Below, piece after piece: positions 1-64,000 of a stretch of DNA of 64,000 bases (within the stretch, counting starts at the first letter, position 1; every line of letters begins with the position of its first letter). This DNA comes from a virus: positions 1 to 64,000 of IMG/VR virus record IMGVR_UViG_3300017605_000154. One strand, 5' to 3'. Under the pieces are notes generated by a model. The model made no database searches, was not told the DNA's origin, and saw only the letters and a program-made list of their open reading frames with translations. Made by a program: the position numbers and the translations under genes.

Positions 1-69
1 GTAGAGATACAGCGCGAAGCGACGTTGAAACGTTGCCGCTTGCGTGGCGTAGATTCGCATTGCGTCCAT
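1..69 (-). CDS. 5' part of a hypothetical gene running off the left edge (MDAMRIYATQAATFQRRFALYLY...)
   Basis: ATG at 69 preceded by AGAGGGAG SD; frame open to the window edge. Confidence 0.55.
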   Translation of the reverse strand, partial: MDAMRIYATQAATFQRRFALYLY

Positions 70-113
70 AGTTCTAGCTCCCTCTAGGTTGAGTGGTCGA
101 GCTAGCTCGCATT

Positions 114-637
114 CCGTACAGTCAAGAGAGGGAACGGCGTAGAACGGTAGAACGTTGTCTAGCGAGGGTACTACTTGCTCTTGCTCTTGCTCTTTGCCTT
201 TGCCTTTGCGGCGGCCTTTGCCTTCGACGCGGCAACCTTGGCGATGATTGCCTCGCGGTCGCGGGGAACGTAGAACCCGCGCGACTCATCGGTAAGCCGC
301 TTGACGAGCAAGCCATAGCCACGCGCCGCAGCGGCGATGCCGCTGTAGTCAACGTCGCCGATAGCCTTGGTATCGGTCGCGGTCGTTCGCTTGAAGTCAT
401 CGGCGGAAAGCCCGATGGAGTCAAAGCGGACAACGCTACCGGCTTCGACCGTCTCCAAGTGAGCGGCGACAGCCTGGCACAGTGCCGACCACTCTCCACG
501 CGCTGCAATGATCGACAACGCTTCGAGGGGTGACACGACGGTAAGTGTTGCAAGGTTGAGCTTAGCGAGAACGGACATGGTATCTCCTGTTCGGTAAACA
601 GTGAACGATGGCGCCGTTCCCTCTATTGACTGTACGG
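114..637. repeat. 26-bp inverted repeat (arms 114-139 and 612-637, 1 mismatch) enclosing gene 171-578
   Basis: CCGTACAGTCAAGAGAGGGAACGGCG versus reverse complement of 612-637, CCGTACAGTCAATAGAGGGAACGGCG. Confidence 0.95.
171..578 (-). CDS. hypothetical early protein with Lys/Ala/Ser histone-like C-terminal tail
   Basis: AACAGGAG SD before ATG 578 (MSVLAK...); ends KAKAAAKAKAKSKSKSK. Confidence 0.75.
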   Translation of the reverse strand: MSVLAKLNLATLTVVSPLEALSIIAARGEWSALCQAVAAHLETVEAGSVVRFDSIGLSADDFKRTTATDTKAIGDVDYSGIAAAARGYGLLVKRLTDESRGFYVPRDREAIIAKVAASKAKAAAKAKAKSKSKSK

Positions 638-639
638 TA

Positions 640-1024
640 AACAAGCCCCGTACATAGGATGCCGGTAGGGCTGTCGCAATAGGGCCGATACGTTGTCTAC
701 GTTGCTACTCCTGCTTCGATGTAGTCCGCTTCGCGCCGGTTACCGTAGCCGCTCGCTGTGACGCGGCCTCGCTGCACTTTCGCATCGTAGGCTGTCCCGC
801 CTAGCTACTTGTGCCGTTGTCCCGGTTAGCAATACTCGCTCGCTACTGTGCAGGCAACGCAGACTTAGTATCTCCCGTCGACCTACCCACCTTGGGCTGT
901 AAGAGAGGTTCGCACTCCCTCTCCCTAAACGCTCCGATGCTGGTCACTGGCCGGTACGGCGTGAGCTAGGCGCAAGCCTCTCACGGGCGACCGGCTACAG
1001 GAGCCATCCGAGCTATGACGTACT
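640..1024 (-). ncRNA. candidate structured ncRNA / long 5' leader
   Basis: No ORF in the track; lies downstream of a leftward promoter; nested stems (931-935/1000-1004, 951-955/990-994, 960-965/980-985, 968-971/976-979) plus hairpins whose G-U pairs form only on the - strand. Confidence 0.5.
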
Positions 1025-1029
1025 CCCTA

Positions 1030-1057
1030 AGAATAGCACGGGGTGCAGACATTGCAA
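1030..1057 (-). promoter_or_regulatory. leftward sigma70-type promoter
   Basis: TTGCAA-16 nt-TATTCT with extended -10 TGn. Confidence 0.55.
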
Positions 1058-1281
1058 CCTTGCGCCGACTGTAGACATTGCGCCAGGTTTGCACTCTTGC
1101 ATTGCCGAAACGGACAACGTCGACCGCTTGCAAGATATCGCCGGCGATAAGGATTGCGGCCGGCCTACAGCTTGCGAGAGCTCTTTTGCAAAGGAACTCT
1201 TTTGCTAGGGGTGAAGAAAAGGCAGCGAGAGGCCCCGTCTGTATCCATTTCTGTTTTTACAGTTTCGGCTTCAACTTTTGC
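1052..1281 (+). repeat. cluster of 12 same-strand TTGC motifs between the divergent promoters
   Basis: TTGC at 1052,1060,1078,1089,1097,1102,1128,1154,1172,1186,1202,1278; includes AGACATTGC x2 and CTCTTTTGC x2. Confidence 0.7.
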
Positions 1282-1283
1282 GC

Positions 1284-1312
1284 TTGACATAAGCACCCCG
1301 CTGTGCTATAAG
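1284..1312 (+). promoter_or_regulatory. rightward sigma70-type promoter
   Basis: TTGACA-17 nt-TATAAG with extended -10 TGn. Confidence 0.85.
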
Positions 1313-1319
1313 TGCCGCT

Positions 1320-1448
1320 ATGGATTATGATGACCCCATCGGGACCGAACAAAGAAAACCGGATTGGCCGCTTGTTATCTATCTTGTTTTCGCTCCGGGG
1401 ATAATCTTCGGCCTCGGCGTCCTTTTCGGCTGGTACATCTCGTCTTAA
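1320..1448 (+). CDS. 42-aa single-pass membrane protein, probably leaderless (not in ORF track)
   Basis: MDYDDPIGTEQRKPDWPLVIYLVFAPGIIFGLGVLFGWYISS; ATG 7 nt after the -10 box; TAATG coupling to the MTase. Confidence 0.7.
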   Translation: MDYDDPIGTEQRKPDWPLVIYLVFAPGIIFGLGVLFGWYISS

Positions 1449-2263
1449 TGAGCGAACTCTTCTTGCTCGACTTGTTTTGCGGAGCCGGCGGTTGCTCGAT
1501 GGGCTATCATCTTGCAGGGTTCCCCAAGGATCGAATCATCGGCGTCGACATCAATTGGTTCCGCCACTATCCATTCAAATTCGTAAGGGGTGGTGTGTTT
1601 GAACTACTACCCAAGCTCCTGCAAGAGTATCCCATTACACATATTCATGCTTCGCCACCCTGTCAAGCTTACTCTTCCGCTTCCGCAGGGCATAAGAAGT
1701 ACACACCGTATGCCGACTACGTTCCGCGCGTTCGAGAACTCCTGCAAGAATCGGGACTTCCGTACGTAATCGAAAATGTCGAAGGTGCGCCGCTGATCCC
1801 TGAGCAGACGATCTTGCTCTGCGGCACGATGTTTCCTTCAGGCGTGCCAATGACCAAAAGTGGCAAGCTCAGAGTAATTCGCCACAGGCTGTTTGAATCT
1901 AACGTTCCGCTCGTTCAGCCTGCGTCTCCGATTACACCCGACAACCTCACAGGAAATCTACCGCACAAGCCTAACTATCCAAAATACCACAAGTTTAATG
2001 GGCACCCCTACGTACGCACTACCCGTAAGGGATACGCTCATTATGGAAAACTTGATGTATGGAACGACTTTGTGATGGTTGCGGGCGGCGGTAATGCACC
2101 AGCGGATGCTTGTCGAGATGCAATGGGCATTGACTGGATGAATCGCGACGAGCTTTGCGATGCGATCCCGCCGGTCTACACGCGCCACATCGGGCGGCAG
2201 TTGCTTACGCTGCTAGACAAACCGCTCGCTGCGCTGCCTGAGATTCAGATGAGTCTCTTCTAG
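1448..2263 (+). CDS. DNA (cytosine-5) methyltransferase
   Basis: Motif I LDLFCGAGG, motif IV ASPPCQ, motif VI IENV, RHRLFE; start at MSELF. Confidence 0.9.
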   Translation: MSELFLLDLFCGAGGCSMGYHLAGFPKDRIIGVDINWFRHYPFKFVRGGVFELLPKLLQEYPITHIHASPPCQAYSSASAGHKKYTPYADYVPRVRELLQESGLPYVIENVEGAPLIPEQTILLCGTMFPSGVPMTKSGKLRVIRHRLFESNVPLVQPASPITPDNLTGNLPHKPNYPKYHKFNGHPYVRTTRKGYAHYGKLDVWNDFVMVAGGGNAPADACRDAMGIDWMNRDELCDAIPPVYTRHIGRQLLTLLDKPLAALPEIQMSLF

Positions 2264-2412
2264 GTCGGTTCGGGCCGCAAAGTCCTAGAACCTTTTCGCG
2301 CCTTTCGATAACTGGACACCCAGGGCAAAATCGCCAAGTGTGCGTTGCCTAAATTGGCAACAGCCTGGGGGTCGTGTACCGTGCAGTTTGCGTTCAAGGA
2401 AAGGATACAAAC

Positions 2413-2739
2413 ATGGAAATGAACGAGCTACCTGAAGGTGTGCAGAGGAAGCTCAACGACTATCGTAGGTCGGTCGAAGAGGCTTACGAAGCTGAGTTCA
2501 AGGTCGTTGATTCGAAGCTGTCGGGTGCGAAGACTGTTACACGCGATCAGCTTGCGGATCTAGCTTCGGATGCCGTTCTCTGTCTTGCAGAAGTTATGCG
2601 AGATGGCGAGAAGGATGGCGATAGGATCAATGCTGCCAAGTACGTGCTGGATAAGGTGCTTGGTAAGGATGCAGTGCTTGATCCGGACGATCCGATGTCC
2701 GAGATGATTAAGAAGCTGACCGCTAACAAGAGTGAGTAG
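2413..2739 (+). CDS. probable terminase small subunit
   Basis: Small helical protein with DRINAAKYVLDKVLG, typical of TerS-like oligomerisation helices; strong SD. Confidence 0.5.
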   Translation: MEMNELPEGVQRKLNDYRRSVEEAYEAEFKVVDSKLSGAKTVTRDQLADLASDAVLCLAEVMRDGEKDGDRINAAKYVLDKVLGKDAVLDPDDPMSEMIKKLTANKSE

Positions 2740-2977
2740 GTGGAGTTTTGCGGCGGCGGCTTCGACGGTGGGCGAGATACCGCATTCGGTACAAGCTTCT
2801 CTGGACGTGCAAAAGGATCGAGCCTTGGGCAACCAGCAGATGATTGAACAGATGGAAGCTGCCGCCAAAAGTGTTACGCGACTCGTTGAGTCTGGGCTGT
2901 GGGGCAGTGGCCCGTTTTCACTCGCGCTTTCTGGCGATGAGAAAAGCTTCTACCTCTCGGTGGTGAATGGTGGCTAG
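2732..2977 (+). CDS. hypothetical protein
   Basis: Coupled ORF in the + operon. Confidence 0.6.
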   Translation: MSRWSFAAAASTVGEIPHSVQASLDVQKDRALGNQQMIEQMEAAAKSVTRLVESGLWGSGPFSLALSGDEKSFYLSVVNGG

Positions 2978-3359
2978 GGCGCTATACATGAAAGGCCCCA
3001 CCATTGGGCTGCCTGCCGAGATTCCTTTTCGTTCGGATCGCGAGTACACGTTTTGCAGACTTTGCGGAGACATCTTCCAGCCCGCACTTGAGCGGTACTC
3101 GGACGAAGACTATACGCCTTTGGTGCAGGCGCAGTCGCAAGAGATGCAAAGATGGTGGCGTGACACCCACAACAAGACGCATCAAGATTGGGAACACGAA
3201 CAGTTCCTAAATAGTGGTCGGTTCCTCAGTCCGGAAGCAACTTACAAGCTCGTCCCTTACGGCATCATTCCGTTGAGTGACCTTGTCTTCGACGGCGATA
3301 GTGCTGCCGCTGGCCTAGAAGCTCCAAGAATGCCCGACTTCAATAACTACGAATGGTAG
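2967..3359 (+). CDS. hypothetical protein, CxxC...HxxxH putative Zn finger
   Basis: CRLC ... HNKTH. Confidence 0.65.
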   Translation: MVARALYMKGPTIGLPAEIPFRSDREYTFCRLCGDIFQPALERYSDEDYTPLVQAQSQEMQRWWRDTHNKTHQDWEHEQFLNSGRFLSPEATYKLVPYGIIPLSDLVFDGDSAAAGLEAPRMPDFNNYEW

Positions 3360-3371
3360 TGAGGAGGATAA

Positions 3372-3779
3372 ATGCCGTTTTACGAAATCGTGTACGAAAC
3401 TGGCAACGTGTCAGTTGCAGAGTACGCGGACGACGCCGAAGCACTTGAAGGTGCAGGGGCACATGACAAGAAGGCGCGTGAAGGTGGTCAGGCTGGGCCG
3501 CAGGGCGGGCCTGCAGAGCGCGTTGCAAAGATTTACAAGTATGCAGAGCATCCGGACAATTACAACACTGAGCAGACAGCAAGCGCGGACGTTCTTCAGA
3601 AGGAAGTGAGCGAGCTTATCAAGGCGCTCTCCGACAAGAATGGCGTCGTGTCGATTGACCAGCTAGTTGTGCAGGTTCGTAACCTCACGCATCCGATGAC
3701 TGAGAAGGAGAATCCGTTTGATTCTCAGTTCAAGATGAAGGAAGACGCAGTGCTGACTCTCGATGGGGGTGGGAAGTAA
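3372..3779 (+). CDS. hypothetical protein
   Basis: GAGGAGG SD, coupled to the next gene. Confidence 0.75.
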   Translation: MPFYEIVYETGNVSVAEYADDAEALEGAGAHDKKAREGGQAGPQGGPAERVAKIYKYAEHPDNYNTEQTASADVLQKEVSELIKALSDKNGVVSIDQLVVQVRNLTHPMTEKENPFDSQFKMKEDAVLTLDGGGK

Positions 3780-4279
3780 TGGCAACCATCGTGTTCCAGC
3801 GCATGTCGCAGCTTGTGACCGATTACGTTCTCGGCGCAAGCGGTTCGATTACTCCTCCGTCGTCGTGGACGATGGGCCTCTCTACTACCGTTGTCGGTAC
3901 CGGCTCCAACATGGCACGGGGTAGCGTTTGGTCTGCAACTGTTACGGGTTCCAACGTCAATGAGATTGGTTCGACTACTGCAGCCGGTTACGCGCGGCAG
4001 ACAATTGCAAAGTCGATCAACCAGGCGGGTATTGACTGGGGAACTTCATCTTTCGACAGCACGTTCTCAACTGGTGGACAGTCCACGACTGCCGATCAGG
4101 TTACGTTTGGCGCTTTCACGGGTTCTGGCCCTTCGCCGAACGGTGCAAACTCTTGGGCGCTTACCGATGGCACGACGCTCAACGCGGGTCAGTTGTATTT
4201 TGCGGCGGATACAGCGGCTACTCGTACATTCGCAGTCGGTGACACCGAGAAGGTTACGGCAACGCTCAAGGCTGGCTAG
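3779..4279 (+). CDS. virion structural protein (family preceding fibre genes, 'GYARQ' type)
   Basis: NE...GYARQTI...VTF...LYF...RTFAVGD pattern seen in phage fibre-associated proteins. Confidence 0.65.
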   Translation: MATIVFQRMSQLVTDYVLGASGSITPPSSWTMGLSTTVVGTGSNMARGSVWSATVTGSNVNEIGSTTAAGYARQTIAKSINQAGIDWGTSSFDSTFSTGGQSTTADQVTFGAFTGSGPSPNGANSWALTDGTTLNAGQLYFAADTAATRTFAVGDTEKVTATLKAG

Positions 4280-4281
4280 TC

Positions 4282-4938
4282 ATGGCGAGCCTTACAGCAT
4301 CGCCTAGTACAGTACGTGCAGGGCAATCGGTTACGCTATTGGGCGAAGGCTTTGCTGCGTCTACGCCCATTGCAATCAGAGTGCCAGAAGTGGGCTTTGC
4401 CGCCGAGATTCCATCGAACGCCGGTGGAGTTGTTTCGAATGACGACATTGCCGATCACGCTACTGTAACTCTGACTTCTGCGGGCCAGCCTACGGCTGGT
4501 GAAACTGTCACACTTGGCTCAAAGACCTACACGTTCCGTGCATCCACGGTGCCTGCCGCCAATGATGTACTTATTGGTGGCAGTGCATCGATTACCCTGG
4601 ACAATCTCAAGGCTGCAGTAAATGGCGCTGCAGGTGCAGGGACGCTATATGGAACGGGTACGGTTGCGAATGCCGATATCGTTGCAGGACAGAAGACTGC
4701 GACCACGATCGTTTTTCATGCGAGGCTAGCAGGGCCGGAAGGTAACTCGCTCGCTTCAACTGAAACTGCAGCCACAGCATTGTCCTTTGGATCGGCAACC
4801 CTATTGGGTGGCGCTAACGATCCAACTGGAATCAAGCTGATGGATTGGAGTCCTGGTAGACCCGGTACTTATCTCGTTACCGCAACGGATGGTACAACGT
4901 CTGCGAGTGTCAACGTTCGGGTGTTCGCAGCTACCTAG
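4282..4938 (+). CDS. virion structural protein, Ala/Gly/Thr-rich beta protein
   Basis: Composition and context; GETVTLGSKTYTF...NDVLIG...TLDNLKAAVN. Confidence 0.65.
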   Translation: MASLTASPSTVRAGQSVTLLGEGFAASTPIAIRVPEVGFAAEIPSNAGGVVSNDDIADHATVTLTSAGQPTAGETVTLGSKTYTFRASTVPAANDVLIGGSASITLDNLKAAVNGAAGAGTLYGTGTVANADIVAGQKTATTIVFHARLAGPEGNSLASTETAATALSFGSATLLGGANDPTGIKLMDWSPGRPGTYLVTATDGTTSASVNVRVFAAT

Positions 4939-4996
4939 ACTGTATGCTTGTGAAAGCACAGCGCAGTTTGGGTGAACGTTATGGGAGGGGTCAGTA

Positions 4997-7900
4997 ATGG
5001 CCCCTCCCACTAACGACAACTTTTCGAACGCTCAAGGGCCACTCAGCACATCGCTGCCTGGGTCGGCATCGGGCACTACTTTCGATGCAACTAAAGAAGG
5101 TACTGAGCCGGCGTTCGCAACAAACGATCAAAGCGTATGGTTCTACTTCATTCCAGGTTCTTCGGGATGGTACAAGTTCTGGGTCGATGCAGCGGATATC
5201 GTAACTCACAACGGGCAGAGCATGGGTATCGCTATTGGTACTCCTACCACTCTTGCCGGTTATACACTATCCGCCGTTGAGTCTTATGTTGCGCATCCTA
5301 CTAGTCAGAGCTTTGCGGGTTTTCCGACTGTCGCGATGTTCCTCACGTCGGGTACGACGTACTACATTAAGGTATGGTCGAATAGGTCTGGGAGTGCAAA
5401 CTCGGAGTCGGTCGACTTTACGCTTAGGTGGGATTCCTTCTCGCCCCCAGGCAACAACAACTTCGCAAGCCCGACCGCTGTGGGGTCGTTGCCTGCAAGT
5501 TTGACGGTTGGTACTAAAGATGCCACGATGGAGGCAAGCGAGCCTCTAATCAACTCTCCTACCTATTCTGCGATTCAAAGCCGGTGGTATACCTTTACAG
5601 CGGCAGCCGCAGGTCTACACCGAGTGCGCTTAGTAAAGGCAGATTTCGCATTTACAGGTACACATCTGACCGGCGTGGTCGATGGGATCGATCAAACGCC
5701 TGGGATTATATACGCGCAAGTATTTACGGACTTCGTCGATACGCTGGCAGAGACTACTGAAGCGAATGCGCTGGCAGTCAATCAAATCGGTGAGACTTCT
5801 AGTGGTGATGTAGTACTTTCATTTGTGGCGCCGAGTGCAGGCACGTACTACATTCGCGTCGGTACACCCTACAAGATCAAGTCTACCGTCAGCGATAACG
5901 GCTATGGCTTTAACGATCAGGTTGCTTCGACTACTATGCAGGTGGAAGTTTCTAGTCCACCGGCTAACAACAATTTTGCAAGTCCTACCGCTCTCAGCAC
6001 GACGTTGCCGGGAACGCTAACCGGGCAGACAACGTTTGATTCGACGCAAGAAGCTACGGAACCAGACGTATTTTCGTCCGGCGCGAATATTGAGCAAAGC
6101 GTATGGTACACATTTACACCCACCGTTTCGGGAGTTTACGCTTTTAAGATTCCGCTGGCTAGCGCGGTATATAACGGTACTAACGATGCATCTAGTGGAG
6201 AACTAAATATCGGTATTTGGGATGAGACTGTCCTAACCGATATGACCACGGCTAATATAATGGCACAGGACGAAATTTTTACCGCTCCGAGCTGGAGTAG
6301 TCCTCACGATGCTGCTATTTTGGTCAATCTTGTCTCAGGTACGACATATCACATCAAAGTCGCATCCGGTTTCGGCACGACATACAACCGCTCAACGTGT
6401 AACTTCACTCTTCAGTGGGATATTATGCCCACGATTACGAATGATGACTTCGCTAGCGCCCAAGCGATTAGCGGTTCAAGTGGATCAGTTGATCCAGTCC
6501 ATACTGCAGGCAGCACATTCCAGACAGGTGCAAGCGAACCACCTTCGATGTACTGGAATGGTGCGCAGACTCAGGGTACGGTATGGTTCGATTGGACGTG
6601 TCCCGCTACTGGCGACTACGTATTCAAGATTGAAGGCACAGAGGATACTACTGGCGGATCGCTCGTACCGAGCTTCGATCTTGCTGTATGGCAAGGTAGC
6701 TCGATAGGTTCGCTAACCAAGGTTTGCCGCTCTTGGATAGGTTCGCAGAACCTTGAAGGTCGACCGTGGTCGCAAGCTACCGCCGTGGGCTTCCACGGCA
6801 TAAGCGGCCAGCATTACAAGATTCAGGTTACGAACTGGAACCCGATTTACAACGATGCGAAACTATCATGGCGAACGAATACTGTCACTGGCGACAGTAC
6901 GGCTGCTCCTGCATCGTTCCCGAACGGGCGCACTAACAACTACGGCAATGATGATAGTGAGCCGCCACCTAACTTTGCTACCATTCTAGGCGGGCATGAT
7001 TCGTGGTGGTTTACCGATGGTCAGGTCGGCCACGTTAAGTGGTTCAAGGCTGTTTACTCCGATACACAGACCATCACGATCGATGGTAAGCAGTTCGATG
7101 GGCTCAATTCCGCCACGGTTACTAGTGTTCTGATCGGAGATGTCGGGCTGATCGTATACAAGGGTGCCAACTACGGATCACTGGCCGTAGCAAAGATATC
7201 TGGCACTACCGTAAATGCAGCCATGATGCTATCGAATGGCTATTTCTCAGGCACGGGAACAGATCGCGCTAGGTTGTTGTCCTTGAATACGCCGGGTTCA
7301 TCCGACGGTGAAGATTTCATGGACGTCGATGTTACTGCCGGAGATACCGTATGGATTGCACTCTTCGGCCTGTACGATGCAGACTACGCAGGTTCGGACT
7401 CTCTCGATGCACAGCAGTTTGAACTCGACTTGCATGTTCCTATTGCCGCACCTGCCAACGATAATTGGCAGGACGTATGGGATAACGACACTTTCGCATA
7501 TTGGCTCAACTACGGCAAGTATCCTCTGCCAAATGGTTTCTTCGATCAATCTAATGCCGTCCATCGTACGGGTAGTACGGTTGGTGGCACTGCAGAAGTG
7601 GGCGAAGGCGCTAGAGCGGGCTTTGCGGCTACACGTTCCGTCTGGTACTACTGGTTCCCTGATAGCGCCGATCCGCGCGATTGGACGCTGACAGTAGATT
7701 CTACGGTTGATTGCGTTCTAGGCGTTTACGACGTGGACTACCCTTCGGGCGATCTACTTGCACTTATGTATGAGGATGACGATAGCGGTACTGGCAACCA
7801 CCCACAGATCGTGATTACTCCCACGCAGCTATTTGCCGATGGATGGTCAGGCGATGCGTTGGCTATCGTCGTGGACTCAAAGACAGAAGGCGCGTTCGAT

Positions 7901-8752
7901 CTATACCTCTCTCGCGAGCTAAGTGGGGGCACTCCACCGAGCAACGATAATTTTGCATCAGCCGCCGTTATTAGTAGTCTTCCATTCTCCGCATCAGGTA
8001 CTACGGTGGATGCGGACGCTGAGTTTGACGAGCCTAATGCAGAGTTCTTGAGTGCGGGTAGTCCGAAGGATTCGGTCTGGTACAAGTATGTAGCCACATT
8101 CAACGGTCAGCTTGGAATCAAGGCCGCATGCAATTCGAACAACGACGACGGCTATGTCTACGTCGATACGTGGCGTGGAACGAGCTTCGCGAATCTAGTG
8201 CGCGATCCCGAACCACCCAAAAGCAATAAGGGATTCTTCGGTTTCGGTGATGCGCCTGCCATAGTGAAGCAGAACGCTCTTACCGTGAACGTTGTTAGTG
8301 GTCAAACCTACTACATTCGGGTGCTGACTGAGAGTGGTGGTTCCGAAGATTTCACAGTCTACGCCGATGTCGATGGAATCTACCTAGACCTGCAAGTTAG
8401 CGCGATCGAAGAGATGCATGGTACGTTGATCGACAGTGCGACCATCCTTGTCGATCTGCAAGCTTCGGGCATCGATCGCTATTCTCTTACTACCGACGCT
8501 GCCACCCTCTTGCTTGACTTGCAGCCAAGCGGTGTTGAAGTGAAAGGTTTCCAGTACACGGACACCGGCTCTATCTACGTGAATCTGACCGCAATTGTTG
8601 CGGATGAATGCATATTTCATCTTGAGCCGTCATGGATCGTGGATGGTATTCGCAAGTGGTCTTGGAATGGATCGAGCCGGCGATGGGCAGTTGGAGATAC
8701 ATCGCGAAGGTGGACATGGATCGAAGGCGAAGGCCAACCCCAGATTTGTTAG
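4997..8752 (+). CDS. 1251-aa adhesin-like virion protein: ~7 tandem PPxNDNFA beta-sandwich (PPC-like) domains plus C-terminal YLDLQ repeats
   Basis: Domains start PPTNDNF/PPGNNNF/PPANNNF/ITNDDF/APANDNW/PPSNDNF, most with SVWY/F and GTTYYI motifs; four ~20-aa DxxTxxxDLQ repeats; W/R-rich end. Confidence 0.75.
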   Translation: MAPPTNDNFSNAQGPLSTSLPGSASGTTFDATKEGTEPAFATNDQSVWFYFIPGSSGWYKFWVDAADIVTHNGQSMGIAIGTPTTLAGYTLSAVESYVAHPTSQSFAGFPTVAMFLTSGTTYYIKVWSNRSGSANSESVDFTLRWDSFSPPGNNNFASPTAVGSLPASLTVGTKDATMEASEPLINSPTYSAIQSRWYTFTAAAAGLHRVRLVKADFAFTGTHLTGVVDGIDQTPGIIYAQVFTDFVDTLAETTEANALAVNQIGETSSGDVVLSFVAPSAGTYYIRVGTPYKIKSTVSDNGYGFNDQVASTTMQVEVSSPPANNNFASPTALSTTLPGTLTGQTTFDSTQEATEPDVFSSGANIEQSVWYTFTPTVSGVYAFKIPLASAVYNGTNDASSGELNIGIWDETVLTDMTTANIMAQDEIFTAPSWSSPHDAAILVNLVSGTTYHIKVASGFGTTYNRSTCNFTLQWDIMPTITNDDFASAQAISGSSGSVDPVHTAGSTFQTGASEPPSMYWNGAQTQGTVWFDWTCPATGDYVFKIEGTEDTTGGSLVPSFDLAVWQGSSIGSLTKVCRSWIGSQNLEGRPWSQATAVGFHGISGQHYKIQVTNWNPIYNDAKLSWRTNTVTGDSTAAPASFPNGRTNNYGNDDSEPPPNFATILGGHDSWWFTDGQVGHVKWFKAVYSDTQTITIDGKQFDGLNSATVTSVLIGDVGLIVYKGANYGSLAVAKISGTTVNAAMMLSNGYFSGTGTDRARLLSLNTPGSSDGEDFMDVDVTAGDTVWIALFGLYDADYAGSDSLDAQQFELDLHVPIAAPANDNWQDVWDNDTFAYWLNYGKYPLPNGFFDQSNAVHRTGSTVGGTAEVGEGARAGFAATRSVWYYWFPDSADPRDWTLTVDSTVDCVLGVYDVDYPSGDLLALMYEDDDSGTGNHPQIVITPTQLFADGWSGDALAIVVDSKTEGAFDLYLSRELSGGTPPSNDNFASAAVISSLPFSASGTTVDADAEFDEPNAEFLSAGSPKDSVWYKYVATFNGQLGIKAACNSNNDDGYVYVDTWRGTSFANLVRDPEPPKSNKGFFGFGDAPAIVKQNALTVNVVSGQTYYIRVLTESGGSEDFTVYADVDGIYLDLQVSAIEEMHGTLIDSATILVDLQASGIDRYSLTTDAATLLLDLQPSGVEVKGFQYTDTGSIYVNLTAIVADECIFHLEPSWIVDGIRKWSWNGSSRRWAVGDTSRRWTWIEGEGQPQIC

Positions 8753-8766
8753 GTTAGCGAGGAGCT

Positions 8767-9087
8767 ATGGCATTCACTCTAACGCGAGGTACTAAGGAGA
8801 TTCTGCCCGTCGATGTCGACGACACGACCGATCAAGCGACGTCTCTAGTAAGTGCGACTAGTGTCCAGTTCGATGTCAAGTTGGCAGACTCACCGTTTAC
8901 ATCGTTCTATTCGAATCAGGCTGCATCAGCTACAGGCATGCGCATTAGTTGCCTTGTCGATACATCGGCAGCGCATCCAAACGGGCTGTGGCCGGAAGGT
9001 CACTATGAGCTTTACGTCGAGTTCGTACTAGCAACTGAAAGCGTACGACTCGGCCCGATCGACATTTACGTAATCGGCCAAGGTTAG
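8767..9087 (+). CDS. small Ig-like adaptor protein, paralog of 15374-15667
   Basis: MAFTLTRGTKEILPV...RLGP versus MAVVLTKGTVEFLPI...RLGP. Confidence 0.7.
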   Translation: MAFTLTRGTKEILPVDVDDTTDQATSLVSATSVQFDVKLADSPFTSFYSNQAASATGMRISCLVDTSAAHPNGLWPEGHYELYVEFVLATESVRLGPIDIYVIGQG

Positions 9088-9096
9088 GAGAGAACC

Positions 9097-9654
9097 GTGG
9101 GCAAAGTTGGTTATCAGGATGGATTGAAGGCAGCATACCAGCGGATCAAGAAGCTCGATCCCGCAGGCTGCAATCCAAACTATAATCCTGACGATCCTGA
9201 TGCTATCCCTGTGGATCAGTTGAAGGCTTGGGACAAAGTTCATCGCACCCTGAAGATCCTCAAGGAAGATCACGATGCGGCAGTTCCTACCAACGGTGGC
9301 GGTAATGGTGGTGGCGGTGGTGGCGGCGGTAATCCGCCTCCCGTTAAGAGATATGCACCGCGTACTCACAATCTCGGCAATCGCGATCAAGACCCGCGCT
9401 TTTGTTGCAAGCCTGAGTATGGCGTTGTTGACAAGGGAACTCACTACGAAGACGAGATGGGTTGCACGTACACGAAGGAACCGTACGGAACGAATCCAGA
9501 TGGTAAGAGGGATCGCGCCTACATCGTGCCCGGACTAAAGGGTGCGGATTCGATGGATGGTGCAGAGCCTTGCGATCCGTACAGCGCAAATGGCATCTCG
9601 GTTCCTCCCTACCCAGGCGATCCTGTTGCACAAACAGGCTCATATCACAGATAA
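9097..9654 (+). CDS. hypothetical two-domain protein with poly-Gly linker and Cys-containing C-terminal domain
   Basis: AGGAGAG SD; NGGGNGGGGGGGGNPPP linker. Confidence 0.7.
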   Translation: MGKVGYQDGLKAAYQRIKKLDPAGCNPNYNPDDPDAIPVDQLKAWDKVHRTLKILKEDHDAAVPTNGGGNGGGGGGGGNPPPVKRYAPRTHNLGNRDQDPRFCCKPEYGVVDKGTHYEDEMGCTYTKEPYGTNPDGKRDRAYIVPGLKGADSMDGAEPCDPYSANGISVPPYPGDPVAQTGSYHR

Positions 9655-10168
9655 AATAAGCGACGAGGTTCTAGTTGAAACTGTCGAGTACCTATCGCGT
9701 GTTCTGTTTAGAACTCGAGGTATCCACTCTAAACTACGCGATGACATACGGCAAGAGATCGCAGTTGCACTCATAAAGGCGCGAGAGAATTTCGATCCAT
9801 CTAAAGCAAGCTGGAATACCTACGCAAATCGTATTGCATTCTACACACTGAGAGAGTATCTGCGGAGTAATTATATTGACGGGAAAGAGTATAAGAAGGG
9901 GCTACAGTCGCCAATCAACTATGTAGCTTTCGAGGAGTTAACAAGTGAGCCGTCCACTACTGAACAGTACGATAACCTTACCACTACAGAGTTGCTTGGA
10001 ATTTGCAAGACGGATAAGGAACGATTCGTAGTTCTATGTCTTATGGCGGGCTACAATTCGGCAGAGATAGAGAGAATGCTACGAATCGGGCAGGGAAGGC
10101 TTACGAAGACTATCTTGCGCTTACGGATCGCGAGCTTGAAATACTTGAGGTTACAGCAACCGGATTGA
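9542..10168 (+). CDS. sigma-70 family (ECF-like) sigma factor; start uncertain
   Basis: Region-2-like DDIRQEIAVALIKARENFDPSKASWNTYANRI; region-4-like TDKERFVV...GYNSAEIERMLRI. Confidence 0.75.
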   Translation: MRIRWMVQSLAIRTAQMASRFLPTQAILLHKQAHITDKISDEVLVETVEYLSRVLFRTRGIHSKLRDDIRQEIAVALIKARENFDPSKASWNTYANRIAFYTLREYLRSNYIDGKEYKKGLQSPINYVAFEELTSEPSTTEQYDNLTTTELLGICKTDKERFVVLCLMAGYNSAEIERMLRIGQGRLTKTILRLRIASLKYLRLQQPD

Positions 10169-10305
10169 CTAGTGAGGAAACAGCAAAAGAGTTGTTCATA
10201 GCTTTCCAGACTGTAAAGACCTATAAGAAGAGGATTATTCTAAAATTGGACGCGAAGAACATGGTTCACGCAGTAGCTAAAGCTATCAGGCAAGGACTGA
10301 TCTAG
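10036..10305 (+). CDS. stand-alone LuxR/GerE-type HTH regulator
   Basis: LTDRELEILEVTATGLTSEETAKELFIAFQTVKTYKKRIILKLDAKNMVHAVAKAIRQGLI. Confidence 0.9.
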   Translation: MSYGGLQFGRDRENATNRAGKAYEDYLALTDRELEILEVTATGLTSEETAKELFIAFQTVKTYKKRIILKLDAKNMVHAVAKAIRQGLI

Positions 10306-10340
10306 ATGGGTGTCCCGCTAGGACTACCGAAGGGATAAGT

Positions 10341-10820
10341 ATGAGGGCCGAGTACGAAGCACATACATCAGCAGCAGTAGCCCTTGCCGCTGCGACTACC
10401 GCAAAAACGATTTTCGGAATTAAGGGCGATACAGGATACGCACTCGATCTTCTCAAGTGGTGGTTTACTCTAGATGGAGTATCGGCATCTGAGAAGCCTA
10501 TCTACATTGAACTGTGTTATTGCACGTGGGCAACAAACGCTCCTGGTACAGCCTCAACGTCGGAAACACCGAATCAGGTTGCTGGCCCTAGAATTGCGGA
10601 AACGTTTGCTGCCGGTCGTAACTGGACTTCTGAGCCTACTGTGCTTACGCCGATCGAAGTGTTCGACTACGATCCTTATAAGGCGTACTACGGTTACGAC
10701 TTCTCGCTTGGTGATTCGCCTGACTCAGCGAATGCGGAAGGTTTTGCTGTTCGTATGACTATTCCATCGGGCGGTGCTGCTGTTAACGCTCGTACAGGAA
10801 TGCGAGTTGCGAGAGCTTAA
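10341..10820 (+). CDS. probable virion structural protein
   Basis: Beta-rich, SD, heads the second structural cassette. Confidence 0.6.
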   Translation: MRAEYEAHTSAAVALAAATTAKTIFGIKGDTGYALDLLKWWFTLDGVSASEKPIYIELCYCTWATNAPGTASTSETPNQVAGPRIAETFAAGRNWTSEPTVLTPIEVFDYDPYKAYYGYDFSLGDSPDSANAEGFAVRMTIPSGGAAVNARTGMRVARA

Positions 10821-11137
10821 TGCCAACTGCATGGCCTCCAACTCCTTTACCTCCTATCCCACCATTTGAAGCTTGGGGATGGGAAGCACTGGTCGCTCTT
10901 GGAGAGTATCTAAAAAGTCGTGGATGGACAGTACGAAATCCAACTACCCAGGAACGTAATCAGATTTTCGATCCGATTCGTTGCGATCTAGGTCATAGTG
11001 CAACAGGTAGATACGTTGTATCCCCACAGGGTACAGAATATCCAATGGCTGTTTGCTCAACAGGACATGGTAGGGAGAATAGACGTGCTGTATTTACTTG
11101 TTGGCCCCCCTGGTATCAGGACACGTATCTAGTATGA
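10820..11137 (+). CDS. hypothetical protein (Pro/Trp-rich)
   Basis: TAATG and ATGA coupling on both sides. Confidence 0.65.
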   Translation: MPTAWPPTPLPPIPPFEAWGWEALVALGEYLKSRGWTVRNPTTQERNQIFDPIRCDLGHSATGRYVVSPQGTEYPMAVCSTGHGRENRRAVFTCWPPWYQDTYLV

Positions 11138-13008
11138 GTCTACGATTCCTAGATGGATTTGAGCATGGCGTACTTTCAAGTGCTGGCGGCGGTCTTTACA
11201 GTAACATCGCTAACTTCTCAACGGTTGCAGACATAGTAACTTCTCCAGTTAAGACTGGTAATCGCTGCCTTCGCTTGAGAAATTCCAGTCGTATTAGTTA
11301 TGACTTTGGGAACTCTCCTGCAATAGCAATGATTGGTGCTTGGGTTCGTTTTGAAGCATTACCAGCAAGCGGCCCCCTTGACATATTTGGTATTGAATCA
11401 TCTGGATCACCGGGCGCCTGGGTCAATCTCAATACAGACGGTACAGTTACACAGGCCGCTTATGATGGTGCGGTTGCGATTGAAGATAGTCCTAACAGCT
11501 CCGGGACACTCGTGATTGGAAGGTTCCATTGGATCGCCTTCTATGCTGATATGTCAAGTAATCCCTGGGTTGTTCGCACAAAGATAGATCAAAATGCTGT
11601 ACGTGAATATCAGCCAGCAATAGCGGGCACAGTAATCGCTAGAGCAAATATTTGGCACAACAATTTTGTAGAGGCGGGCGACCTTACTCGTTATTATGAT
11701 GACGCTGTAATTTATGCTGGAAGCACATCTGACTGGCCTATTACTCCCAAGCGTATTTATCCTAAGGCTCTTAATGCTGTCGGTACTCATAACCTGGAAG
11801 CTGCAACTTCAAAGTTTTACTTTAAGGATATCGCGGGTACGGAAACCGCACTTACTACCTCCGAAACGACTAGTCATCAGGTTATTGATGATTCACCTCT
11901 AGACCAGGACGTAGACCACGTTCTTTTAAAGGGCGTAACAATCCAGTTCGGTACAAGTGTAGAATCACACACTGGTACAACCGGCTCTGTTAGTCAGGCA
12001 TCATTTGATATTTCGATTGCTCTGAACGCACGTTGTCGTGGAGTTCTAGTCTTTACGTTTGATGCGAATGCAAACGCAAACGATGCAACTAGCGTTAAGA
12101 TCAATCCAGCAGGTGCCAATATTGATGTTCCAGCCGTTGCGTCAAGCTTGGCAACAGATACAGCAATTGAGCCGGGTTCATGTCGAGCTTGGTTCATCGG
12201 TACAGGTTTAGCTAGCGTTGTTGGAACAACCGTTACCGTTCGCGTGAATCGAAATAACAACGCGAACACTATGTATGCAGTTGCTATTGCGATTAATGCG
12301 GACACTGATCTTGAAACAACTGGTGTAGCTGTGCAGAACGACGACGGCGCAATTGCCGAATTGTCGGTCAATGACGGTTCGCCAGGACAGAACTCTATGC
12401 GATTTGCAGGAGCCTATTACGGTGGAGCTGCTCCGCCTACGGCTGGTGCAAACTCAACGCTCTTGCAGAGTATCGACTTGGGTGCATTCGGTATTGCTGT
12501 TTCGCGTGAAACAACAGCCGGTCAGGGCGCACGAAATGTTGGACTAGTCGGAGCATCAGATGACCGTGCTTATACAGTATTGGCTGTTCGTGGTGTAACT
12601 CCGCAAGCTACTGCATCTCACTACGCAGAATATGCACTTGAGGATACTACTGACATATTTGAAGCAAAAGCTATACGTATTATTTCAGCAATGAGACAAG
12701 ACACCGCCGCTGCTTGCACTATTGATCTAAACGTCTTTGACGGTACTACCGGAAATGATATTGAAAATGATCTAAACATCAATAGTGCTTCCAATATTTA
12801 TCGAGTGACTGTTTTGACTACTAATCCTTCTGGTGGCTTATGGCTTAACACTATCTTCAATGCTCTAAAACTTAGATGGGGTAAATCAATTAGTGCGGCG
12901 GGGATTCCCCGTCTAGCAGCTTTGCAAGCTGAGATACTGCTCGATGATGTTAAGCATACACCTATTTATAATCGCCAAGATTCACAACACAGGGCGAGTC
13001 GCTGGTAA
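11134..13008 (+). CDS. virion protein with N-terminal ConA/LamG-like lectin domain
   Basis: FLDGFEHG...SPVKTGNRCL...FHWIAF...YYDDAVI pattern; start MSLRF via ATGA overlap. Confidence 0.6.
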   Translation: MSLRFLDGFEHGVLSSAGGGLYSNIANFSTVADIVTSPVKTGNRCLRLRNSSRISYDFGNSPAIAMIGAWVRFEALPASGPLDIFGIESSGSPGAWVNLNTDGTVTQAAYDGAVAIEDSPNSSGTLVIGRFHWIAFYADMSSNPWVVRTKIDQNAVREYQPAIAGTVIARANIWHNNFVEAGDLTRYYDDAVIYAGSTSDWPITPKRIYPKALNAVGTHNLEAATSKFYFKDIAGTETALTTSETTSHQVIDDSPLDQDVDHVLLKGVTIQFGTSVESHTGTTGSVSQASFDISIALNARCRGVLVFTFDANANANDATSVKINPAGANIDVPAVASSLATDTAIEPGSCRAWFIGTGLASVVGTTVTVRVNRNNNANTMYAVAIAINADTDLETTGVAVQNDDGAIAELSVNDGSPGQNSMRFAGAYYGGAAPPTAGANSTLLQSIDLGAFGIAVSRETTAGQGARNVGLVGASDDRAYTVLAVRGVTPQATASHYAEYALEDTTDIFEAKAIRIISAMRQDTAAACTIDLNVFDGTTGNDIENDLNINSASNIYRVTVLTTNPSGGLWLNTIFNALKLRWGKSISAAGIPRLAALQAEILLDDVKHTPIYNRQDSQHRASRW

Positions 13009-15383
13009 TGGCTAGATATAAGCGAGCCGATCGTTTTTCTCCGACGCTTACGCATCGTGCGCTAGTTCCTACTGGCGCTACCGGAGCATATACCGACGCC
13101 GCGACAGTATATCTCGATATCCAGGCTAGCAGTAGCGATACCGCACAGTTCGTAGACGGTGGAGTTGCTGGTGTTACCGCTTCCGACAATTTTAATCGCG
13201 CTAATGAAACTCCTATCGGATCGCCCTGGGTACGATTGACAGGTAGCACAGGACTAGCAGACCTAGATTCAAACCATGTAACAGTCCTTACTGCACAGCA
13301 AGGTGATAAGCTCTACTATCACAGTAGTCTAGCAGGTGTAGTGGGTGCAACACAATTTTCGGAATGTGTCGTAGGACAGGTTACGACAGATGGTGGCCCT
13401 GCTGTAAGAATCGGCGGCGGAACTGGATTTAGTGCTTACATTTTCAACGTAGTAACGTTTGCTATTTGCGCTTTCAACAATGGCGCGTTCGTAATAATCG
13501 GATCAGACCTTTCGGCGTTTGTGTTTACTGATTCAGTCATTCGTTTGGAAGCTGAAGGTAACACAGTTCGAGTATATATTGACGGTATCCTACGTGATAC
13601 TAGATCAGATACACTAGTACCTAATGCTGGCAATGGTCCAGGCTGGCATCTCTATGATTCTGCCGGATCAGCAACAAAGAATATTGATAACTGGTCGGGC
13701 GGAGATATCGGTGTCGCCGCTTATGTCTATCTCGATCTTCAACCATCCGCTACTGAAACAAAAGAAATTCCCGATACCGCGACTGTCTACGTCGACATTC
13801 AAGCAATTACGACAGTTGAGACAGCGCAGTTTGTCGACAGTAACACTGCATACGTTGATTTGCAGGCGAGTGGCACCGAGGCGCGAGAAATCGCCGACAC
13901 TGCAACGGTGTATATTGACCTGCAGGCGTCCGACACTCAGATATTCGAAGGAGTCGATAGTGGCAACGTTCCCCTACTATTCACGGTATCCGCAGTCGAA
14001 CTACGCGACCGATTCGACAGCGACAACATCTACTTGGATCTCTCTGTCCAATACGTCGAATTGGCCGAGTTGGCCGACGCAGCCACCGTATACGTGGACG
14101 TCCAAAGCAGCAGCACAGATATCGCTCAGTTCGTTGACGCGCAGACAGTTGGACTCGTTCTGGCTCCGTCGAGCGCGGACACAATTCAAGCAGTCGATGC
14201 TGACTCGGTATATTTCGACCTTCAGGCATCTGGTACCGAATTCGTTGAGCGTGCAACTCTCGACGCGGATACGGTGTACCTCGATATCTCAACCACATCG
14301 ACGCAAGTCTTTGAAGGCGTTGATGCGCAAACCGTCTATGCTCTACTAACGCCTAGTGCGACTGACGTAGCTGACTTTGCGGAAGCAGCTTCAGTCTACC
14401 TCGATATTCAAACAAGCGATACCCAGGCTTTTGCAGGCATCGATGCGGCAACCGGAAATCTCGTTATCACCATTACGAGTTCCGACATCATCATTGCCGT
14501 CGATACTGACTCGGTATATTTCGATCTGCAGGCATCGGGGAACGAATCCCAATCCGGCGCAACTAATGATGCGGACACGATCCTGGTCGATCTGCAGACT
14601 TCTGATACTCAGGTCTTCGAGGGCGTAGATGCTAACTCTGTGCTGGTCGATCTGCAGGTTGCGTCCACGGAGGAGTCTGCCACTGTTGACGCAACTACAG
14701 CTTTCGTAGCTATTACGCCGAGCGCAGCGGATACAGCGCAGTATGTAGAAGCCACTAGCGTTTACCTCGACCTGGATGCTTCCGGAACGGACGTCAAAGA
14801 AGGACTGCAGACCGACGCAGCTACGGTACTTGCCGATCTTCAACCATCAGGAACGGATAGCGCCGATTACGTCGAAAGCGCCAGCGTCTACATCGACCTG
14901 CAAGCTTCCGGTGTAGATCAGTATATTGCGCCGACGCAAGATTCTGATACAGCATATCTGGATTTGCAGGTAACGCAATCCGACATCGCTGCTACTAACG
15001 ACGCAGCTACAGCGTACTTCGACATTAATGTCATTCAGCAGGACATCGCGATCTTCCTGGATGCTGCAACGGCTGTGGTGGGGTTGCAGCCGACAAGCAG
15101 CGAACTGCGTGAAATTTTCGAGTCTGCACAAGCATATCTTGATTTGCAAGTCGCTGCGATCGAGGTACCAGCATACATCGAAACGTTCACTGTTCCCCTG
15201 TACATATTTCCGACCTCGACGGAGTACAGAGAGGTTACGGATGCAGGCTCGGTTTACCTTGATATCAACATATCAGGTCAGCCGATTCTGCTTGCTGTAC
15301 TATCCGGGAAATTGCTTGGCCGCGTATGGGCAGCGAACTTCGGTAACAAGTGGAGAGGGCAGGTGATTAACCGATGGCAGTAG
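13008..15383 (+). CDS. fibre-like protein: ~27 x 20-aa DAATVYLDLQAS repeats with an inserted lectin/SPRY-like domain
   Basis: Repeats read directly from the translation; DNFNRAN...IDNWSGGD domain at ~aa 51-234. Confidence 0.75.
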   Translation: MARYKRADRFSPTLTHRALVPTGATGAYTDAATVYLDIQASSSDTAQFVDGGVAGVTASDNFNRANETPIGSPWVRLTGSTGLADLDSNHVTVLTAQQGDKLYYHSSLAGVVGATQFSECVVGQVTTDGGPAVRIGGGTGFSAYIFNVVTFAICAFNNGAFVIIGSDLSAFVFTDSVIRLEAEGNTVRVYIDGILRDTRSDTLVPNAGNGPGWHLYDSAGSATKNIDNWSGGDIGVAAYVYLDLQPSATETKEIPDTATVYVDIQAITTVETAQFVDSNTAYVDLQASGTEAREIADTATVYIDLQASDTQIFEGVDSGNVPLLFTVSAVELRDRFDSDNIYLDLSVQYVELAELADAATVYVDVQSSSTDIAQFVDAQTVGLVLAPSSADTIQAVDADSVYFDLQASGTEFVERATLDADTVYLDISTTSTQVFEGVDAQTVYALLTPSATDVADFAEAASVYLDIQTSDTQAFAGIDAATGNLVITITSSDIIIAVDTDSVYFDLQASGNESQSGATNDADTILVDLQTSDTQVFEGVDANSVLVDLQVASTEESATVDATTAFVAITPSAADTAQYVEATSVYLDLDASGTDVKEGLQTDAATVLADLQPSGTDSADYVESASVYIDLQASGVDQYIAPTQDSDTAYLDLQVTQSDIAATNDAATAYFDINVIQQDIAIFLDAATAVVGLQPTSSELREIFESAQAYLDLQVAAIEVPAYIETFTVPLYIFPTSTEYREVTDAGSVYLDINISGQPILLAVLSGKLLGRVWAANFGNKWRGQVINRWQ

Positions 15384-15667
15384 TGCTAACTAAGGGTACT
15401 GTTGAATTCCTTCCAATTCGTGTATCTGATGCGCTAGGCAATCTCGGAACGCTGGATGGAACTGGATTGGCTTACGATCTGTACCACGATGACGAAGCTG
15501 AGACTGTAGTGCTTACGAGCCAAAGCGCGCAGAACGATGGCATGCTTGCACTTCCGCTAATTGATACAACAACACTCGCTGAAGGGCCATATTGCGTGTT
15601 TATCAAGTTTACAACCTTCCCCGAAACACCGCGTCTCGGGCCGTACAAGTTCCGCGTCGATGATTGA
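15374..15667 (+). CDS. small Ig-like adaptor protein, paralog of 8767-9087
   Basis: Shared N-terminal LTxGTxExLP and C-terminal RLGP. Confidence 0.7.
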   Translation: MAVVLTKGTVEFLPIRVSDALGNLGTLDGTGLAYDLYHDDEAETVVLTSQSAQNDGMLALPLIDTTTLAEGPYCVFIKFTTFPETPRLGPYKFRVDD

Positions 15668-17039
15668 CAAAGCTAAAGTCTTTGAAGAGGTAGGGTACGA
15701 ACCTCACCCTGCACAGAAACTCTTCCACGACTCCGAAGCTAGGCATCGTATTGCATGCTGCGGTCGCCGCTTCGGTAAGTCACTCATGGCCGGACACGAA
15801 ATGACGGCTGCGCTGTTCGTGCCGAATTCTGTCTACTGGATCGTCGGCCCAACCTACAAGCTCGGCGAAAAAGAGTTTCGTGTTGTCTTCGATGATTTCT
15901 TCCGCAAGCTCCCATTCGCACAGGACAAGCGATTTAAGAAGGCGTACAATCTCGACCAGGGCAACATGCGAATCGAGACTCCGTGGAATTCACGCCTTGA
16001 GGTAGTCTCGGCAGATAAGCAAGACTCACTCGTCGGTGAAGGTCTTGACGGCGTCATCATGTCTGAGGCAGCACTGCATAAGAAGGATACTTGGCAGATG
16101 TACATTCAGCCTGCCTTGCTTGACAAAAAGGGCTGGGCAATCTTCCCATCGACGCCTCGCGGACACAACTGGTACGAGGACATCTACATGATGGGCCTCG
16201 ACCCAACTATGTCGAATTGGGATTCGTGGCGATTCCCCACATGGGCGAACACTGCGATCTTCCCTGAAGGTGAGAACGATCCAGAGCTAATTGCAATCAA
16301 GAAGGATGCTTCGGAGTTTCACTGGCTGCAGGAGTACTGCGCTGAGTTCACTGCAATCGAAGGAAAGATTTACAGCGAGTTCGATCGACGTGTTCACGTT
16401 ACAGATATTGCCTACAATCCGATGTGGGCGAACTATCAAGCATGGGATCATGGCTTCGCTGATCCTACCGTCTGCCTCGACATTATGGTAGACAACCTCG
16501 ACAACGTCTACGTATGGCGCGAGTATCAGGTGAGGCGCAAGACCACCACAGAGCATGCGCTAACTTTGATGACGCGAGAGAATCCATACGGCTATCACGT
16601 CGATGGACGTTTCGGTGGTACTGCAGATGCTAACGAGCATGCAACGATTGGCGCTGTTATGGGGCCAGTCATTTCTAGGGTCACACCTTGGATTCATGGC
16701 ATCGAAGCTGTGAAGCGAGCCATGAAGATCCAGAACGATGGTCGGCCCAAGTTCTTTGTGGATCGTTCATGCACCGAACTTATTAGACAACTCGAAAACT
16801 TGCGAACTCCGGATGAGAGGCTTGGAAGGAATGCGAAGGAAGGTCAGCACGATTACGACGACCACGGCCCTGATGCCCTTCGATATTTCTTTAATGAGAA
16901 GTTTGTCTGGGGATACCACGCTGGGAGCCTGGGTGCCGTCTATAGTGCGCAACCAGGGAAGGTTCCATTGGAATCACTTTTGACATACGACGCACAACTC
17001 ACAGTGCCGGGAGCAATTTCCTATGGCCCGCAGATTTAG
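15660..17039 (+). CDS. terL: terminase large subunit
   Basis: PHPAQ, Walker A CGRRFGKS, Walker B-like VIMSEAA, STPRG, nuclease AWDHG and DHGPDALRY. Confidence 0.95.
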   Translation: MIDKAKVFEEVGYEPHPAQKLFHDSEARHRIACCGRRFGKSLMAGHEMTAALFVPNSVYWIVGPTYKLGEKEFRVVFDDFFRKLPFAQDKRFKKAYNLDQGNMRIETPWNSRLEVVSADKQDSLVGEGLDGVIMSEAALHKKDTWQMYIQPALLDKKGWAIFPSTPRGHNWYEDIYMMGLDPTMSNWDSWRFPTWANTAIFPEGENDPELIAIKKDASEFHWLQEYCAEFTAIEGKIYSEFDRRVHVTDIAYNPMWANYQAWDHGFADPTVCLDIMVDNLDNVYVWREYQVRRKTTTEHALTLMTRENPYGYHVDGRFGGTADANEHATIGAVMGPVISRVTPWIHGIEAVKRAMKIQNDGRPKFFVDRSCTELIRQLENLRTPDERLGRNAKEGQHDYDDHGPDALRYFFNEKFVWGYHAGSLGAVYSAQPGKVPLESLLTYDAQLTVPGAISYGPQI

Positions 17040-18498
17040 CCCTCGCATCTTCGCGCAGGATCGGCCGGACTTTACCGATCCGCGAAAGGTCGAATCGGGT
17101 ACATCTCTCGCCTCCAAGGGAACTGTTCCCGTTCCTGCAGATGCGATGAAGGAACAGGGATCTTCGACCCCCGTCAAGATTCCAGACGTTGTTCCCAAGT
17201 TCGTCAATCGCCAGCAAGCGATTCGCGTTTACGAGGAGATGCGGAACAGCGATGTCACGGTGGACGTGTCATTGCGCGCAACGAAAGTTCCGATTCAGGG
17301 CGCACAGTTCTTCATGCAGCCCTTCGATGACAAGCCCATCAATCACGATATCCATGAGTTCACAGAATTCAATATCTTCCAAGGTGGATCGCGTCCGTTC
17401 ATCCTAGTGCTGGAAGATATCCTCCGCATGTTCGATGATGGTTTTTCAATTCTCGAACCTGTGTGGGAAACGCGCGAATGGTCGCCTAAGCGCGCAGGAT
17501 CGAATCGCAAGAAGTATACGATGCTGCGCAAGCTCGCTGCTCGCCCCGGTGCAACCATTTCAGAAATCAAGTACGACGACAATGGTGGCCCGACGAGTGT
17601 CGTGCAGAATGCAGTGAAGACGGACGGCACCACAGAAGAGGTTGAAATCGACATCGAGAAGCTGTTGATCTTCACCTTCGGTGGTGTTGGTGGCGACTTG
17701 CTCGGCAAGTCAATTCTCCGCACTGCATACGAGCCGTGGTTCTACAAGAACACGCTCTACAAGATCGACGCTATTCAGAAGGAAAGGAATGCTCTCGGCG
17801 TTCCAGGCATGAAGCTTCCAGAAGGCTTCACGACCGCCGATGTTAGCGCAGCCTGGGAAATGGTGACAAACATGCGCACTAACGAACGCGCAGGGTTTGT
17901 TGAGCCCCCTGGCTTTGAGTTCCGTTTTGAGCGACTAGAAGGGCAGCCTGTCAATATCCTGCCTTCTATCGAACATCACGATGCTCGCATCCTTCTGAAC
18001 GTTATGGCGCAGTTCCTACTTCTCGGTCTGCAGGGCGGTGGCGGTCGCGCTACATCAGGTGCGCACGTCGACATGTTCCAGAAGGCGATGAAGTATGTTG
18101 CCAACTATATCTGCGGCGTTTTCAATCTCTACCTCATTCCTCGACTCGTCGGTTACAACTTCGATACGACTGAGTTCCCGACGATGCGTGTTCGGAATGT
18201 GGGCGAGACGAAGGATCTGCAGATGTGGGCTTCGGCGCATGCCAACCTGTTCTCGCAGGAAATCCTCACGAAGACATTCGAGACGGAAGAGTGGTATCGC
18301 GAAAATCTCGATATGCCGTATCTCACGAAGGAAGAGTACGATGCAGCACAGGAAGCTATCAAGGCTGCAGCTTCTTCCTTCGGCGGTGCTGCTCCCACAA
18401 ATGGAAACGGCAACGGCAAGGGTTCCGTTAATACCGAGAACGTTCGAAGCGGAACGGGAAATACAAACACTACGCCGGGAGCCGAAAGTGTTTCGTAA
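17023..18498 (+). CDS. portal protein (Mu gp29/DUF935-like)
   Basis: Follows TerL; GFSILEPVW, GKSILRTAY, ERNALGVP, LIPRLVGYNF. Confidence 0.9.
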   Translation: MARRFSPRIFAQDRPDFTDPRKVESGTSLASKGTVPVPADAMKEQGSSTPVKIPDVVPKFVNRQQAIRVYEEMRNSDVTVDVSLRATKVPIQGAQFFMQPFDDKPINHDIHEFTEFNIFQGGSRPFILVLEDILRMFDDGFSILEPVWETREWSPKRAGSNRKKYTMLRKLAARPGATISEIKYDDNGGPTSVVQNAVKTDGTTEEVEIDIEKLLIFTFGGVGGDLLGKSILRTAYEPWFYKNTLYKIDAIQKERNALGVPGMKLPEGFTTADVSAAWEMVTNMRTNERAGFVEPPGFEFRFERLEGQPVNILPSIEHHDARILLNVMAQFLLLGLQGGGGRATSGAHVDMFQKAMKYVANYICGVFNLYLIPRLVGYNFDTTEFPTMRVRNVGETKDLQMWASAHANLFSQEILTKTFETEEWYRENLDMPYLTKEEYDAAQEAIKAAASSFGGAAPTNGNGNGKGSVNTENVRSGTGNTNTTPGAESVS

Positions 18499-18516
18499 GC
18501 TTCAGGAGGTACTGAA

Positions 18517-18687
18517 TTGGCGAAATCAGGGTCGAGTGCATGGTCCCATTCGGAGCCTGGAAGTGGCCCTACGCCCGTATACACTGACGACAATGACAAA
18601 GCAATCAAAGGTGGATGGCGAAGAGATACGCCGCCGATTGCTTACCCCGCAGTATGGCCTCCTCCCGACCCCGAACCAGAAGAGTAG
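18517..18687 (+). CDS. 56-aa Pro-rich hypothetical protein (not in ORF track)
   Basis: AGGAGG SD 7 nt before TTG; MAKSGSSAWSHSEPG...WPPPDPEPEE fills the portal-protease gap. Confidence 0.6.
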   Translation: MAKSGSSAWSHSEPGSGPTPVYTDDNDKAIKGGWRRDTPPIAYPAVWPPPDPEPEE

Positions 18688-18701
18688 GGGGTGAATGAAT
18701 A

Positions 18702-19976
18702 GTGCCCTGGGAAGTAAGAGCGAACGGCGATCAGTTCTGCGTGTACAAGAAGGGTGAGAACGCAGAGGTTGCATGTCACCCTACTCGCGAAGAGGCAGTT
18801 CGTCAGATGCGAGCTTTGTACGCGAACGAAGGCACGATGAAGCATAGCCTGATCGCGTTCAGCGACAACGTACTTGAAGATGCACCGGGTGAGCCTGAAA
18901 ACGTCAAGTGGCTAAAGGCTTGGCGGTATAGCTCTTGGGAGCATCCCAAGTATGGACTTGTCGAAATCACTCGCGAGCTTGGTCAGGAGTTCAAGACCAA
19001 TTTCGATGAGCGTGTCTTCGGTAGAGAGCATCTCGTCAACTACGAGCATGGTGTCGACCCTGCAAAGGGTTACAAGGCTGCAGGCACCATCATGGATATC
19101 GACCCGCGTGAGGATGGTATCTATTACAAGGTGATGTTCACGCAGCCTGCACTCAAGGAAATCAAGGATGGCGAGTGGAAGTATCTCTCGCCCGAGTACA
19201 AGGATACTTGGACTGATCCGGAAACCAATGCCGATTTCAAGAACGTTCCAATTGATCTGGCATTGACGAACGATCCGTACTTCCGCCAGCAGGCTCCGCT
19301 GAACTTTTCGGAGCATGGCATTGAGTTGGAAGTTATCACGACAGACCCACCGAAGGGAGGAAGTGAAGTGGACGAACTTCTCAAGAAGTTCGCAGACAAG
19401 CTCGGTGTCGAAATCAAGGACGATGCAGATGAGGATTCAATCCTTAAGGCTGCAGAGGAACTGAACAAGACGATTGAGCCTCTGCGCAAGGCAAAGGAAG
19501 AGGGCGCTCGCGCTCGCACATTCCGCGAGGCGTTCCCTGACGAGTACAAGCGGATGAAGAAGCTGGAAGAGACTGCAATCGAGACAGATGCACTCACGTT
19601 TGCAGAGGACTATGCTCGCTTCACCGTGCGTGATGGTGAGAATGCATGGAAGTCCACCTATGGATTCTCGCAGCTTGTCCTTGACAAGATTCAGGACGTT
19701 CATCGGAAGTTCTCGCTCCGCGAGGTTGACGAGAAGGATCTGAAGGAACTTCTTGATCTGATCGGCGACAAGGGCATCGTGGATTACTCGGAGCATGGTA
19801 GCTCTCGCACCATCGAAGGTCGTGTTCGCTCCGAAGATCCGAAGATTGCCTTTAGCGAGGCAGTTCTCGAGATTCAGGAGAAGGATCAGGTTACGTACGA
19901 GGCAGCGATCACTCTGGCTTCAACGAAGTATCCTGAGTTGTACGATGCATACCTGAAGGCCGTTCCCCAGCGGTAA
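18702..19976 (+). CDS. prohead protease/scaffold (Mu I/Z-like)
   Basis: VNYEH...AAG...YLSPEY...ALTNDPY protease motifs; helical C-terminal scaffold; internal AAGGGAGG SD near 19352 suggests a separate scaffold start. Confidence 0.85.
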   Translation: MPWEVRANGDQFCVYKKGENAEVACHPTREEAVRQMRALYANEGTMKHSLIAFSDNVLEDAPGEPENVKWLKAWRYSSWEHPKYGLVEITRELGQEFKTNFDERVFGREHLVNYEHGVDPAKGYKAAGTIMDIDPREDGIYYKVMFTQPALKEIKDGEWKYLSPEYKDTWTDPETNADFKNVPIDLALTNDPYFRQQAPLNFSEHGIELEVITTDPPKGGSEVDELLKKFADKLGVEIKDDADEDSILKAAEELNKTIEPLRKAKEEGARARTFREAFPDEYKRMKKLEETAIETDALTFAEDYARFTVRDGENAWKSTYGFSQLVLDKIQDVHRKFSLREVDEKDLKELLDLIGDKGIVDYSEHGSSRTIEGRVRSEDPKIAFSEAVLEIQEKDQVTYEAAITLASTKYPELYDAYLKAVPQR

Positions 19977-19993
19977 GAGAGGAGGTTGAATAA

Positions 19994-20389
19994 ATGGCTG
20001 ACTCTAACTTCGTTCTCGCTCGCGGCTTCAATGCCGATGCAGCAATTGTCAAGAACCGTGCTGTAAAGAAGGGAACGGCAGCCGAGAGTGTTACTCCCGT
20101 CACTGCCGCAGGCGATGTTGTTCTGGGAATCTCAGCGTTCGATTGCACTGCAGCCGAGATTCTTAAGGGCAAGGGCGCGTCTGTGCAGATGATGGGTGTG
20201 GTCGAAATGGAAGCTTCAGTCGCTCTTGCAGTTGGTGCGCTTGTCGGCATCTCTGCTAATGGTCGAGCGGCTGCGGCCGGTGCAGGTATTCGCACCATTG
20301 GCGTTGTTGTTGGCAACCCGTCAACCAATGCAGGCGACGTGGTCAGTGTCCTTCTGGGCCTGCCCGGTCTGCTTGGCGTCGGCGCATAG
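19994..20389 (+). CDS. capsid cement/decoration protein (DUF2190-like)
   Basis: Small Ala/Gly/Val-rich protein directly before the MCP; GDVVSVLL end. Confidence 0.8.
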   Translation: MADSNFVLARGFNADAAIVKNRAVKKGTAAESVTPVTAAGDVVLGISAFDCTAAEILKGKGASVQMMGVVEMEASVALAVGALVGISANGRAAAAGAGIRTIGVVVGNPSTNAGDVVSVLLGLPGLLGVGA

Positions 20390-20407
20390 GAAGGGAGGTA
20401 AGAGTAG

Positions 20408-21415
20408 ATGTACGATCCTAGCGCACTTTACACCGATCCGATTCTTACCAACCTTTCGGTAGGGTTCAAGGATCAGTCCCTCTATGGCGCGGAGCTTTTC
20501 CCGATCACTCCGGTCAATACTCAGTCCGGTCGATATCGCGTTTTCGATCGTTCGGATTGGGTGATCTTTGAGGATCGCCGTGAACCGGGCGACGTTGCGC
20601 GTGAAGTTCGTGGTCGGAAGTGGAGTGAGGACACGTTCCGCACTTCCGAGCATTCGCTTCAGGGTGCAGTTAACGACGAAGAGAACCAGCAGCTTAATTC
20701 GCAGGGTGGTCTTGCGAACGCTGCATTCGGCGGCGCACTTCAGATCGACCCACATGCGGATCAGACGAAGCTTCTTACCCGTGCGATTCTTCTCAAGCAT
20801 GAGTTGAAGGTTTCGACACTGATTCGCGACACTGCTCAGTATCCGGTTGGCAACACAGTTACACTTGCCGGTGCGCAGAATTGGGACGATTACACGGGTG
20901 GCGTTGCTTCCACGTCGAATCCGGTCAATGACATTCTGGTGGGCATGCGGAAGGTTTACAGCCTTACGCGGCGTTACCCGAATGTTCTCGCGATCCCGAC
21001 GATGGGAATGTCCTACATCGAGAACCATCCTCGCATCATCGATCGGTTCAAGAACTTCAGGCTCACGCAGGATGATGCATTCCGCCTGCTTACGGGCTTC
21101 GAAGGTAGGATCATCAACGTCGACTCCGTGTACAACTCGGCAAACAACATCGATGCAACGCCTTCTATCACGGACTTTTGGGGGAAGGACGTTTGGCTTG
21201 GGATCGTTGATCCTAACCCTGGCCTTCTCACCATGACGTTCGGGAAGACGTTTGCACAGTCGTATCCGAATGGTGGAATTCGGCCTACGGATCGTTGGCG
21301 CGAAGAGGATCGTAAGGCAGATGTGATTCGCGTTTCGATGAAGTACGATCTGAAGATCGTCTCGAACGTCGCAGGCTATCTCATCAAGACGGCGTTCTCG
21401 GCTGGCGCTTTCTAA
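20408..21415 (+). CDS. major capsid protein
   Basis: DPILTNLSVGF N-terminus and AGYLIK C-terminus typical of this HK97-fold MCP family; size and position. Confidence 0.9.
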   Translation: MYDPSALYTDPILTNLSVGFKDQSLYGAELFPITPVNTQSGRYRVFDRSDWVIFEDRREPGDVAREVRGRKWSEDTFRTSEHSLQGAVNDEENQQLNSQGGLANAAFGGALQIDPHADQTKLLTRAILLKHELKVSTLIRDTAQYPVGNTVTLAGAQNWDDYTGGVASTSNPVNDILVGMRKVYSLTRRYPNVLAIPTMGMSYIENHPRIIDRFKNFRLTQDDAFRLLTGFEGRIINVDSVYNSANNIDATPSITDFWGKDVWLGIVDPNPGLLTMTFGKTFAQSYPNGGIRPTDRWREEDRKADVIRVSMKYDLKIVSNVAGYLIKTAFSAGAF

Positions 21416-21434
21416 ACAGAGAGGATTGAGATAG

Positions 21435-21785
21435 ATGGCATCAGGAACGTATTACGCTTGGAGTCCGATCAGGGCAGGCACGGCTGAAAAGCCTGTCGCC
21501 ATTGATCGTGGCGACAAGGTTACAAAGGACGCACTCGGCGTTGACGACGCCAATTGGGCAGCACTTATCGAATCTGGTGCTGTTCGCGACAAGGAGTTTC
21601 CTGCAGATAAGGATTACGAAGGTTCGGTAATCGACTACCTTCGTGACAAGCTGCAGGAGGCTCAGGCAATGTCTGGTGCTGTAGAGGAAGAGGAAGCGGC
21701 TTCGCAGCTTTCAGCGGTTGCTGCAGCCGCAGAGCCTTCCGTGGCACCAGAGCCGTCGTCGTCGTCCTCGTCGGGTAAGAAGTAG
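21435..21785 (+). CDS. hypothetical head-associated protein
   Basis: SD, position after the MCP. Confidence 0.7.
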   Translation: MASGTYYAWSPIRAGTAEKPVAIDRGDKVTKDALGVDDANWAALIESGAVRDKEFPADKDYEGSVIDYLRDKLQEAQAMSGAVEEEEAASQLSAVAAAAEPSVAPEPSSSSSSGKK

Positions 21786-21793
21786 GTTGTGTT

Positions 21794-22231
21794 GTGCTAG
21801 CGAGTATTGACGACATCAACACCTTTCTGCCGCAGGACAAGCTTTCTGCAACAGACGGGAACGAGGAGATTGCTCGTCATCAAATCGACGTTGATCGTGT
21901 AATCAAAGGGTACTTGTCTAGCACGTATACAGCCGCAATCCTCGCTGCATGGGTCGACCCCGATGATACACCACCATTCATTAGGAGCATCGCGGGTCGG
22001 CTCATCGCAGCGTGGCATTATGCAAGAAAGCTTTCCGAGAATCTTCCAGATTGGGATAGGACATATCCACAAAGGCTGTACGATGAAGCGATGGCAATGT
22101 TGCTTCGTGTGCAAGAGGGCGACGTCGATCTAGGTATTCCTGGCGAAACACCGGGAACTGGTTTCAGCGAAGACTTCTTCTATCCCAACAAGAATACTGA
22201 GCCTGTCTTCACAATGGACATGCGCTTCTAA
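21794..22231 (+). CDS. head-tail adaptor (Mu gp36/DUF1320-like)
   Basis: VDRVIKGYL...YDEAMAMLLRVQEGDVDL. Confidence 0.75.
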   Translation: MLASIDDINTFLPQDKLSATDGNEEIARHQIDVDRVIKGYLSSTYTAAILAAWVDPDDTPPFIRSIAGRLIAAWHYARKLSENLPDWDRTYPQRLYDEAMAMLLRVQEGDVDLGIPGETPGTGFSEDFFYPNKNTEPVFTMDMRF

Positions 22232-22827
22232 TGTCGGTCGTCTTCCCGACTACGCGGGTTAATCTCGACTTCGAGTGGGAGAACGATCTTCCCGTCGAGA
22301 TTAACTACAAGCTCGCACAGCTTGAAGGTTATCTGGAAGACACTGAATACCTGATGGAGCGCGCAATGCGCATTCTCCAGCGGGACATGAGGCGCAAGTT
22401 CGAAACTGAAACCGACCCCGATGGTATGCATTGGGAAACACTCGTCAAGCCCGAATCGAACCAGATCGGTATTCTTCGCAGAGGCTCTACAAATGCAGAC
22501 ATGTATCGCGCTGCTATCTCCGATGAAGCTTGGTCGGCCTCTCCTGTGGGGGTCTTCTTCGATTCGGGTGCGATGCCGGACTACTGGATTCACCATGAAC
22601 AGCCTGATGGTGGAGCGCATCGAATTCCAAAGCGTGAGTTCATCGCACCTACAGCGCAAGCTCAGGACGAAATCGAAGTAATGGCTGCAACATGGATGGA
22701 TGCAGGCGTCGAAGCGATTACCGAAGGGTTCTCTGGATTCTCTGGATTCACTGGAGTCTTCAATCCTAAGAGTGGTCGCTTCCATGATCCTTCTACTGGC
22801 AAGTTCGTGAAGGCTCCACTAATCTAG
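22231..22827 (+). CDS. virion morphogenesis/tail completion protein (Mu gpG-like)
   Basis: FETETDPDGMHW...YWIHHE...IPKREFI. Confidence 0.75.
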   Translation: MSVVFPTTRVNLDFEWENDLPVEINYKLAQLEGYLEDTEYLMERAMRILQRDMRRKFETETDPDGMHWETLVKPESNQIGILRRGSTNADMYRAAISDEAWSASPVGVFFDSGAMPDYWIHHEQPDGGAHRIPKREFIAPTAQAQDEIEVMAATWMDAGVEAITEGFSGFSGFTGVFNPKSGRFHDPSTGKFVKAPLI

Positions 22828-22829
22828 GT

Positions 22830-23321
22830 ATGCCGTATTACACGCGACCCGAGGAAGTGCTAGTAGCACTGAAGACTCTCTTCGAAGTCAATGGGCCACT
22901 ACTCGGATTCCGCTACGTTGCAACGCAGGAAGAGAAGCTGATCCCCGAGTATCCTTGTATTCAAATTGCATCAGAGCCACTACTACGCGAGATTCATGGT
23001 ACGTACACTTTCGAAGGTACGTTTGTTTTCGTCTTCTGGATCTACCACGCCAACTTCGAAGTTGGGCATGCTGTACGTACGATCGAAGACATGCAGCTTG
23101 CTACCAAGGTCGTTCAATTCCTCCACAGGCCGGACGTTCGCATGCTACGCGAAGGTGCAACTGCAGAGGGCGATATCGTGACAACCGAAGATAAACTGAT
23201 TTTCAGCTACGTGTCTCTCGAAACTCCCGGTATGGTGCAAGTACAGGCGCGGACTGAAGAAGTTATCACGACGCGGCTTTTGTGGCTAGGCACGTCTCAG
23301 GAAAGATTCGAAAAGGGCTAG
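22830..23321 (+). CDS. probable tail terminator
   Basis: Position and size; IPEYPCIQI. Confidence 0.6.
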   Translation: MPYYTRPEEVLVALKTLFEVNGPLLGFRYVATQEEKLIPEYPCIQIASEPLLREIHGTYTFEGTFVFVFWIYHANFEVGHAVRTIEDMQLATKVVQFLHRPDVRMLREGATAEGDIVTTEDKLIFSYVSLETPGMVQVQARTEEVITTRLLWLGTSQERFEKG

Positions 23322-23329
23322 GAGGCGAG

Positions 23330-23545
23330 ATGAAGGTAGAGCTAAACGACGACTCACTGCCAAAGGGTACAGAGCTTGCAGTAGCTAGCTTGGGTACGCT
23401 AGTAAATGGTAAAGCAGTTGAGTTTGACGACGAGGCAGTAGCGACTTTTGAAGCTGCAACAGGGCAGAAGCTTGCTACCGCATTCAAGGGCAATGCGAAT
23501 GTTTCTGTTAGTGGGAGTTCTTCAAAGAAGGAAGGGGGTGAGTAA
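23330..23545 (+). CDS. small hypothetical protein before the tail tube
   Basis: AGGAGG SD, start MKVEL. Confidence 0.7.
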   Translation: MKVELNDDSLPKGTELAVASLGTLVNGKAVEFDDEAVATFEAATGQKLATAFKGNANVSVSGSSSKKEGGE

Positions 23546-24531
23546 TGCCGGCTGGATTGTCAGGCGCAGGTTGGATGGGGCTGGCCCTTGAAACTGTAAA
23601 GGGTACATTTGTCCCTGCCACAGTGTTCATTCCTATTCTGTCGGAGAGTTTCAAGTATACCGAAGATCGGTATTTCTCGCCGCAGATTAGGCAGCAGGTG
23701 ATGACCTCCGATGTGGCGCAGGGCTTCTATCACATCGAAGGCGACATCGAGATGGAGGCAGACGTAAATTATCTGCCGTATCTGCTGTACTGCACACGGC
23801 ACAATATCTCATTCGCTACTGGCGTGTATACGTTCACTCCCTCTTCAGCGGGGGCAACTTCGACTGCAGCTTCGGGTGCAGTTGAGAGAACCGCATCGAT
23901 CACCATTGTCCGCAACGGGATCGGCTTTGGCTATTCGGGCTGCACACTTGGATCACTAGGCTTCTTCATCGACACTGGTGTTCTCAAGTTCCGCATGACG
24001 ATGTTTGGCGAGAAGGATAACGTTGTTGCCTCGCCGCCTACTCCAACGTGGCTTGCACCTTCTCTGTTCGGTGCTTCAGCACATTCGGTGTACGTGGACA
24101 CTTCGGGTACTTCACCTGCATTTGCAACGCCCGATGTGAACTTCAACGGATTCGAGTTTACGGCGAATCACAATCCTAGTGCGGAGAACCGACTCGTCAA
24201 TAGTCGTGGTGCTACGTACATCATGCGCCATGAAACAGAAATCAACGTCACTACCGAACTCGACTTCACGAACAAGACAGAGTACGACCTCTTCGTCGCA
24301 ACAACGCAGAAGGCGTTCCGACTTGAAAGTCTGAAGGGAGGGGCGACGTTCGCAACTGCTACGGAAGCTGTGAGCATTGACATCAACAGAGGCGTTTACG
24401 AGACTTACGATGTTGGCCTCTCCGGACTCGCAGACCTCATCATGGCCGGTGTCACAATTCGTGGCATTGGTATTACTGGTGGTAACGCTTACCGGATTCG
24501 CGTTAAGGCACCCAGCGTTACTATCGCGTAG
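23545..24531 (+). CDS. major tail (tube) protein
   Basis: GLALETVKGT N-terminus, YSGCTLGSL; position before chaperone and TMP. Confidence 0.85.
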   Translation: MPAGLSGAGWMGLALETVKGTFVPATVFIPILSESFKYTEDRYFSPQIRQQVMTSDVAQGFYHIEGDIEMEADVNYLPYLLYCTRHNISFATGVYTFTPSSAGATSTAASGAVERTASITIVRNGIGFGYSGCTLGSLGFFIDTGVLKFRMTMFGEKDNVVASPPTPTWLAPSLFGASAHSVYVDTSGTSPAFATPDVNFNGFEFTANHNPSAENRLVNSRGATYIMRHETEINVTTELDFTNKTEYDLFVATTQKAFRLESLKGGATFATATEAVSIDINRGVYETYDVGLSGLADLIMAGVTIRGIGITGGNAYRIRVKAPSVTIA

Positions 24532-24559
24532 TCGTAGTATCTACAACAGGAGAAATGGT

Positions 24560-25003
24560 ATGCCAGTCGCAACACGAAAGATCGAGACAGAGAAGCATGA
24601 TCTAAAGACGTTGCCAGGAGCATGGGTCGAACTGCGTCAGCTTTCATATGATGAGATGCTTGAGCGTCGCGACGGCGCAACGCAGATCCTCATGGAGCGT
24701 GGGATTAAGAATACTGATTCGCAGCAGATGAACGTCAAGGTTCTGAACCGCTGGTCGAATCAGTATTCTTTCCCACGTTGCATCGTTGACCACAACCTAA
24801 CGGACGAACAGAATATTCCGCTCGACTTCAACAAGCCCGAGCGAGTGTTCCCAATGCTCGATCCGCGAGTCGGTGCAGAAATCGAAGCACTGATTGATAA
24901 GCTCAATCAGGAGGACGACGTCGAAGAGGATTTTACCCCTGCGCCCGACTCCTCATTGCCGGATGGACCGACCTCGCCCTCGAACGATTCGGAAGCGAAC
25001 TAG
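24560..25003 (+). CDS. tail assembly chaperone (gpG-like)
   Basis: CAACAGGAG SD; IVDHNLTD motif; lies between tube and TMP. Confidence 0.8.
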   Translation: MPVATRKIETEKHDLKTLPGAWVELRQLSYDEMLERRDGATQILMERGIKNTDSQQMNVKVLNRWSNQYSFPRCIVDHNLTDEQNIPLDFNKPERVFPMLDPRVGAEIEALIDKLNQEDDVEEDFTPAPDSSLPDGPTSPSNDSEAN

Positions 25004-25224
25004 TTCTAGAAGTCCAACGATGGATACGCATTACCCGGCTAGCGGCACATATGCATGTCTTGCCGCTAGCCGGAGGACTTTTCGACCAGCCTGCAAGTTG
25101 GATCGTGCGCATGGAAGCTGTGTTACGCGCAGACTCGGAGCAATCAAGTGGTGCAGCGCAGGACAACAAAGCAGAAGCAGAGCGTAGGCTAGAGGAGAGA
25201 ATGCGTGGCGTTCGGCCGCAGTGA
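24928..25224 (+). CDS. -1 frameshift extension of the chaperone (gpGT-like), slippery GGATTTT at 24928-24934
   Basis: -1 frame open from the slippery site to TGA 25222-25224, encoding ...HVLPLAGGLFDQPASW... Confidence 0.75.
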   Translation, partial: GFYPCARLLIAGWTDLALERFGSELVLEVQRWIRITRLAAHMHVLPLAGGLFDQPASWIVRMEAVLRADSEQSSGAAQDNKAEAERRLEERMRGVRPQ

Positions 25225-28200
25225 ACTCCGTCTTATCCTAGGCGTTCAAGCCTATGGTACTAGCAATCTTGCGCGACTGCGTAGAGATATCACATCTCTA
25301 GGCCGTACTGTCGATCTTGCGAATGCTAACCAGTCCCGCGTAGCAGCGGAGGCTGTAAGGTCGATGGAGAAGGGCGAAACTCTCCGCCGTAGTATCGCCG
25401 CTAGGGAAGCAAGCATTGCGCGGCGAACTACGGCGGCGCAGGATGCAAGAACTGCAGGATTGGCAAAAGCGGAGCGAACGCGCGGGAGACTGATAACTCG
25501 CGGGCAGCAGCTTGAAGCGCAGGCTGCAGCAAAGCGTATGCAGATTGCCAACACGGAAGCTGCGATTACAAAGGGCACCACAGGGAGTGCTGCGTTGCGT
25601 AATCAAGTCTCTCGCATGGGACTTGAGAACCAGACAATGCGAATTGCTGATCGTCGCATCTCGCTCGCAGAAAAGGAACTTGGTCTGCAGCGCAGTATTC
25701 GTAACACTCGCGCTAGAACCATCGACCTCGAAAGACAGCTAGGAAAGCTGGGCGCTAACGATGCGCAGATTTCACGCTGGCGTCAAGCTAACGCAAACCT
25801 CGGAAACATGGGGGCTCGCCTTAGGCCCATTGTTCTCCGGTTGCAGGCTGCAGATATCAATGCGGCGAAGCTGCAAAGTGAGCTAGTTGGCCTAGCAGAC
25901 GAAGCGCGGATTCTCGATGCTGAGACTGCGAAGTTGAATCTGAATGAACAGAAGGTCTTAGCGACGATCAATGAGCAAGTTGGTGCGATGGGCAGGTTGG
26001 ACGAACTGCTCAAGGTACAGAATACCCAGCTTGCCGCTATCGAAGCTAGAGAATCTGCAATCGCTGGGGAGTTACGGCTGATCCAGGCTGAAGAAGGTCG
26101 TATTAATGGGCTGCATGCAAGCCGCATAGCCGAGCTACATGTTGAGCGCGAACTACTTGAGGGCGAGAAGCTCGCCCTCGTAGAGCAAGAAGCCATCCTG
26201 CAGAGATTGCTTGGGCAGGAGATGGCTCGCGCTGCAGCGATGGACAAGCAAGCGGTGGCAGCCGAACGCGCTATGAAGCGCGAGGTTGCAGGTCGCACAC
26301 TTGCGCACGGTGGTCGTGCCGCACAGTTCACAGGATTGATTGGTACTGCCGTCTTCGCTGCGACTGCGAATGCCGCTGCAGACATGAGTCGCAAGACCGC
26401 TCTAGCAGGAACGCAGATGCGCGATGTCGGCGGAAGCTTCCAGCAGGCCGCAGTTAGAGGTAGGGAATTGCAGCAAGTCATTCTTCACATGATGGAGAGA
26501 TTCCCTGCAGATGCGGCCGAGATGTCAGATTCGGCTTACGAGATTTTCTCATCGATGAACCTCGTCCGTGATGGCGTTGTCGATGTGACAAAGGGCTATC
26601 AGCTTATGGCGACTGCGAACAAGGTTGCGGTTGCCGGACAAGTTGATCTAGAGGAAGCAACGAGCGCGATGATCGTCACGCTCAACAACTTCAATCCTGC
26701 TCTGCGCAACGTCCACGGTACGATGAATCAGGTGTTTGCAATCGTCCGCTTCGGACAGATGCGATTGAGCGACTTTGCGGCAGCGATGGTTCCTCTCGCG
26801 CCGGTTGCGAAGACTGCAGGCTTGGGCCTTGAAGATGTCGGCGCTGCACTTGCAAGCTTGACGATTCTCTTCAAGAGTCCACAGCAGGCCGCTCAGGGTC
26901 TTGCTCGCGCTATCGAACTTTTCCAGCTTGCTCCCTTCGAACAGGGCTTCCATAAGCTAGGCATCGAAGTCTACGATGCAGGCCACAAGATGCGTCCGCT
27001 GCACGATATCCTCACGGATATTTCGAAGCGATTCCCGGAAGTGGCAACTGGTCAAAGGTCGATCATCAACTTGCTTACGAGTGTGTCGAAGGCTAGCGGT
27101 CTAACGAAGGCTGGCATCCAGGGCACAGTGCAGGCACGTCGTGCGCTTGGTGGCTTGCTTACCACCATGCAGCTTTACGACAACATTCTCAAGAATATTC
27201 ACGGCGATCAGAACGAGTTCAATGATGCCTTCGATGCGATGAAGGATACACCCGGTGTGCAGTGGGCGATCTTCGTCAATCAGATGAAGGCATTCGCGCT
27301 CACTGTGGGGCAGGCAGCATTGCCCGTCATGTTGCGAGTTGGGCAGTGGCTCGTCAATGCCGCACATTGGATCGAAGATATGATTAAGCGCACTGATGGT
27401 GCCGCCGTAAAGTGGGCAGCATTCGGCTCAGTGCTATTGCTCGTCGGCGGTACTCTCCTCAACATCGCAGGCAGCTTGATCGCGCTTACTGCAAACCTTC
27501 GACTCGCAACAATGTCCTTCGGCGCGATGGGCGGCTCTGCAGCTAAGGCAGGCATCGCAGTTCGACTACTCGGCGCAGGCTTGTCTGTTTTGGCTGGTAT
27601 TGGCGTTATCTCAATACCGATCGTAATGCAGCTTGTTAAGGGCGGCGAGCCTGGATTGTGGGACTTCCTTGGTGCCGCGCTAGCAGGTGCAGCAGGTGGC
27701 GCAATGATCGGCTCTGCAATCGCTCCTGGCGTCGGTACAGCAATAGGCGCAGCCGCCGGTGGAATCGTGTTGCCTATTACGGTCAAGATCATCTCCGAGC
27801 TACAGAAGCCGGAAACCAACAAGGTTGCCAAGGATGCACACAAGTTGTTTATGAAGCAACTGCGTGATGCTGGCAGTCGTCGGGAAGAAGATGCAGTTTC
27901 AAGGCGATGGGGCCTAGACCCAAATGGAAATTTCTTCAAGCTGGAGGATTTCGAAAAGGCTTGGAGAGCATCCCTTAAGAAGTTCAAGGTTCCTACTATC
28001 GGTGAAGATGTCGCAGGTCGTCCTGGCGGGCCACGCGGTAAGAACATCAAGAAGTCGAAGACGCTGCTAGATCAGTACCAGGACTACGTGAAGCAATTCA
28101 CGAAGGCCCAGCTTGACGCACAAAATACCTACTTGGATTCTTTGAGCGCAGGCGACACCAAGGGTGATCGTGCTGCCTCACTTGCCAAGAAGCATGCGCA

Positions 28201-29242
28201 GATCGTATCCGACGCATTCAAGCAGATGCAGCAGGAAGTAGAGCAAGACGTTGACAAGCTCGGTGGTGTCTACGATAAGTTTCTGCAGATGAACCAAGCT
28301 GCATTCGGAGAAGTCTTCCAGGGGCCAGTGCTTAGTGGTTTCATGGGGCAAATCTTTAGCAGCATCAATGATCTACTGATGCAGTTCGGGCAGAGCATCC
28401 CGGTGCCTATTCAGATCATCCAGAACGACCTCGATGTGCAGATGAAGAACTTTGCCAAGTTGCGCGATGGATACGCAGCACTGGTAAAGAAGGGCGTTCC
28501 TCCCGAGGTTGTTTCACAGATTCAACAGATGGGTATGGCCGGCTTGCCGTTCATCCAGGGCTTGCTAAATGCAAGTGGGCCACAGTTCCAGAAGTGGCTT
28601 GCAAGCATGAAGAAGAGTCATGGTGACATCGTCAAGGCTACCGAAATTGATTTCGACGCACAGCTTGCGCAATGGAAGAAGTATGGCTCGGACATCGCGA
28701 CCAAGATGATCGACGGACTTTCATCGGACGCTGCTCAGGCAACAATCAAGGGTGGGTTCGACAAGTACGTTATGCAGGTCTTCGGCAAGACTCTCAGGGA
28801 CAACATGGCGAAGACGATTGCAACGAACATGCAAGCCGCGATGGAAGAAGCTGCCGCAGCTAACGCAGCGAAGGATAAAGAGAAGGGCTTGACCAAAGCG
28901 CAGATCAAGGCTGCAAGAGAGGCTGCAACGAAGGCACTAGCTGGGGGGCCGAAGGGCAAGCCACAGCCGACGGTAGTCGACAAGGCTGGTAAGGCTGGCA
29001 CAACTGCCGCTACACGCCAGTTCCCCGGTAGTGGCGGCATATCGCCTGGGGGCACGATGCCGAAGACCTTCGGCGGTTTCGTCTCGACCTTGCCTAGCTC
29101 CGCTATTACGCAACCGCACACCGTTGTCAACAATCAAGGTGACTCTATCGTCATCCATGCTGATGGCGTTCACCCGAATAATCTTACGAGGGCAATGAAT
29201 AAGAGTGCCTTCAAGAATCGCAACAAAAGACGTGGTCGCTGA
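25205..29242 (+). CDS. tape measure protein
   Basis: 1345 aa, coiled-coil N-terminus, TP901-like core (AAEMSDSAYEIFSS), hydrophobic Gly/Ala segment. Confidence 0.92.
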   Translation: MAFGRSELRLILGVQAYGTSNLARLRRDITSLGRTVDLANANQSRVAAEAVRSMEKGETLRRSIAAREASIARRTTAAQDARTAGLAKAERTRGRLITRGQQLEAQAAAKRMQIANTEAAITKGTTGSAALRNQVSRMGLENQTMRIADRRISLAEKELGLQRSIRNTRARTIDLERQLGKLGANDAQISRWRQANANLGNMGARLRPIVLRLQAADINAAKLQSELVGLADEARILDAETAKLNLNEQKVLATINEQVGAMGRLDELLKVQNTQLAAIEARESAIAGELRLIQAEEGRINGLHASRIAELHVERELLEGEKLALVEQEAILQRLLGQEMARAAAMDKQAVAAERAMKREVAGRTLAHGGRAAQFTGLIGTAVFAATANAAADMSRKTALAGTQMRDVGGSFQQAAVRGRELQQVILHMMERFPADAAEMSDSAYEIFSSMNLVRDGVVDVTKGYQLMATANKVAVAGQVDLEEATSAMIVTLNNFNPALRNVHGTMNQVFAIVRFGQMRLSDFAAAMVPLAPVAKTAGLGLEDVGAALASLTILFKSPQQAAQGLARAIELFQLAPFEQGFHKLGIEVYDAGHKMRPLHDILTDISKRFPEVATGQRSIINLLTSVSKASGLTKAGIQGTVQARRALGGLLTTMQLYDNILKNIHGDQNEFNDAFDAMKDTPGVQWAIFVNQMKAFALTVGQAALPVMLRVGQWLVNAAHWIEDMIKRTDGAAVKWAAFGSVLLLVGGTLLNIAGSLIALTANLRLATMSFGAMGGSAAKAGIAVRLLGAGLSVLAGIGVISIPIVMQLVKGGEPGLWDFLGAALAGAAGGAMIGSAIAPGVGTAIGAAAGGIVLPITVKIISELQKPETNKVAKDAHKLFMKQLRDAGSRREEDAVSRRWGLDPNGNFFKLEDFEKAWRASLKKFKVPTIGEDVAGRPGGPRGKNIKKSKTLLDQYQDYVKQFTKAQLDAQNTYLDSLSAGDTKGDRAASLAKKHAQIVSDAFKQMQQEVEQDVDKLGGVYDKFLQMNQAAFGEVFQGPVLSGFMGQIFSSINDLLMQFGQSIPVPIQIIQNDLDVQMKNFAKLRDGYAALVKKGVPPEVVSQIQQMGMAGLPFIQGLLNASGPQFQKWLASMKKSHGDIVKATEIDFDAQLAQWKKYGSDIATKMIDGLSSDAAQATIKGGFDKYVMQVFGKTLRDNMAKTIATNMQAAMEEAAAANAAKDKEKGLTKAQIKAAREAATKALAGGPKGKPQPTVVDKAGKAGTTAATRQFPGSGGISPGGTMPKTFGGFVSTLPSSAITQPHTVVNNQGDSIVIHADGVHPNNLTRAMNKSAFKNRNKRRGR

Positions 29243-29724
29243 TGTTTTCACTCATTCGCTTTCGTAACCCTGTCAACACTGGTCAGACGTTGACAGTTAA
29301 CGAGCTAACGTCCGAGCCTGTCTATCCTGTGGAGAAGTTCACTTGGGATTACGAGTTGTCGGGCGACGAGATTGCAAAGTTCGAAGCTCCGGGTCAATGG
29401 GATAATCTCAAGGTCGTGCGCAAGATGACCCTCGACTGTGAGGGCCACATCGTTTGCCGCACGACTCCGCTGTACTGGACAGCACGAAAGAATCTGTGCA
29501 ACCTAGTACTTCCACCTGCAACTATCCCTGTCGAGCGAAAGCACATTCGGATCGAAATGCAGCTTGATGGTGATAGCGCCACTTACTATGGCGACTTCGT
29601 ACTAGATGATTACTCGATCCCCCTGGAAGCGAACTACCCCACAGTCACGCCGTTTATGTTCCAGTGGTCGTGTAACTTTGGCTATTGGCGCAATATCGCG
29701 ACTAACGCAGCAGTGAGGCTATGA
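29242..29724 (+). CDS. distal tail protein (Dit-like)
   Basis: First gene after the TMP; size. Confidence 0.6.
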   Translation: MFSLIRFRNPVNTGQTLTVNELTSEPVYPVEKFTWDYELSGDEIAKFEAPGQWDNLKVVRKMTLDCEGHIVCRTTPLYWTARKNLCNLVLPPATIPVERKHIRIEMQLDGDSATYYGDFVLDDYSIPLEANYPTVTPFMFQWSCNFGYWRNIATNAAVRL

Positions 29725-30926
29725 GGGCTTATATCCGTGTCCAGCATGTCGATCCAGGCGAGGGAGTGGTTGGAACATTCAATCCACTTGAGCCGCGCTT
29801 CGCGTATCGCATCAATGACATCGGCGATATTACCTACAACGTAGCTCTCTCCAATCCTCAAGTTACTCGCGATGCGTTCGCACCTAAGCGGACGGACTTC
29901 CGCCTGCAGGTTTCAAACGATGGCGCTTACTGGCGCAACATCATGGGCGGCTTCCATTGGCCTGTTGGATTCAGTAACGAGGAAGGTACTGTAAAGATTC
30001 AAGGCATGGATTGGCTGGCATACCTCGACCAGCCCTACTGGTTCGATGCCTACCTGATCGACGCCCAAGACCTCGTCGGACCAAAGAATCGCATGAAGCA
30101 AATTCTTGAGGATGCTAGCTCTTGGGCGCATGTTTGGATTGGTGCTGCAGGAGTCGATCAGCCGGGAGTTTCATACGGCGCTACACAGCAAACGATTGTG
30201 CAAGACATGATCGATGCGGTTGCAGATGGTAACGATGGGACGCTCAACATCGGTACTAACTTCGTTGGCCCGAACTGGTCAGAGGTTCTCAACTACCAGA
30301 TCATGTTCCAGGATAGCACTACGATCCTCGACCACATTCGCTCTATCTCCGCGCTGGATGATCCTCTCGGTTTCGATTTCTTTATGAATTGGGACAAGAC
30401 GATTGTCTTCTACAACACTACACGCTCCGGCCCAATTGACAGTATCACTACGTTGTACAGCATCACCCGCAAGACGCCAGGACTACTCAATGTTGAATGG
30501 CAGAACAATGGGCCGGATGCAACATGGTCGGTTATGATTGGTGAAGGTAGTCCGGGATGGTGGGCGCATAAGACGTTTGCGCCCTCGGTTGACACATACC
30601 GGCGCTGGTTGAAGATCAACAAGCTCGGCGCGAACTACCGCATGCCGAAGGCTATCAACTCTGCAGCCAGGGGTAACCTCGACCGCTTCCCTAAGAAAGA
30701 CCTCAAGATTTCTGTATACGCCGAACAATTCGATCCTGTAGATGCGACCGCTCTGTTTGCTCCGTTGCTAGGTGAGGCGCTTTACGTCGACTTGGACTTC
30801 CCGCCGTATCACAGGATCAATGCAAACTTCTGGATCGTCGGGCAGGAGTTTCACACTGACGATGAAGGCAACTGGATTTGCGACTTTAGCCTGCAGCAGA
30901 TTTACGATCCGTCGGGAGTGGGCTAA
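29721..30926 (+). CDS. tail tip/hub protein (Tal-like)
   Basis: Position; beta-rich 401 aa. Confidence 0.6.
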   Translation: MRAYIRVQHVDPGEGVVGTFNPLEPRFAYRINDIGDITYNVALSNPQVTRDAFAPKRTDFRLQVSNDGAYWRNIMGGFHWPVGFSNEEGTVKIQGMDWLAYLDQPYWFDAYLIDAQDLVGPKNRMKQILEDASSWAHVWIGAAGVDQPGVSYGATQQTIVQDMIDAVADGNDGTLNIGTNFVGPNWSEVLNYQIMFQDSTTILDHIRSISALDDPLGFDFFMNWDKTIVFYNTTRSGPIDSITTLYSITRKTPGLLNVEWQNNGPDATWSVMIGEGSPGWWAHKTFAPSVDTYRRWLKINKLGANYRMPKAINSAARGNLDRFPKKDLKISVYAEQFDPVDATALFAPLLGEALYVDLDFPPYHRINANFWIVGQEFHTDDEGNWICDFSLQQIYDPSGVG

Positions 30927-31543
30927 TGGCTCCCCGTCAGCAGACTTTCGATTCCGACACCATCGGAAACATCTATACAAGAATTGCTGACCTAGAAGAT
31001 CGTGTGCGCCTGCTAGTGCGCACTCCTTCGCATGTGGAGCGAATCAATCCCGTCTACCTTCCTGACCCGGTCGAAGGTCAGATCGCGATTGACGCTCGCA
31101 CGAACTGCCTCATCTACTACGCGAACGAGGCATGGCGCGAGAAGTGCAGTGCCGTGCATGCGATCAAGGTGTATGGTGATAAGACAACCAACAAGGTTCT
31201 CGATGGCGCATTCAAGTTTCCAATCGAAGAAGACCTAGCTGACACCGTTATTGAACAAGTGCAAGTCTTCAACGGCACGGCTGGCACGGGTGCAACGTCG
31301 ATCCAAGTTCGCAACGTTACTCGCGCTATCAACATTCTTGATACTGTCGTTTCAGTTCCGTCGGGCGCATTCATCTCTACAGTGCAGGCAGATATCAATG
31401 ACGCCGGTGATCCGGACAACCCTAACAACATGGTGAATAACGGCGACATGATCTGGATTAACTGCACTGCGATCGGTACCGGATCGAAGGGGCTCGGTTG
31501 CTACATCACGTTCCACGGCCCGAAAGTTGACGTGACTCCGTAA
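30926..31543 (+). CDS. minor tail protein
   Basis: IYTRIADLEDRVRLL coiled-coil N-terminus followed by a beta domain. Confidence 0.65.
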   Translation: MAPRQQTFDSDTIGNIYTRIADLEDRVRLLVRTPSHVERINPVYLPDPVEGQIAIDARTNCLIYYANEAWREKCSAVHAIKVYGDKTTNKVLDGAFKFPIEEDLADTVIEQVQVFNGTAGTGATSIQVRNVTRAINILDTVVSVPSGAFISTVQADINDAGDPDNPNNMVNNGDMIWINCTAIGTGSKGLGCYITFHGPKVDVTP

Positions 31544-32853
31544 TGCCTGCTAAGGCTGGAAAGTTTGTGTTGCGAGCCGGCGATATGGCTGTCTTCTCAT
31601 CCGCTGGTACCAACAGTGGTTTCCAAGTTAATGGAATTGGCTTCAAGCCTGAGATTGTTATTATCATGTCTGTTGGTCTAACCGCAGAAGACGTGTGGAG
31701 CACTACTCCAAACATCTGGGGCAACATGGGTATTTGGAGTAATGACGCTGATGGCACGATTGAGGGCAACACGGGACTGAATGAGTTCTGGGGAACAGAC
31801 GGTAGACCATCGAGCTTCTGGTCGAATAGCGGTGTAGTGTGGTTCAAGTCTAGTCATAGTGGCGGCGGTTCCGCTATCTACATTGCAAACACTCACGACG
31901 ACGGTTTCTACATCGGCTATCCAGCGGGCGGCTACGAAGGGGGCTTCGGTATCGTATGTTACTACCTCGCGCTAAAGTCGGAAGAGGGTCAAGCTGCGCA
32001 GGTGTATGGGTATCCAGGTTCAGCTAGTGCGACAACCGTTGGATTCCAGCCAGCCGTGTACATGGCGCTAGGCAGCGGTGGTTTGTCTGGCGGTGCAGGA
32101 GATATTGGCTTCCTCGACTTCTCCGTACCCTCATGGGGATTCGGAGGTTTCGAGAACCAAGCCGACCTATCGCGAAACGCCCCCGAGTGGATGGCTAACG
32201 GTCTTGCACACACCGAGACTGTTGAGCAGATTCGTTACTTTCTCGACGGCAATGGCGATCAGTGGGTATTCGATGGTTATACCGCTTCTCAGATTGTTGG
32301 CAACAGTGCATTCATCTACGGTCGAACTGCCACCGAGTTCACCATCGGAATCACAGATGGATTTCCTGCCGGAATCAATGAGCGCGTAGCAGTACACATG
32401 CTTGGCGACGGCCTCTATGCTGGTAACCAAGTAACTCCTAATCCAGTAGGCGTACCGCTAGATGTCGATGTCGGCTTTTCGCCTGAAGCCGTCATCTTCC
32501 TCGGCCCACAAACCAATCACGGGAACTTCTTCGGCATTCCGTGGGGTGGGCGATGCTTCGGTTTCCTGACCGAAGATTTTCAATGTTGCATTGCATGGGG
32601 AGCGCAGCAGCGAGCTTCAGACAATGACCCCTTCGGTCGCGTGGCTAGCTTCTGCACTTCGGACTTCTCGTGGATTTCGAATTTTACGAGTGACGAAGTT
32701 GCCGACCCAACGAATCCGAATTACGGCAACGCAGAGCTTGCCGGTGCTGGATTCACAATGCACTCGCTAGCACTTCCAAAATCCAACCAGTACATACGCT
32801 ATGCGGCGTATGGCTTTGTGGAGGAATCCCCAGGGTTCTTTAGGATTATCTAA
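31543..32853 (+). CDS. minor tail/receptor-binding protein with internal GFxPE repeats
   Basis: GFKPEIVI, GFQPAVYM, GFSPEAVI repeats. Confidence 0.65.
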   Translation: MPAKAGKFVLRAGDMAVFSSAGTNSGFQVNGIGFKPEIVIIMSVGLTAEDVWSTTPNIWGNMGIWSNDADGTIEGNTGLNEFWGTDGRPSSFWSNSGVVWFKSSHSGGGSAIYIANTHDDGFYIGYPAGGYEGGFGIVCYYLALKSEEGQAAQVYGYPGSASATTVGFQPAVYMALGSGGLSGGAGDIGFLDFSVPSWGFGGFENQADLSRNAPEWMANGLAHTETVEQIRYFLDGNGDQWVFDGYTASQIVGNSAFIYGRTATEFTIGITDGFPAGINERVAVHMLGDGLYAGNQVTPNPVGVPLDVDVGFSPEAVIFLGPQTNHGNFFGIPWGGRCFGFLTEDFQCCIAWGAQQRASDNDPFGRVASFCTSDFSWISNFTSDEVADPTNPNYGNAELAGAGFTMHSLALPKSNQYIRYAAYGFVEESPGFFRII

Positions 32854-33182
32854 TGTCGTCAGACGCCGGAAACGGAAACACCCTAACATATCGTATCGCG
32901 CAAGTTGAGCGTGAAGTGGAGAAATTGGAAGACCGCTGGGATACTAGCTTTACCGACTTGCGCTCGCAGATTGTTTTACTGACGCGCGAGGTAGCCGTCT
33001 TCCATGCAGAGTTCAACGCGCACGTTAAGACCTCGGAAGATCGACTCGACCAACTAGAGGGGTCTGTTAACGACGACGTGAAAGGCTTGAGAAAGCTACT
33101 GCTTTCCACAGGTGCGGCCGTGCTACTCGCAGCGATCACTTTTGCAATCTCGGCCTTTAAGGTATTCGGTGGCCCCGGATAG
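32853..33182 (+). CDS. coiled-coil protein with C-terminal TM helix (lysis-associated)
   Basis: Heptad N-terminus; LLLSTGAAVLLAAITFAISAF. Confidence 0.7.
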   Translation: MSSDAGNGNTLTYRIAQVEREVEKLEDRWDTSFTDLRSQIVLLTREVAVFHAEFNAHVKTSEDRLDQLEGSVNDDVKGLRKLLLSTGAAVLLAAITFAISAFKVFGGPG

Positions 33183-33537
33183 TAACACACCTACGAACGG
33201 CAATTCTAACAGTTCTAGCAGTGCGAGCAGAACTAATACAAAGTGGATGATCTATTCCGCTCTGTTGATTTGGGCTGCAAGCTTTATTCTAATCGCAGGG
33301 ATAGGCACTTACTCTGTCTATCGCGGTCAACAAGTCAACAGAGAACTGTGTCATGTAACAGATGATAACCGCAGTATCTTGCTACAAATTCTCGATGTGG
33401 CCGAAGGGCAAAGCCTCGGCAGAGCTACTGACGTAACGGAAAGGAATCTTATACGGCAGAGCTATAACGAACTGCGCGCATTGATCCCACCTTTGAAATG
33501 TACGACAAGAGGGGGGCCGCAAGAATTAGAACCCTAG
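33169..33537 (+). CDS. membrane protein with N-terminal TM and Cys-flanked helical domain (lysis-associated)
   Basis: WMIYSALLIWAASFILIAGIG; C...C; start uncertain. Confidence 0.6.
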   Translation: MAPDSNTPTNGNSNSSSSASRTNTKWMIYSALLIWAASFILIAGIGTYSVYRGQQVNRELCHVTDDNRSILLQILDVAEGQSLGRATDVTERNLIRQSYNELRALIPPLKCTTRGGPQELEP

Positions 33538-33968
33538 CCGTCATATTCCTTGCTGTCCTGCTAATCTCGCCTGCCGAAGCTGTACGAGAGATTAGCCCAG
33601 GTGTATCGCATATTCGAGTGACCTCGCAAGTCATCAAGCGTGACAAGAGAGGCCGCATTAGAATCAGCGCGTCAGCGATTTACAACAAGCACATCTCACC
33701 CTACGCGATTGGTAATAGCCTCACGCGCTGTACTCAAGCCGGCCCTAGGAGAACGCTACCTAGACATACGCAACTCTGCACTACATGGTTTAGATTTCCT
33801 CTAGGGCAGGTTATTGCGTCTGGGATAGTAACGTCGGAAATTTACTACAAGATGGCCGTTGTAGGTGGAACCGGAGTGTACTCTAACGTTGGAGGCGAAG
33901 TCAGAGTTATTGCTACCAAGCTCGTTCCACGCAAAGAGAACCTCGTATTCACTCTAAGGTCGTTCTAG
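33498..33968 (+). CDS. secreted allene-oxide-cyclase/dirigent-like beta-barrel protein
   Basis: Signal peptide ending AEA; GQV..SG and AVVGGTGVYSNVGGEV motif. Confidence 0.6.
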   Translation: MYDKRGAARIRTLAVIFLAVLLISPAEAVREISPGVSHIRVTSQVIKRDKRGRIRISASAIYNKHISPYAIGNSLTRCTQAGPRRTLPRHTQLCTTWFRFPLGQVIASGIVTSEIYYKMAVVGGTGVYSNVGGEVRVIATKLVPRKENLVFTLRSF

Positions 33969-33976
33969 GAGGCACT

Positions 33977-34192
33977 ATGGCACCATCGCCCGGTGAAACG
34001 CGACACGGCAAGGAGATATCGACTCAGGCTCCTATCGGTGGTGCGATCATCGATAGTGACCCTGGCGATGAGCAGGATGACTTCGTCAATGCTCCTAACG
34101 ATGCACCTGCCATTGTCGAAGGCGATCTAGAAGACGTAGACGATCACGGCGATGAGGATGATGATGAAGATGGCGACAGCGGAACAACGTAA
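33977..34192 (+). CDS. small highly acidic protein
   Basis: AGGAGG SD; D/E-rich tail. Confidence 0.65.
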   Translation: MAPSPGETRHGKEISTQAPIGGAIIDSDPGDEQDDFVNAPNDAPAIVEGDLEDVDDHGDEDDDEDGDSGTT

Positions 34193-34664
34193 ACATATCC
34201 GCACCATCATTCGTCTCTATCTCGAAAGAGCCGAAGCTGCGCAGCCGAAGATTCACTACTCGCAGTTTCGTCCGCTGACTTCGTTTGGTGACCCACCATC
34301 GCACGGATTCACGACCGACTGCAGCGGCCTAGTTATCTCGGCTTTCTATTGGGCAGACATGTGGCTGCCTGCAAAGGTAAAAGACCCCGGAGGCTATGGC
34401 TATAGCGGCGATGGTTGGACGGGTTCCATTCTTGAAACCAACCTCAAAAGGAGGGTGCCGCTCGATAGGAAGTTCTTCGTTGGCGACATGGCGTTGTTCG
34501 GCGGAAGTCTAAGCCGCACGTCGCATGTCACAATCTGCCGTAGAAACGGCGATGCCATGTCCTCCATCTGGACTTCGCATGGTAGTGAGCGTGGGCCGTA
34601 TGCAACGCGACTCCGTTATCGCTCCGACCTACTTTGCGTTGTCCGTGCAGAGTCCCTAGCGTAA
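34170..34664 (+). CDS. endolysin, NlpC/P60 peptidase
   Basis: DCSGLV catalytic Cys, GDMALF, SHVTI His, SHG. Confidence 0.85.
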   Translation: MATAEQRKHIRTIIRLYLERAEAAQPKIHYSQFRPLTSFGDPPSHGFTTDCSGLVISAFYWADMWLPAKVKDPGGYGYSGDGWTGSILETNLKRRVPLDRKFFVGDMALFGGSLSRTSHVTICRRNGDAMSSIWTSHGSERGPYATRLRYRSDLLCVVRAESLA

Positions 34665-34673
34665 GGAGCCAGA

Positions 34674-34919
34674 ATGCCAGTTGAGATTAACGTGGAGCGG
34701 AAGGCTATCGAGATTAAGTGGGAGCCGAGTGACTACGTTGGCAACGTGAAGGTTGTCGCTACTGGCGAGGCAGGCGATATCCACAACACTACTGATATGC
34801 CCAACGATGGAAAGGCTGTCCTTTCCTATCCCGCAGACTTCTCCGGTACGTCCACGATCCAGGTGCTAGGTGTCGAGGATGACGCTCTCGTTGACGAGGG
34901 TGACATCGAAATCAGCTAA
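34674..34919 (+). CDS. small beta-rich hypothetical protein
   Basis: AAGGAG SD. Confidence 0.7.
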   Translation: MPVEINVERKAIEIKWEPSDYVGNVKVVATGEAGDIHNTTDMPNDGKAVLSYPADFSGTSTIQVLGVEDDALVDEGDIEIS

Positions 34920-34930
34920 GGGAGGTAAGT

Positions 34931-35344
34931 ATGGGACAGTTGCTTCATGCGTTCTTCAGCGACACGCGAGTTCAGATTTCGCTTCTTCTTCTCGTTCTGG
35001 ACTTCGTGCTGGGCACCGTTGCTGCATTCGTTGATAGCACGCAGGGCTTCCGCCTGAGCTTTTGGTCGGACACTCTGCGTAACGACGTGCTAGGTAAGGT
35101 GGTGCCCTTCTTTGTCATCTACGGTGGATACAAGTATGCATCGAGTGCTGACCTTGTGATCCCCGGACTTGACATGGAAGTGTTGATGAACGCAGCATGG
35201 GGCGTCTTGACGCTGGCATTCGTTGGATCGATTCTCAAGTCTGTGTCGGACCTCGGCCTCTTCAATAATGAAGGGGTGGGCACCAAGCAGATCGCGGGTA
35301 CCGATCCTATGACGCCTACCATTCCTGCCCCGCCGAATCCGTAA
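34931..35344 (+). CDS. probable holin
   Basis: GGAGGT SD; ~3 TM segments; LDFVLGTVAA. Confidence 0.7.
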   Translation: MGQLLHAFFSDTRVQISLLLLVLDFVLGTVAAFVDSTQGFRLSFWSDTLRNDVLGKVVPFFVIYGGYKYASSADLVIPGLDMEVLMNAAWGVLTLAFVGSILKSVSDLGLFNNEGVGTKQIAGTDPMTPTIPAPPNP

Positions 35345-35352
35345 ATTCCAAC

Positions 35353-35442
35353 ATGAGTAATCCAGACCTCAACACGCTACTGCTACTTGCAATCTTCATC
35401 CTGCTACTGGTGGTAGCTGTTTCGGACAAGATTACTTTCTAA
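35353..35442 (+). CDS. 29-aa hydrophobic micropeptide (not in ORF track)
   Basis: MSNPDLNTLLLLAIFILLLVVAVSDKITF; no clear SD. Confidence 0.45.
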   Translation: MSNPDLNTLLLLAIFILLLVVAVSDKITF

Positions 35443-35444
35443 GG

Positions 35445-35514
35445 TTCCCCTCGACGGGGGAATAAAAGGGGCCGGGTTGCGTTTTCTCTCCTGTTGGCGC
35501 TTACCCGGCCCCTT
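35445..35514. terminator. tandem hairpins at the convergence of the two arms
   Basis: TTCCCC/GGGGAA hairpin, then 12-bp AAGGGGCCGGGT/ACCCGGCCCCTT stem. Confidence 0.75.
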
Positions 35515-35554
35515 GTATTAATTCAGTCGTTGGCTGGTCTGGTGGTATGTGGCA

Positions 35555-35761
35555 TCACCCCCTTTCGATTGCTTCTTGGAGTGCTAAACTAATAGCTTCT
35601 GCGTCTTGCTGATAACTGTTTGTGCACAGAATTCTTTCTGCCCATCCATAGTCGGCTACGACCATGAACAACTGCGTAGCCTTGTCTTCCTCCTGAGCTA
35701 CAACTCTAAGGCTGGGTAGGCGTTCATTCCACTCAAGAAAGTCAATTGCCTTCTCCATCAT
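35555..35761 (-). CDS. hypothetical protein
   Basis: Coupled ORF, last gene of the - arm. Confidence 0.6.
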   Translation of the reverse strand: MMEKAIDFLEWNERLPSLRVVAQEEDKATQLFMVVADYGWAERILCTNSYQQDAEAISLALQEAIERG

Positions 35762-36075
35762 CCTTCCTCGTCTTTGCCGTCAGGATACCATGCAACGTCG
35801 TATCGATCCCTGACTTCATACTGAGGCGGCGCTGGTTTCATCTTGTGGAGTTCTGCAGGTCGCTCCTCCCACACAGGCCACCACTCGTTGAAGTCAGTGG
35901 TATCGAAGTTACTGTCGAGGTATACCCGTATCCGGCCTCGCTTGAAACATTCCGAAGGGCATCCTGCCTCGTTCCGAGTTCGGACTAGTGCTTGAAAATC
36001 AATGCCCTCTTCACTACGCATCGAGTAATGAAATCTCTTGTGGTCATGGCAGACCCACACAAGATTGACGCCCAT
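35758..36075 (-). CDS. hypothetical protein
   Basis: Coupled ORF. Confidence 0.65.
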   Translation of the reverse strand: MGVNLVWVCHDHKRFHYSMRSEEGIDFQALVRTRNEAGCPSECFKRGRIRVYLDSNFDTTDFNEWWPVWEERPAELHKMKPAPPQYEVRDRYDVAWYPDGKDEEG

Positions 36076-36077
36076 TG

Positions 36078-36293
36078 CTAAAGCTCCACTTCATCGCGAG
36101 TTGTGTAGTACCAGTCCGACGCACCGCAAGAACACTTATGCGGATTGGGATATTGCGGAGGCCACCTAGTTGTCCGCGCGCACGACTTGCAGATCCATCT
36201 CTCGTTCTCCACCATCTTGAAGAACTTTCGAATGTCTGCAATCGGATCGCTTGCTACGTTGTCCCACGAATCCCAAGCGTCGGAAGCCTCCAC
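36078..36293 (-). CDS. small Zn-ribbon protein
   Basis: CKSC...CSCG; AAGGAG SD. Confidence 0.6.
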   Translation of the reverse strand: MEASDAWDSWDNVASDPIADIRKFFKMVENERWICKSCARTTRWPPQYPNPHKCSCGASDWYYTTRDEVEL

Positions 36294-36294
36294 A

Positions 36295-36690
36295 CTAGCT
36301 CTCCTTGACGATGTACATGTGAGCGTGTCGGTCGTAGAATGCGGCCTTGTAGAAGATGCCGACGCGCTCGACTCCCTCAGTATCTACGATGTGCGACCAG
36401 TAGCTATTTCCACCTGCACGTCGCTCCCAACCTTCGGGAAGCTCTGCATGCCGGAAGATTGGATCGTCCTCTACGATGTCGCCAAACTTGAAGCCTAGTG
36501 CTTCGAAATCTTCGATCGCATCTCGGTGCGTATCTACTGGCAGCACATCGCTGAAGAGTAGTTCTCGCTGACCTTCCGCTTCCATATCCTCAATCGGATG
36601 ACCGCCGGGATTGGCAAGCTGGCCCATAAGAAAGTCGAGCGCATGCTCAGGGTTCTTCAACTTCTCGGTAGTGTTCGTCACGGGCTTCAT
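36295..36690 (-). CDS. hypothetical phage protein
   Basis: AACAGGAG SD; ELPEGW...FYKAAFYDRHA. Confidence 0.75.
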   Translation of the reverse strand: MKPVTNTTEKLKNPEHALDFLMGQLANPGGHPIEDMEAEGQRELLFSDVLPVDTHRDAIEDFEALGFKFGDIVEDDPIFRHAELPEGWERRAGGNSYWSHIVDTEGVERVGIFYKAAFYDRHAHMYIVKES

Positions 36691-36911
36691 TTCATCTCCT
36701 GTTCTCTAACCTTCCAGACCCGCATGATCCAGAAGAATGCACGTATTACCCGACCTCTCAAGCAATCTGCCTCACCCAAGAGAGCATGCTCCAAGTGGTC
36801 AGGGCACATCGGAATCGTTACAAGTCTGATCGACGTACCCGTTTCGATTTTTTGTCCTAGCACATCTCCTTCGTAGATTTCGTATATCCATCCCGGCTCA
36901 AAAGTAGGCAT
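36687..36911 (-). CDS. hypothetical protein
   Basis: Coupled ORF. Confidence 0.5.
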   Translation of the reverse strand: MPTFEPGWIYEIYEGDVLGQKIETGTSIRLVTIPMCPDHLEHALLGEADCLRGRVIRAFFWIMRVWKVREQEMK

Positions 36912-37383
36912 TACGAATCCACTCCTCTGCCACTAGCTCCACTGTGGGGTCTTCATTAAATTGGTACCCGGCCCCGAAGTTGAACCAGTGCAATAGATGC
37001 CTCGCTGCGTCTCTTCCGTGATCGTATCCTTTCTGGTAGACGCCTAGTGACTTCAACTTGTTGTCGTCGTAGTATCCTTTACCCTGTGCAGCCTTCTGCA
37101 TCCACAGCGGATGCCATGTATCGCTTGAGCAGAATAGTCGCGTGATTCCGATAAGTTCCACAGGGTAAAGATTGAGGCCGTCCTTCTGCTTACCTTGCCT
37201 GAATTCGAAATCCTCGCATACTGTGTGTAGGTTGTGATGCAAGTGCGCTCGCGTTAGAAAGAGCCAGAACTCGTTGTGATTGAATCGTTCCTCATTGTAC
37301 GCGAGAAAGAGTTTCTCTTTGTCTGCAACCCCTAATGCATATCCAGTAGTTTCGCCTGGATCAATCGACAGCACTCGTAGCAT
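36898..37383 (-). CDS. RuvC-like Holliday junction resolvase
   Basis: VLSIDPGETTGYA, VCEDF, HGRDAARH. Confidence 0.8.
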   Translation of the reverse strand: MLRVLSIDPGETTGYALGVADKEKLFLAYNEERFNHNEFWLFLTRAHLHHNLHTVCEDFEFRQGKQKDGLNLYPVELIGITRLFCSSDTWHPLWMQKAAQGKGYYDDNKLKSLGVYQKGYDHGRDAARHLLHWFNFGAGYQFNEDPTVELVAEEWIRNAYF

Positions 37384-37624
37384 TCATTTGCCTTTCTGTC
37401 CATGCATTCTTACGGCATCGACTAGAACAGTACACAGCATGCAACCGCTCCGGGTAGAAGGCGGATCGGCAGAAGGCGCAGATCCGTTCTCCTACCGTTC
37501 TACGCGGCATGTGGCGCAAACCGCAGGTCGAACAGGTGCAGACGTGTTCTGATATAGGCTGACCCTCCTGATCCGTTCTGGATGCGTTCTGTGCGGCCGA
37601 TTTGGGCGTCTGACGGCTCGCCAT
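37361..37624 (-). CDS. Zn-finger protein
   Basis: CAFC...YCSSRCR. Confidence 0.6.
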   Translation of the reverse strand: MASRQTPKSAAQNASRTDQEGQPISEHVCTCSTCGLRHMPRRTVGERICAFCRSAFYPERLHAVYCSSRCRKNAWTERQMNATSAVD

Positions 37625-37631
37625 CTTTGGA

Positions 37632-37847
37632 CTACCGCCGAACCTTCAAGGTGAGGGCAATTTCCATTGCATCTATGAAGCGATGCACAAACTTCGGCGC
37701 TGAACCATTGTGAGTGCGCAGATACTCCACGGCTTCTTCCGCTTCTTTCCGACTCATCTCAACCTTGTAAACGTCCCGCATGCTAAGCGGATCAACCACT
37801 GCGACGGTAACTGTCGACGGAAGCTTAGTGTACTCCGTAACCTTCAT
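37632..37847 (-). CDS. hypothetical protein
   Basis: Coupled ORF. Confidence 0.6.
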   Translation of the reverse strand: MKVTEYTKLPSTVTVAVVDPLSMRDVYKVEMSRKEAEEAVEYLRTHNGSAPKFVHRFIDAMEIALTLKVRR

Positions 37848-38025
37848 GCTCGCCCCGTTCGCATCATCTTTGAAAAGGCATCCGACGCTGCTTGCGTAGC
37901 GGAAGCAAGCTGCTGCAATGTCGGCACAGCGCCGGTAGTCTTCGGAGTTACCTCGACTCGCATGAGAACTATAACGTCATCCGTTGAACGAGGTAGCCGA
38001 GCTTTGAACGTCGTCTGAATAGCTC

Positions 38026-40422
38026 TCATTTCGCATCCGCCCATGTATCTCCACTCCCGATGTCTACCTTGTAGGGGATTGTCCAGCCTAGTTCCTCGCC
38101 GGGTCTTGACTCCATGACTTCCTTGCATATCCGTTTGTACTCGTCCACGTATGATTCTTCGACATCGGCAATAATCGAGTCATAAACCGTGAGAATGAGG
38201 TCGGCTCTCTTGTGGTCAATTTGACTCGGTATACTGTATCCTCCACCGAGAACAATACATGCTCGGAGTGTGAAGTCCGCAGCAATGGATTGAGGCTTGT
38301 AGTTAACCGCTTCACGTATGGCTGTATTGATGTTCTCTTTCGTGAGTAGGTGAAAGCGGCGAGCCCTCCCAAAAGGAGTGGAGACGCGACCAGTGCGCAT
38401 CTCCTTGACAATCTCTTGCTTCCACAACTTGACGTTCTTGAAGTACGTCCACCACCAATCGATAAATCGTTGAGCTTCTCGTTCGGGGATTTCATGCTTC
38501 TCCTGGAAGGTCGCTGCACTCTGTCCGTAGGCCACACCGAAGTTCATGTTCTTTGCGCGGCTCCTTTGCTCTGACGTAAACTTCTCACCATAGAATCTGG
38601 CCGCTGCAAGCGAATGCAAATCCTCGTCGTCTTTGTAGACGCGAAGGAGTTCTGGGTCTTGCGATAGCCAGCCGATAGTCCGAAGTTCCGCTTGGGAATA
38701 GTCAGCGACAACGATCTGCCTGCCCACTGTTGGGATAAAAAGCTTTCTAATGTCAGGCAGCCCAGGCTTTGTACGGGTGATGTTGAGGAGATTCGGATTC
38801 CGTGACGAGGGCCGACCAGTGACGGTTCCGTGAAGAAGCAAATCCGTGTAGATCCGACCTTCAGGATCATCGATTGCCCTTTCGATCATTCCTACAATGT
38901 AGGTGGATGCCTGCTTCGTTAGCTCTCGATACCGCTTCAACTCTTTCGCAAACTGCTGCATCAATTCGGTCGATGGTGCATCCGCAGCCGGGAGCATGCG
39001 CGACACGAATCTGCCTGCGACGATTTCATTCAGCGATGAGTCATCCGTCGACCTCTGCATGTCCGGACGCTTCTGCATCTCATGCCGAATCTTCCATTCA
39101 TCGTAGAAGAGAACTGCCGTCTGCTTGGTCGATGCCGGATTGTAGAGCGGCTTGTCGATCATCGTGCGGAGCTTAAGCTCCTGCTCTTTGATCGCCGGCC
39201 CGACATCGTTCTCCATTAAGTCTGCGGCGGTCTGAACATCGTACCGGAATCCAACACTCTCCATGCGAGCAATTGACTCCACACCCTCACGGAGCAAATT
39301 AGTGTATGAGGATCGAGTTCCCTCAGAGTCGACTCGGGGATCGAGTCGCTCGTATAGTTGGTACGCCCCTGCAACGTCCCATCCGGCATAAGTATGAAGC
39401 TCATCGTAATCTTCAACAACTCCGGTTTTCTTAAAACGCTTGACGGAATCTGGCTCATAGTTCGGCCATCCGAATTCCTCCATCAGACAATACTCTAGAG
39501 CATGGACGCCTCCGCGCTCGTCGCATGCATAATTCAACAGCAACGTATCTTCATCTATACGGGCTTGGATTCCGTATCCGTATCGGAGGATCTTGACATC
39601 GAAGATTCCGTTGTGCCAGATGAATCGTTTGCTTCGGTCTTCGAAGAGCGGCCGTAGGAAATTGTCAATGAAATCGGTATCGTCCCAAAGACCTCCCCGC
39701 TCTCCGAGGACAACGGCAGAATCTCCTCCAGTTGCAAACTGAAGACTGACAATTCGTGCTTTGTGAGTGAGTCCTCCACGGCTTTCAATATCGCTAGCAA
39801 TACATTCGGCTTCGGCGAGCGAAGCAATATAGTCTCTTGCGGCACTGCCATCTTCGATTACCTCGACTGTCGGTAGCGTTGGTGGAGGGAGCGGATTGAA
39901 GGCGCGTCGGAAGTCGCGCTTGAGGTTTGGGAAGGTGGAGTCATCTCGGAGTACAAGAGCCGGATTGTTAGTGGCGACAACTGTTCGTCCTGGTTGCTCG
40001 ATTCGATATCCACGGTAACGATCAATGGCTCCTCTTCCAATAATGAGATTAACAGCTTCCGAACCAGCGGCGAGGACGAGTGGTATGCCTCTGAGTTCCG
40101 AATGCAACCTTGGAGCGCATGCCTTAATTGCCTCTGGCGGTACCTTCCCCGCATCTGGAGCGCAAAGGACAACATTCGTGAGTAGGATATCGTCACGATC
40201 TACACCGTTCTCCTTCAGTAGATAGGTTAGGACATCTCCCGAAGGCCCACTAAAAGGTCTACCCGCCATCGCTTCATGGTGTCCGGGCGAGCGACTTACG
40301 AACGCTGTGGTGGGGTTTCGCGGAGCGGTCGTTTTCGCGCAAGGCTTGTTGTACAACGGACACTCTTCGCAAATCGCGTCCGGATGCTTACGCTTAATCC
40401 CCTCTTCCATGCGCAGTCCCAT
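38026..40422 (-). CDS. polA: family A DNA polymerase with N-terminal family-4 UDG-like domain
   Basis: UDG-like CEECPL, GRPFSGPSG, LTNVVLC; exonuclease ASDIES, WHNGIFD, YAGWD; polymerase ADYSQAELR, RAKNMNFGVAYG, VYDS. Confidence 0.93.
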   Translation of the reverse strand: MGLRMEEGIKRKHPDAICEECPLYNKPCAKTTAPRNPTTAFVSRSPGHHEAMAGRPFSGPSGDVLTYLLKENGVDRDDILLTNVVLCAPDAGKVPPEAIKACAPRLHSELRGIPLVLAAGSEAVNLIIGRGAIDRYRGYRIEQPGRTVVATNNPALVLRDDSTFPNLKRDFRRAFNPLPPPTLPTVEVIEDGSAARDYIASLAEAECIASDIESRGGLTHKARIVSLQFATGGDSAVVLGERGGLWDDTDFIDNFLRPLFEDRSKRFIWHNGIFDVKILRYGYGIQARIDEDTLLLNYACDERGGVHALEYCLMEEFGWPNYEPDSVKRFKKTGVVEDYDELHTYAGWDVAGAYQLYERLDPRVDSEGTRSSYTNLLREGVESIARMESVGFRYDVQTAADLMENDVGPAIKEQELKLRTMIDKPLYNPASTKQTAVLFYDEWKIRHEMQKRPDMQRSTDDSSLNEIVAGRFVSRMLPAADAPSTELMQQFAKELKRYRELTKQASTYIVGMIERAIDDPEGRIYTDLLLHGTVTGRPSSRNPNLLNITRTKPGLPDIRKLFIPTVGRQIVVADYSQAELRTIGWLSQDPELLRVYKDDEDLHSLAAARFYGEKFTSEQRSRAKNMNFGVAYGQSAATFQEKHEIPEREAQRFIDWWWTYFKNVKLWKQEIVKEMRTGRVSTPFGRARRFHLLTKENINTAIREAVNYKPQSIAADFTLRACIVLGGGYSIPSQIDHKRADLILTVYDSIIADVEESYVDEYKRICKEVMESRPGEELGWTIPYKVDIGSGDTWADAK

Positions 40423-40423
40423 G

Positions 40424-41338
40424 TTACTTACTCTTCAGCAAGTCGGCGATTAGATTTGCCATGACATCGGAAGCTTTCAATCCGCCGCGCTCCTTCACTA
40501 GATGGACAGGCACTCCATACGCATCTTCAAGCGCAAGTGCAAACCTTCCCACAGTCTTCGTACCGACGTCCTTCACGAAGATGTTCTGTGGATATGCGTA
40601 CTCTGCGCGGAAACCGTCAGGACAAATAAACGTCCTACCCCAAAGCGCAATCTCTCCCCAGATGAACGCATCCGACTTGAGTTGCGAATTGTTCGGCTTG
40701 TTGTAGGCGTAGATACCACACTCGCAACCGTAACGTGGGGCATCGTGATCTTTGAATGGATCGCCCCCACAGGTTGCAACTAGCGGCTCGTATCTCGGCC
40801 AAGGTACACCGTTCCGCGAAAGCAAGATTGGCTTCGCAAGATTGCCCTTCTTCAGATAGACGAAGTCACGGTAGCCAATCTCGACAGTCTTCTGAACCTT
40901 GCGAACAACGGTTGGTGTCTTCTTTTTCTTCTCCGGTTCGGGCTTTGTAAAAGTGAATGTCGGTGTATATTGGGGAGGCGGCGTATTCATTGGATCGGAC
41001 GGCTTATACCTAGTGGGCAGCGTATAGTATGGATCGGGTGGATTGAAGACGACTGCATCGGCTACTTCTACTTCAACTAGAGTACGGGTCATATCGTGGT
41101 TGATCCGATGAATATGCGCCTGACCATTACGCAATAGATCGTGAAGCCGGATTAGCTCATCGTAGGTGCTACTCACCGGATAGATACCACTCAAAGGTAC
41201 CGCTTCAAAGAGCAACTCGTAGCAAGCAATTCTCCGCAGTTGGTCATTCGTTCGCATTATCCTTACAAGCTGCATCCCCTGATAATACTCACGGATTAGC
41301 TTGTAGAACAAATCCAATTCTCTAGGGTGAGTTGGCAT
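40424..41338 (-). CDS. CxCGxYA-motif protein of unknown function (possible ADP-ribosyltransferase-like fold)
   Basis: IGYR...W...C..HDAP..CECGIYAY...GEIALWG...GFRAEYAYP. Confidence 0.6.
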   Translation of the reverse strand: MPTHPRELDLFYKLIREYYQGMQLVRIMRTNDQLRRIACYELLFEAVPLSGIYPVSSTYDELIRLHDLLRNGQAHIHRINHDMTRTLVEVEVADAVVFNPPDPYYTLPTRYKPSDPMNTPPPQYTPTFTFTKPEPEKKKKTPTVVRKVQKTVEIGYRDFVYLKKGNLAKPILLSRNGVPWPRYEPLVATCGGDPFKDHDAPRYGCECGIYAYNKPNNSQLKSDAFIWGEIALWGRTFICPDGFRAEYAYPQNIFVKDVGTKTVGRFALALEDAYGVPVHLVKERGGLKASDVMANLIADLLKSK

Positions 41339-41463
41339 TAGGCAGGCACCTTCTCAGGCTTGCGTTCCGGCGTGGGAGTCGGAGTCTTCTCAGGCTTGGC
41401 AGGCACGGGAGACTCTGCGGGTTCGATCGTTACAATCTTCGTGGGTTCACCGACTTGTGACAT
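41338..41463 (-). CDS. 41-aa Pro-rich micropeptide (not in ORF track)
   Basis: AACAGGAG SD; MSQVGEPTKIVTIEPAESPVPAKPEKTPTPTPERKPEKVPA; TAATG coupling to 40424-41338. Confidence 0.75.
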   Translation of the reverse strand: MSQVGEPTKIVTIEPAESPVPAKPEKTPTPTPERKPEKVPA

Positions 41464-41476
41464 GTTGCTTCTCCTG

Positions 41477-41845
41477 TTATTCGGTATCGTCGCTTACCGT
41501 TGTATAATCGGCGTAGCCGCCTATCTCTGCGCGGGCTTCCAACTCTGCCAATAGCTGACGAGTCGTTGCTAGACCGAGAAGCGGATCTTCGGGAATGTCC
41601 GCTCTCTCATATGTCTCTGTGAAGATGTCAGCCCTGCAAGGATAGAACTCTCCCTTGACACCCTTCATAAGCCAGTCACCCGGCCAAATCACTCCCTCGC
41701 TATCGAGCGTCTTCACACGAAGAGTTACCACTCCATCTTCATTCGAAGTGTAAACGTTATGCCCTGCGAACTCATACGCTTCATGCCAATTGCTACCGCT
41801 CCACTGAATAGCATCGACCACTGCTGGCTTCTTACGAAACTTCAT
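41477..41845 (-). CDS. phage protein of the PGDYG/'KFRKKP...GEFYPC' family
   Basis: MKFRKKPAVVDAIQW...PGDWLMKGVKGEFYPCRADIFTETYE. Confidence 0.8.
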   Translation of the reverse strand: MKFRKKPAVVDAIQWSGSNWHEAYEFAGHNVYTSNEDGVVTLRVKTLDSEGVIWPGDWLMKGVKGEFYPCRADIFTETYERADIPEDPLLGLATTRQLLAELEARAEIGGYADYTTVSDDTE

Positions 41846-42269
41846 TGGCTGCTCTCCCGTAGATGATTGACCGTAGATCAGGCTGGGTGAAGTTCGGCCC
41901 CTTGAGGATCTTTCCATCCTCTCTGACAATAGGCTTTCCTCCAACATCAAGTTTTGACATATTTGATCGATGGACTTCTGCGAAGCATTTATCAAAGTCC
42001 ACGCCAAAACTAACCAAGCTGCCGACAAGCACATAAACAAGATCACAAACAGCGTCAGCATAGCCTACCAAGTCCTCGTCCACCCAGGCTACTAGAAGTT
42101 CTTCCCATTCCTCCTCATTCAATGCTGCTCGGAGATTGAACAATGTACCATCGCCATCGTCGTCATTCTCAAGCGAGAAGTCGATGGGATCACCCGGCTC
42201 GCGCACGACCAATCCGTACGTCTTGTGAAATTCCTTCAGTGCTTCATACGGGGTTAAGCTCGTAGACAC
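41832..42269 (-). CDS. MazG-like NTP pyrophosphohydrolase
   Basis: EEWEEL...DAVCDLVYV...EVHRSNMSK...REDGKILKG. Confidence 0.88.
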   Translation of the reverse strand: MSTSLTPYEALKEFHKTYGLVVREPGDPIDFSLENDDDGDGTLFNLRAALNEEEWEELLVAWVDEDLVGYADAVCDLVYVLVGSLVSFGVDFDKCFAEVHRSNMSKLDVGGKPIVREDGKILKGPNFTQPDLRSIIYGRAANEVS

Positions 42270-42840
42270 GCGCCATCCATTCGTCGAGGGTTGAATACAA
42301 CTCATCTAGTGTTCCGTCGTTGCCTATATCACCACGAATGTAGTTCTCGTCAATACCTGCTTCCGATTCGTGTCCGTCACCTTCGAAGCCCGGACGATGC
42401 ACTTGCCAAATATCGCCACCGATGTCAACGAGATTCTCAGCCTCGTTGTTAAAGCGCACATCGCGAACCACGTACCTCACAGCCTCGAATTCCTCGTCGC
42501 TTAGTCCGTGAATGTACTTCCTGTTGAACTGGTCAATCCAGAAGTCCTCTCCGAACACACGACGACCCATCTCTGTGCCGAATAGCTGCAGATGCTCGCG
42601 CCACGTATACGTGTAGCGAACCGTATCAGACACGTCGATATTGACCTCGACTAAATCAATCGAGTTGCCGTGGTTATTCTTCCACTCAAGAGCCTCTTCT
42701 AGCGAAATGCCCCACAGTGCGCAGACTGCGTCGTACATGACATCGCTGAATCCGAGCTTTGTAAAGCCGTACTCTTTCACAAGGAAGTCGGCAATCGTGT
42801 CCTTGCCTGAACCGATCTTTCCGTTGAGTCCGATAATCAC
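42244..42840 (-). CDS. deoxynucleoside monophosphate kinase
   Basis: GKIGSGKDT P-loop, LQLFGTE, DVRFNNE, HESE; GTG start via TAGTG overlap. Confidence 0.88.
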   Translation of the reverse strand: MIIGLNGKIGSGKDTIADFLVKEYGFTKLGFSDVMYDAVCALWGISLEEALEWKNNHGNSIDLVEVNIDVSDTVRYTYTWREHLQLFGTEMGRRVFGEDFWIDQFNRKYIHGLSDEEFEAVRYVVRDVRFNNEAENLVDIGGDIWQVHRPGFEGDGHESEAGIDENYIRGDIGNDGTLDELYSTLDEWMARVYELNPV

Positions 42841-42938
42841 TAGAAGATCCATCCGATCAGGTTTACGGCAACTACAAACATGATTGCTGCACTGAGCAAG
42901 AACAGTACCACGCTCAGGAATTGAGAGAAGATGCCCAT
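42840..42938 (-). CDS. 32-aa membrane micropeptide (not in ORF track)
   Basis: MGIFSQFLSVVLFLLSAAIMFVVAVNLIGWIF; coupled on both sides. Confidence 0.6.
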   Translation of the reverse strand: MGIFSQFLSVVLFLLSAAIMFVVAVNLIGWIF

Positions 42939-43282
42939 TAGTTCTCCCAGATAGGCTTTCCGTTCGGCCCCTGCATATGGATACCCTCAAGAATCTTCCG
43001 CCGCAACGCATCGCTCTGCTGCTTAGGCGCAGCTTCACGCAGTGCCCGAAGATTGTTAAGCATGATGTACTTGTACTGATAGTTGATTTCTTCCTCCGTG
43101 ATTGCATCGTTGAGAATCAGCACATTCGTTAGCGCCTGCACGCGCACTGACATATCGAAGATCAACTGACCGAGTGCGCCAAAGTTTACAGCGTCCAGGC
43201 TAATTCCCATCCGCTGCCACTTCTTCTCTTCTTCGATCAGTCCGGCCTGCACTTCTTCCAAGCTAGGCAGTTCTTCGTCCAC
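42938..43282 (-). CDS. hypothetical protein
   Basis: SD, coupled ORF. Confidence 0.65.
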   Translation of the reverse strand: MDEELPSLEEVQAGLIEEEKKWQRMGISLDAVNFGALGQLIFDMSVRVQALTNVLILNDAITEEEINYQYKYIMLNNLRALREAAPKQQSDALRRKILEGIHMQGPNGKPIWEN

Positions 43283-43436
43283 GCTTCTTCACTTCCTTTC
43301 CACAGTACTGCGTCGTGTCGCAATGGATGCAAACTCTGAATCGAATGTCTTCAGGATCGGCAAGCCATACATGTTGGCCTAACGAACAGGCGAGCTTAAT
43401 CTCTGCCTCAGACAGCGACGTAGGCTTTTCCGCCAT
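43263..43436 (-). CDS. 57-aa Zn-ribbon protein (not in ORF track)
   Basis: C-x4-H-x-W...CIHC; fills the gap between neighbouring genes. Confidence 0.5.
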   Translation of the reverse strand: MAEKPTSLSEAEIKLACSLGQHVWLADPEDIRFRVCIHCDTTQYCGKEVKKRGRRTA

Positions 43437-45573
43437 GAGCTTTCTCTACTCGTATCTGGCCCCTCTCTTCCAGGGTTTCCTCAATCTCGTTCATCTCGCG
43501 CTTTGACAGATTCGTCAATCGCATAATCTCCCCGCGAGTAATATGGGGAGTGCGCTCAATCGTTCGAAGCACTCTCTCCAACGTGCGGATCATAACCGTG
43601 CGTCCGACGCTACTAATTATCTCAATCGAATAGTGACCCCAATCTTGGACGTACTTCGCGGCGTGTAGTACATCGTCCTTCGACACTTCCAGATAGCTTC
43701 CCTCCGGCTCCTGCCTAGAGGCAGCGAGTAACACTGCCATCTTTAGCAGCGACTTCGAAAGTCTGTCGAACGTCGGCAGGGCAACATCAGACTTCGATGA
43801 CCGTGCAGCTACGTCAACGAGATTCGCTTCGATGTCACCGTACAGTTCCCATGCGTCCGGCGCAAGGATCGCTTCGGCGTTAACCGACACGAATGCTTCC
43901 TGATCGAGAATCTGTACCTCGGATGGAACAGCGTACGATTTGTAGAGAGTTTGCAGCTTTGAGTAGATCGCTTGCTTCTGCTCGACCGACTCTGTGGTGG
44001 GTGGCCCGGTTCTACGAATCGCTGTCAAGTCTGTGTCACCACTCACCATCAGGAATCTAGGAAAGAATCCTGAGTAAACGTACGAATCATCAGTGACCGA
44101 GAACAGCTTCTCTTTAATCCCTCCTCCGAAGAAGATGAATACTGGCTCGCTTACAGAGATTGTCTCTTTGCGCAACCTTCGCGTGAAGAAGTGCGGCACG
44201 TCATAAAGCTGAGTCATCAACTCTGGCATGCCTGCGAGGTAATCTTTCTTGCGCGTTGAATCGAAGAAGCCGGTGACCTCATCGCGGAAGAACACCGAGG
44301 TTTTCCCAGGCCGCAAGCCAAGCTCGTTCAGGATACCTTCCATCGAACCTTCCGATGCAATCAAGATATCCTTGTCGATGAAGGCGATAATCTCTGTCGC
44401 CATGCGCATAGCCGTCGACTTGCGCGTGAGCGTGGAGTCGCCAACGATCAACCCCCACAGGTTCGGACGGACACTGCCGTAGTTTGTATCGCAACGAATG
44501 TTTCCAGCTAGCAATGCAGAGAGCAAGATGAAGCCGGATAGATCATGGTACTGGCCCGGTGCATCTGTTGCCTTCAAACCCCATTCGCGGTATTCATCGA
44601 TAAAGGATTTATTTAGATCGCCGTATTGTTGCCCAGGTATTAGCTCAGGCATCTCCAAAAGTCCAGTGGAAACGATTGCTTCAAAAGATTCAATCTGTTT
44701 CCTCGCCTTGTTAACCTCGCGCCACAGATACTTGATCGGCCTCTTGTCGCGATCGTACTTGTTGAAGTTGCAGTTAGCTGCAATGACGTATGTTTCTTCG
44801 GGCGTGAGCCCCGTTTCCAAACACGTCTTAATCAGGCTCCACAGAAGCTTCGACCAGTCATCTGCGGGAGTCGGCTGCATTGTCCAGCGATCTTCGAAGT
44901 TTGTCCGCTTTAGCTTCACGTAGTGCTTGCGGATAACATCTTCGGCTGACGGCAACTCCTCGAGATTTGGAGCATCACTTACTCTTACCTCTTGCGCTTC
45001 GGTTACTTCAGGAAGCGCATCGAAGAATTCGACAGGAAGCATTGCTTCCGCATAACGCAGAAGTTTCACTTCCGGCCGATCCTCATACTTCATGTTGAGC
45101 GTGTTCGGCACACGCAACAACTGCGTTAGATCCCAACCGCTAGGATCGGCTCCGTTCTCTGCGTAGTAGTATGCGAGTCGCTTGGAGTAATCCTCTGCGA
45201 CGTACGAATCTAGCGCATGCTCCAACCGCCAGATTGCTTGGAAGCGATCCGGAGAGGACTCGATAACGATTGACGGACGAGGGTCTAGAGTGTCGGGATT
45301 CGCTTCATCTAGGTCCGACCAAACTAGATTTGTCTCAAGGCAGTATTCCTTCTGCCTTACCTTCTCGGATAGGAGATTGATGCAGAACCAGATGTTCTTT
45401 CGGTTTCTCCATCTCGCGATGAAGTCGTACATCTCCTGCTCTTGGACAGGCCATTCATAGAAGTATTGCTTGAAGTCTCCTGGGATCGGAGACTGCGTTG
45501 CGATACAAACATATCCTGGCGTCGATCCAAATAGCAGCCGAAAGAAATCTACTTCAACGGCTGTCGTAGCCAT
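43408..45573 (-). CDS. primase-helicase (RepB-like primase plus DUF3987-like P-loop domain)
   Basis: VWSDLD, IESSPDRFQAIW, QLLRVPNTLN; GDSTLTRKST, FRDE, SGFFPRF. Confidence 0.85.
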   Translation of the reverse strand: MATTAVEVDFFRLLFGSTPGYVCIATQSPIPGDFKQYFYEWPVQEQEMYDFIARWRNRKNIWFCINLLSEKVRQKEYCLETNLVWSDLDEANPDTLDPRPSIVIESSPDRFQAIWRLEHALDSYVAEDYSKRLAYYYAENGADPSGWDLTQLLRVPNTLNMKYEDRPEVKLLRYAEAMLPVEFFDALPEVTEAQEVRVSDAPNLEELPSAEDVIRKHYVKLKRTNFEDRWTMQPTPADDWSKLLWSLIKTCLETGLTPEETYVIAANCNFNKYDRDKRPIKYLWREVNKARKQIESFEAIVSTGLLEMPELIPGQQYGDLNKSFIDEYREWGLKATDAPGQYHDLSGFILLSALLAGNIRCDTNYGSVRPNLWGLIVGDSTLTRKSTAMRMATEIIAFIDKDILIASEGSMEGILNELGLRPGKTSVFFRDEVTGFFDSTRKKDYLAGMPELMTQLYDVPHFFTRRLRKETISVSEPVFIFFGGGIKEKLFSVTDDSYVYSGFFPRFLMVSGDTDLTAIRRTGPPTTESVEQKQAIYSKLQTLYKSYAVPSEVQILDQEAFVSVNAEAILAPDAWELYGDIEANLVDVAARSSKSDVALPTFDRLSKSLLKMAVLLAASRQEPEGSYLEVSKDDVLHAAKYVQDWGHYSIEIISSVGRTVMIRTLERVLRTIERTPHITRGEIMRLTNLSKREMNEIEETLEERGQIRVEKAHGGKAYVAV

Positions 45574-45581
45574 GCAGCTAA

Positions 45582-45848
45582 CTACGCTGCACGGAACATC
45601 GCAAGTTGACCGTTACCGTTCGTGTCTGCGTGACGCACACGTTCACGGTACGCGGAAGTGGACTCCCCATAATTGGGAAGCGGGTTACTCAAAACTCTGT
45701 CTGCCAGCTTCGCAACAGGCTCGTTACGCGAGTGCGCACGTTGAGCTTCAAGTGCTGCACCAATTGCCTGAGGGTCGCGGATATCTCGATGCATGTCAAT
45801 CCTTCCAAGCTGTTGAGAATGAAATAAGAGGCTGGTGCGCTTTCGCAA
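45582..45848 (-). CDS. hypothetical protein
   Basis: ORF in the replication operon; start uncertain. Confidence 0.45.
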   Translation of the reverse strand: MRKRTSLLFHSQQLGRIDMHRDIRDPQAIGAALEAQRAHSRNEPVAKLADRVLSNPLPNYGESTSAYRERVRHADTNGNGQLAMFRAA

Positions 45849-45919
45849 AACCTACTGTCACACCACTTAGCTACGCTCGCCTGGGCCATTACGCATGGGC
45901 TTTGTAGCACCGTCTATCC

Positions 45920-46390
45920 TTACATCAGGCCAGGGCCACTAGCTCCACCGGCAAGCGATCCAGCGGGCTTGATACCCTTCACGCGATTCGTGTAGTCACC
46001 CGAACCTGCAGGGTACTCTTCCTTCGTGACACGGGCGACACATTCACGACCTTCCAGGCTCTTGAGCTTGGAAAGGTCGAAGCCCTTCGCCTTCACCTTA
46101 TCCTTGTCCTCTCCGAGAGCGACGAGGAAGTTGACGAAGTTGCCTACCGTCTTCGCGTGGTTCTCGTAGTTCTTGTCGGGCAGCGGGTAGTTCGTCCAAA
46201 TCGGATGATTTGCGTTCTCCTCACCCTCTGCCACACGAAGCTGCACCTTCACCATCGGCGTTCCGGCAGGAAGCTTACCGCTACCGGAAACCTCGGTCAT
46301 CTCGACCTCGTACACGTTACAATTGTACGAGCCAGTGGGGAGTGCTTCGAAACCACTGGTATCAGCACCACTCAGATCAAGAATGCTCAT
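45920..46390 (-). CDS. single-stranded DNA-binding protein (DUF669-like)
   Basis: FEALPTGSYNC...LEGRECVA...NRVK; adjacent to the Sak4-like ATPase. Confidence 0.8.
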   Translation of the reverse strand: MSILDLSGADTSGFEALPTGSYNCNVYEVEMTEVSGSGKLPAGTPMVKVQLRVAEGEENANHPIWTNYPLPDKNYENHAKTVGNFVNFLVALGEDKDKVKAKGFDLSKLKSLEGRECVARVTKEEYPAGSGDYTNRVKGIKPAGSLAGGASGPGLM

Positions 46391-47166
46391 GTCTTCTTTG
46401 TTCCTTTTCCGTTGGCGTTGTTGCCGTGAATGGCATCGAACATCAGGGGAATCGTTGGATTCTCCATGAAGTGCCCGAGGGTCGCAGTGCGATCTTTCGC
46501 GATCACCTTCTGCGTACCCGTGAATTGGATAATGCGATTGATTGCCTGCCCGTTCTCTTCTCCTTCCTCACTAGGACGTGTGTAGAGGTACCCGACAACG
46601 TCGAAGAATCCTGCAAGCTCGGTTCGCATCTTCCCCGGTAGGTTCGGATAGTAAACCACTGAGCCTGTCGAATCCTTGTAAGGGTCGACTAGCGCGGTGA
46701 GGATGGTGTTCATTGGAAGATCGCGGAAGTGCCGCACGATCTTCCGCATATGCACACCTGTCTTACCCCACTCCCTTACGTCGGGTACATCGGGGTCACG
46801 ATCTGGACGACGTTGCACAAGCTCTTTCATAATGTCCGAAAGGTCAAGCTTCTGCAACTCCGTCAGAGAATCGATAACGACAGTCTTGTAGTAGCCCTTG
46901 TTGTCCGTCACCAGCTTGTTATGCACTGCGATGATCTGCTCGATAGATCGAACTTGGATCACGTCAACATCAGGTCGATGCCGCAGTGTAGTAGTTCCAC
47001 CCTCAACGTCAAGGACAAGCACCGGAGACGTTTTCGGATGATCTTGCGCCGTACCTGCAAGATATGTCTTCCCGGCTCCTGGCTCGCCGAACACCAGGAG
47101 ATTTAGATATTCGATTTGGTCAGGAGACATGACGCCCAAATCGTCCCTAATGCTGTCGTCAGCCAC
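46387..47166 (-). CDS. Sak4-like AAA ATPase / recombinase (AAA_24)
   Basis: GEPGAGKT, LDVEGG, VVIDSLTE, AKDRT. Confidence 0.88.
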   Translation of the reverse strand: MADDSIRDDLGVMSPDQIEYLNLLVFGEPGAGKTYLAGTAQDHPKTSPVLVLDVEGGTTTLRHRPDVDVIQVRSIEQIIAVHNKLVTDNKGYYKTVVIDSLTELQKLDLSDIMKELVQRRPDRDPDVPDVREWGKTGVHMRKIVRHFRDLPMNTILTALVDPYKDSTGSVVYYPNLPGKMRTELAGFFDVVGYLYTRPSEEGEENGQAINRIIQFTGTQKVIAKDRTATLGHFMENPTIPLMFDAIHGNNANGKGTKKT

Positions 47167-47451
47167 TTACCTTCCCTTCGTTATGACGTCGCGGATAGCT
47201 TCGATCGTTTCCCTTGCCAAAGGGCTTGCACTATCATCAGCAAAAGCCTCGGCAAAAGCATCGTGTCGGCCAAGTTGTACCTTTATGCTGAGGATCTGAT
47301 TCTCGACGGTGGTCAAACGATTCTTCAATTCGTCTGCTGCTTCGTGAGCCTTTCGTTTCTTTCTCGTAGTAGCAGTGTGAAGCGGGCCGAGTCCATCGTG
47401 GATAATGTCGGCAAGCTTCATGGGTGATTTGGGTCGTCTCACTTCAGCCAT
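47167..47451 (-). CDS. hypothetical protein
   Basis: Coupled ORF. Confidence 0.55.
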   Translation of the reverse strand: MAEVRRPKSPMKLADIIHDGLGPLHTATTRKKRKAHEAADELKNRLTTVENQILSIKVQLGRHDAFAEAFADDSASPLARETIEAIRDVITKGR

Positions 47452-47684
47452 TCTTTATCGGGCCACGCTTGATGGATAATGACGTTAAGCTCGCGGAGTG
47501 CATGTATCATGCAGCGGGGAATACCGTTCACCTTGAAGAAGGTAGACGATCCGCAACCTCTACACGCACACCGCATCGCTCTATCGAACTGGCGAAGTGG
47601 CCCGTACTGAGGAGGAACAGGATACTGCGTAGTCTCTTCGAGAAGTTCCTCGACAAGATCATCAGGGATTGCTTCAATCTTCAT
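47439..47684 (-). CDS. Cys-rich hypothetical protein
   Basis: CACRGC...CMIH; start MKIEA. Confidence 0.55.
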   Translation of the reverse strand: MKIEAIPDDLVEELLEETTQYPVPPQYGPLRQFDRAMRCACRGCGSSTFFKVNGIPRCMIHALRELNVIIHQAWPDKEWLK

Positions 47685-47865
47685 CGTCTTCGTCGTCGCC
47701 TTCGTCAAACTCGTTTCCGAAGGCAGTCGTGTAGGTCTTGAAGTACCTAGCAGACTCCGTGCCCAATGACTCTGCTTCCTCTTCGGTGTCAACTATCCCT
47801 TCGATCGCAAAGCTGATGTTCATGTCGGAGTTAAGTCGAATGTTATGAGCGATCTTTAGAATCAT
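47674..47865 (-). CDS. small acidic protein
   Basis: Coupled ORF with acidic tail. Confidence 0.55.
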   Translation of the reverse strand: MILKIAHNIRLNSDMNISFAIEGIVDTEEEAESLGTESARYFKTYTTAFGNEFDEGDDEDDED

Positions 47866-48107
47866 ATTCCCCGCATTTCTATTCCTGGTGGTTTATCGAC
47901 CTTAGGCTTCGGAGGGGGAGGAACGGCAAGTGCAATGTTGATCGGATTCCAGCGCGGCTCGCGATACGTTCTCTTCACAAGCCACAACGTACGCCATGTC
48001 CGACGCTTCACTCTCACGTAGTAGTCCGGGCGGTTTCTCTCCTCGTTCTGTAGAAACTTCTCATACGCCGTGTTAAACACGATCCTACTCATAACGCCTA
48101 CCCCCAC
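47862..48107 (-). CDS. hypothetical protein
   Basis: Coupled ORF. Confidence 0.5.
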   Translation of the reverse strand: MGVGVMSRIVFNTAYEKFLQNEERNRPDYYVRVKRRTWRTLWLVKRTYREPRWNPINIALAVPPPPKPKVDKPPGIEMRGI

Positions 48108-48270
48108 TCCATCTCACTTTCTGCCACAGACGCCGCGAACGATTTGCCAATTTCTTCTTCCATCTTGCCGCCGTTACAAGTACCTTCGTGTCCTTCGTCA
48201 AGAATGCAGATAGCGATTCCCTGCGGCCCTAGTGCAACCGGCTTCCAGCATTTCTTTCTCTTCTCGCCCA

Positions 48271-48543
48271 TCAGCAATCCATCCCGTAGCCGGTCATTTT
48301 GTCCATCTTCTTCTCGTTTGACAGCTTCGCTTTGGCTTTGTCGATCTTCGCCTTAAACTCTGGATCGCAAGTAAAGCCCCACTCGTCCAGACTGACGATC
48401 TTTCCATCCTGGCTGTAGCCAACGAAGTTCGTGTAATGCCCCATCATGCTCGTAGGCTTCGGATCATGGCAACGCCCACAATGATAGTGGGATTCCAGTC
48501 CGATCGGTTCTTCACATATATCGCAGATAGTGTAGGTCATCAT
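48271..48543 (-). CDS. Zn-finger-like hypothetical protein
   Basis: CDIC...HYHCGRC. Confidence 0.6.
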   Translation of the reverse strand: MMTYTICDICEEPIGLESHYHCGRCHDPKPTSMMGHYTNFVGYSQDGKIVSLDEWGFTCDPEFKAKIDKAKAKLSNEKKMDKMTGYGMDC

Positions 48544-48716
48544 CGATCCCTACGGGATGGCTGTAGCGGCCCTTCGAACAGAAGACCGCCAACAATTACT
48601 CCGAAAGCGAATCCGGCCATGAACCAATCCAGTCCGGCGAGTGAGAGAAGTATAGCGATAAATACGGTTACGATAAACAGCGCATACTTGATCTTTTCGA
48701 TCTTAGTGCTATACAT
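48540..48716 (-). CDS. 58-aa two-TM membrane protein (not in ORF track)
   Basis: MYSTKIEKIKYALFIVTVFIAILLSLAGLDWFMAGFAFGVIVGGLLF...; ATGA coupling. Confidence 0.55.
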   Translation of the reverse strand: MYSTKIEKIKYALFIVTVFIAILLSLAGLDWFMAGFAFGVIVGGLLFEGPLQPSRRDR

Positions 48717-48746
48717 TACAAATACCGTAGGTAATGTAGGTCATCG

Positions 48747-50003
48747 TCATCTATCGCGATTGAGTTCGTATCCGTCTGCAAGCATGCCCTTCCAATCACT
48801 GCCATCGTCTTTCGAAAGGCAAGGAGCGCGGAACTGGCATCGTGTGCAGTAGCCGAGACGAGACGGAGATTTGTAGATGCGTGGTTCATCGAGCATATCA
48901 AGCGCAACCATTCGGAGTTCTTCGCCGGTGGCTCGGATTTCGTGGACATTCCTCCTCGCAAAGTCGCGTTGGATAAACACCTTGTCGCCTTCGGCCAGAA
49001 GATACTCGTAGTACCCCTGAGCCTTAGGATCGTCGTGGAACCAATCGACAAGGCCCATGTCGCGAACCGTGTCGGAGAACATCTGCGCAGTCGTACCTTC
49101 CTTCGATCTATCAAGACTCGGGAATCCCCTAGTCGTGATTGTTGGAGGCTTGGGATACACCTTGCGCAGCGCGTTGCAAACCACGTCTTCGATGTGCTTC
49201 CAGGGAAGATCGTGAATTTCCGCTTCCGTTACTGACGCCCAGATATACGTAGAGAACTGCGGATCGTTCTCAAGAGATTCGAAGTAATCTTCGTCCACCT
49301 TGCTCGCAGTCTTATGATCGAAGATTCCATACTGGCGCTTAGGCGGTCGATCGGGCCAAAAGACAATGGCATCTCGTTTGCCTCTAGCATGGACTTCAAG
49401 AGACTTTCCGTAATTCGGTGATTCTTCCCGAAGATCAACACGCTCGAACCCAAGAGGGATAGAGAAGGTAGATTCCGCAGCCACCACTTCAAAGTCATCT
49501 TCACGGGCGGCATACTCCTTGTAGAAGGTCATCATGCCAACCCCAAGGTCTTTGAAGCCCATGAACTCTTCCTCGTCCGGCGAAGGTAGAAGATCGCGAA
49601 GACCTTGAACCTCGTACATCGCCGGCTTGGTCTTTGTAGCCTTGGAAATCAGCACCGGATTCACGTCGTACGTGTACTCTAGCTCGTCCTCCGGAATCTT
49701 TCCACCTTCCCACTGAAGCTTGAACCACGTCAGGAAGGATTCCACCGGATCGCGCTTTAGCACAGGATTGTAATAACGCTCAAGTGCGAAGTGCGCTCCG
49801 CCCCCATACCAGAGGTTTACATTGATGCCGTGATACTGCACCTTACGCCGCAAATTCGTGCGCGTAGGAGACGACCAATCCCAATACCTTCGGCATCGCT
49901 TAAAGCTCGCGATGTCCGAGGCGTGAATAGGGATAATGTCGTACTTTGAAGGCTTCTCAGGAGGGACGGCAAGCCCTGCTGGAATCTCGATCTTACCACT
50001 CAC
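48747..50003 (-). CDS. Cas4/RecB-like PD-(D/E)xK exonuclease with Fe-S cysteines
   Basis: FKRCRR, AAES, RGKRD, FDHKT, QFSTY, CTRCQFRAPC; AAGGAG SD before GTG 50003. Confidence 0.85.
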   Translation of the reverse strand: MSGKIEIPAGLAVPPEKPSKYDIIPIHASDIASFKRCRRYWDWSSPTRTNLRRKVQYHGINVNLWYGGGAHFALERYYNPVLKRDPVESFLTWFKLQWEGGKIPEDELEYTYDVNPVLISKATKTKPAMYEVQGLRDLLPSPDEEEFMGFKDLGVGMMTFYKEYAAREDDFEVVAAESTFSIPLGFERVDLREESPNYGKSLEVHARGKRDAIVFWPDRPPKRQYGIFDHKTASKVDEDYFESLENDPQFSTYIWASVTEAEIHDLPWKHIEDVVCNALRKVYPKPPTITTRGFPSLDRSKEGTTAQMFSDTVRDMGLVDWFHDDPKAQGYYEYLLAEGDKVFIQRDFARRNVHEIRATGEELRMVALDMLDEPRIYKSPSRLGYCTRCQFRAPCLSKDDGSDWKGMLADGYELNRDR

Positions 50004-50009
50004 GGGGAA

Positions 50010-50148
50010 CTCCTTTCTATCCCTTGGATAGCACCCACTCTTGGCAAAGGTGGGGATTTTAGTTGGGGCACCTATTTTAGAAGTTGTGCCCCCCTGCCTT
50101 CTGCCGTCGGTTCCCCCTACGGGCTGGATCGAAGACAGCCACGCAGGA
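50010..50148 (-). promoter_or_regulatory. structured 5' UTR of the replication operon (four hairpins ending at the SD)
   Basis: GGUUCC/GGAACC, GGGGCAC/GUGCCCC, CCCAC/GUGGG, CUAUCC/GGAUAG. Confidence 0.55.
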
Positions 50149-50154
50149 ACCCTC

Positions 50155-50183
50155 ATCCTCGCAGGGTGGCGGCGAGATGTCAA
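50155..50183 (-). promoter_or_regulatory. probable promoter
   Basis: TTGACA-17 nt-GAGGAT with TGn extension. Confidence 0.55.
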
Positions 50184-50245
50184 GAGCGCCCTCCGCTGTG
50201 GAGGGGTCAGGTGTCATCTGGCCGTTGCCCGAGCCGACAACGCAA

Positions 50246-50875
50246 TTATCTATTCTTGTCGTTATACAATCTCTTTGCTTCGTTCCATTCTTTCTCTGTG
50301 ATCTTACCGTGCCTATACCAACCTCGGAATCTTTCCCAGCAAGTCCGACAGTCGCTCGTTACATTGCGAGCAAACCCCCCACAGGCAGAGCAGACTTCAA
50401 GACCTCTGTTGTTGCGTTTCTCTTGACGCCAACGAGAGTGCGCATTTATCGAGTGTTCGTCTTTCCGCTGGATCGACGTTAGTTCCAACATCAAACGACG
50501 AACTACTGATTTTTGCAGCCTCCTCTCACCACCTAGCAAACCTCTACGGATCGTTGTTGGCGACAAACCAGTACGCCTTGCGAGTTCTTGCGCTCCAATG
50601 CGGTTGGCTGCTTCTCGAAAGAATGGTGCGACTGCGTTGACTGGCACCAGACCATTGTGCGGCCCTGGAAACTTGAGCTTGTTCCAGTTGGTGCACAATC
50701 TGCATCTAGATACGAATTGCCCTTTCCTCTCACCGCTCTTGTGCGTGTAGAAATACTTGTCTGTCGCGGGAAGATACGTAGGTTCTTCGTGGGCAGGGCC
50801 AGTGCAACGCTTGTACCACCGACCGTGAATCTGCTTGTACGTGCCCCTAGCAATCTGTTCTTTGCTAGGTTTCAT
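50246..50875 (-). CDS. Zn-finger plus HTH DNA-binding protein
   Basis: KRC...CRLC, AQELARRTGLSPTTIRR, CSAC..CRTC. Confidence 0.7.
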   Translation of the reverse strand: MKPSKEQIARGTYKQIHGRWYKRCTGPAHEEPTYLPATDKYFYTHKSGERKGQFVSRCRLCTNWNKLKFPGPHNGLVPVNAVAPFFREAANRIGAQELARRTGLSPTTIRRGLLGGERRLQKSVVRRLMLELTSIQRKDEHSINAHSRWRQEKRNNRGLEVCSACGGFARNVTSDCRTCWERFRGWYRHGKITEKEWNEAKRLYNDKNR

Positions 50876-51452
50876 CTGCCACTTTATTTACAGCCCACAT
50901 CGGACAGTACACATACTGAGTGCCGTCGTACATCTGCTTGACGACATACAGATCGACGTACATATCCACGACGAGGTAGCCAGGATCGTAGTCAGATTCA
51001 AAGCCACCGAATCCTGCTGAATAGTAGCCTGGGCTAGAAGCTCCGATTGCTTTACGCACTTTGCCGATGATCCACCCGAAGGAATCCTCCGGCCAAACCA
51101 TGACTGTTTTGTTCGTGATCTGTCCTGCGCCAAACTTGGCCCGTGGATACTTAGCAAAGCGTTCACGCGCAAGCTCGGTGTGAAGCATCTCTCCGTATTC
51201 TTCACGGGGGTACAGACCATCGATAATCTTCCAGCCTAACGGCGCTCGAAACTCTTCCGAATTTCCAAAGATGCTGTTCTTTGTCAGTCCCTTGATAGAG
51301 GAGGGATCATCCTTGTAGCCATCTTCGTACAGCTTCTTGTAGCGAGCGACGCCTGCGCGATGAGTGAAGTGAACCCGCGTCCCGAAAGGAAGCAGTTCGA
51401 AATCAGAGGCAAGCGCAAGCGGTGGAGAGTGACGTCTCGTTTTTGTTTTCAT
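50865..51452 (-). CDS. hypothetical protein
   Basis: Coupled ORF. Confidence 0.65.
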   Translation of the reverse strand: MKTKTRRHSPPLALASDFELLPFGTRVHFTHRAGVARYKKLYEDGYKDDPSSIKGLTKNSIFGNSEEFRAPLGWKIIDGLYPREEYGEMLHTELARERFAKYPRAKFGAGQITNKTVMVWPEDSFGWIIGKVRKAIGASSPGYYSAGFGGFESDYDPGYLVVDMYVDLYVVKQMYDGTQYVYCPMWAVNKVADET

Positions 51453-51456
51453 GGCC

Positions 51457-52941
51457 TCAGTCCGTGAAGATTTGATTGAACCAATTTTCCTTCATGTTGT
51501 TCAAGTCTAGCACTCGCTTGTCGATTGTGGTGTTAGCGTTGATGTGGATAATCTCCACTGCGCCAATTTGCCCTGGACGCCACAACCTTGAGACTGCCTG
51601 CGAGTTTCTAGCTGGTGACCAATCTCTGTCAAGGAACACTCCGTACTGTGCTGATGACAAGTTGATCGACTCACCGCCGAGTGCAATGGTGGACATGAAC
51701 ACCTGATGCTTCTTCTGGGGGAACAGATCATGCCACTTCTCGTACCGAGTGCGCTCCGAATCCTTCTCCTCCATGTGGATATAGGGAATGCCAATCTTGT
51801 CGAAGCGATGAGCTAGCAGCTTGAGGGGATCTTTGAAGTTGGAGAAGACCACGACCTGCTGCCGCTCCTCTTCATCCCACTCCAAACTTTCCAGTAGCTC
51901 CATGAACGCATCCAGCTTGGATGATGGCTCTACTAGCTTGACAACTTGCACTCGCCGCTCGAGTTTTGGATCGAAGTACGAATCGACTAGCTCAGGCGTC
52001 GCAACCGAAATCTGCCGCAACCTACTAAGCTGCGAGAGAACGTTCGGACTATGGATCGGATAGCCCTGCTGGTCGAGAGCCTGAAGATCCTTGAGAATCC
52101 CCTGGTACATCTTCTTCTGCGTAGCGTTAAGCTCGACGTCGATAGAGTGGAAGATCGGTTCCTTAATGTGTGGATGCACTTCCTGCATGGTACGACGAGG
52201 ACCGAGAGACTTGCGAAGTGCAATGAACTCATCCTTGGTTGCGGGGTTGAGTCCTACGATCTTCGAATACCCGTGCCAGTCAACTTCTTCCAAACAGAAG
52301 TGCTTACGGAAGCGCCAATAAGAACCGAACTTCTGGCGATCCAAGAAGTTGAGCAGCGACCAAATCTCTGCAGGCTTGTTGATGAATCCAGTACCCGTCA
52401 TAAGATGACGATAGTTCATCTTCATCATCTTGATGTTGCGCGACCACTGCGTCTTACGATTCATAATCTTGTGAGCTTCGTCCAATCCTACGAATGCCCA
52501 CTCCAAGCCGCCGAGAATCTCCTTCATCGGAGACTTGTTCATAAAGCAATGGTAGTGCGCGATGACAACCTTCTTGCCTTCGCCATGCAGCATGGTCTGT
52601 ACGAATTCATCCAGGTCTACAGGAATGCGTACGTCGGATGGAAGCATCAACGCTTCGGCATGCTTCGTGCCAACGTTGAAGACTTGCCAATCATTCACGT
52701 CCCAGCACTTAGGGATGCAGTCGAAGTATGCACCCTTGCCAGACTTCGTAGTAACAATCAGGATATTGCCTGAATCTTCGATCACACGGTCAATCAGCCA
52801 AAGTCCTGTACTCGTCTTGAAGACGCCCATGCTTGACCAGTTCGCAGAATATGGCTTGCTGGCGAGGAACTCAATATCTTCCTCCTGCCAGTCGCGGGTT
52901 TCGTACCGCTCAAGCTCTGCGAAATGCAGTGCGGCCATCAC
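51457..52941 (-). CDS. SNF2-family helicase
   Basis: MGVFKT, LDEAH, MTGT, VVVFS, GESINL, QAVSRLWRPGQ. Confidence 0.9.
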   Translation of the reverse strand: MMAALHFAELERYETRDWQEEDIEFLASKPYSANWSSMGVFKTSTGLWLIDRVIEDSGNILIVTTKSGKGAYFDCIPKCWDVNDWQVFNVGTKHAEALMLPSDVRIPVDLDEFVQTMLHGEGKKVVIAHYHCFMNKSPMKEILGGLEWAFVGLDEAHKIMNRKTQWSRNIKMMKMNYRHLMTGTGFINKPAEIWSLLNFLDRQKFGSYWRFRKHFCLEEVDWHGYSKIVGLNPATKDEFIALRKSLGPRRTMQEVHPHIKEPIFHSIDVELNATQKKMYQGILKDLQALDQQGYPIHSPNVLSQLSRLRQISVATPELVDSYFDPKLERRVQVVKLVEPSSKLDAFMELLESLEWDEEERQQVVVFSNFKDPLKLLAHRFDKIGIPYIHMEEKDSERTRYEKWHDLFPQKKHQVFMSTIALGGESINLSSAQYGVFLDRDWSPARNSQAVSRLWRPGQIGAVEIIHINANTTIDKRVLDLNNMKENWFNQIFTD

Positions 52942-53156
52942 TTACCTCCCTTCGTTATAATATCGCAGTACACGTAGTCGTTGTATTGTACTATAATGGC
53001 GTCTGAGATAGAGTCTTCGATATCGTTGTAGCTTCCACCTTTCTGCAGTAGCTCAATTACTGCGTATCTCAACTTCTTCTTGGCGTCCTTTATTTCTTGC
53101 GGCTCTCCTGGATCACGAAGTGTCATCTTATTTGTTCTCTGCGAGAGCAGCATCAA
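52938..53156 (-). CDS. hypothetical protein
   Basis: Coupled ORF. Confidence 0.5.
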   Translation of the reverse strand: MMLLSQRTNKMTLRDPGEPQEIKDAKKKLRYAVIELLQKGGSYNDIEDSISDAIIVQYNDYVYCDIITKGGK

Positions 53157-53319
53157 TCTCGCGCTTCCAATACGGCCCGTCCGCAGCGGAATCCAAGTGA
53201 TCCCATTGGCGGATACGTCGCAGTAGATTGGCTAGCTCATCCGCGCGAGCTTCCGCAGCTTCCCGCAGCATTACCTGTTCCTTAATTTCATTGAGAACTT
53301 GGCGTTCTACATTGCTCAT
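53128..53319 (-). CDS. hypothetical protein
   Basis: Coupled ORF. Confidence 0.6.
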   Translation of the reverse strand: MSNVERQVLNEIKEQVMLREAAEARADELANLLRRIRQWDHLDSAADGPYWKREIDAALAENK

Positions 53320-53636
53320 GCCATGCCTGTTTCGATTGCTTGGCAGATTCGGCAGCCCATCGGATGCCCTTGTGTATAAATGTGGACAGCGCCATCTATC
53401 CCTACACCGTCGATTGGCGCATGCGGTTGCGCGGCTACTGCATGAAGCGCGATCTTAGCAGCCTCCGTACGTCCGGCCAGAGCGACAAGCTCGATGAGTC
53501 CTTGCCACCCATCGTTGACGATAGCGACGGTCGCGTCATCGGCTTGCGGCGGGACAAGTGGCGCGAGGTTGAGAGCATGCACGACCTTCGCTCTACTCTC
53601 CTGCACGGTGGCGGCGTTCTGTTCCGAAGTGGTCAT
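53316..53636 (-). CDS. hypothetical protein
   Basis: Coupled ORF. Confidence 0.6.
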   Translation of the reverse strand: MTTSEQNAATVQESRAKVVHALNLAPLVPPQADDATVAIVNDGWQGLIELVALAGRTEAAKIALHAVAAQPHAPIDGVGIDGAVHIYTQGHPMGCRICQAIETGMA

Positions 53637-53899
53637 GCCAGCAACTTTCCAAGACCATAGAGAATTAGAAACAGCCCACCGAGTAGGAGCAGGCCGGTGA
53701 TAGCCAAAAGAAAAACAATTATGAGGTTCACTACCGCATCTTCTTCCCCCTCTTGGAATTTGTCCATCAGTGGATCAGTCATGCCAGACCTCCTGCATTG
53801 CTTACACTGGTGTCTCGGCTTAGAAAGACTGTGATACTTGACATGTTGAATTGCGAGGACTTGCTCTTTCGTTAGCTTGTAGCTGCCGTATGTTCTCAT
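53633..53899 (-). CDS. membrane protein (internal AGGAGG start at MTDPL possible)
   Basis: C-terminal TM segment. Confidence 0.55.
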   Translation of the reverse strand: MRTYGSYKLTKEQVLAIQHVKYHSLSKPRHQCKQCRRSGMTDPLMDKFQEGEEDAVVNLIIVFLLAITGLLLLGGLFLILYGLGKLLA

Positions 53900-53909
53900 A
53901 GGCCATTCC

Positions 53910-53938
53910 GATGTGGGGGGTTGTTAGCCCCCCACATC
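53910..53938 (-). terminator. hairpin terminator
   Basis: GATGTGGGGGG/CCCCCCACATC 11-bp stem directly after the 53948 stop. Confidence 0.7.
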
Positions 53939-53947
53939 TGTCGAAGT

Positions 53948-54814
53948 TTAGCCGTTGCCCATCGGGGCGCAAACGCCGTGGTACAGCTTAGTGTACTTCG
54001 GGCACTTCTTGACCTTCTTCTCGATGTACACCTTCTTGATCTTTACCTTGTACTTCACGACCACCTTGGTCTTGACCTTGACCTTCACCTTGGTCTTGAC
54101 CTTGGTCACTGTCTTGGTAATCTCCCTAATCGGCGGCGTCACGATGCGATCCACATACACGATTGTAGTGGTTGTCGTATTCGGCGGCACCTTAGGATCG
54201 GTAGGTCGTGGAGCGCATTCGTCGTTAGTTCCGCCGAATGCGTCTACTCCACCATCCTTATCTGCCCCGATAAACTTACAAGGCGGATGAGACGGTGGAA
54301 CTACAATCGGAACGCAAGCGCCGTTAACCAGCATGTAGCCCGGTGGAACCTCAGACTGGTTGCCCTGAAGATTCTCACAAACATCGACAGGATGCTGCGG
54401 CTCGACACAAGTTGGTCGACCGTTCTCATCCTCTGATGCGATCAAACCTTCCGGCACTGACTCTTGCACACCTACGATATTTGTACAAACGTCATCGTGT
54501 GGAGGCGTACAATGCTCCTCACAATCCTGACCGTCTGGACAACTTGGCTCTCCCTGCCCCGTATCGTAAGCGACAACAAGACTACGATTCTGGCCGTCCG
54601 CAAAAAATCCGCCGATCCCAGGAAAATCGGGAATGGCATTCACGGAAACGCTGATCGGATTCTGTCCTGTCTGTAGTCGCTCATCGACCCCCGGTGTTCC
54701 AACGTACTTGCAAACGAACACCTTATCAGGATGCTCGTAACCTGCCGTAGCTGTCTGTACTAGCCCAACTAGTGCCACGACTACTACGGCAAGCGCCGCA
54801 AGGATCTTCTTCAT
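53948..54814 (-). CDS. secreted Cys-rich protein with D.C.N..G.Q..VP.G repeats and a KV-alternating basic tail
   Basis: Signal peptide MKKILAALAVVVVALVGLVQTATA; DVCTNIVGVQESVPEG / DVCENLQGNQSEVPPG; KVKTKVKVKVKTKVVVK. Confidence 0.8.
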   Translation of the reverse strand: MKKILAALAVVVVALVGLVQTATAGYEHPDKVFVCKYVGTPGVDERLQTGQNPISVSVNAIPDFPGIGGFFADGQNRSLVVAYDTGQGEPSCPDGQDCEEHCTPPHDDVCTNIVGVQESVPEGLIASEDENGRPTCVEPQHPVDVCENLQGNQSEVPPGYMLVNGACVPIVVPPSHPPCKFIGADKDGGVDAFGGTNDECAPRPTDPKVPPNTTTTTIVYVDRIVTPPIREITKTVTKVKTKVKVKVKTKVVVKYKVKIKKVYIEKKVKKCPKYTKLYHGVCAPMGNG

Positions 54815-54821
54815 TGCCCCT

Positions 54822-55367
54822 CTATTCTTTCATCAACCATATTTCGGCACTCACTTGTGCAATTGCCTGCTTCGCCGCATTTTGCAAGCCTCTGCGTTGG
54901 TATCGTTCTTTCAATGTCCTATAGCGTCTCCTCCATGATCGACATTCTTGGGTCTTCGTGCAGAATTGGGCACCGTTACGTGCCCCGACGAGAACTGAGC
55001 CGCACGATAAACAGTGCGGACGATTGTGTTCGTAAACTTGTTGTCTCGCATTCGCAATCGAATACCCATGATGTAGCAAAATCTCGAGCGCGTTCGCATT
55101 ACGAGCAAGCCACCGCTCATCCCTACATTTGGGACATAACTTACGGTGCGCCTGATCTTTTGCGAACCCCTCCCCACAGGAGAGACAGGCGACGGTGGTA
55201 ACTCCTGAACATTTTGGACACCACCCTGTTACTTCATCTAGCTCATCGACTAACTCTCCGCAAGATGGACATATCTCAAGATCATGTATGTCGGCAGGGC
55301 GCACGGGATCAGTGCGGTCACCATTGCCCGTTACAGCCTCTAGCCCACGCCCTGCCAACTCTGTCAA
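54822..55367 (-). CDS. multi-Zn-finger protein
   Basis: Five CxxC pairs plus FCTKTQEC. Confidence 0.65.
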   Translation of the reverse strand: MTELAGRGLEAVTGNGDRTDPVRPADIHDLEICPSCGELVDELDEVTGWCPKCSGVTTVACLSCGEGFAKDQAHRKLCPKCRDERWLARNANALEILLHHGYSIANARQQVYEHNRPHCLSCGSVLVGARNGAQFCTKTQECRSWRRRYRTLKERYQRRGLQNAAKQAIAQVSAEIWLMKE

Positions 55368-55390
55368 ATCAGCCTTTCACACGCTAGCCC

Positions 55391-55900
55391 CTAAGGGCCG
55401 GGACAACTCCATCCGTCGCCGAATCTAGCATAATGACCAAGTGCTGCGTTGTATTGGTCACGCGGCGTATGTCTTACATGCCAAGGCGGTGCCCCCATGT
55501 ATGCAGCATCCGCGTTATATTCTCTCCACGAAATTCCGAACGCACTGACGAAGCTACTGTTACTGTGTTCCCAATTAAAGTGCGTCTCGCAACGGGCGAC
55601 ACCTTTCCAATTCCAAGGCAACCATGCATTCCAGTTGTACTGGTAGTCATTCCAGAATGCTTCCGCACGTTTGTAGACCTTACGTGCGATTGTACAACTA
55701 CGCTGCCAAGGAACTTCCTTACACTTCTTCTTGTTGGGCGCGAGCAACCAGCTGTGATTATTGAAGAAGCGCATTACATTTGTACTCTGCCGAAACTTGA
55801 TCGCTGCACTTTCGGACTCCTGTTTTGCACTTGCCACTTGCGTATGTCCGCTGAAGCCGGCGATGGCTAACAGCGTTAGTAACGTAGTTAGCAGCCTCAA
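55391..55900 (-). CDS. secreted Rpf/lysozyme-like transglycosylase
   Basis: Signal peptide; WKGVARCETHFNW...PRDQYNAA...GWSC resembles the Rpf WxxVAxCESxxNW...EQIxxA...WPxC core; AAGGAGG SD. Confidence 0.7.
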   Translation of the reverse strand: MRLLTTLLTLLAIAGFSGHTQVASAKQESESAAIKFRQSTNVMRFFNNHSWLLAPNKKKCKEVPWQRSCTIARKVYKRAEAFWNDYQYNWNAWLPWNWKGVARCETHFNWEHSNSSFVSAFGISWREYNADAAYMGAPPWHVRHTPRDQYNAALGHYARFGDGWSCPGP

Positions 55901-55930
55901 AACATGATCCTCCTTGTTTGTTTACAAAAC

Positions 55931-56032
55931 AGTGGAAGGGCCGCTTATGCATCTACATGTGCCCGCAGGGGGAGCGAGCATCAAGCAGAAGTTTGCAGCC
56001 CTTCCACTTTTTGCGTAGCCGTACTACGCAAA
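55931..56032 (-). ncRNA. structured element upstream of the Rpf-like gene
   Basis: 14-bp AGUGGAAGGGCUGC/GCGGCCCUUCCACU stem (U-G pair on - strand) preceded by a UUUGCGUAG/CUACGCAAA hairpin. Confidence 0.55.
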
Positions 56033-56033
56033 C

Positions 56034-56255
56034 TTAGGACACGTCTTCTCCTATGACCCCTGGTACCAATTCCCACTCAGGGAAATACTTGTGAAGAGTG
56101 TCCATCATGTCTGACTTTTCTGAATACCCCTCCGAGGGCGCGATAATCTCACCGCGTGGCCCGTCAGCCAGTATGTGAAAATACCAGAGGTTGTTTGTCG
56201 TGCGAAAGTATTCGATCCTGCGCTTCGTCTTGTTGCGCTTCAGCAAGTTGCGCAT
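56034..56255 (-). CDS. DUF1508/YegP-like protein
   Basis: WYFHILA..GEIIAPSEGY. Confidence 0.75.
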   Translation of the reverse strand: MRNLLKRNKTKRRIEYFRTTNNLWYFHILADGPRGEIIAPSEGYSEKSDMMDTLHKYFPEWELVPGVIGEDVS

Positions 56256-56269
56256 TACTCTCCGATCTT

Positions 56270-56867
56270 CGTTAGAGCTACGCCTACCTCAGAGATGGGG
56301 GGAGACGCTAACACCTCTGATCCCACCAATTTTGCCACGTATCCCTCGGCGTAGCTCAATGGGATAGTCCGACCGACCCCTACGAATACGTCGTAGGTTA
56401 CTCTTGACTACCCCATTCAACTACGGTAGTTCTAGTGTGCGCGGCCTACGGTCATACGATGAGTACCAGAAATTTACTCATCTAGCTACGAGTTTGCCGT
56501 GAATGATTCCTGGCGCATCATCCATCTTTCCTGTAGTTTGCCACTCTACAGGCACACACTAGTTCTGAAAACTACGGGATAGTGGACTATCGCAGACTTC
56601 GTCCACTATCGGGTGATTGGTGAGAGTCTTTGCATTGACCCTTTGTTCTGCGACCAAAATTGAGCTACGTTGGTTAGCAGACTTGCACATCGTCTCGCTC
56701 ATGTATCTACTTATTACCGGACGATCGACCCCCGTAGCTCAATGAGCTAGAAGACATTCCTCGGTTATGGACTTACCCTATTTGGAAGGCAGTAGCCATA
56801 ACTCTGTACTCGTACATCTAGCTCATTCAACTACGCAAAGTTTCAACTTTCCCCCTTGCGCGATCCT
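56270..56867 (-). ncRNA. modular structured RNA with recurring CGUAG-stem closures
   Basis: ORF-free; modules 56835-56733, 56576-56426, 56425-56350 with 17-19-bp closing stems; G-U pairs only on the - strand; directly downstream of a promoter. Confidence 0.7.
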
Positions 56868-56873
56868 CTGAGG

Positions 56874-56902
56874 AGCGTACTCCCCAGGGCCGCTCCTGTC
56901 AA
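56874..56902 (-). promoter_or_regulatory. sigma70-type promoter overlapped by a 7-bp inverted repeat
   Basis: TTGACA-17 nt-TACGCT; AGGAGCG(56871-77)/CGCTCCT(56891-97). Confidence 0.8.
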
Positions 56903-57009
56903 TGCGTGGCGGCGCGTCCTGGCCGTCCGGAGCGGGGGTCAGCATCGACCTCCCCCCGCGCTCGGACGCTCGGAGAACGGCTCCTGTGGCCGTACAGAAC
57001 CTACGAACT

Positions 57010-57240
57010 TTAGAACCCTGCATCCTTTGCCTTACCGCCCTTGCAACCGATATGCGGATACCATGCATAGGGATCAGAACCATGCCAGAAGGTCAAACCG
57101 CAATCCTCGCAAACTTGCGGAATCTTGGCACTGTATGCCGCGACTCCATGCGGTTCGTCCCGCCTGTCCTGGGACTTAACGACAACCTTGCGGGCATGCT
57201 CGGCGATTGCATCCAACGACTCACTAAAGATGATCTTCAT
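57010..57240 (-). CDS. small Cys-containing hypothetical protein
   Basis: AGGAGG SD; CEDC...HIGC. Confidence 0.65.
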   Translation of the reverse strand: MKIIFSESLDAIAEHARKVVVKSQDRRDEPHGVAAYSAKIPQVCEDCGLTFWHGSDPYAWYPHIGCKGGKAKDAGF

Positions 57241-57306
57241 GTTTCCTCCTGAGTGTTATCTAACTGTATGCATCGCTCACCTTCCTTTCGTTAGCCTCAA
57301 GAATGA

Positions 57307-57328
57307 GGGCCGGGATATACCCGGCCCC
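57307..57328 (-). terminator. hairpin terminator
   Basis: GGGCCGGG/CCCGGCCC stem downstream of the 57353 stop. Confidence 0.65.
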
Positions 57329-57352
57329 CAAACTTCAAGCTACCTTCGAAAG

Positions 57353-57724
57353 TTACGCGGTAGCGAGATCGTTCCGGACGAGATACACGTTCTCGTCCTT
57401 GCCGCGAACCTCGACGTTCTTTGCGGGCGAGTCCTCGTCGGCCGCAACAGCACGCTTGATCGCGGACTTCAGCGAAGCCTTGATCGAATTCGCCTTCACA
57501 CCCTCGAAACCAACCTTGGTTCCGCGAATGTTGGCCTCGATGAACGATGCGAGGAACGAATCGTACTCGCCATGACCACGGCCACCACGGGTACCCTCAA
57601 GCTCATCAGCCTCGACGGGAATCATCTCAAGCGACATCTTCTTTCCTCCTGTTGTTGTAGTTGCAGCGGAAGCTGCGGTTGTATCTGTGTCTGCCTTGCT
57701 ACTGCTACTTCTTGGTCTTGCCAC
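57353..57724 (-). CDS. small putative DNA-binding protein in its own transcription unit
   Basis: RGGRG; winged-helix-like ANSIKASLKSAIKR...VYLVR; own promoter and terminator; second SD before MSLEM. Confidence 0.6.
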   Translation of the reverse strand: MARPRSSSSKADTDTTAASAATTTTGGKKMSLEMIPVEADELEGTRGGRGHGEYDSFLASFIEANIRGTKVGFEGVKANSIKASLKSAIKRAVAADEDSPAKNVEVRGKDENVYLVRNDLATA

Positions 57725-58142
57725 GATGCTCCACTCCTGTTCTTTCGACTAGCTGGAGCCTTCGATCAACGTCCGAAAATGCCTTCACTACATTCATACC
57801 TCCTACGCTGGTTTCCAGTACGGACAGTCGATTCATTAGGGACACTATAGGGGATTCTGCCTCCATTGTCAAGCCCATTAGCTCATCTTCTTGCGGCTTC
57901 CGCAGGAGGACGAGCGTGGAGGGCTTGGAGCGACCCCCTCGGTCAAGCAGCGCCGCGTAGCCTCCGTCGTACAATGCTCTTGTGATGACGGAGTAGTACG
58001 TCGATGAAGCAATTGACCGAACAAGTATCGAAAGTGAACCGATGTAAAGTTGGTTGCCTTCGACTTTAACGGATTCTTCCTCCATTCTTTCGTAGACAGA
58101 GATGATGTGTTGAGCAAGCCTTGGAGACATGTGGGTTTGCAT
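57705..58142 (-). CDS. winged-helix-like hypothetical protein
   Basis: YYSVITRALYDGGY...DRGGRSKPS. Confidence 0.6.
   Translation of the reverse strand: MQTHMSPRLAQHIISVYERMEEESVKVEGNQLYIGSLSILVRSIASSTYYSVITRALYDGGYAALLDRGGRSKPSTLVLLRKPQEDELMGLTMEAESPIVSLMNRLSVLETSVGGMNVVKAFSDVDRRLQLVERTGVEHRGKTKK
57844..57872 (-). promoter_or_regulatory. near-consensus promoter inside a CDS
   Basis: TTGACA-17 nt-TATAGT. Confidence 0.75.
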
Positions 58143-58477
58143 CACGCCTCTTCTGTTTTCCACCCTGCAAGGAAACAAAAGCGGCACATCTTGAAGCCAT
58201 TGGCTTCTGCAACCATCGCAGTGTCGGTACCGCGAGGGTCGATGCAATCAGGGTTTTCGCATTCACCATAAGATTGCTTGGTTTCATAGAACCAATTATG
58301 GTAACTGCGCTCAAGCACCTTCGACTTGCGAGGTTTGGATTGAGGCGCTCGCATTACCTCGTCTAGCTCTTCTGGCGAAATCTCCTCCATTTCTTGACTT
58401 GCCTTCTTTACGACGTGAGTAACTTTCTCGAGCGTGTTTGCAATCTCCGCAAGTTCCTCTGAAGATAGCTCCTCCAT
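58142..58477 (-). CDS. hypothetical protein with C-terminal Zn finger
   Basis: CENPDC...CRFC. Confidence 0.6.
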   Translation of the reverse strand: MEELSSEELAEIANTLEKVTHVVKKASQEMEEISPEELDEVMRAPQSKPRKSKVLERSYHNWFYETKQSYGECENPDCIDPRGTDTAMVAEANGFKMCRFCFLAGWKTEEA

Positions 58478-58707
58478 TAGATTCCTTCCCCAAGCTTTTG
58501 AATATCGACCCAACCACAAGGTGTGTAAGTACCGTCGGTTGGGCTGTAGTGTACCTTGCCCTCTTGATAGCGAAGCTTGAAAGTTCTGCCTCTTAGCTCG
58601 ACCGACTTGCTTCTTGCCTTGACTGCATCGGCCAGAGCCATGACGTCAAGAGGATCAAAGCTTGACACCCCTAAGCGGGCCTCCCAAGGTTCGGGTTTCT
58701 TGGTCAT
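58477..58707 (-). CDS. hypothetical protein
   Basis: AGGAGGAG SD before MTKKP. Confidence 0.65.
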   Translation of the reverse strand: MTKKPEPWEARLGVSSFDPLDVMALADAVKARSKSVELRGRTFKLRYQEGKVHYSPTDGTYTPCGWVDIQKLGEGI

Positions 58708-58714
58708 GCTCCTC

Positions 58715-59251
58715 CTAGTCGGTAGTGTAGCCGGTAGAAGCTTCGATCGGAGGGCCAACAATCTCAAGCACTGCGGCAGCGACTTCGTCCTCCGAGATTC
58801 CCAGCCAACTAGCAAGGGCTTCGGTAGGAATAGAGACACTTGAATAACTCACAGTGATTGTTCCCGAAGGAAGGCCCTTCTCAGTAAATCTAGCATCAAG
58901 CAGATCACTGAGAACTTTCTGCCTTGCCCGCCTCTTTCGAGTGTCGTAGGTTCGACGCTCTTCCTCAAGAAGAAGGGCAGCTTCCTCATCCTTGTAGAAA
59001 GCCCAGAAGTCCAGCAGTTCGCGGGAAGAGACTGTAGTCTCATGCCCTTCCTTGTAGTAGCTAAGGTTGTAACCTTTGCCCGGTTCGATTACCTTGATCT
59101 GGACCTCAGTCTTGCGGTTCTTGTCGTAGAGGGACTTAACCTTTCTGATGCGAGTAACTTCTACCTTGGCAGCGCCGATGGGAATGCTTCCCTTAGGACG
59201 CTTCGGAAACCAAGCGTAGAACTCGCCTACATAAAGCTCGTTGGCGTTCAT
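58715..59251 (-). CDS. hypothetical protein
   Basis: AAGGAAGGAG SD. Confidence 0.7.
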   Translation of the reverse strand: MNANELYVGEFYAWFPKRPKGSIPIGAAKVEVTRIRKVKSLYDKNRKTEVQIKVIEPGKGYNLSYYKEGHETTVSSRELLDFWAFYKDEEAALLLEEERRTYDTRKRRARQKVLSDLLDARFTEKGLPSGTITVSYSSVSIPTEALASWLGISEDEVAAAVLEIVGPPIEASTGYTTD

Positions 59252-59261
59252 AGCTCCTTCC

Positions 59262-60578
59262 TTAGATTCCTGCCAACTTGTCCAGCCTTGTAAGAATCAG
59301 CTCAAGCATGGATGCCTTCTTCTCTTCCTCCTGCGGGTATCCACGCGCGGAACCCTTGGTGTCGAAACTCTCTAGCATCTTGAGAAGCACGGTTGCATAC
59401 TGCCCACTGATCGAAACACTCGGAGCAATAGTCTGAAGCTCCTGATCGACTAGGTTCTTGACAGCTTCGATCTGCTTTGGAAGCTCCACTCGCGCAGCCT
59501 CAAGCTCGTTGAGGGCTTCGTCGTGATCCTTGCGAAGATCGATGACTGCAAGATTGGCAGCCTGCGCCTTGTGCGTTACAGCCTTCCAATCATCGGGGTC
59601 AGTACCATCGGCACCTGCAGTCTCCGCAATCTTGCGAAAGACCTCTTCGTACTCATCGACTAGCGCAACCGCAAGGTCGTACGTTGTCTGATCCGGCCCC
59701 TCCTGTGGAGAAGTTGAAGTATCAGGCGCCTTTTCCTTCTTCTCCTTCTTCGGCGCAGACTCAGGCTTCGACCGAATCTTTGTCTCATCGATTTCTCCCC
59801 ACTTCAAGCCATCGAGATGATCCATTGTTGCTTCGATCAACTCAATCGACCACAAGGAAGTGCTCTTACCCTTCTCCAACAGCGTGTAGAGAAGTTGGTA
59901 GCCTGCCTGGGGGGTCTTCCAAGCTCGAAGATTTCGCTTGGGTGCAACCTCCTCAATTGCGATACGCACGAACTCGCTTCGTGCGGTACCTGCCCTGCTA
60001 GGACTTGTGTACTTCTTGCCCTCGACGGTGGCGCGAGTCTTTGCTCGCTCGACAAGATTCTCTTCCTGCCTCTCAAGCAGAGTGCGAAGCCTTGCAATCG
60101 ATGCCTTAATTCTCGGTGCGTCTTCAGCAGCCATGTTGTGTATCGCCTCTCCTGTTGCTTCACTCGTAAATGGATGATGGTCAGAATTGGGGCCTACTTT
60201 CACCCGCGTCAGGAAACTACTGTCGTCCTCCAAATCATCGATAAGAGGTACTCGTTGTCCTGCCGCTGCAGCTTGCTCTTGCGCCTTCTTCAAGGCGTCA
60301 AGATCAATCGCCGGCTTCTTCTTGTGTCCCTTTCGATTTTTCTTCTGTTCCCTCCCGAATTCAATGTGATAGCCAGCTTTCCGTAGGATGCGTCGAATGT
60401 TGAAGTGCCAGTTAAGATCCCCACCTTGCTTGTTTGCATGTCCAGAGATACCAGTGAGGACTGTTCCCGACTTCGGATCGATGATGTCCCACATCGTGTG
60501 GCTATGCTTAGAAGGATTCTTCTGGACTACAAGCCCAACCTCCTCGATCTTATCTATGACTTCGTGAAGACTAGGCAC
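59262..60578 (-). CDS. 438-aa protein with N-terminal HicA-like domain
   Basis: EVIDKIEEVGLVV...KHSH...GD...NIRRILRKAG resembles actinophage HicA-like proteins; remainder helical/coiled coil. Confidence 0.5.
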   Translation of the reverse strand: MPSLHEVIDKIEEVGLVVQKNPSKHSHTMWDIIDPKSGTVLTGISGHANKQGGDLNWHFNIRRILRKAGYHIEFGREQKKNRKGHKKKPAIDLDALKKAQEQAAAAGQRVPLIDDLEDDSSFLTRVKVGPNSDHHPFTSEATGEAIHNMAAEDAPRIKASIARLRTLLERQEENLVERAKTRATVEGKKYTSPSRAGTARSEFVRIAIEEVAPKRNLRAWKTPQAGYQLLYTLLEKGKSTSLWSIELIEATMDHLDGLKWGEIDETKIRSKPESAPKKEKKEKAPDTSTSPQEGPDQTTYDLAVALVDEYEEVFRKIAETAGADGTDPDDWKAVTHKAQAANLAVIDLRKDHDEALNELEAARVELPKQIEAVKNLVDQELQTIAPSVSISGQYATVLLKMLESFDTKGSARGYPQEEEKKASMLELILTRLDKLAGI

Positions 60579-60756
60579 TTTTCTTACCCATCTCCTTCAC
60601 CTCGATCTTGTAGATGTAGCCGTCTACGTTGACCGCGAAGAAATTCTTGCCTTCGGGCACAGCCGATGAGACACCAGGAAAGGCACGTTCGAAAACGTGC
60701 GTGACGATCTGGTTCTCACGATCAGCCTTGCGTGTGGAAAGCTCTGCCTCGCTCAC
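60571..60756 (-). CDS. hypothetical protein
   Basis: AAAGGGAG SD; coupled. Confidence 0.6.
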   Translation of the reverse strand: MSEAELSTRKADRENQIVTHVFERAFPGVSSAVPEGKNFFAVNVDGYIYKIEVKEMGKKSA

Positions 60757-61223
60757 GATGTCTCTCCCTTTCTGCTACTACTGATGAAGTTACAGTCGTA
60801 GCCATCGGTTCCTGCGTACTGCCAGATGCGCTTACAGGCTAGCGTAAGTTTATCACCTGGCTTCACTAGCGCGCAACGTGTGTCCTCGCATCCGAACTGT
60901 CGACCATCGGTGTACTCGACCACGAACTTCTGTTGGAAGCTATCACTGCTTCCGAGGAGTCGACTCTTGATAGAGCGAACCTCTCCAACCTTGGTCACGA
61001 ACTGATGGTACTCAGCCTTGTAGGGGTAGTAGCCGACGGCGACGAATACTAGAGCTATCGCAGCAATCACCCACAAGGCGTACGCAGGAACTTTCTCGAA
61101 GGTATCGAACTCACGATTTGCACGCCACCAGAAAAATCCTCCTATCACTAGCAGGGCTATGAACAGTAGAACTAGGGGTAGGAGAACGAGAACTTCCAGT
61201 GTCCAAGTCGTATTACCTTCCAT
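60753..61223 (-). CDS. two-TM membrane protein with extracytoplasmic Cys-containing beta domain
   Basis: Two hydrophobic segments; FVVEYTDG...C..VKPGDKLTLAC. Confidence 0.7.
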   Translation of the reverse strand: MEGNTTWTLEVLVLLPLVLLFIALLVIGGFFWWRANREFDTFEKVPAYALWVIAAIALVFVAVGYYPYKAEYHQFVTKVGEVRSIKSRLLGSSDSFQQKFVVEYTDGRQFGCEDTRCALVKPGDKLTLACKRIWQYAGTDGYDCNFISSSRKGETS

Positions 61224-61588
61224 CAGCAGCCTGCCCTACGCTCGGCTGCCATCTCTGCGTACATGTCATGCAAGTCTCGCGCTTCCTCTTCCGTCATCAA
61301 CTCGGAAAGATTGCGGCCTGCAAGATTAGGGCGACCGCAACCCCCACAGAGGCCGCGCTCTACCATGTTGCGCTCCATCGACATCATCACCGCTTCGCGA
61401 GATTCGTCATCGTCGTAAAAGCCCAACTCATCCAAGTCATCCTGTGTGTACACGAATGGCTCGATGTGTGAACGTGAAACCATTTCGGGCAAACGATGGT
61501 AGATATCCCAGAGCTTTGCGTTATACTCTGCGATGCCTTCGATCTGCCCACAGTGCTGACATACCTTGTCCATCAGTTTCCCTCCCAC
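61223..61588 (-). CDS. hypothetical Zn-binding protein
   Basis: CQHC...CGGC. Confidence 0.6.
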   Translation of the reverse strand: MGGKLMDKVCQHCGQIEGIAEYNAKLWDIYHRLPEMVSRSHIEPFVYTQDDLDELGFYDDDESREAVMMSMERNMVERGLCGGCGRPNLAGRNLSELMTEEEARDLHDMYAEMAAERRAGC

Positions 61589-61821
61589 TCTTCATCTTCT
61601 GCAGTAGCGTCGTAGGCTGCATTTTGCTTGAGGCAACCATCGCACTGATACGGTTCGACTTGATCGTCTTTCATCCTTGTAAACATTCCAGGGTAGACCT
61701 TCTCCTCATCGACCAGCTCGCCAGCGCGAGTTTTCTCTAGGTCTGCATCAAGGCACTCGCCGCAGACAATCATGCCGCTACCGTCGTACTCGTAGTAGTA
61801 CTCAGGATTGTGCTTTGCCAT
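61573..61821 (-). CDS. hypothetical Zn-binding protein
   Basis: CGEC...CDGC; AGGAGAGG SD. Confidence 0.65.
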   Translation of the reverse strand: MAKHNPEYYYEYDGSGMIVCGECLDADLEKTRAGELVDEEKVYPGMFTRMKDDQVEPYQCDGCLKQNAAYDATAEDEEWEGN

Positions 61822-61829
61822 GTCCTCTC

Positions 61830-62174
61830 CTATCTATCGAGCTTTGCGTAGCTATCCTTACCGACAAGCTTCTCGGTTGCGAACAACTCGGAGTCTTCCG
61901 GGCCGATTGCCTTCCACTCCGCAAATTCCCACTCGACTAGCCACTCGTAGATGCTGCGTGCTAGCTCATGCGATGACATGCTATACTTCTCGCCGAACCA
62001 GATCGTGTGCTGTCGGTCGAGACTGACCAATCCATACTGGTCGACCTCGACATAGACAAACACCATCTCATCAGATTTACGACTTGTGTTGTGTGGCAAC
62101 TTCACGAGATAGGTTGTCCACACTTCACTAAAAACAGGCTCGTTCTCTGCATCCCAAAGATCGATGTCAGCCAT
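61830..62174 (-). CDS. hypothetical protein
   Basis: GGAGGA SD before MADID. Confidence 0.6.
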   Translation of the reverse strand: MADIDLWDAENEPVFSEVWTTYLVKLPHNTSRKSDEMVFVYVEVDQYGLVSLDRQHTIWFGEKYSMSSHELARSIYEWLVEWEFAEWKAIGPEDSELFATEKLVGKDSYAKLDR

Positions 62175-62440
62175 TACTCTAGTTCCTCCCAAAGTTCGCT
62201 GAGTGGGATTACATCTGGATCGGGAGAACACTGATCGAGAAATGCGTACTGATCGAAGTTGAGATTGTCAAGTTTAAACCGCTGGGCAAATTCAAGCGCA
62301 AGGTTCTCGATCGCTGTCCGCGCTCCCATCTTGTGAATCAAATCGGTATCGCTAATAGATCCTCCATCAGCCGGATAATGATTGCGTAGACGCTTCGCTA
62401 CGAAGTTGTAGTGCAACTGGTGAAACTTAGGCTCTGCCAT
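62174..62440 (-). CDS. hypothetical phage protein
   Basis: FKLDNLNFDQYAF; coupled on both sides. Confidence 0.6.
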   Translation of the reverse strand: MAEPKFHQLHYNFVAKRLRNHYPADGGSISDTDLIHKMGARTAIENLALEFAQRFKLDNLNFDQYAFLDQCSPDPDVIPLSELWEELE

Positions 62441-62679
62441 TACTCGGCCCACATTAGATCCCAGCACTCAGGGTGAGTACCAGAGATGAGGATTTCTCTC
62501 TGCTCTGCAGAAAACGAAGGCCACACTTTCTGTACGTGCGCTCCTGCGCACCATTCGTTGAATGCGTCAAGCCCAACTTCAATCATTGCCAGCTTGTTAC
62601 ACCACTGGCAAATTCTGGCAATATGGACTCGATCGCCAACTACCGTAACTTGCGCTCCTGGCATTCCTGGCGTTACCAT
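62440..62679 (-). CDS. hypothetical phage protein
   Basis: CQWC...REILISGTHPECWD. Confidence 0.7.
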   Translation of the reverse strand: MVTPGMPGAQVTVVGDRVHIARICQWCNKLAMIEVGLDAFNEWCAGAHVQKVWPSFSAEQREILISGTHPECWDLMWAE

Positions 62680-63284
62680 ACTTCGCTCCCGATGTTTGTC
62701 ACGCTTCCCCTTTCGTTCACTTCCCAGATGTCTGGGTAGTAGCCTGTCTTTCGCATATGCAGGCTAATTCCTGCGAGAACTCTATCGCGTGTAACTTCTC
62801 CTTCATGGTTCGGCCAGACTTCGATCTCTTTTCCGGCATCACCATCGAATGCATGCCACTTGCCGCGATCCCAACTCAGGAAGATGTCGTATTCACTCTG
62901 CCCCCACCCATCGATGTACAACTCCTGGAAAACCTTGGCTGCTTTCTCCTCCGTATCGTACTCATCGAAGTCGACAAACCCCGACTCGCTCTCGTTGAGG
63001 AGATAATTGTCGAAGCGAGTAATTCTTCCCCAACCATCCGGCCCCATCGATTCGTCTTCTGCGCCGCTATCCATGCTCCATTCGTAGAGAATGAGCGCCT
63101 TGCCCATGCTCTCTGCGTAGTGCTGCTCGAAAGACTCTGGATCGCTAGATGAGTACTGCTGGAACTTTCCGGGGTGGTTGTTCGCTACAGCACAAGGCAT
63201 GCAGCACGAAGACTCTCCGATTGTTGCAGCCTTGGTAGATACCGTCTTGTGCTTGCCTACGATGCACTCGTATACCAAGCTCAT
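62673..63284 (-). CDS. hypothetical acidic phage protein
   Basis: AAGGGAG SD before MSLVY; YYPDIWEVNERG. Confidence 0.65.
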   Translation of the reverse strand: MSLVYECIVGKHKTVSTKAATIGESSCCMPCAVANNHPGKFQQYSSSDPESFEQHYAESMGKALILYEWSMDSGAEDESMGPDGWGRITRFDNYLLNESESGFVDFDEYDTEEKAAKVFQELYIDGWGQSEYDIFLSWDRGKWHAFDGDAGKEIEVWPNHEGEVTRDRVLAGISLHMRKTGYYPDIWEVNERGSVTNIGSEVW

Positions 63285-63457
63285 AGCACTGGCTCCCTTA
63301 GTCTTGCGGCTGACTTGATTCGAATTTCTCTGTCGGTAGCAAGATTGCGTGCTGTCCATCCGCCGAAGGGATTCTCTCGGAGAATACGCACTGTTACAAT
63401 GCGACCGGAAACCTTAGCGGTGTACCTTCCACCGACAGTGATGTCTTTCTTCTTCAA
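63281..63457 (-). CDS. 58-aa SH3-like protein (not in ORF track)
   Basis: GAGGAGG SD, TTG start; MKKKDITVGGRYTAKVSGRIVTVRI...GGWTARNLATDREIRIKSAARLR; ATGA coupling. Confidence 0.7.
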   Translation of the reverse strand: MKKKDITVGGRYTAKVSGRIVTVRILRENPFGGWTARNLATDREIRIKSAARLREPVL

Positions 63458-63458
63458 C

Positions 63459-63704
63459 TTAGTTCCTCCTCACGAATTCACCGTTGACGACGGTACCGAT
63501 CAGCTTGCGACCATTCGACCTTCCGGAAGTCGATCCGCCACACAGGTAGATTTCGAAAGTGTCGTCGTCACCATCGGGATTAGCATGAATCTCTACGCCG
63601 TGATCCCAACCACGCAGCCACACAGTTAGATCGTTGGCGTACTTATCTGCCGTCGTGCTGTGTGACGAAGAACTAACCGTCGCTGCAAACCTACGCTTAC
63701 CCAT
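63459..63704 (-). CDS. hypothetical protein
   Basis: SD; LRGWDHGV...FEIYLCGGS. Confidence 0.65.
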   Translation of the reverse strand: MGKRRFAATVSSSSHSTTADKYANDLTVWLRGWDHGVEIHANPDGDDDTFEIYLCGGSTSGRSNGRKLIGTVVNGEFVRRN

Positions 63705-63711
63705 TTTGCCC

Positions 63712-63945
63712 TCACTCCTCTACCGATTCGTAAAGAACGATCATCAAGCTGCCAACCGCTAGCACACAGAAGAATGCTCCCATGCTGCCTAAGATTGCGG
63801 TCCTCCAACTGTGTTCGATTGCGACCCAGAAGAACGTAGCCATGCTAATCAGGAACGATACCAAAACTACGCCTAAGGCCATCAGCACATACACCGACCG
63901 TGCCGAAACTCTCTGGATATTCATGCGTCTCCTTTGTAGTCCCAA
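63712..63945 (-). CDS. two-TM membrane protein
   Basis: Two hydrophobic helices. Confidence 0.6.
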   Translation of the reverse strand: MGLQRRRMNIQRVSARSVYVLMALGVVLVSFLISMATFFWVAIEHSWRTAILGSMGAFFCVLAVGSLMIVLYESVEE

Positions 63946-64000
63946 TCTTGGACGACTCCGTACCAGTTACCATCTCCGTAATCATCGGTAACCGATCCAT

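What the first reader, a model, noticed from the sequence alone, without database searches (positions are those of the whole stretch)
56270..56867. Promoter-driven modular RNA built from repeated CGUAG-closed cassettes (best candidate for a new system)
Seen: ~600 nt without an ORF start right after a TTGACA-17-TACGCT promoter. On the - strand, two modules (56835-56733, 103 nt; 56425-56350, 76 nt) close with the same stem, CGUAGUU-G-AAUG...CAUU-G-AGCUACG (7 bp, a G.G mismatch, then 11-12 bp), but have unrelated interiors. A third (56576-56426, 151 nt) opens with CGUAGUU and closes with an 11-bp CUAGUGUGUGC/GCGCACACUAG stem around three hairpins. CGTAG/CTACG occurs 13 times in 56014-56835, against roughly 2 expected by chance. 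The G-U pairs in these stems form only on the transcribed strand, which points to RNA rather than DNA structure. Inference: a constant handle around variable cargo looks like a polycistronic precursor cut into several small RNAs (decoys, sponges or guides), or a cassette array that grows by recombination at the handle. It does not resemble CRISPR or any RNA family I recognise.
Basis: partly seen in the sequence, partly recalled or inferred. Interest (0 to 1): 0.85.

Follow-up and report, generated by a model that had tools for sequence, protein, structure and literature searches.

The report
Modular phage RNA array, Ro60-less
A soil phage carries a ~600-base non-coding leader made of two kinds of conserved folded RNA units that are in no catalogue. 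One kind has a constant "handle" closing interchangeable interiors, and the array sits where the phage's closest relatives keep a Ro60 protein gene and its Y RNAs.

Summary
Both 'CGUAG-closed' modules, the third three-hairpin module and the 13-fold CGTAG/CTACG cluster are at the stated coordinates. The structure is specific to the minus (transcribed) strand.

With relatives from IMG/VR and soil metagenomes, the two modules belong to a new family of at least 14 lineages, here called H modules. Each has:
- a lower stem, 5'-CGUAG(U/C)UGAAUG / 5'-CAUUGAGCUACG, with a near-invariant G.G mismatch and a conserved U.G wobble;
- a covarying upper stem (98% paired, 14 of 18 pairs with double changes);
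- exchangeable heads, some conserved across lineages.

Most units are followed by an 'anti-handle' that can replace the 5' handle, giving two nearly iso-energetic folds. The third module (M2) is also conserved, in three lineages.

There is no Rfam match, tRNA or paper. The array lies in a variable slot that, in the window's nearest sister phages, holds a Ro60 (TROVE) gene and a YrlA-like Y RNA array containing an H module. This complete genome has no Ro60.

My best reading is handle-plus-head small RNAs or a leader element docked by a shared protein. Ro60 itself, RNase III-type processing and leader control remain open.

The scan noted this same stretch twice before on this genome. It has seen other handle-and-cargo arrays beside Ro60-like genes on other DNA, but not this handle.

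The parts
56874..56902 (-). Promoter-like site TTGACA-17-TACGCT
   Evidence: The sequence is present and identical in L072. Similar TTGACA-N17-TAnnCT sites sit at array starts in L004, L073 and L196. The sigma-70 consensus scan does not call it.
56733..56835 (-). H module 1: handle, 11-bp upper stem and 65-nt head (head family A, shared with L072)
   Evidence: Inverted repeat I1. Covariance model hit of 70.2 bits, E 6.5e-17. The orthologue in L072 is 90% identical.
56659..56669 (-). Anti-handle 1 (CGUAGCUCAAU), a perfect complement of the 3' handle of module 1
   Evidence: 11-bp Watson-Crick helix with 56743-56733 ([I3], 70). The P1 and P2 folds differ by 0.4 kcal/mol.
56578..56610 (-). Perfect 10-bp hairpin between anti-handle 1 and M2
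   Evidence: Inverted repeat I16, present in the minimum-energy fold. Conservation was not examined.
56426..56576 (-). M2 domain: closing stem (56562-56552 with 56442-56432), three hairpins, conserved strands AGUGGCAAA and ACGGCAAACUCGUAGCUAG
   Evidence: Homologues lie in L199:4340-4500 and L077:5665-5840(-). 14 of 37 consensus pairs keep pairing through changes on both sides.
56350..56425 (-). H module 3: handle, 12-bp upper stem and 28-nt head
   Evidence: Direct repeats D1/D2 with module 1. Covariance model hit of 52.3 bits, E 8.9e-12.
56275..56284 (-). Anti-handle 2 (GGCGUAGCUC), 11 nt upstream of the Shine-Dalgarno GGAGAG (56263-56258)
   Evidence: 10-bp perfect helix with 56357-56348 ([I12], 70). 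Identical in L072.
56034..56255 (-). First ORF of the transcript: 73 aa, with a weak DUF1508 match
   Evidence: ORF list. Pfam DUF1508 E = 0.005, 17.1 bits, below the 22-bit cut-off.
55927..56028 (-). CGUAGUACGGCUACG mini-hairpin (56028-56014), then an 18-bp-arm hairpin followed by UGUUUUGU, which looks like a terminator
   Evidence: Inverted repeat I2 and sequence. The terminator scan does not call it because the loop is too long.

Best explanation
The interval is the non-coding first ~600 nt of a leftward phage transcript. It is assembled from two conserved structured-RNA families that are in no catalogue.

Its parts:
- Two H modules. Each is a long hairpin with a sequence-constant lower stem (5'-CGUAGUUGAAUG / 5'-CAUUGAGCUACG, one G.G mismatch next to a U.G wobble), a freely covarying upper stem and an exchangeable head.
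- One M2 domain, with a closing stem and three hairpins.
- An anti-handle 63-65 nt after each H module. It can displace the 5' handle from the 3' handle, so each unit has two nearly iso-energetic folds.

Most likely mechanism (inferred): the distorted constant helix is a docking site for one protein shared by these phages or their hosts. The head is the variable functional part. This is handle-plus-head RNP logic, as in Y RNAs, with units made from a polycistronic leader. The anti-handle decides, or follows, whether the handle helix exists, for example after binding or cleavage.

Evolutionary setting (shown): the array sits in an accessory slot between conserved backbone genes. In the window's closest sister phages that slot holds a Ro60 (TROVE) gene and a YrlA-like Y RNA array that includes an H module. 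This phage has no Ro60. H modules occur far more widely than Ro60, so the partner is probably not the phage Ro60.
For: Family and covariation:
- Nine handle-only pattern hits all carry 7-12 further pairs of unrelated sequence that the pattern did not select for.
- In 19 modules, 98.2% of cells are paired and 14 of 18 pairs change on both sides. 0 of 500 shuffles reach this, and slid controls pair at 29-44%.
- The G.G mismatch is kept in 18 of 19 modules and the U.G wobble in 16 of 19. The outer stem covaries, for example CGUAGUU/AGCUACG against ACAAAUU/AGUUUGU and UGCAUU/AGGUGCA.
- The covariance model finds members it was not trained on, at 42-52 bits.

Anti-handle:
- A 10-16 bp helix is present in 12 of 15 CGUAG-type units.
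- The flanking pairs covary and include G.U pairs that exist only on the sense strand.
- The two folds differ by -4.9 to +3.0 kcal/mol in 11 of 12 units.

Heads are under selection: head families B and C are nearly invariant while their stems covary.

M2 is conserved, with 14 of 37 pairs changed on both sides across three lineages.

Slot and phylogeny:
- The gene order is shared.
- L004/5/6/8, fetched only by TROVE similarity, carry an H module inside their YrlA-like array.
- The helicase tree puts the window in a 100/99-supported clade with the TROVE-bearing L195 and L146.
- No TROVE or DUF2828 is found in the complete genome.

Cassette exchange: the comparison with L072 places the replacement junctions at the handles.
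Against: - There are no expression or RNA-end data, so transcription, processing and protein binding are all inferred.
- The partner protein is unidentified.
- Every unit lies in sense orientation in a 5' leader or intergenic region. The last anti-handle usually sits 9-15 nt before a Shine-Dalgarno sequence. A purely cis-acting role would explain this equally well.
- Part of the module set was collected with a descriptor that required pairing near the core, which inflates the pairing percentage for those rows.
- The promoter is not called by the consensus scan.
Confidence: 0.45

Rival explanations
1. The H modules are true Y RNAs. The handle is a Ro60/Rsr binding site, and in this Ro60-less phage the RNAs use, or soak up, the host's own Rsr.
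For: - The architecture is stem-distortion-stem with a variable loop, as described for Y RNAs (PMC4201824, PMC12135203).
- The 5' strand GUUGAAUG differs by one transition from the YrlA motif GNCGAAN0-1G.
- H modules lie inside the arrays upstream of TROVE genes in two sister lineages, on the same strand and within 0.7-1.2 kb.
- The window's closest relatives carry TROVE.
- CGUAG also heads the Ro-linked modules of cultured actinophages, as (G/A)UGCG(U/C/A)AG.
Against: - The phyletic pattern is against it. The YrlA-like GGGUUACUUC modules follow TROVE strictly, forming arrays only in TROVE-bearing loci. H modules occur in about 12 lineages without TROVE, including genomes estimated 94-100% complete.
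- The H module is absent from the TROVE-bearing L007 and from BRock, Rabbitrun and Alone3.
- There is no Rfam Y_RNA or YrlA hit, even at E <= 10.
- There is no tRNA-like domain.
- The host is unknown, so whether it has an Rsr cannot be checked.
Confidence: 0.2
2. The units are cis-acting leader cassettes. The 18-25 bp hairpin forms first and is cut by an RNase III-type enzyme. The freed 3' handle then pairs with the anti-handle to give a protective 5' hairpin just upstream of the ribosome-binding site. Alternatively, the P1/P2 exchange tunes translation of the downstream gene.
For: - Stems of 18-25 bp with one internal mismatch match what I recall of RNase III processing sites in T7 early mRNA (established knowledge; not checked here).
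- Every unit is sense-oriented in a leader or between genes.
- The last anti-handle ends 9-15 nt before the Shine-Dalgarno sequence in 4 of 6 units.
- The two folds are near iso-energetic, so P1 forms first during transcription and P2 can take over later.
- Head family B always precedes the same gene.
- In L142 the 3' handle abuts the Shine-Dalgarno sequence.
Against: - Predicted Shine-Dalgarno accessibility differs between the two folds in only 2 of 6 units.
- A processing stem alone would not need heads that are large, structured and more conserved than the stems.
- The L004 unit sits inside a Y RNA array with no anti-handle and no adjacent gene.
- Sequence constancy of the handle across phages whose helicases are only 26-50% identical points to sequence-specific recognition rather than generic double-stranded RNA cutting.
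Confidence: 0.3
3. The heads are base-pairing guides, sponges or decoys for phage or host RNAs.
For: The heads are variable, exchangeable and in part conserved across lineages.
Against: No significant complementarity to the rest of the 77-kb phage genome: the best matches are 12 nt at E about 2. The host is unknown, so host targets could not be searched.
Confidence: 0.1
4. The repeats act as DNA: recombination or transposition sites (REP/REPIN, MITE ends, integron attC-like sites) or invertible-segment repeats.
For: - GTAG next to an imperfect palindrome recalls REP elements.
- GTTGAAT fits the attC core GTTRRRY.
- The 3' handle and anti-handle form perfect 11-16 bp inverted repeats around a short segment.
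- Module content is exchanged at the handles.
Against: - G.U pairs in P1, in the upper stems and in the P2 flanks would be C.A mismatches on the other strand. The model scores 70 bits against 32, and the fold z-score is -8.1 against -3.7.
- Upper stems covary instead of being conserved as protein-bound terminal repeats would be.
- The handle occurs at this one locus only, not dispersed through the genome.
- The cargo holds no ORF.
- The attC core order is reversed.
Confidence: 0.05

Closest known systems
Bacterial and phage Y RNAs with Ro60/Rsr (YrlA, Rfam RF02553; YrlB; Thermus phage phiLo Yrl1/2)
   Same: - A lower stem formed by the two ends, with a helix distortion beside a (C/U)GAA-type motif.
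- A variable effector part.
- Several units in a row on one transcript.
- The same genomic slot as the Ro60 + YrlA-like arrays of the sister phages, which themselves contain an H module.
   Different: - No Ro60 gene in this genome.
- No tRNA-like T and D arms.
- No Rfam hit.
- UGAA in place of CGAA, and a 1x1 G.G mismatch in place of a bulge or large internal loop.
- A conserved anti-handle, which has not been described for Y RNAs.
- H modules are phyletically uncoupled from TROVE.
RNase III processing hairpins of phage early transcripts (T7 R0.3-R1.3 type)
   Same: Long hairpins with one internal distortion and conserved lower-stem sequence, placed between or ahead of genes on polycistronic phage transcripts.
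   Different: As far as I recall, T7-type sites carry no large conserved heads and no anti-handle. No sequence similarity was tested, and cleavage here is unproven.
Bistable leader RNAs (attenuators and riboswitch expression platforms)
   Same: One strand (the 3' handle) has two mutually exclusive, conserved partners, and the two folds have similar energy.
   Different: The conserved part is the switching helix itself, not a ligand pocket. There is no terminator or consistent Shine-Dalgarno sequestration, and the sensed signal is unknown.
Handle-and-cargo RNA arrays beside Ro60-like genes noted earlier in this scan (e.g. e1-272486, e1-5378700)
   Same: One conserved handle with interchangeable interiors, arranged in rows in phage genomes.
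   Different: Those arrays sit beside a Ro60-like gene, and by their descriptions they use a different handle. This handle was not found elsewhere by the scan's sequence look-up.

Membership tests
YrlA-type Y RNA (Rfam RF02553) | Match to the family covariance model at or above the gathering score (69 bits) | tested here: not met
   No hit in the window at gathering score, nor at E <= 10 in 55800-57300. As a positive control, sister-phage arrays give sub-threshold YrlA hits of 33-44 bits.
YrlA-type Y RNA (Rfam RF02553) | tRNA-like domain with T and D arms (PMC4201824) | tested here: not met
   ARAGORN finds nothing and there is no GGUUCGAAUCC-type T arm in the array. Only the anti-handle CGUAGCUCAAU resembles the 5' half of a D arm.
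YrlA-type Y RNA (Rfam RF02553) | Encoded within about 4 kb of a Ro60/TROVE gene, on the same strand | tested here: not met
   No TROVE or DUF2828 in the complete 77-kb genome, and no hidden similarity in neighbouring ORFs. The feature is met for H modules in sister loci L003 and L004/5/6/8.
YrlA-type Y RNA (Rfam RF02553) | GNCGAAN0-1G motif near the 5' end | tested here: inconclusive
   The handle reads GUUGAAUG, which has one transition (C to U) in an 8-nt motif.
Y RNA in general | Binds Ro60/Rsr | not testable with these tools
   This needs gel-shift or pull-down experiments. The complex predictor takes proteins only.
CRISPR array | Equal-length direct repeats with regular spacing | tested here: not met
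   The repeats are inverted pairs with irregular spacing of 383-410 nt, and there is no direct-repeat family of more than two copies.
REP/REPIN elements | Many dispersed copies in intergenic regions of one genome | tested here: not met
   Handle-like 12-mers that form pairs occur only at 56350-56835 in the 77-kb genome.
Integron attC cassette array | R''(RYYYAAC)...R'(GTTRRRY) order, cassettes carrying ORFs, adjacent IntI | tested here: not met
   The core order is reversed (GTTGAAT lies at the 5' end of the sense strand) and the cargos are 28-110 nt with no ORF. An integrase was not searched for.
Type III toxin-antitoxin RNA array (ToxI-like) | Tandem near-identical direct repeats upstream of a ToxN-like gene | tested here: not met
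   No tandem identical repeats. The downstream ORF is 73 aa with only a weak DUF1508 match.

The most novel reading that the evidence does not exclude
H modules with their anti-handles are a new kind of self-contained, bistable RNA cassette. A sequence-constant, mismatch-bearing helix is recognised by an as yet unknown factor. It presents interchangeable functional heads, flips to a second fold by strand exchange, and spreads among phages by recombination at the handle. This would be an RNA counterpart of a gene cassette system, independent of Ro60.
Probability: 0.3. Interest if true: 0.85.

Novelty: new variant of a known kind. Interest (0 to 1): 0.66.

Why it matters
Handle-plus-cargo RNA arrays beside Ro60 are emerging as a common but poorly understood feature of phages.

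This locus adds two structured-RNA families that are in no catalogue. It also offers a natural comparison: the same slot in related phages holds Ro60 with Y RNAs and an H module, or H modules alone, or neither. That separates the RNAs that depend on Ro60 from those that do not.

The conserved two-state design, in which one strand has two covarying partners at near-equal energy, is directly testable. It gives a short, defined handle for finding the partner protein.

If the heads prove to be exchangeable functional parts, this would be a compact system by which phages shuffle small RNA functions.

Tried and rejected
**Catalogue and database searches**
- Rfam at gathering and at E <= 10 gave nothing relevant. 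The one hit, MIR528 at 16 bits, is spurious.
- ARAGORN found no tRNA.
- blastn of the array against 50,697 phage records found no match.
- The exact and the degenerate handle pattern found 0 hits in 185,579 prokaryote genomes.
- Literature searches found no description.

**Pattern scans dominated by chance**
- The loose 9+9 pattern gave 62 hits and the TTGAATGAG...CTCATTGAG pattern gave 63. Nearly all lack inner pairing, and only L002, L089 and L142 were real.

**Ro60 in this genome**
- A hidden Ro60 was looked for with Pfam TROVE, DUF2828, tblastn, hhalign against the 438-aa and 288-aa ORFs, and a protein-atlas look-up. All were negative or blank.
- PHROGs found no family for 10 neighbouring ORFs.

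**Functional tests of the array**
- Antisense targets of the array in the phage genome: none above chance.
- Shine-Dalgarno accessibility under the P1 and P2 folds differed in only 2 of 6 units, which is inconclusive.
- The consensus promoter scan calls no site, and the terminator scan's only hit is a plus-strand chance match inside module 3.

**Expression data**
- Sequencing runs: no RNA holder is listed.

**Readings rejected**
- CRISPR, attC, REPIN, type III antitoxin, retron and decayed-tRNA readings were considered and rejected for the reasons given in the membership table. No reverse transcriptase was seen among the ORFs scanned; a dedicated search was not run.

Full report
**1. What the window is**

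The window is the first 64 kb of a complete 77,257-bp virus record with direct terminal repeats, 52% G+C. It encodes a Mu-like portal and protease, a family A DNA polymerase with a UDG domain, a primase, a PD-(D/E)XK nuclease and an SNF2 helicase. It has no close cultured relative: the helicase is at most 27% identical to any phage in GenBank.

**2.

- Module 1 (56835-56733), module 3 (56425-56350), the shared handle, the G.G mismatch and the 11-12-bp continuation are as described. So are the third module (56576-56426) with its 11-bp stem and the 13 CGTAG/CTACG copies in 56014-56835.
- The window-wide rate predicts 2.25 copies, giving Poisson P about 8e-7.
- The minus-strand RNA folds far better than shuffles (z = -8.1) and better than the plus strand (z = -3.7).
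- Rfam gives no hit at the gathering threshold and nothing relevant at E <= 10. ARAGORN finds no tRNA.
- The consensus promoter scan does not call the promoter, because its -10 TACGCT matches only 3 of 6. TTGACA-N17-TAnnCT does recur at the start of the arrays in relatives.

**3. The modules belong to a family (H modules)**

A pattern of the two 11-12-nt handle strands alone found one IMG/VR contig, seven soil-metagenome contigs and two further IMG/VR contigs. It found none in 185,579 prokaryote genomes.

- All of these hits continue with 7-12 more base pairs of unrelated sequence, which the pattern did not require.
- Looser patterns returned mostly chance hits, which I filtered by pairing.
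- Descriptor scans, with 0-2 hits in reversed-sequence controls, and a covariance model brought the family to about 14 independent lineages.
- In 19 modules, 98.2% of cells pair and 14 of 18 pairs change on both sides. No shuffle reaches this, and slid controls pair at 29-44%.
- The invariant core is 5'-UUGAAUG / 5'-CAUUGAG, with a G.G mismatch in 18 of 19 modules and a U.G wobble in 16 of 19.
- The outer stem covaries: CGUAGUU/AGCUACG, ACAAAUU/AGUUUGU, UGCAUU/AGGUGCA, UACUU/AGGUA.
- Sense-strand model scores are about twice the antisense scores.
- Caveat: rows collected by the descriptor were selected for pairing near the core.

**4. A second, conserved fold**

In 12 of 15 CGUAG-type units, a stretch 27-190 nt downstream is the complement of the 3' handle plus 2-5 flanking bases, giving 10-16 bp.

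- The flanking pairs differ between lineages (GUAG/CUAC, UUAG/CUAA, UAGGU/GCCUA, UGGG/CUUA, UUGUC/GGUGG, CC/GG). They include G.U pairs that exist only on the sense strand.
- In the window these anti-handles are 56669-56659 and 56284-56275.
- Forcing either helix gives energies within -4.9 to +3.0 kcal/mol of each other in 11 of 12 units. The design is therefore bistable.
- The last anti-handle usually ends 9-15 nt before a Shine-Dalgarno sequence. Predicted Shine-Dalgarno accessibility, however, changes in only 2 of 6 units.

**5. Heads and cassette exchange**

- L072 shares the upstream gene, promoter, module 1, the last 3' handle and the downstream gene with the window at 90-94% identity. 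The 368 nt between the two 3' handles are replaced by 320 unrelated nt, and about 100 nt are inserted before module 1.
- Some heads recur across distant lineages and are nearly invariant while their stems covary. Family B is L075a/L077/L190, always before the same gene. Family C is L070b/L174.
- The heads have no significant complementarity to the rest of the phage genome.

**6. The third module is a separate conserved domain (M2)**

Its signature strands are AGUGGCAAA, ACGGCAAACUCGUAGCUAG and CGUAGGCCGCGCACACUA. These and its fold recur in L199, where the order H module, anti-handle, M2 matches the window, and in L077. 14 of 37 consensus pairs are changed on both sides among only three sequences.

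**7. Genomic setting: the Ro60 slot**

The first relative found (L002/L003) has a TROVE (Ro60) gene 0.7 kb downstream of its H module.

- Loci fetched only by similarity to that protein (L004/5/6/8) carry an H module with a covaried outer stem. It lies inside an array with sub-threshold YrlA hits and many (G/A)UGCG(U/C/A)AG-N5-6-GGGUUACUUC modules.
- The same motif sits upstream of the Ro-like genes of Streptomyces phages BRock and Alone3 and Gordonia phage Rabbitrun, which have no H module.
- All H-bearing phages except L142 share a backbone with the window. The order is 180-aa and 123-aa genes, a variable slot, a Zn-finger protein and the SNF2 helicase.
- I surveyed 54 helicase relatives, of which about 35 have at least 3 kb upstream of the helicase. 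Among those the slot holds TROVE plus a Y-like array in two, H modules without TROVE in about eight, and only ORFs in about 24.
- On the helicase tree the window lies in a 100/99-supported clade with TROVE-bearing L195 and L146. The simplest history is therefore loss of Ro60 and the YrlA-like modules in the window's lineage.
- H modules are scattered over the whole tree. They occur in genomes estimated 94-100% complete that lack TROVE.
- The YrlA-like modules thus track Ro60 and H modules do not.

**8. Reading**

Shown:
- It is a real, sense-strand, multi-domain structured RNA made of two families that are in no catalogue.
- The handle is constant, the stems covary, and the heads are exchangeable and partly conserved.
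- Each unit has a conserved alternative helix.
- The array occupies the Ro60/Y RNA slot, without Ro60.

Inferred:
- The distorted constant helix is a protein docking site.
- The units work as handle-plus-head RNAs.
- The anti-handle couples this to a second state.

Whether the partner is host Rsr (Y RNA proper), an RNase III-type enzyme (processing plus a protective 5' hairpin), or something else cannot be decided without RNA-end and binding data. No RNA run holding the stretch is listed, and no paper describing the element was found.

The scan had flagged this same stretch in overlapping reads of this genome, and had seen other handle-and-cargo arrays beside Ro60-like genes on other DNA.

Noticed in passing
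L007:2180-2356 (+): A manA RNA (Rfam RF01745) match above the gathering score (57.4 against 55.2 bits) lies between the Y RNA-like array and the TROVE gene of a sister phage.
   Followed up: no
L079:4598-4720, L080:4474-4700, L081:4304-4800: Just upstream of the Ro-like genes of Streptomyces phages BRock and Alone3 and Gordonia phage Rabbitrun lie 2-4 unannotated modules. Each starts (G/A)UGCG(U/C)AG-N5-6-(G/C/U)GGUUACUUC. They are probably Y RNA-like genes missing from the GenBank records; in Rabbitrun, small hypothetical CDSs are annotated over them.
   Followed up: partly
window 1-64000: CGTAG/CTACG is over-represented across the whole window (175 against 106 expected, 0 of 100 shuffles reach it). 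Its strand preference flips at about 24 kb, which does not simply follow gene orientation.
   Followed up: no
window 55391-55900 (-): Another first-stage note called this 169-aa ORF downstream of the array Rpf-like. It has no Pfam hit at E <= 0.01 and no PHROG hit. Homologues sit in the same slot in several relatives.
   Followed up: partly
L196:6100-6960 (+): One relative carries three H units: two in tandem, then a small gene, then a third. Each group ends with its own anti-handle about 12-15 nt before a GGGAGG ribosome-binding site.
   Followed up: partly
L109:172-449 (-) and L089:10453-10715 (-): A single 56-kb phage genome has two separate H-module loci with different outer stems. One unit has G.U in place of the G.G mismatch.
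   Followed up: partly
window 55927-56028 (-): After the 73-aa ORF come a CGUAGUACGGCUACG mini-hairpin and an 18-bp-arm hairpin followed by UGUUUUGU. This may be a terminator or processing site separating the first ORF from the 169-aa gene.
   Followed up: no
L142:5764-5847 (-): An H module with a different outer stem sits 2 nt before the ribosome-binding site of a gene. The host is a low-G+C, 48-kb complete phage only distantly related to the others (helicase 26% identical), so the motif crosses phage groups.
   Followed up: partly
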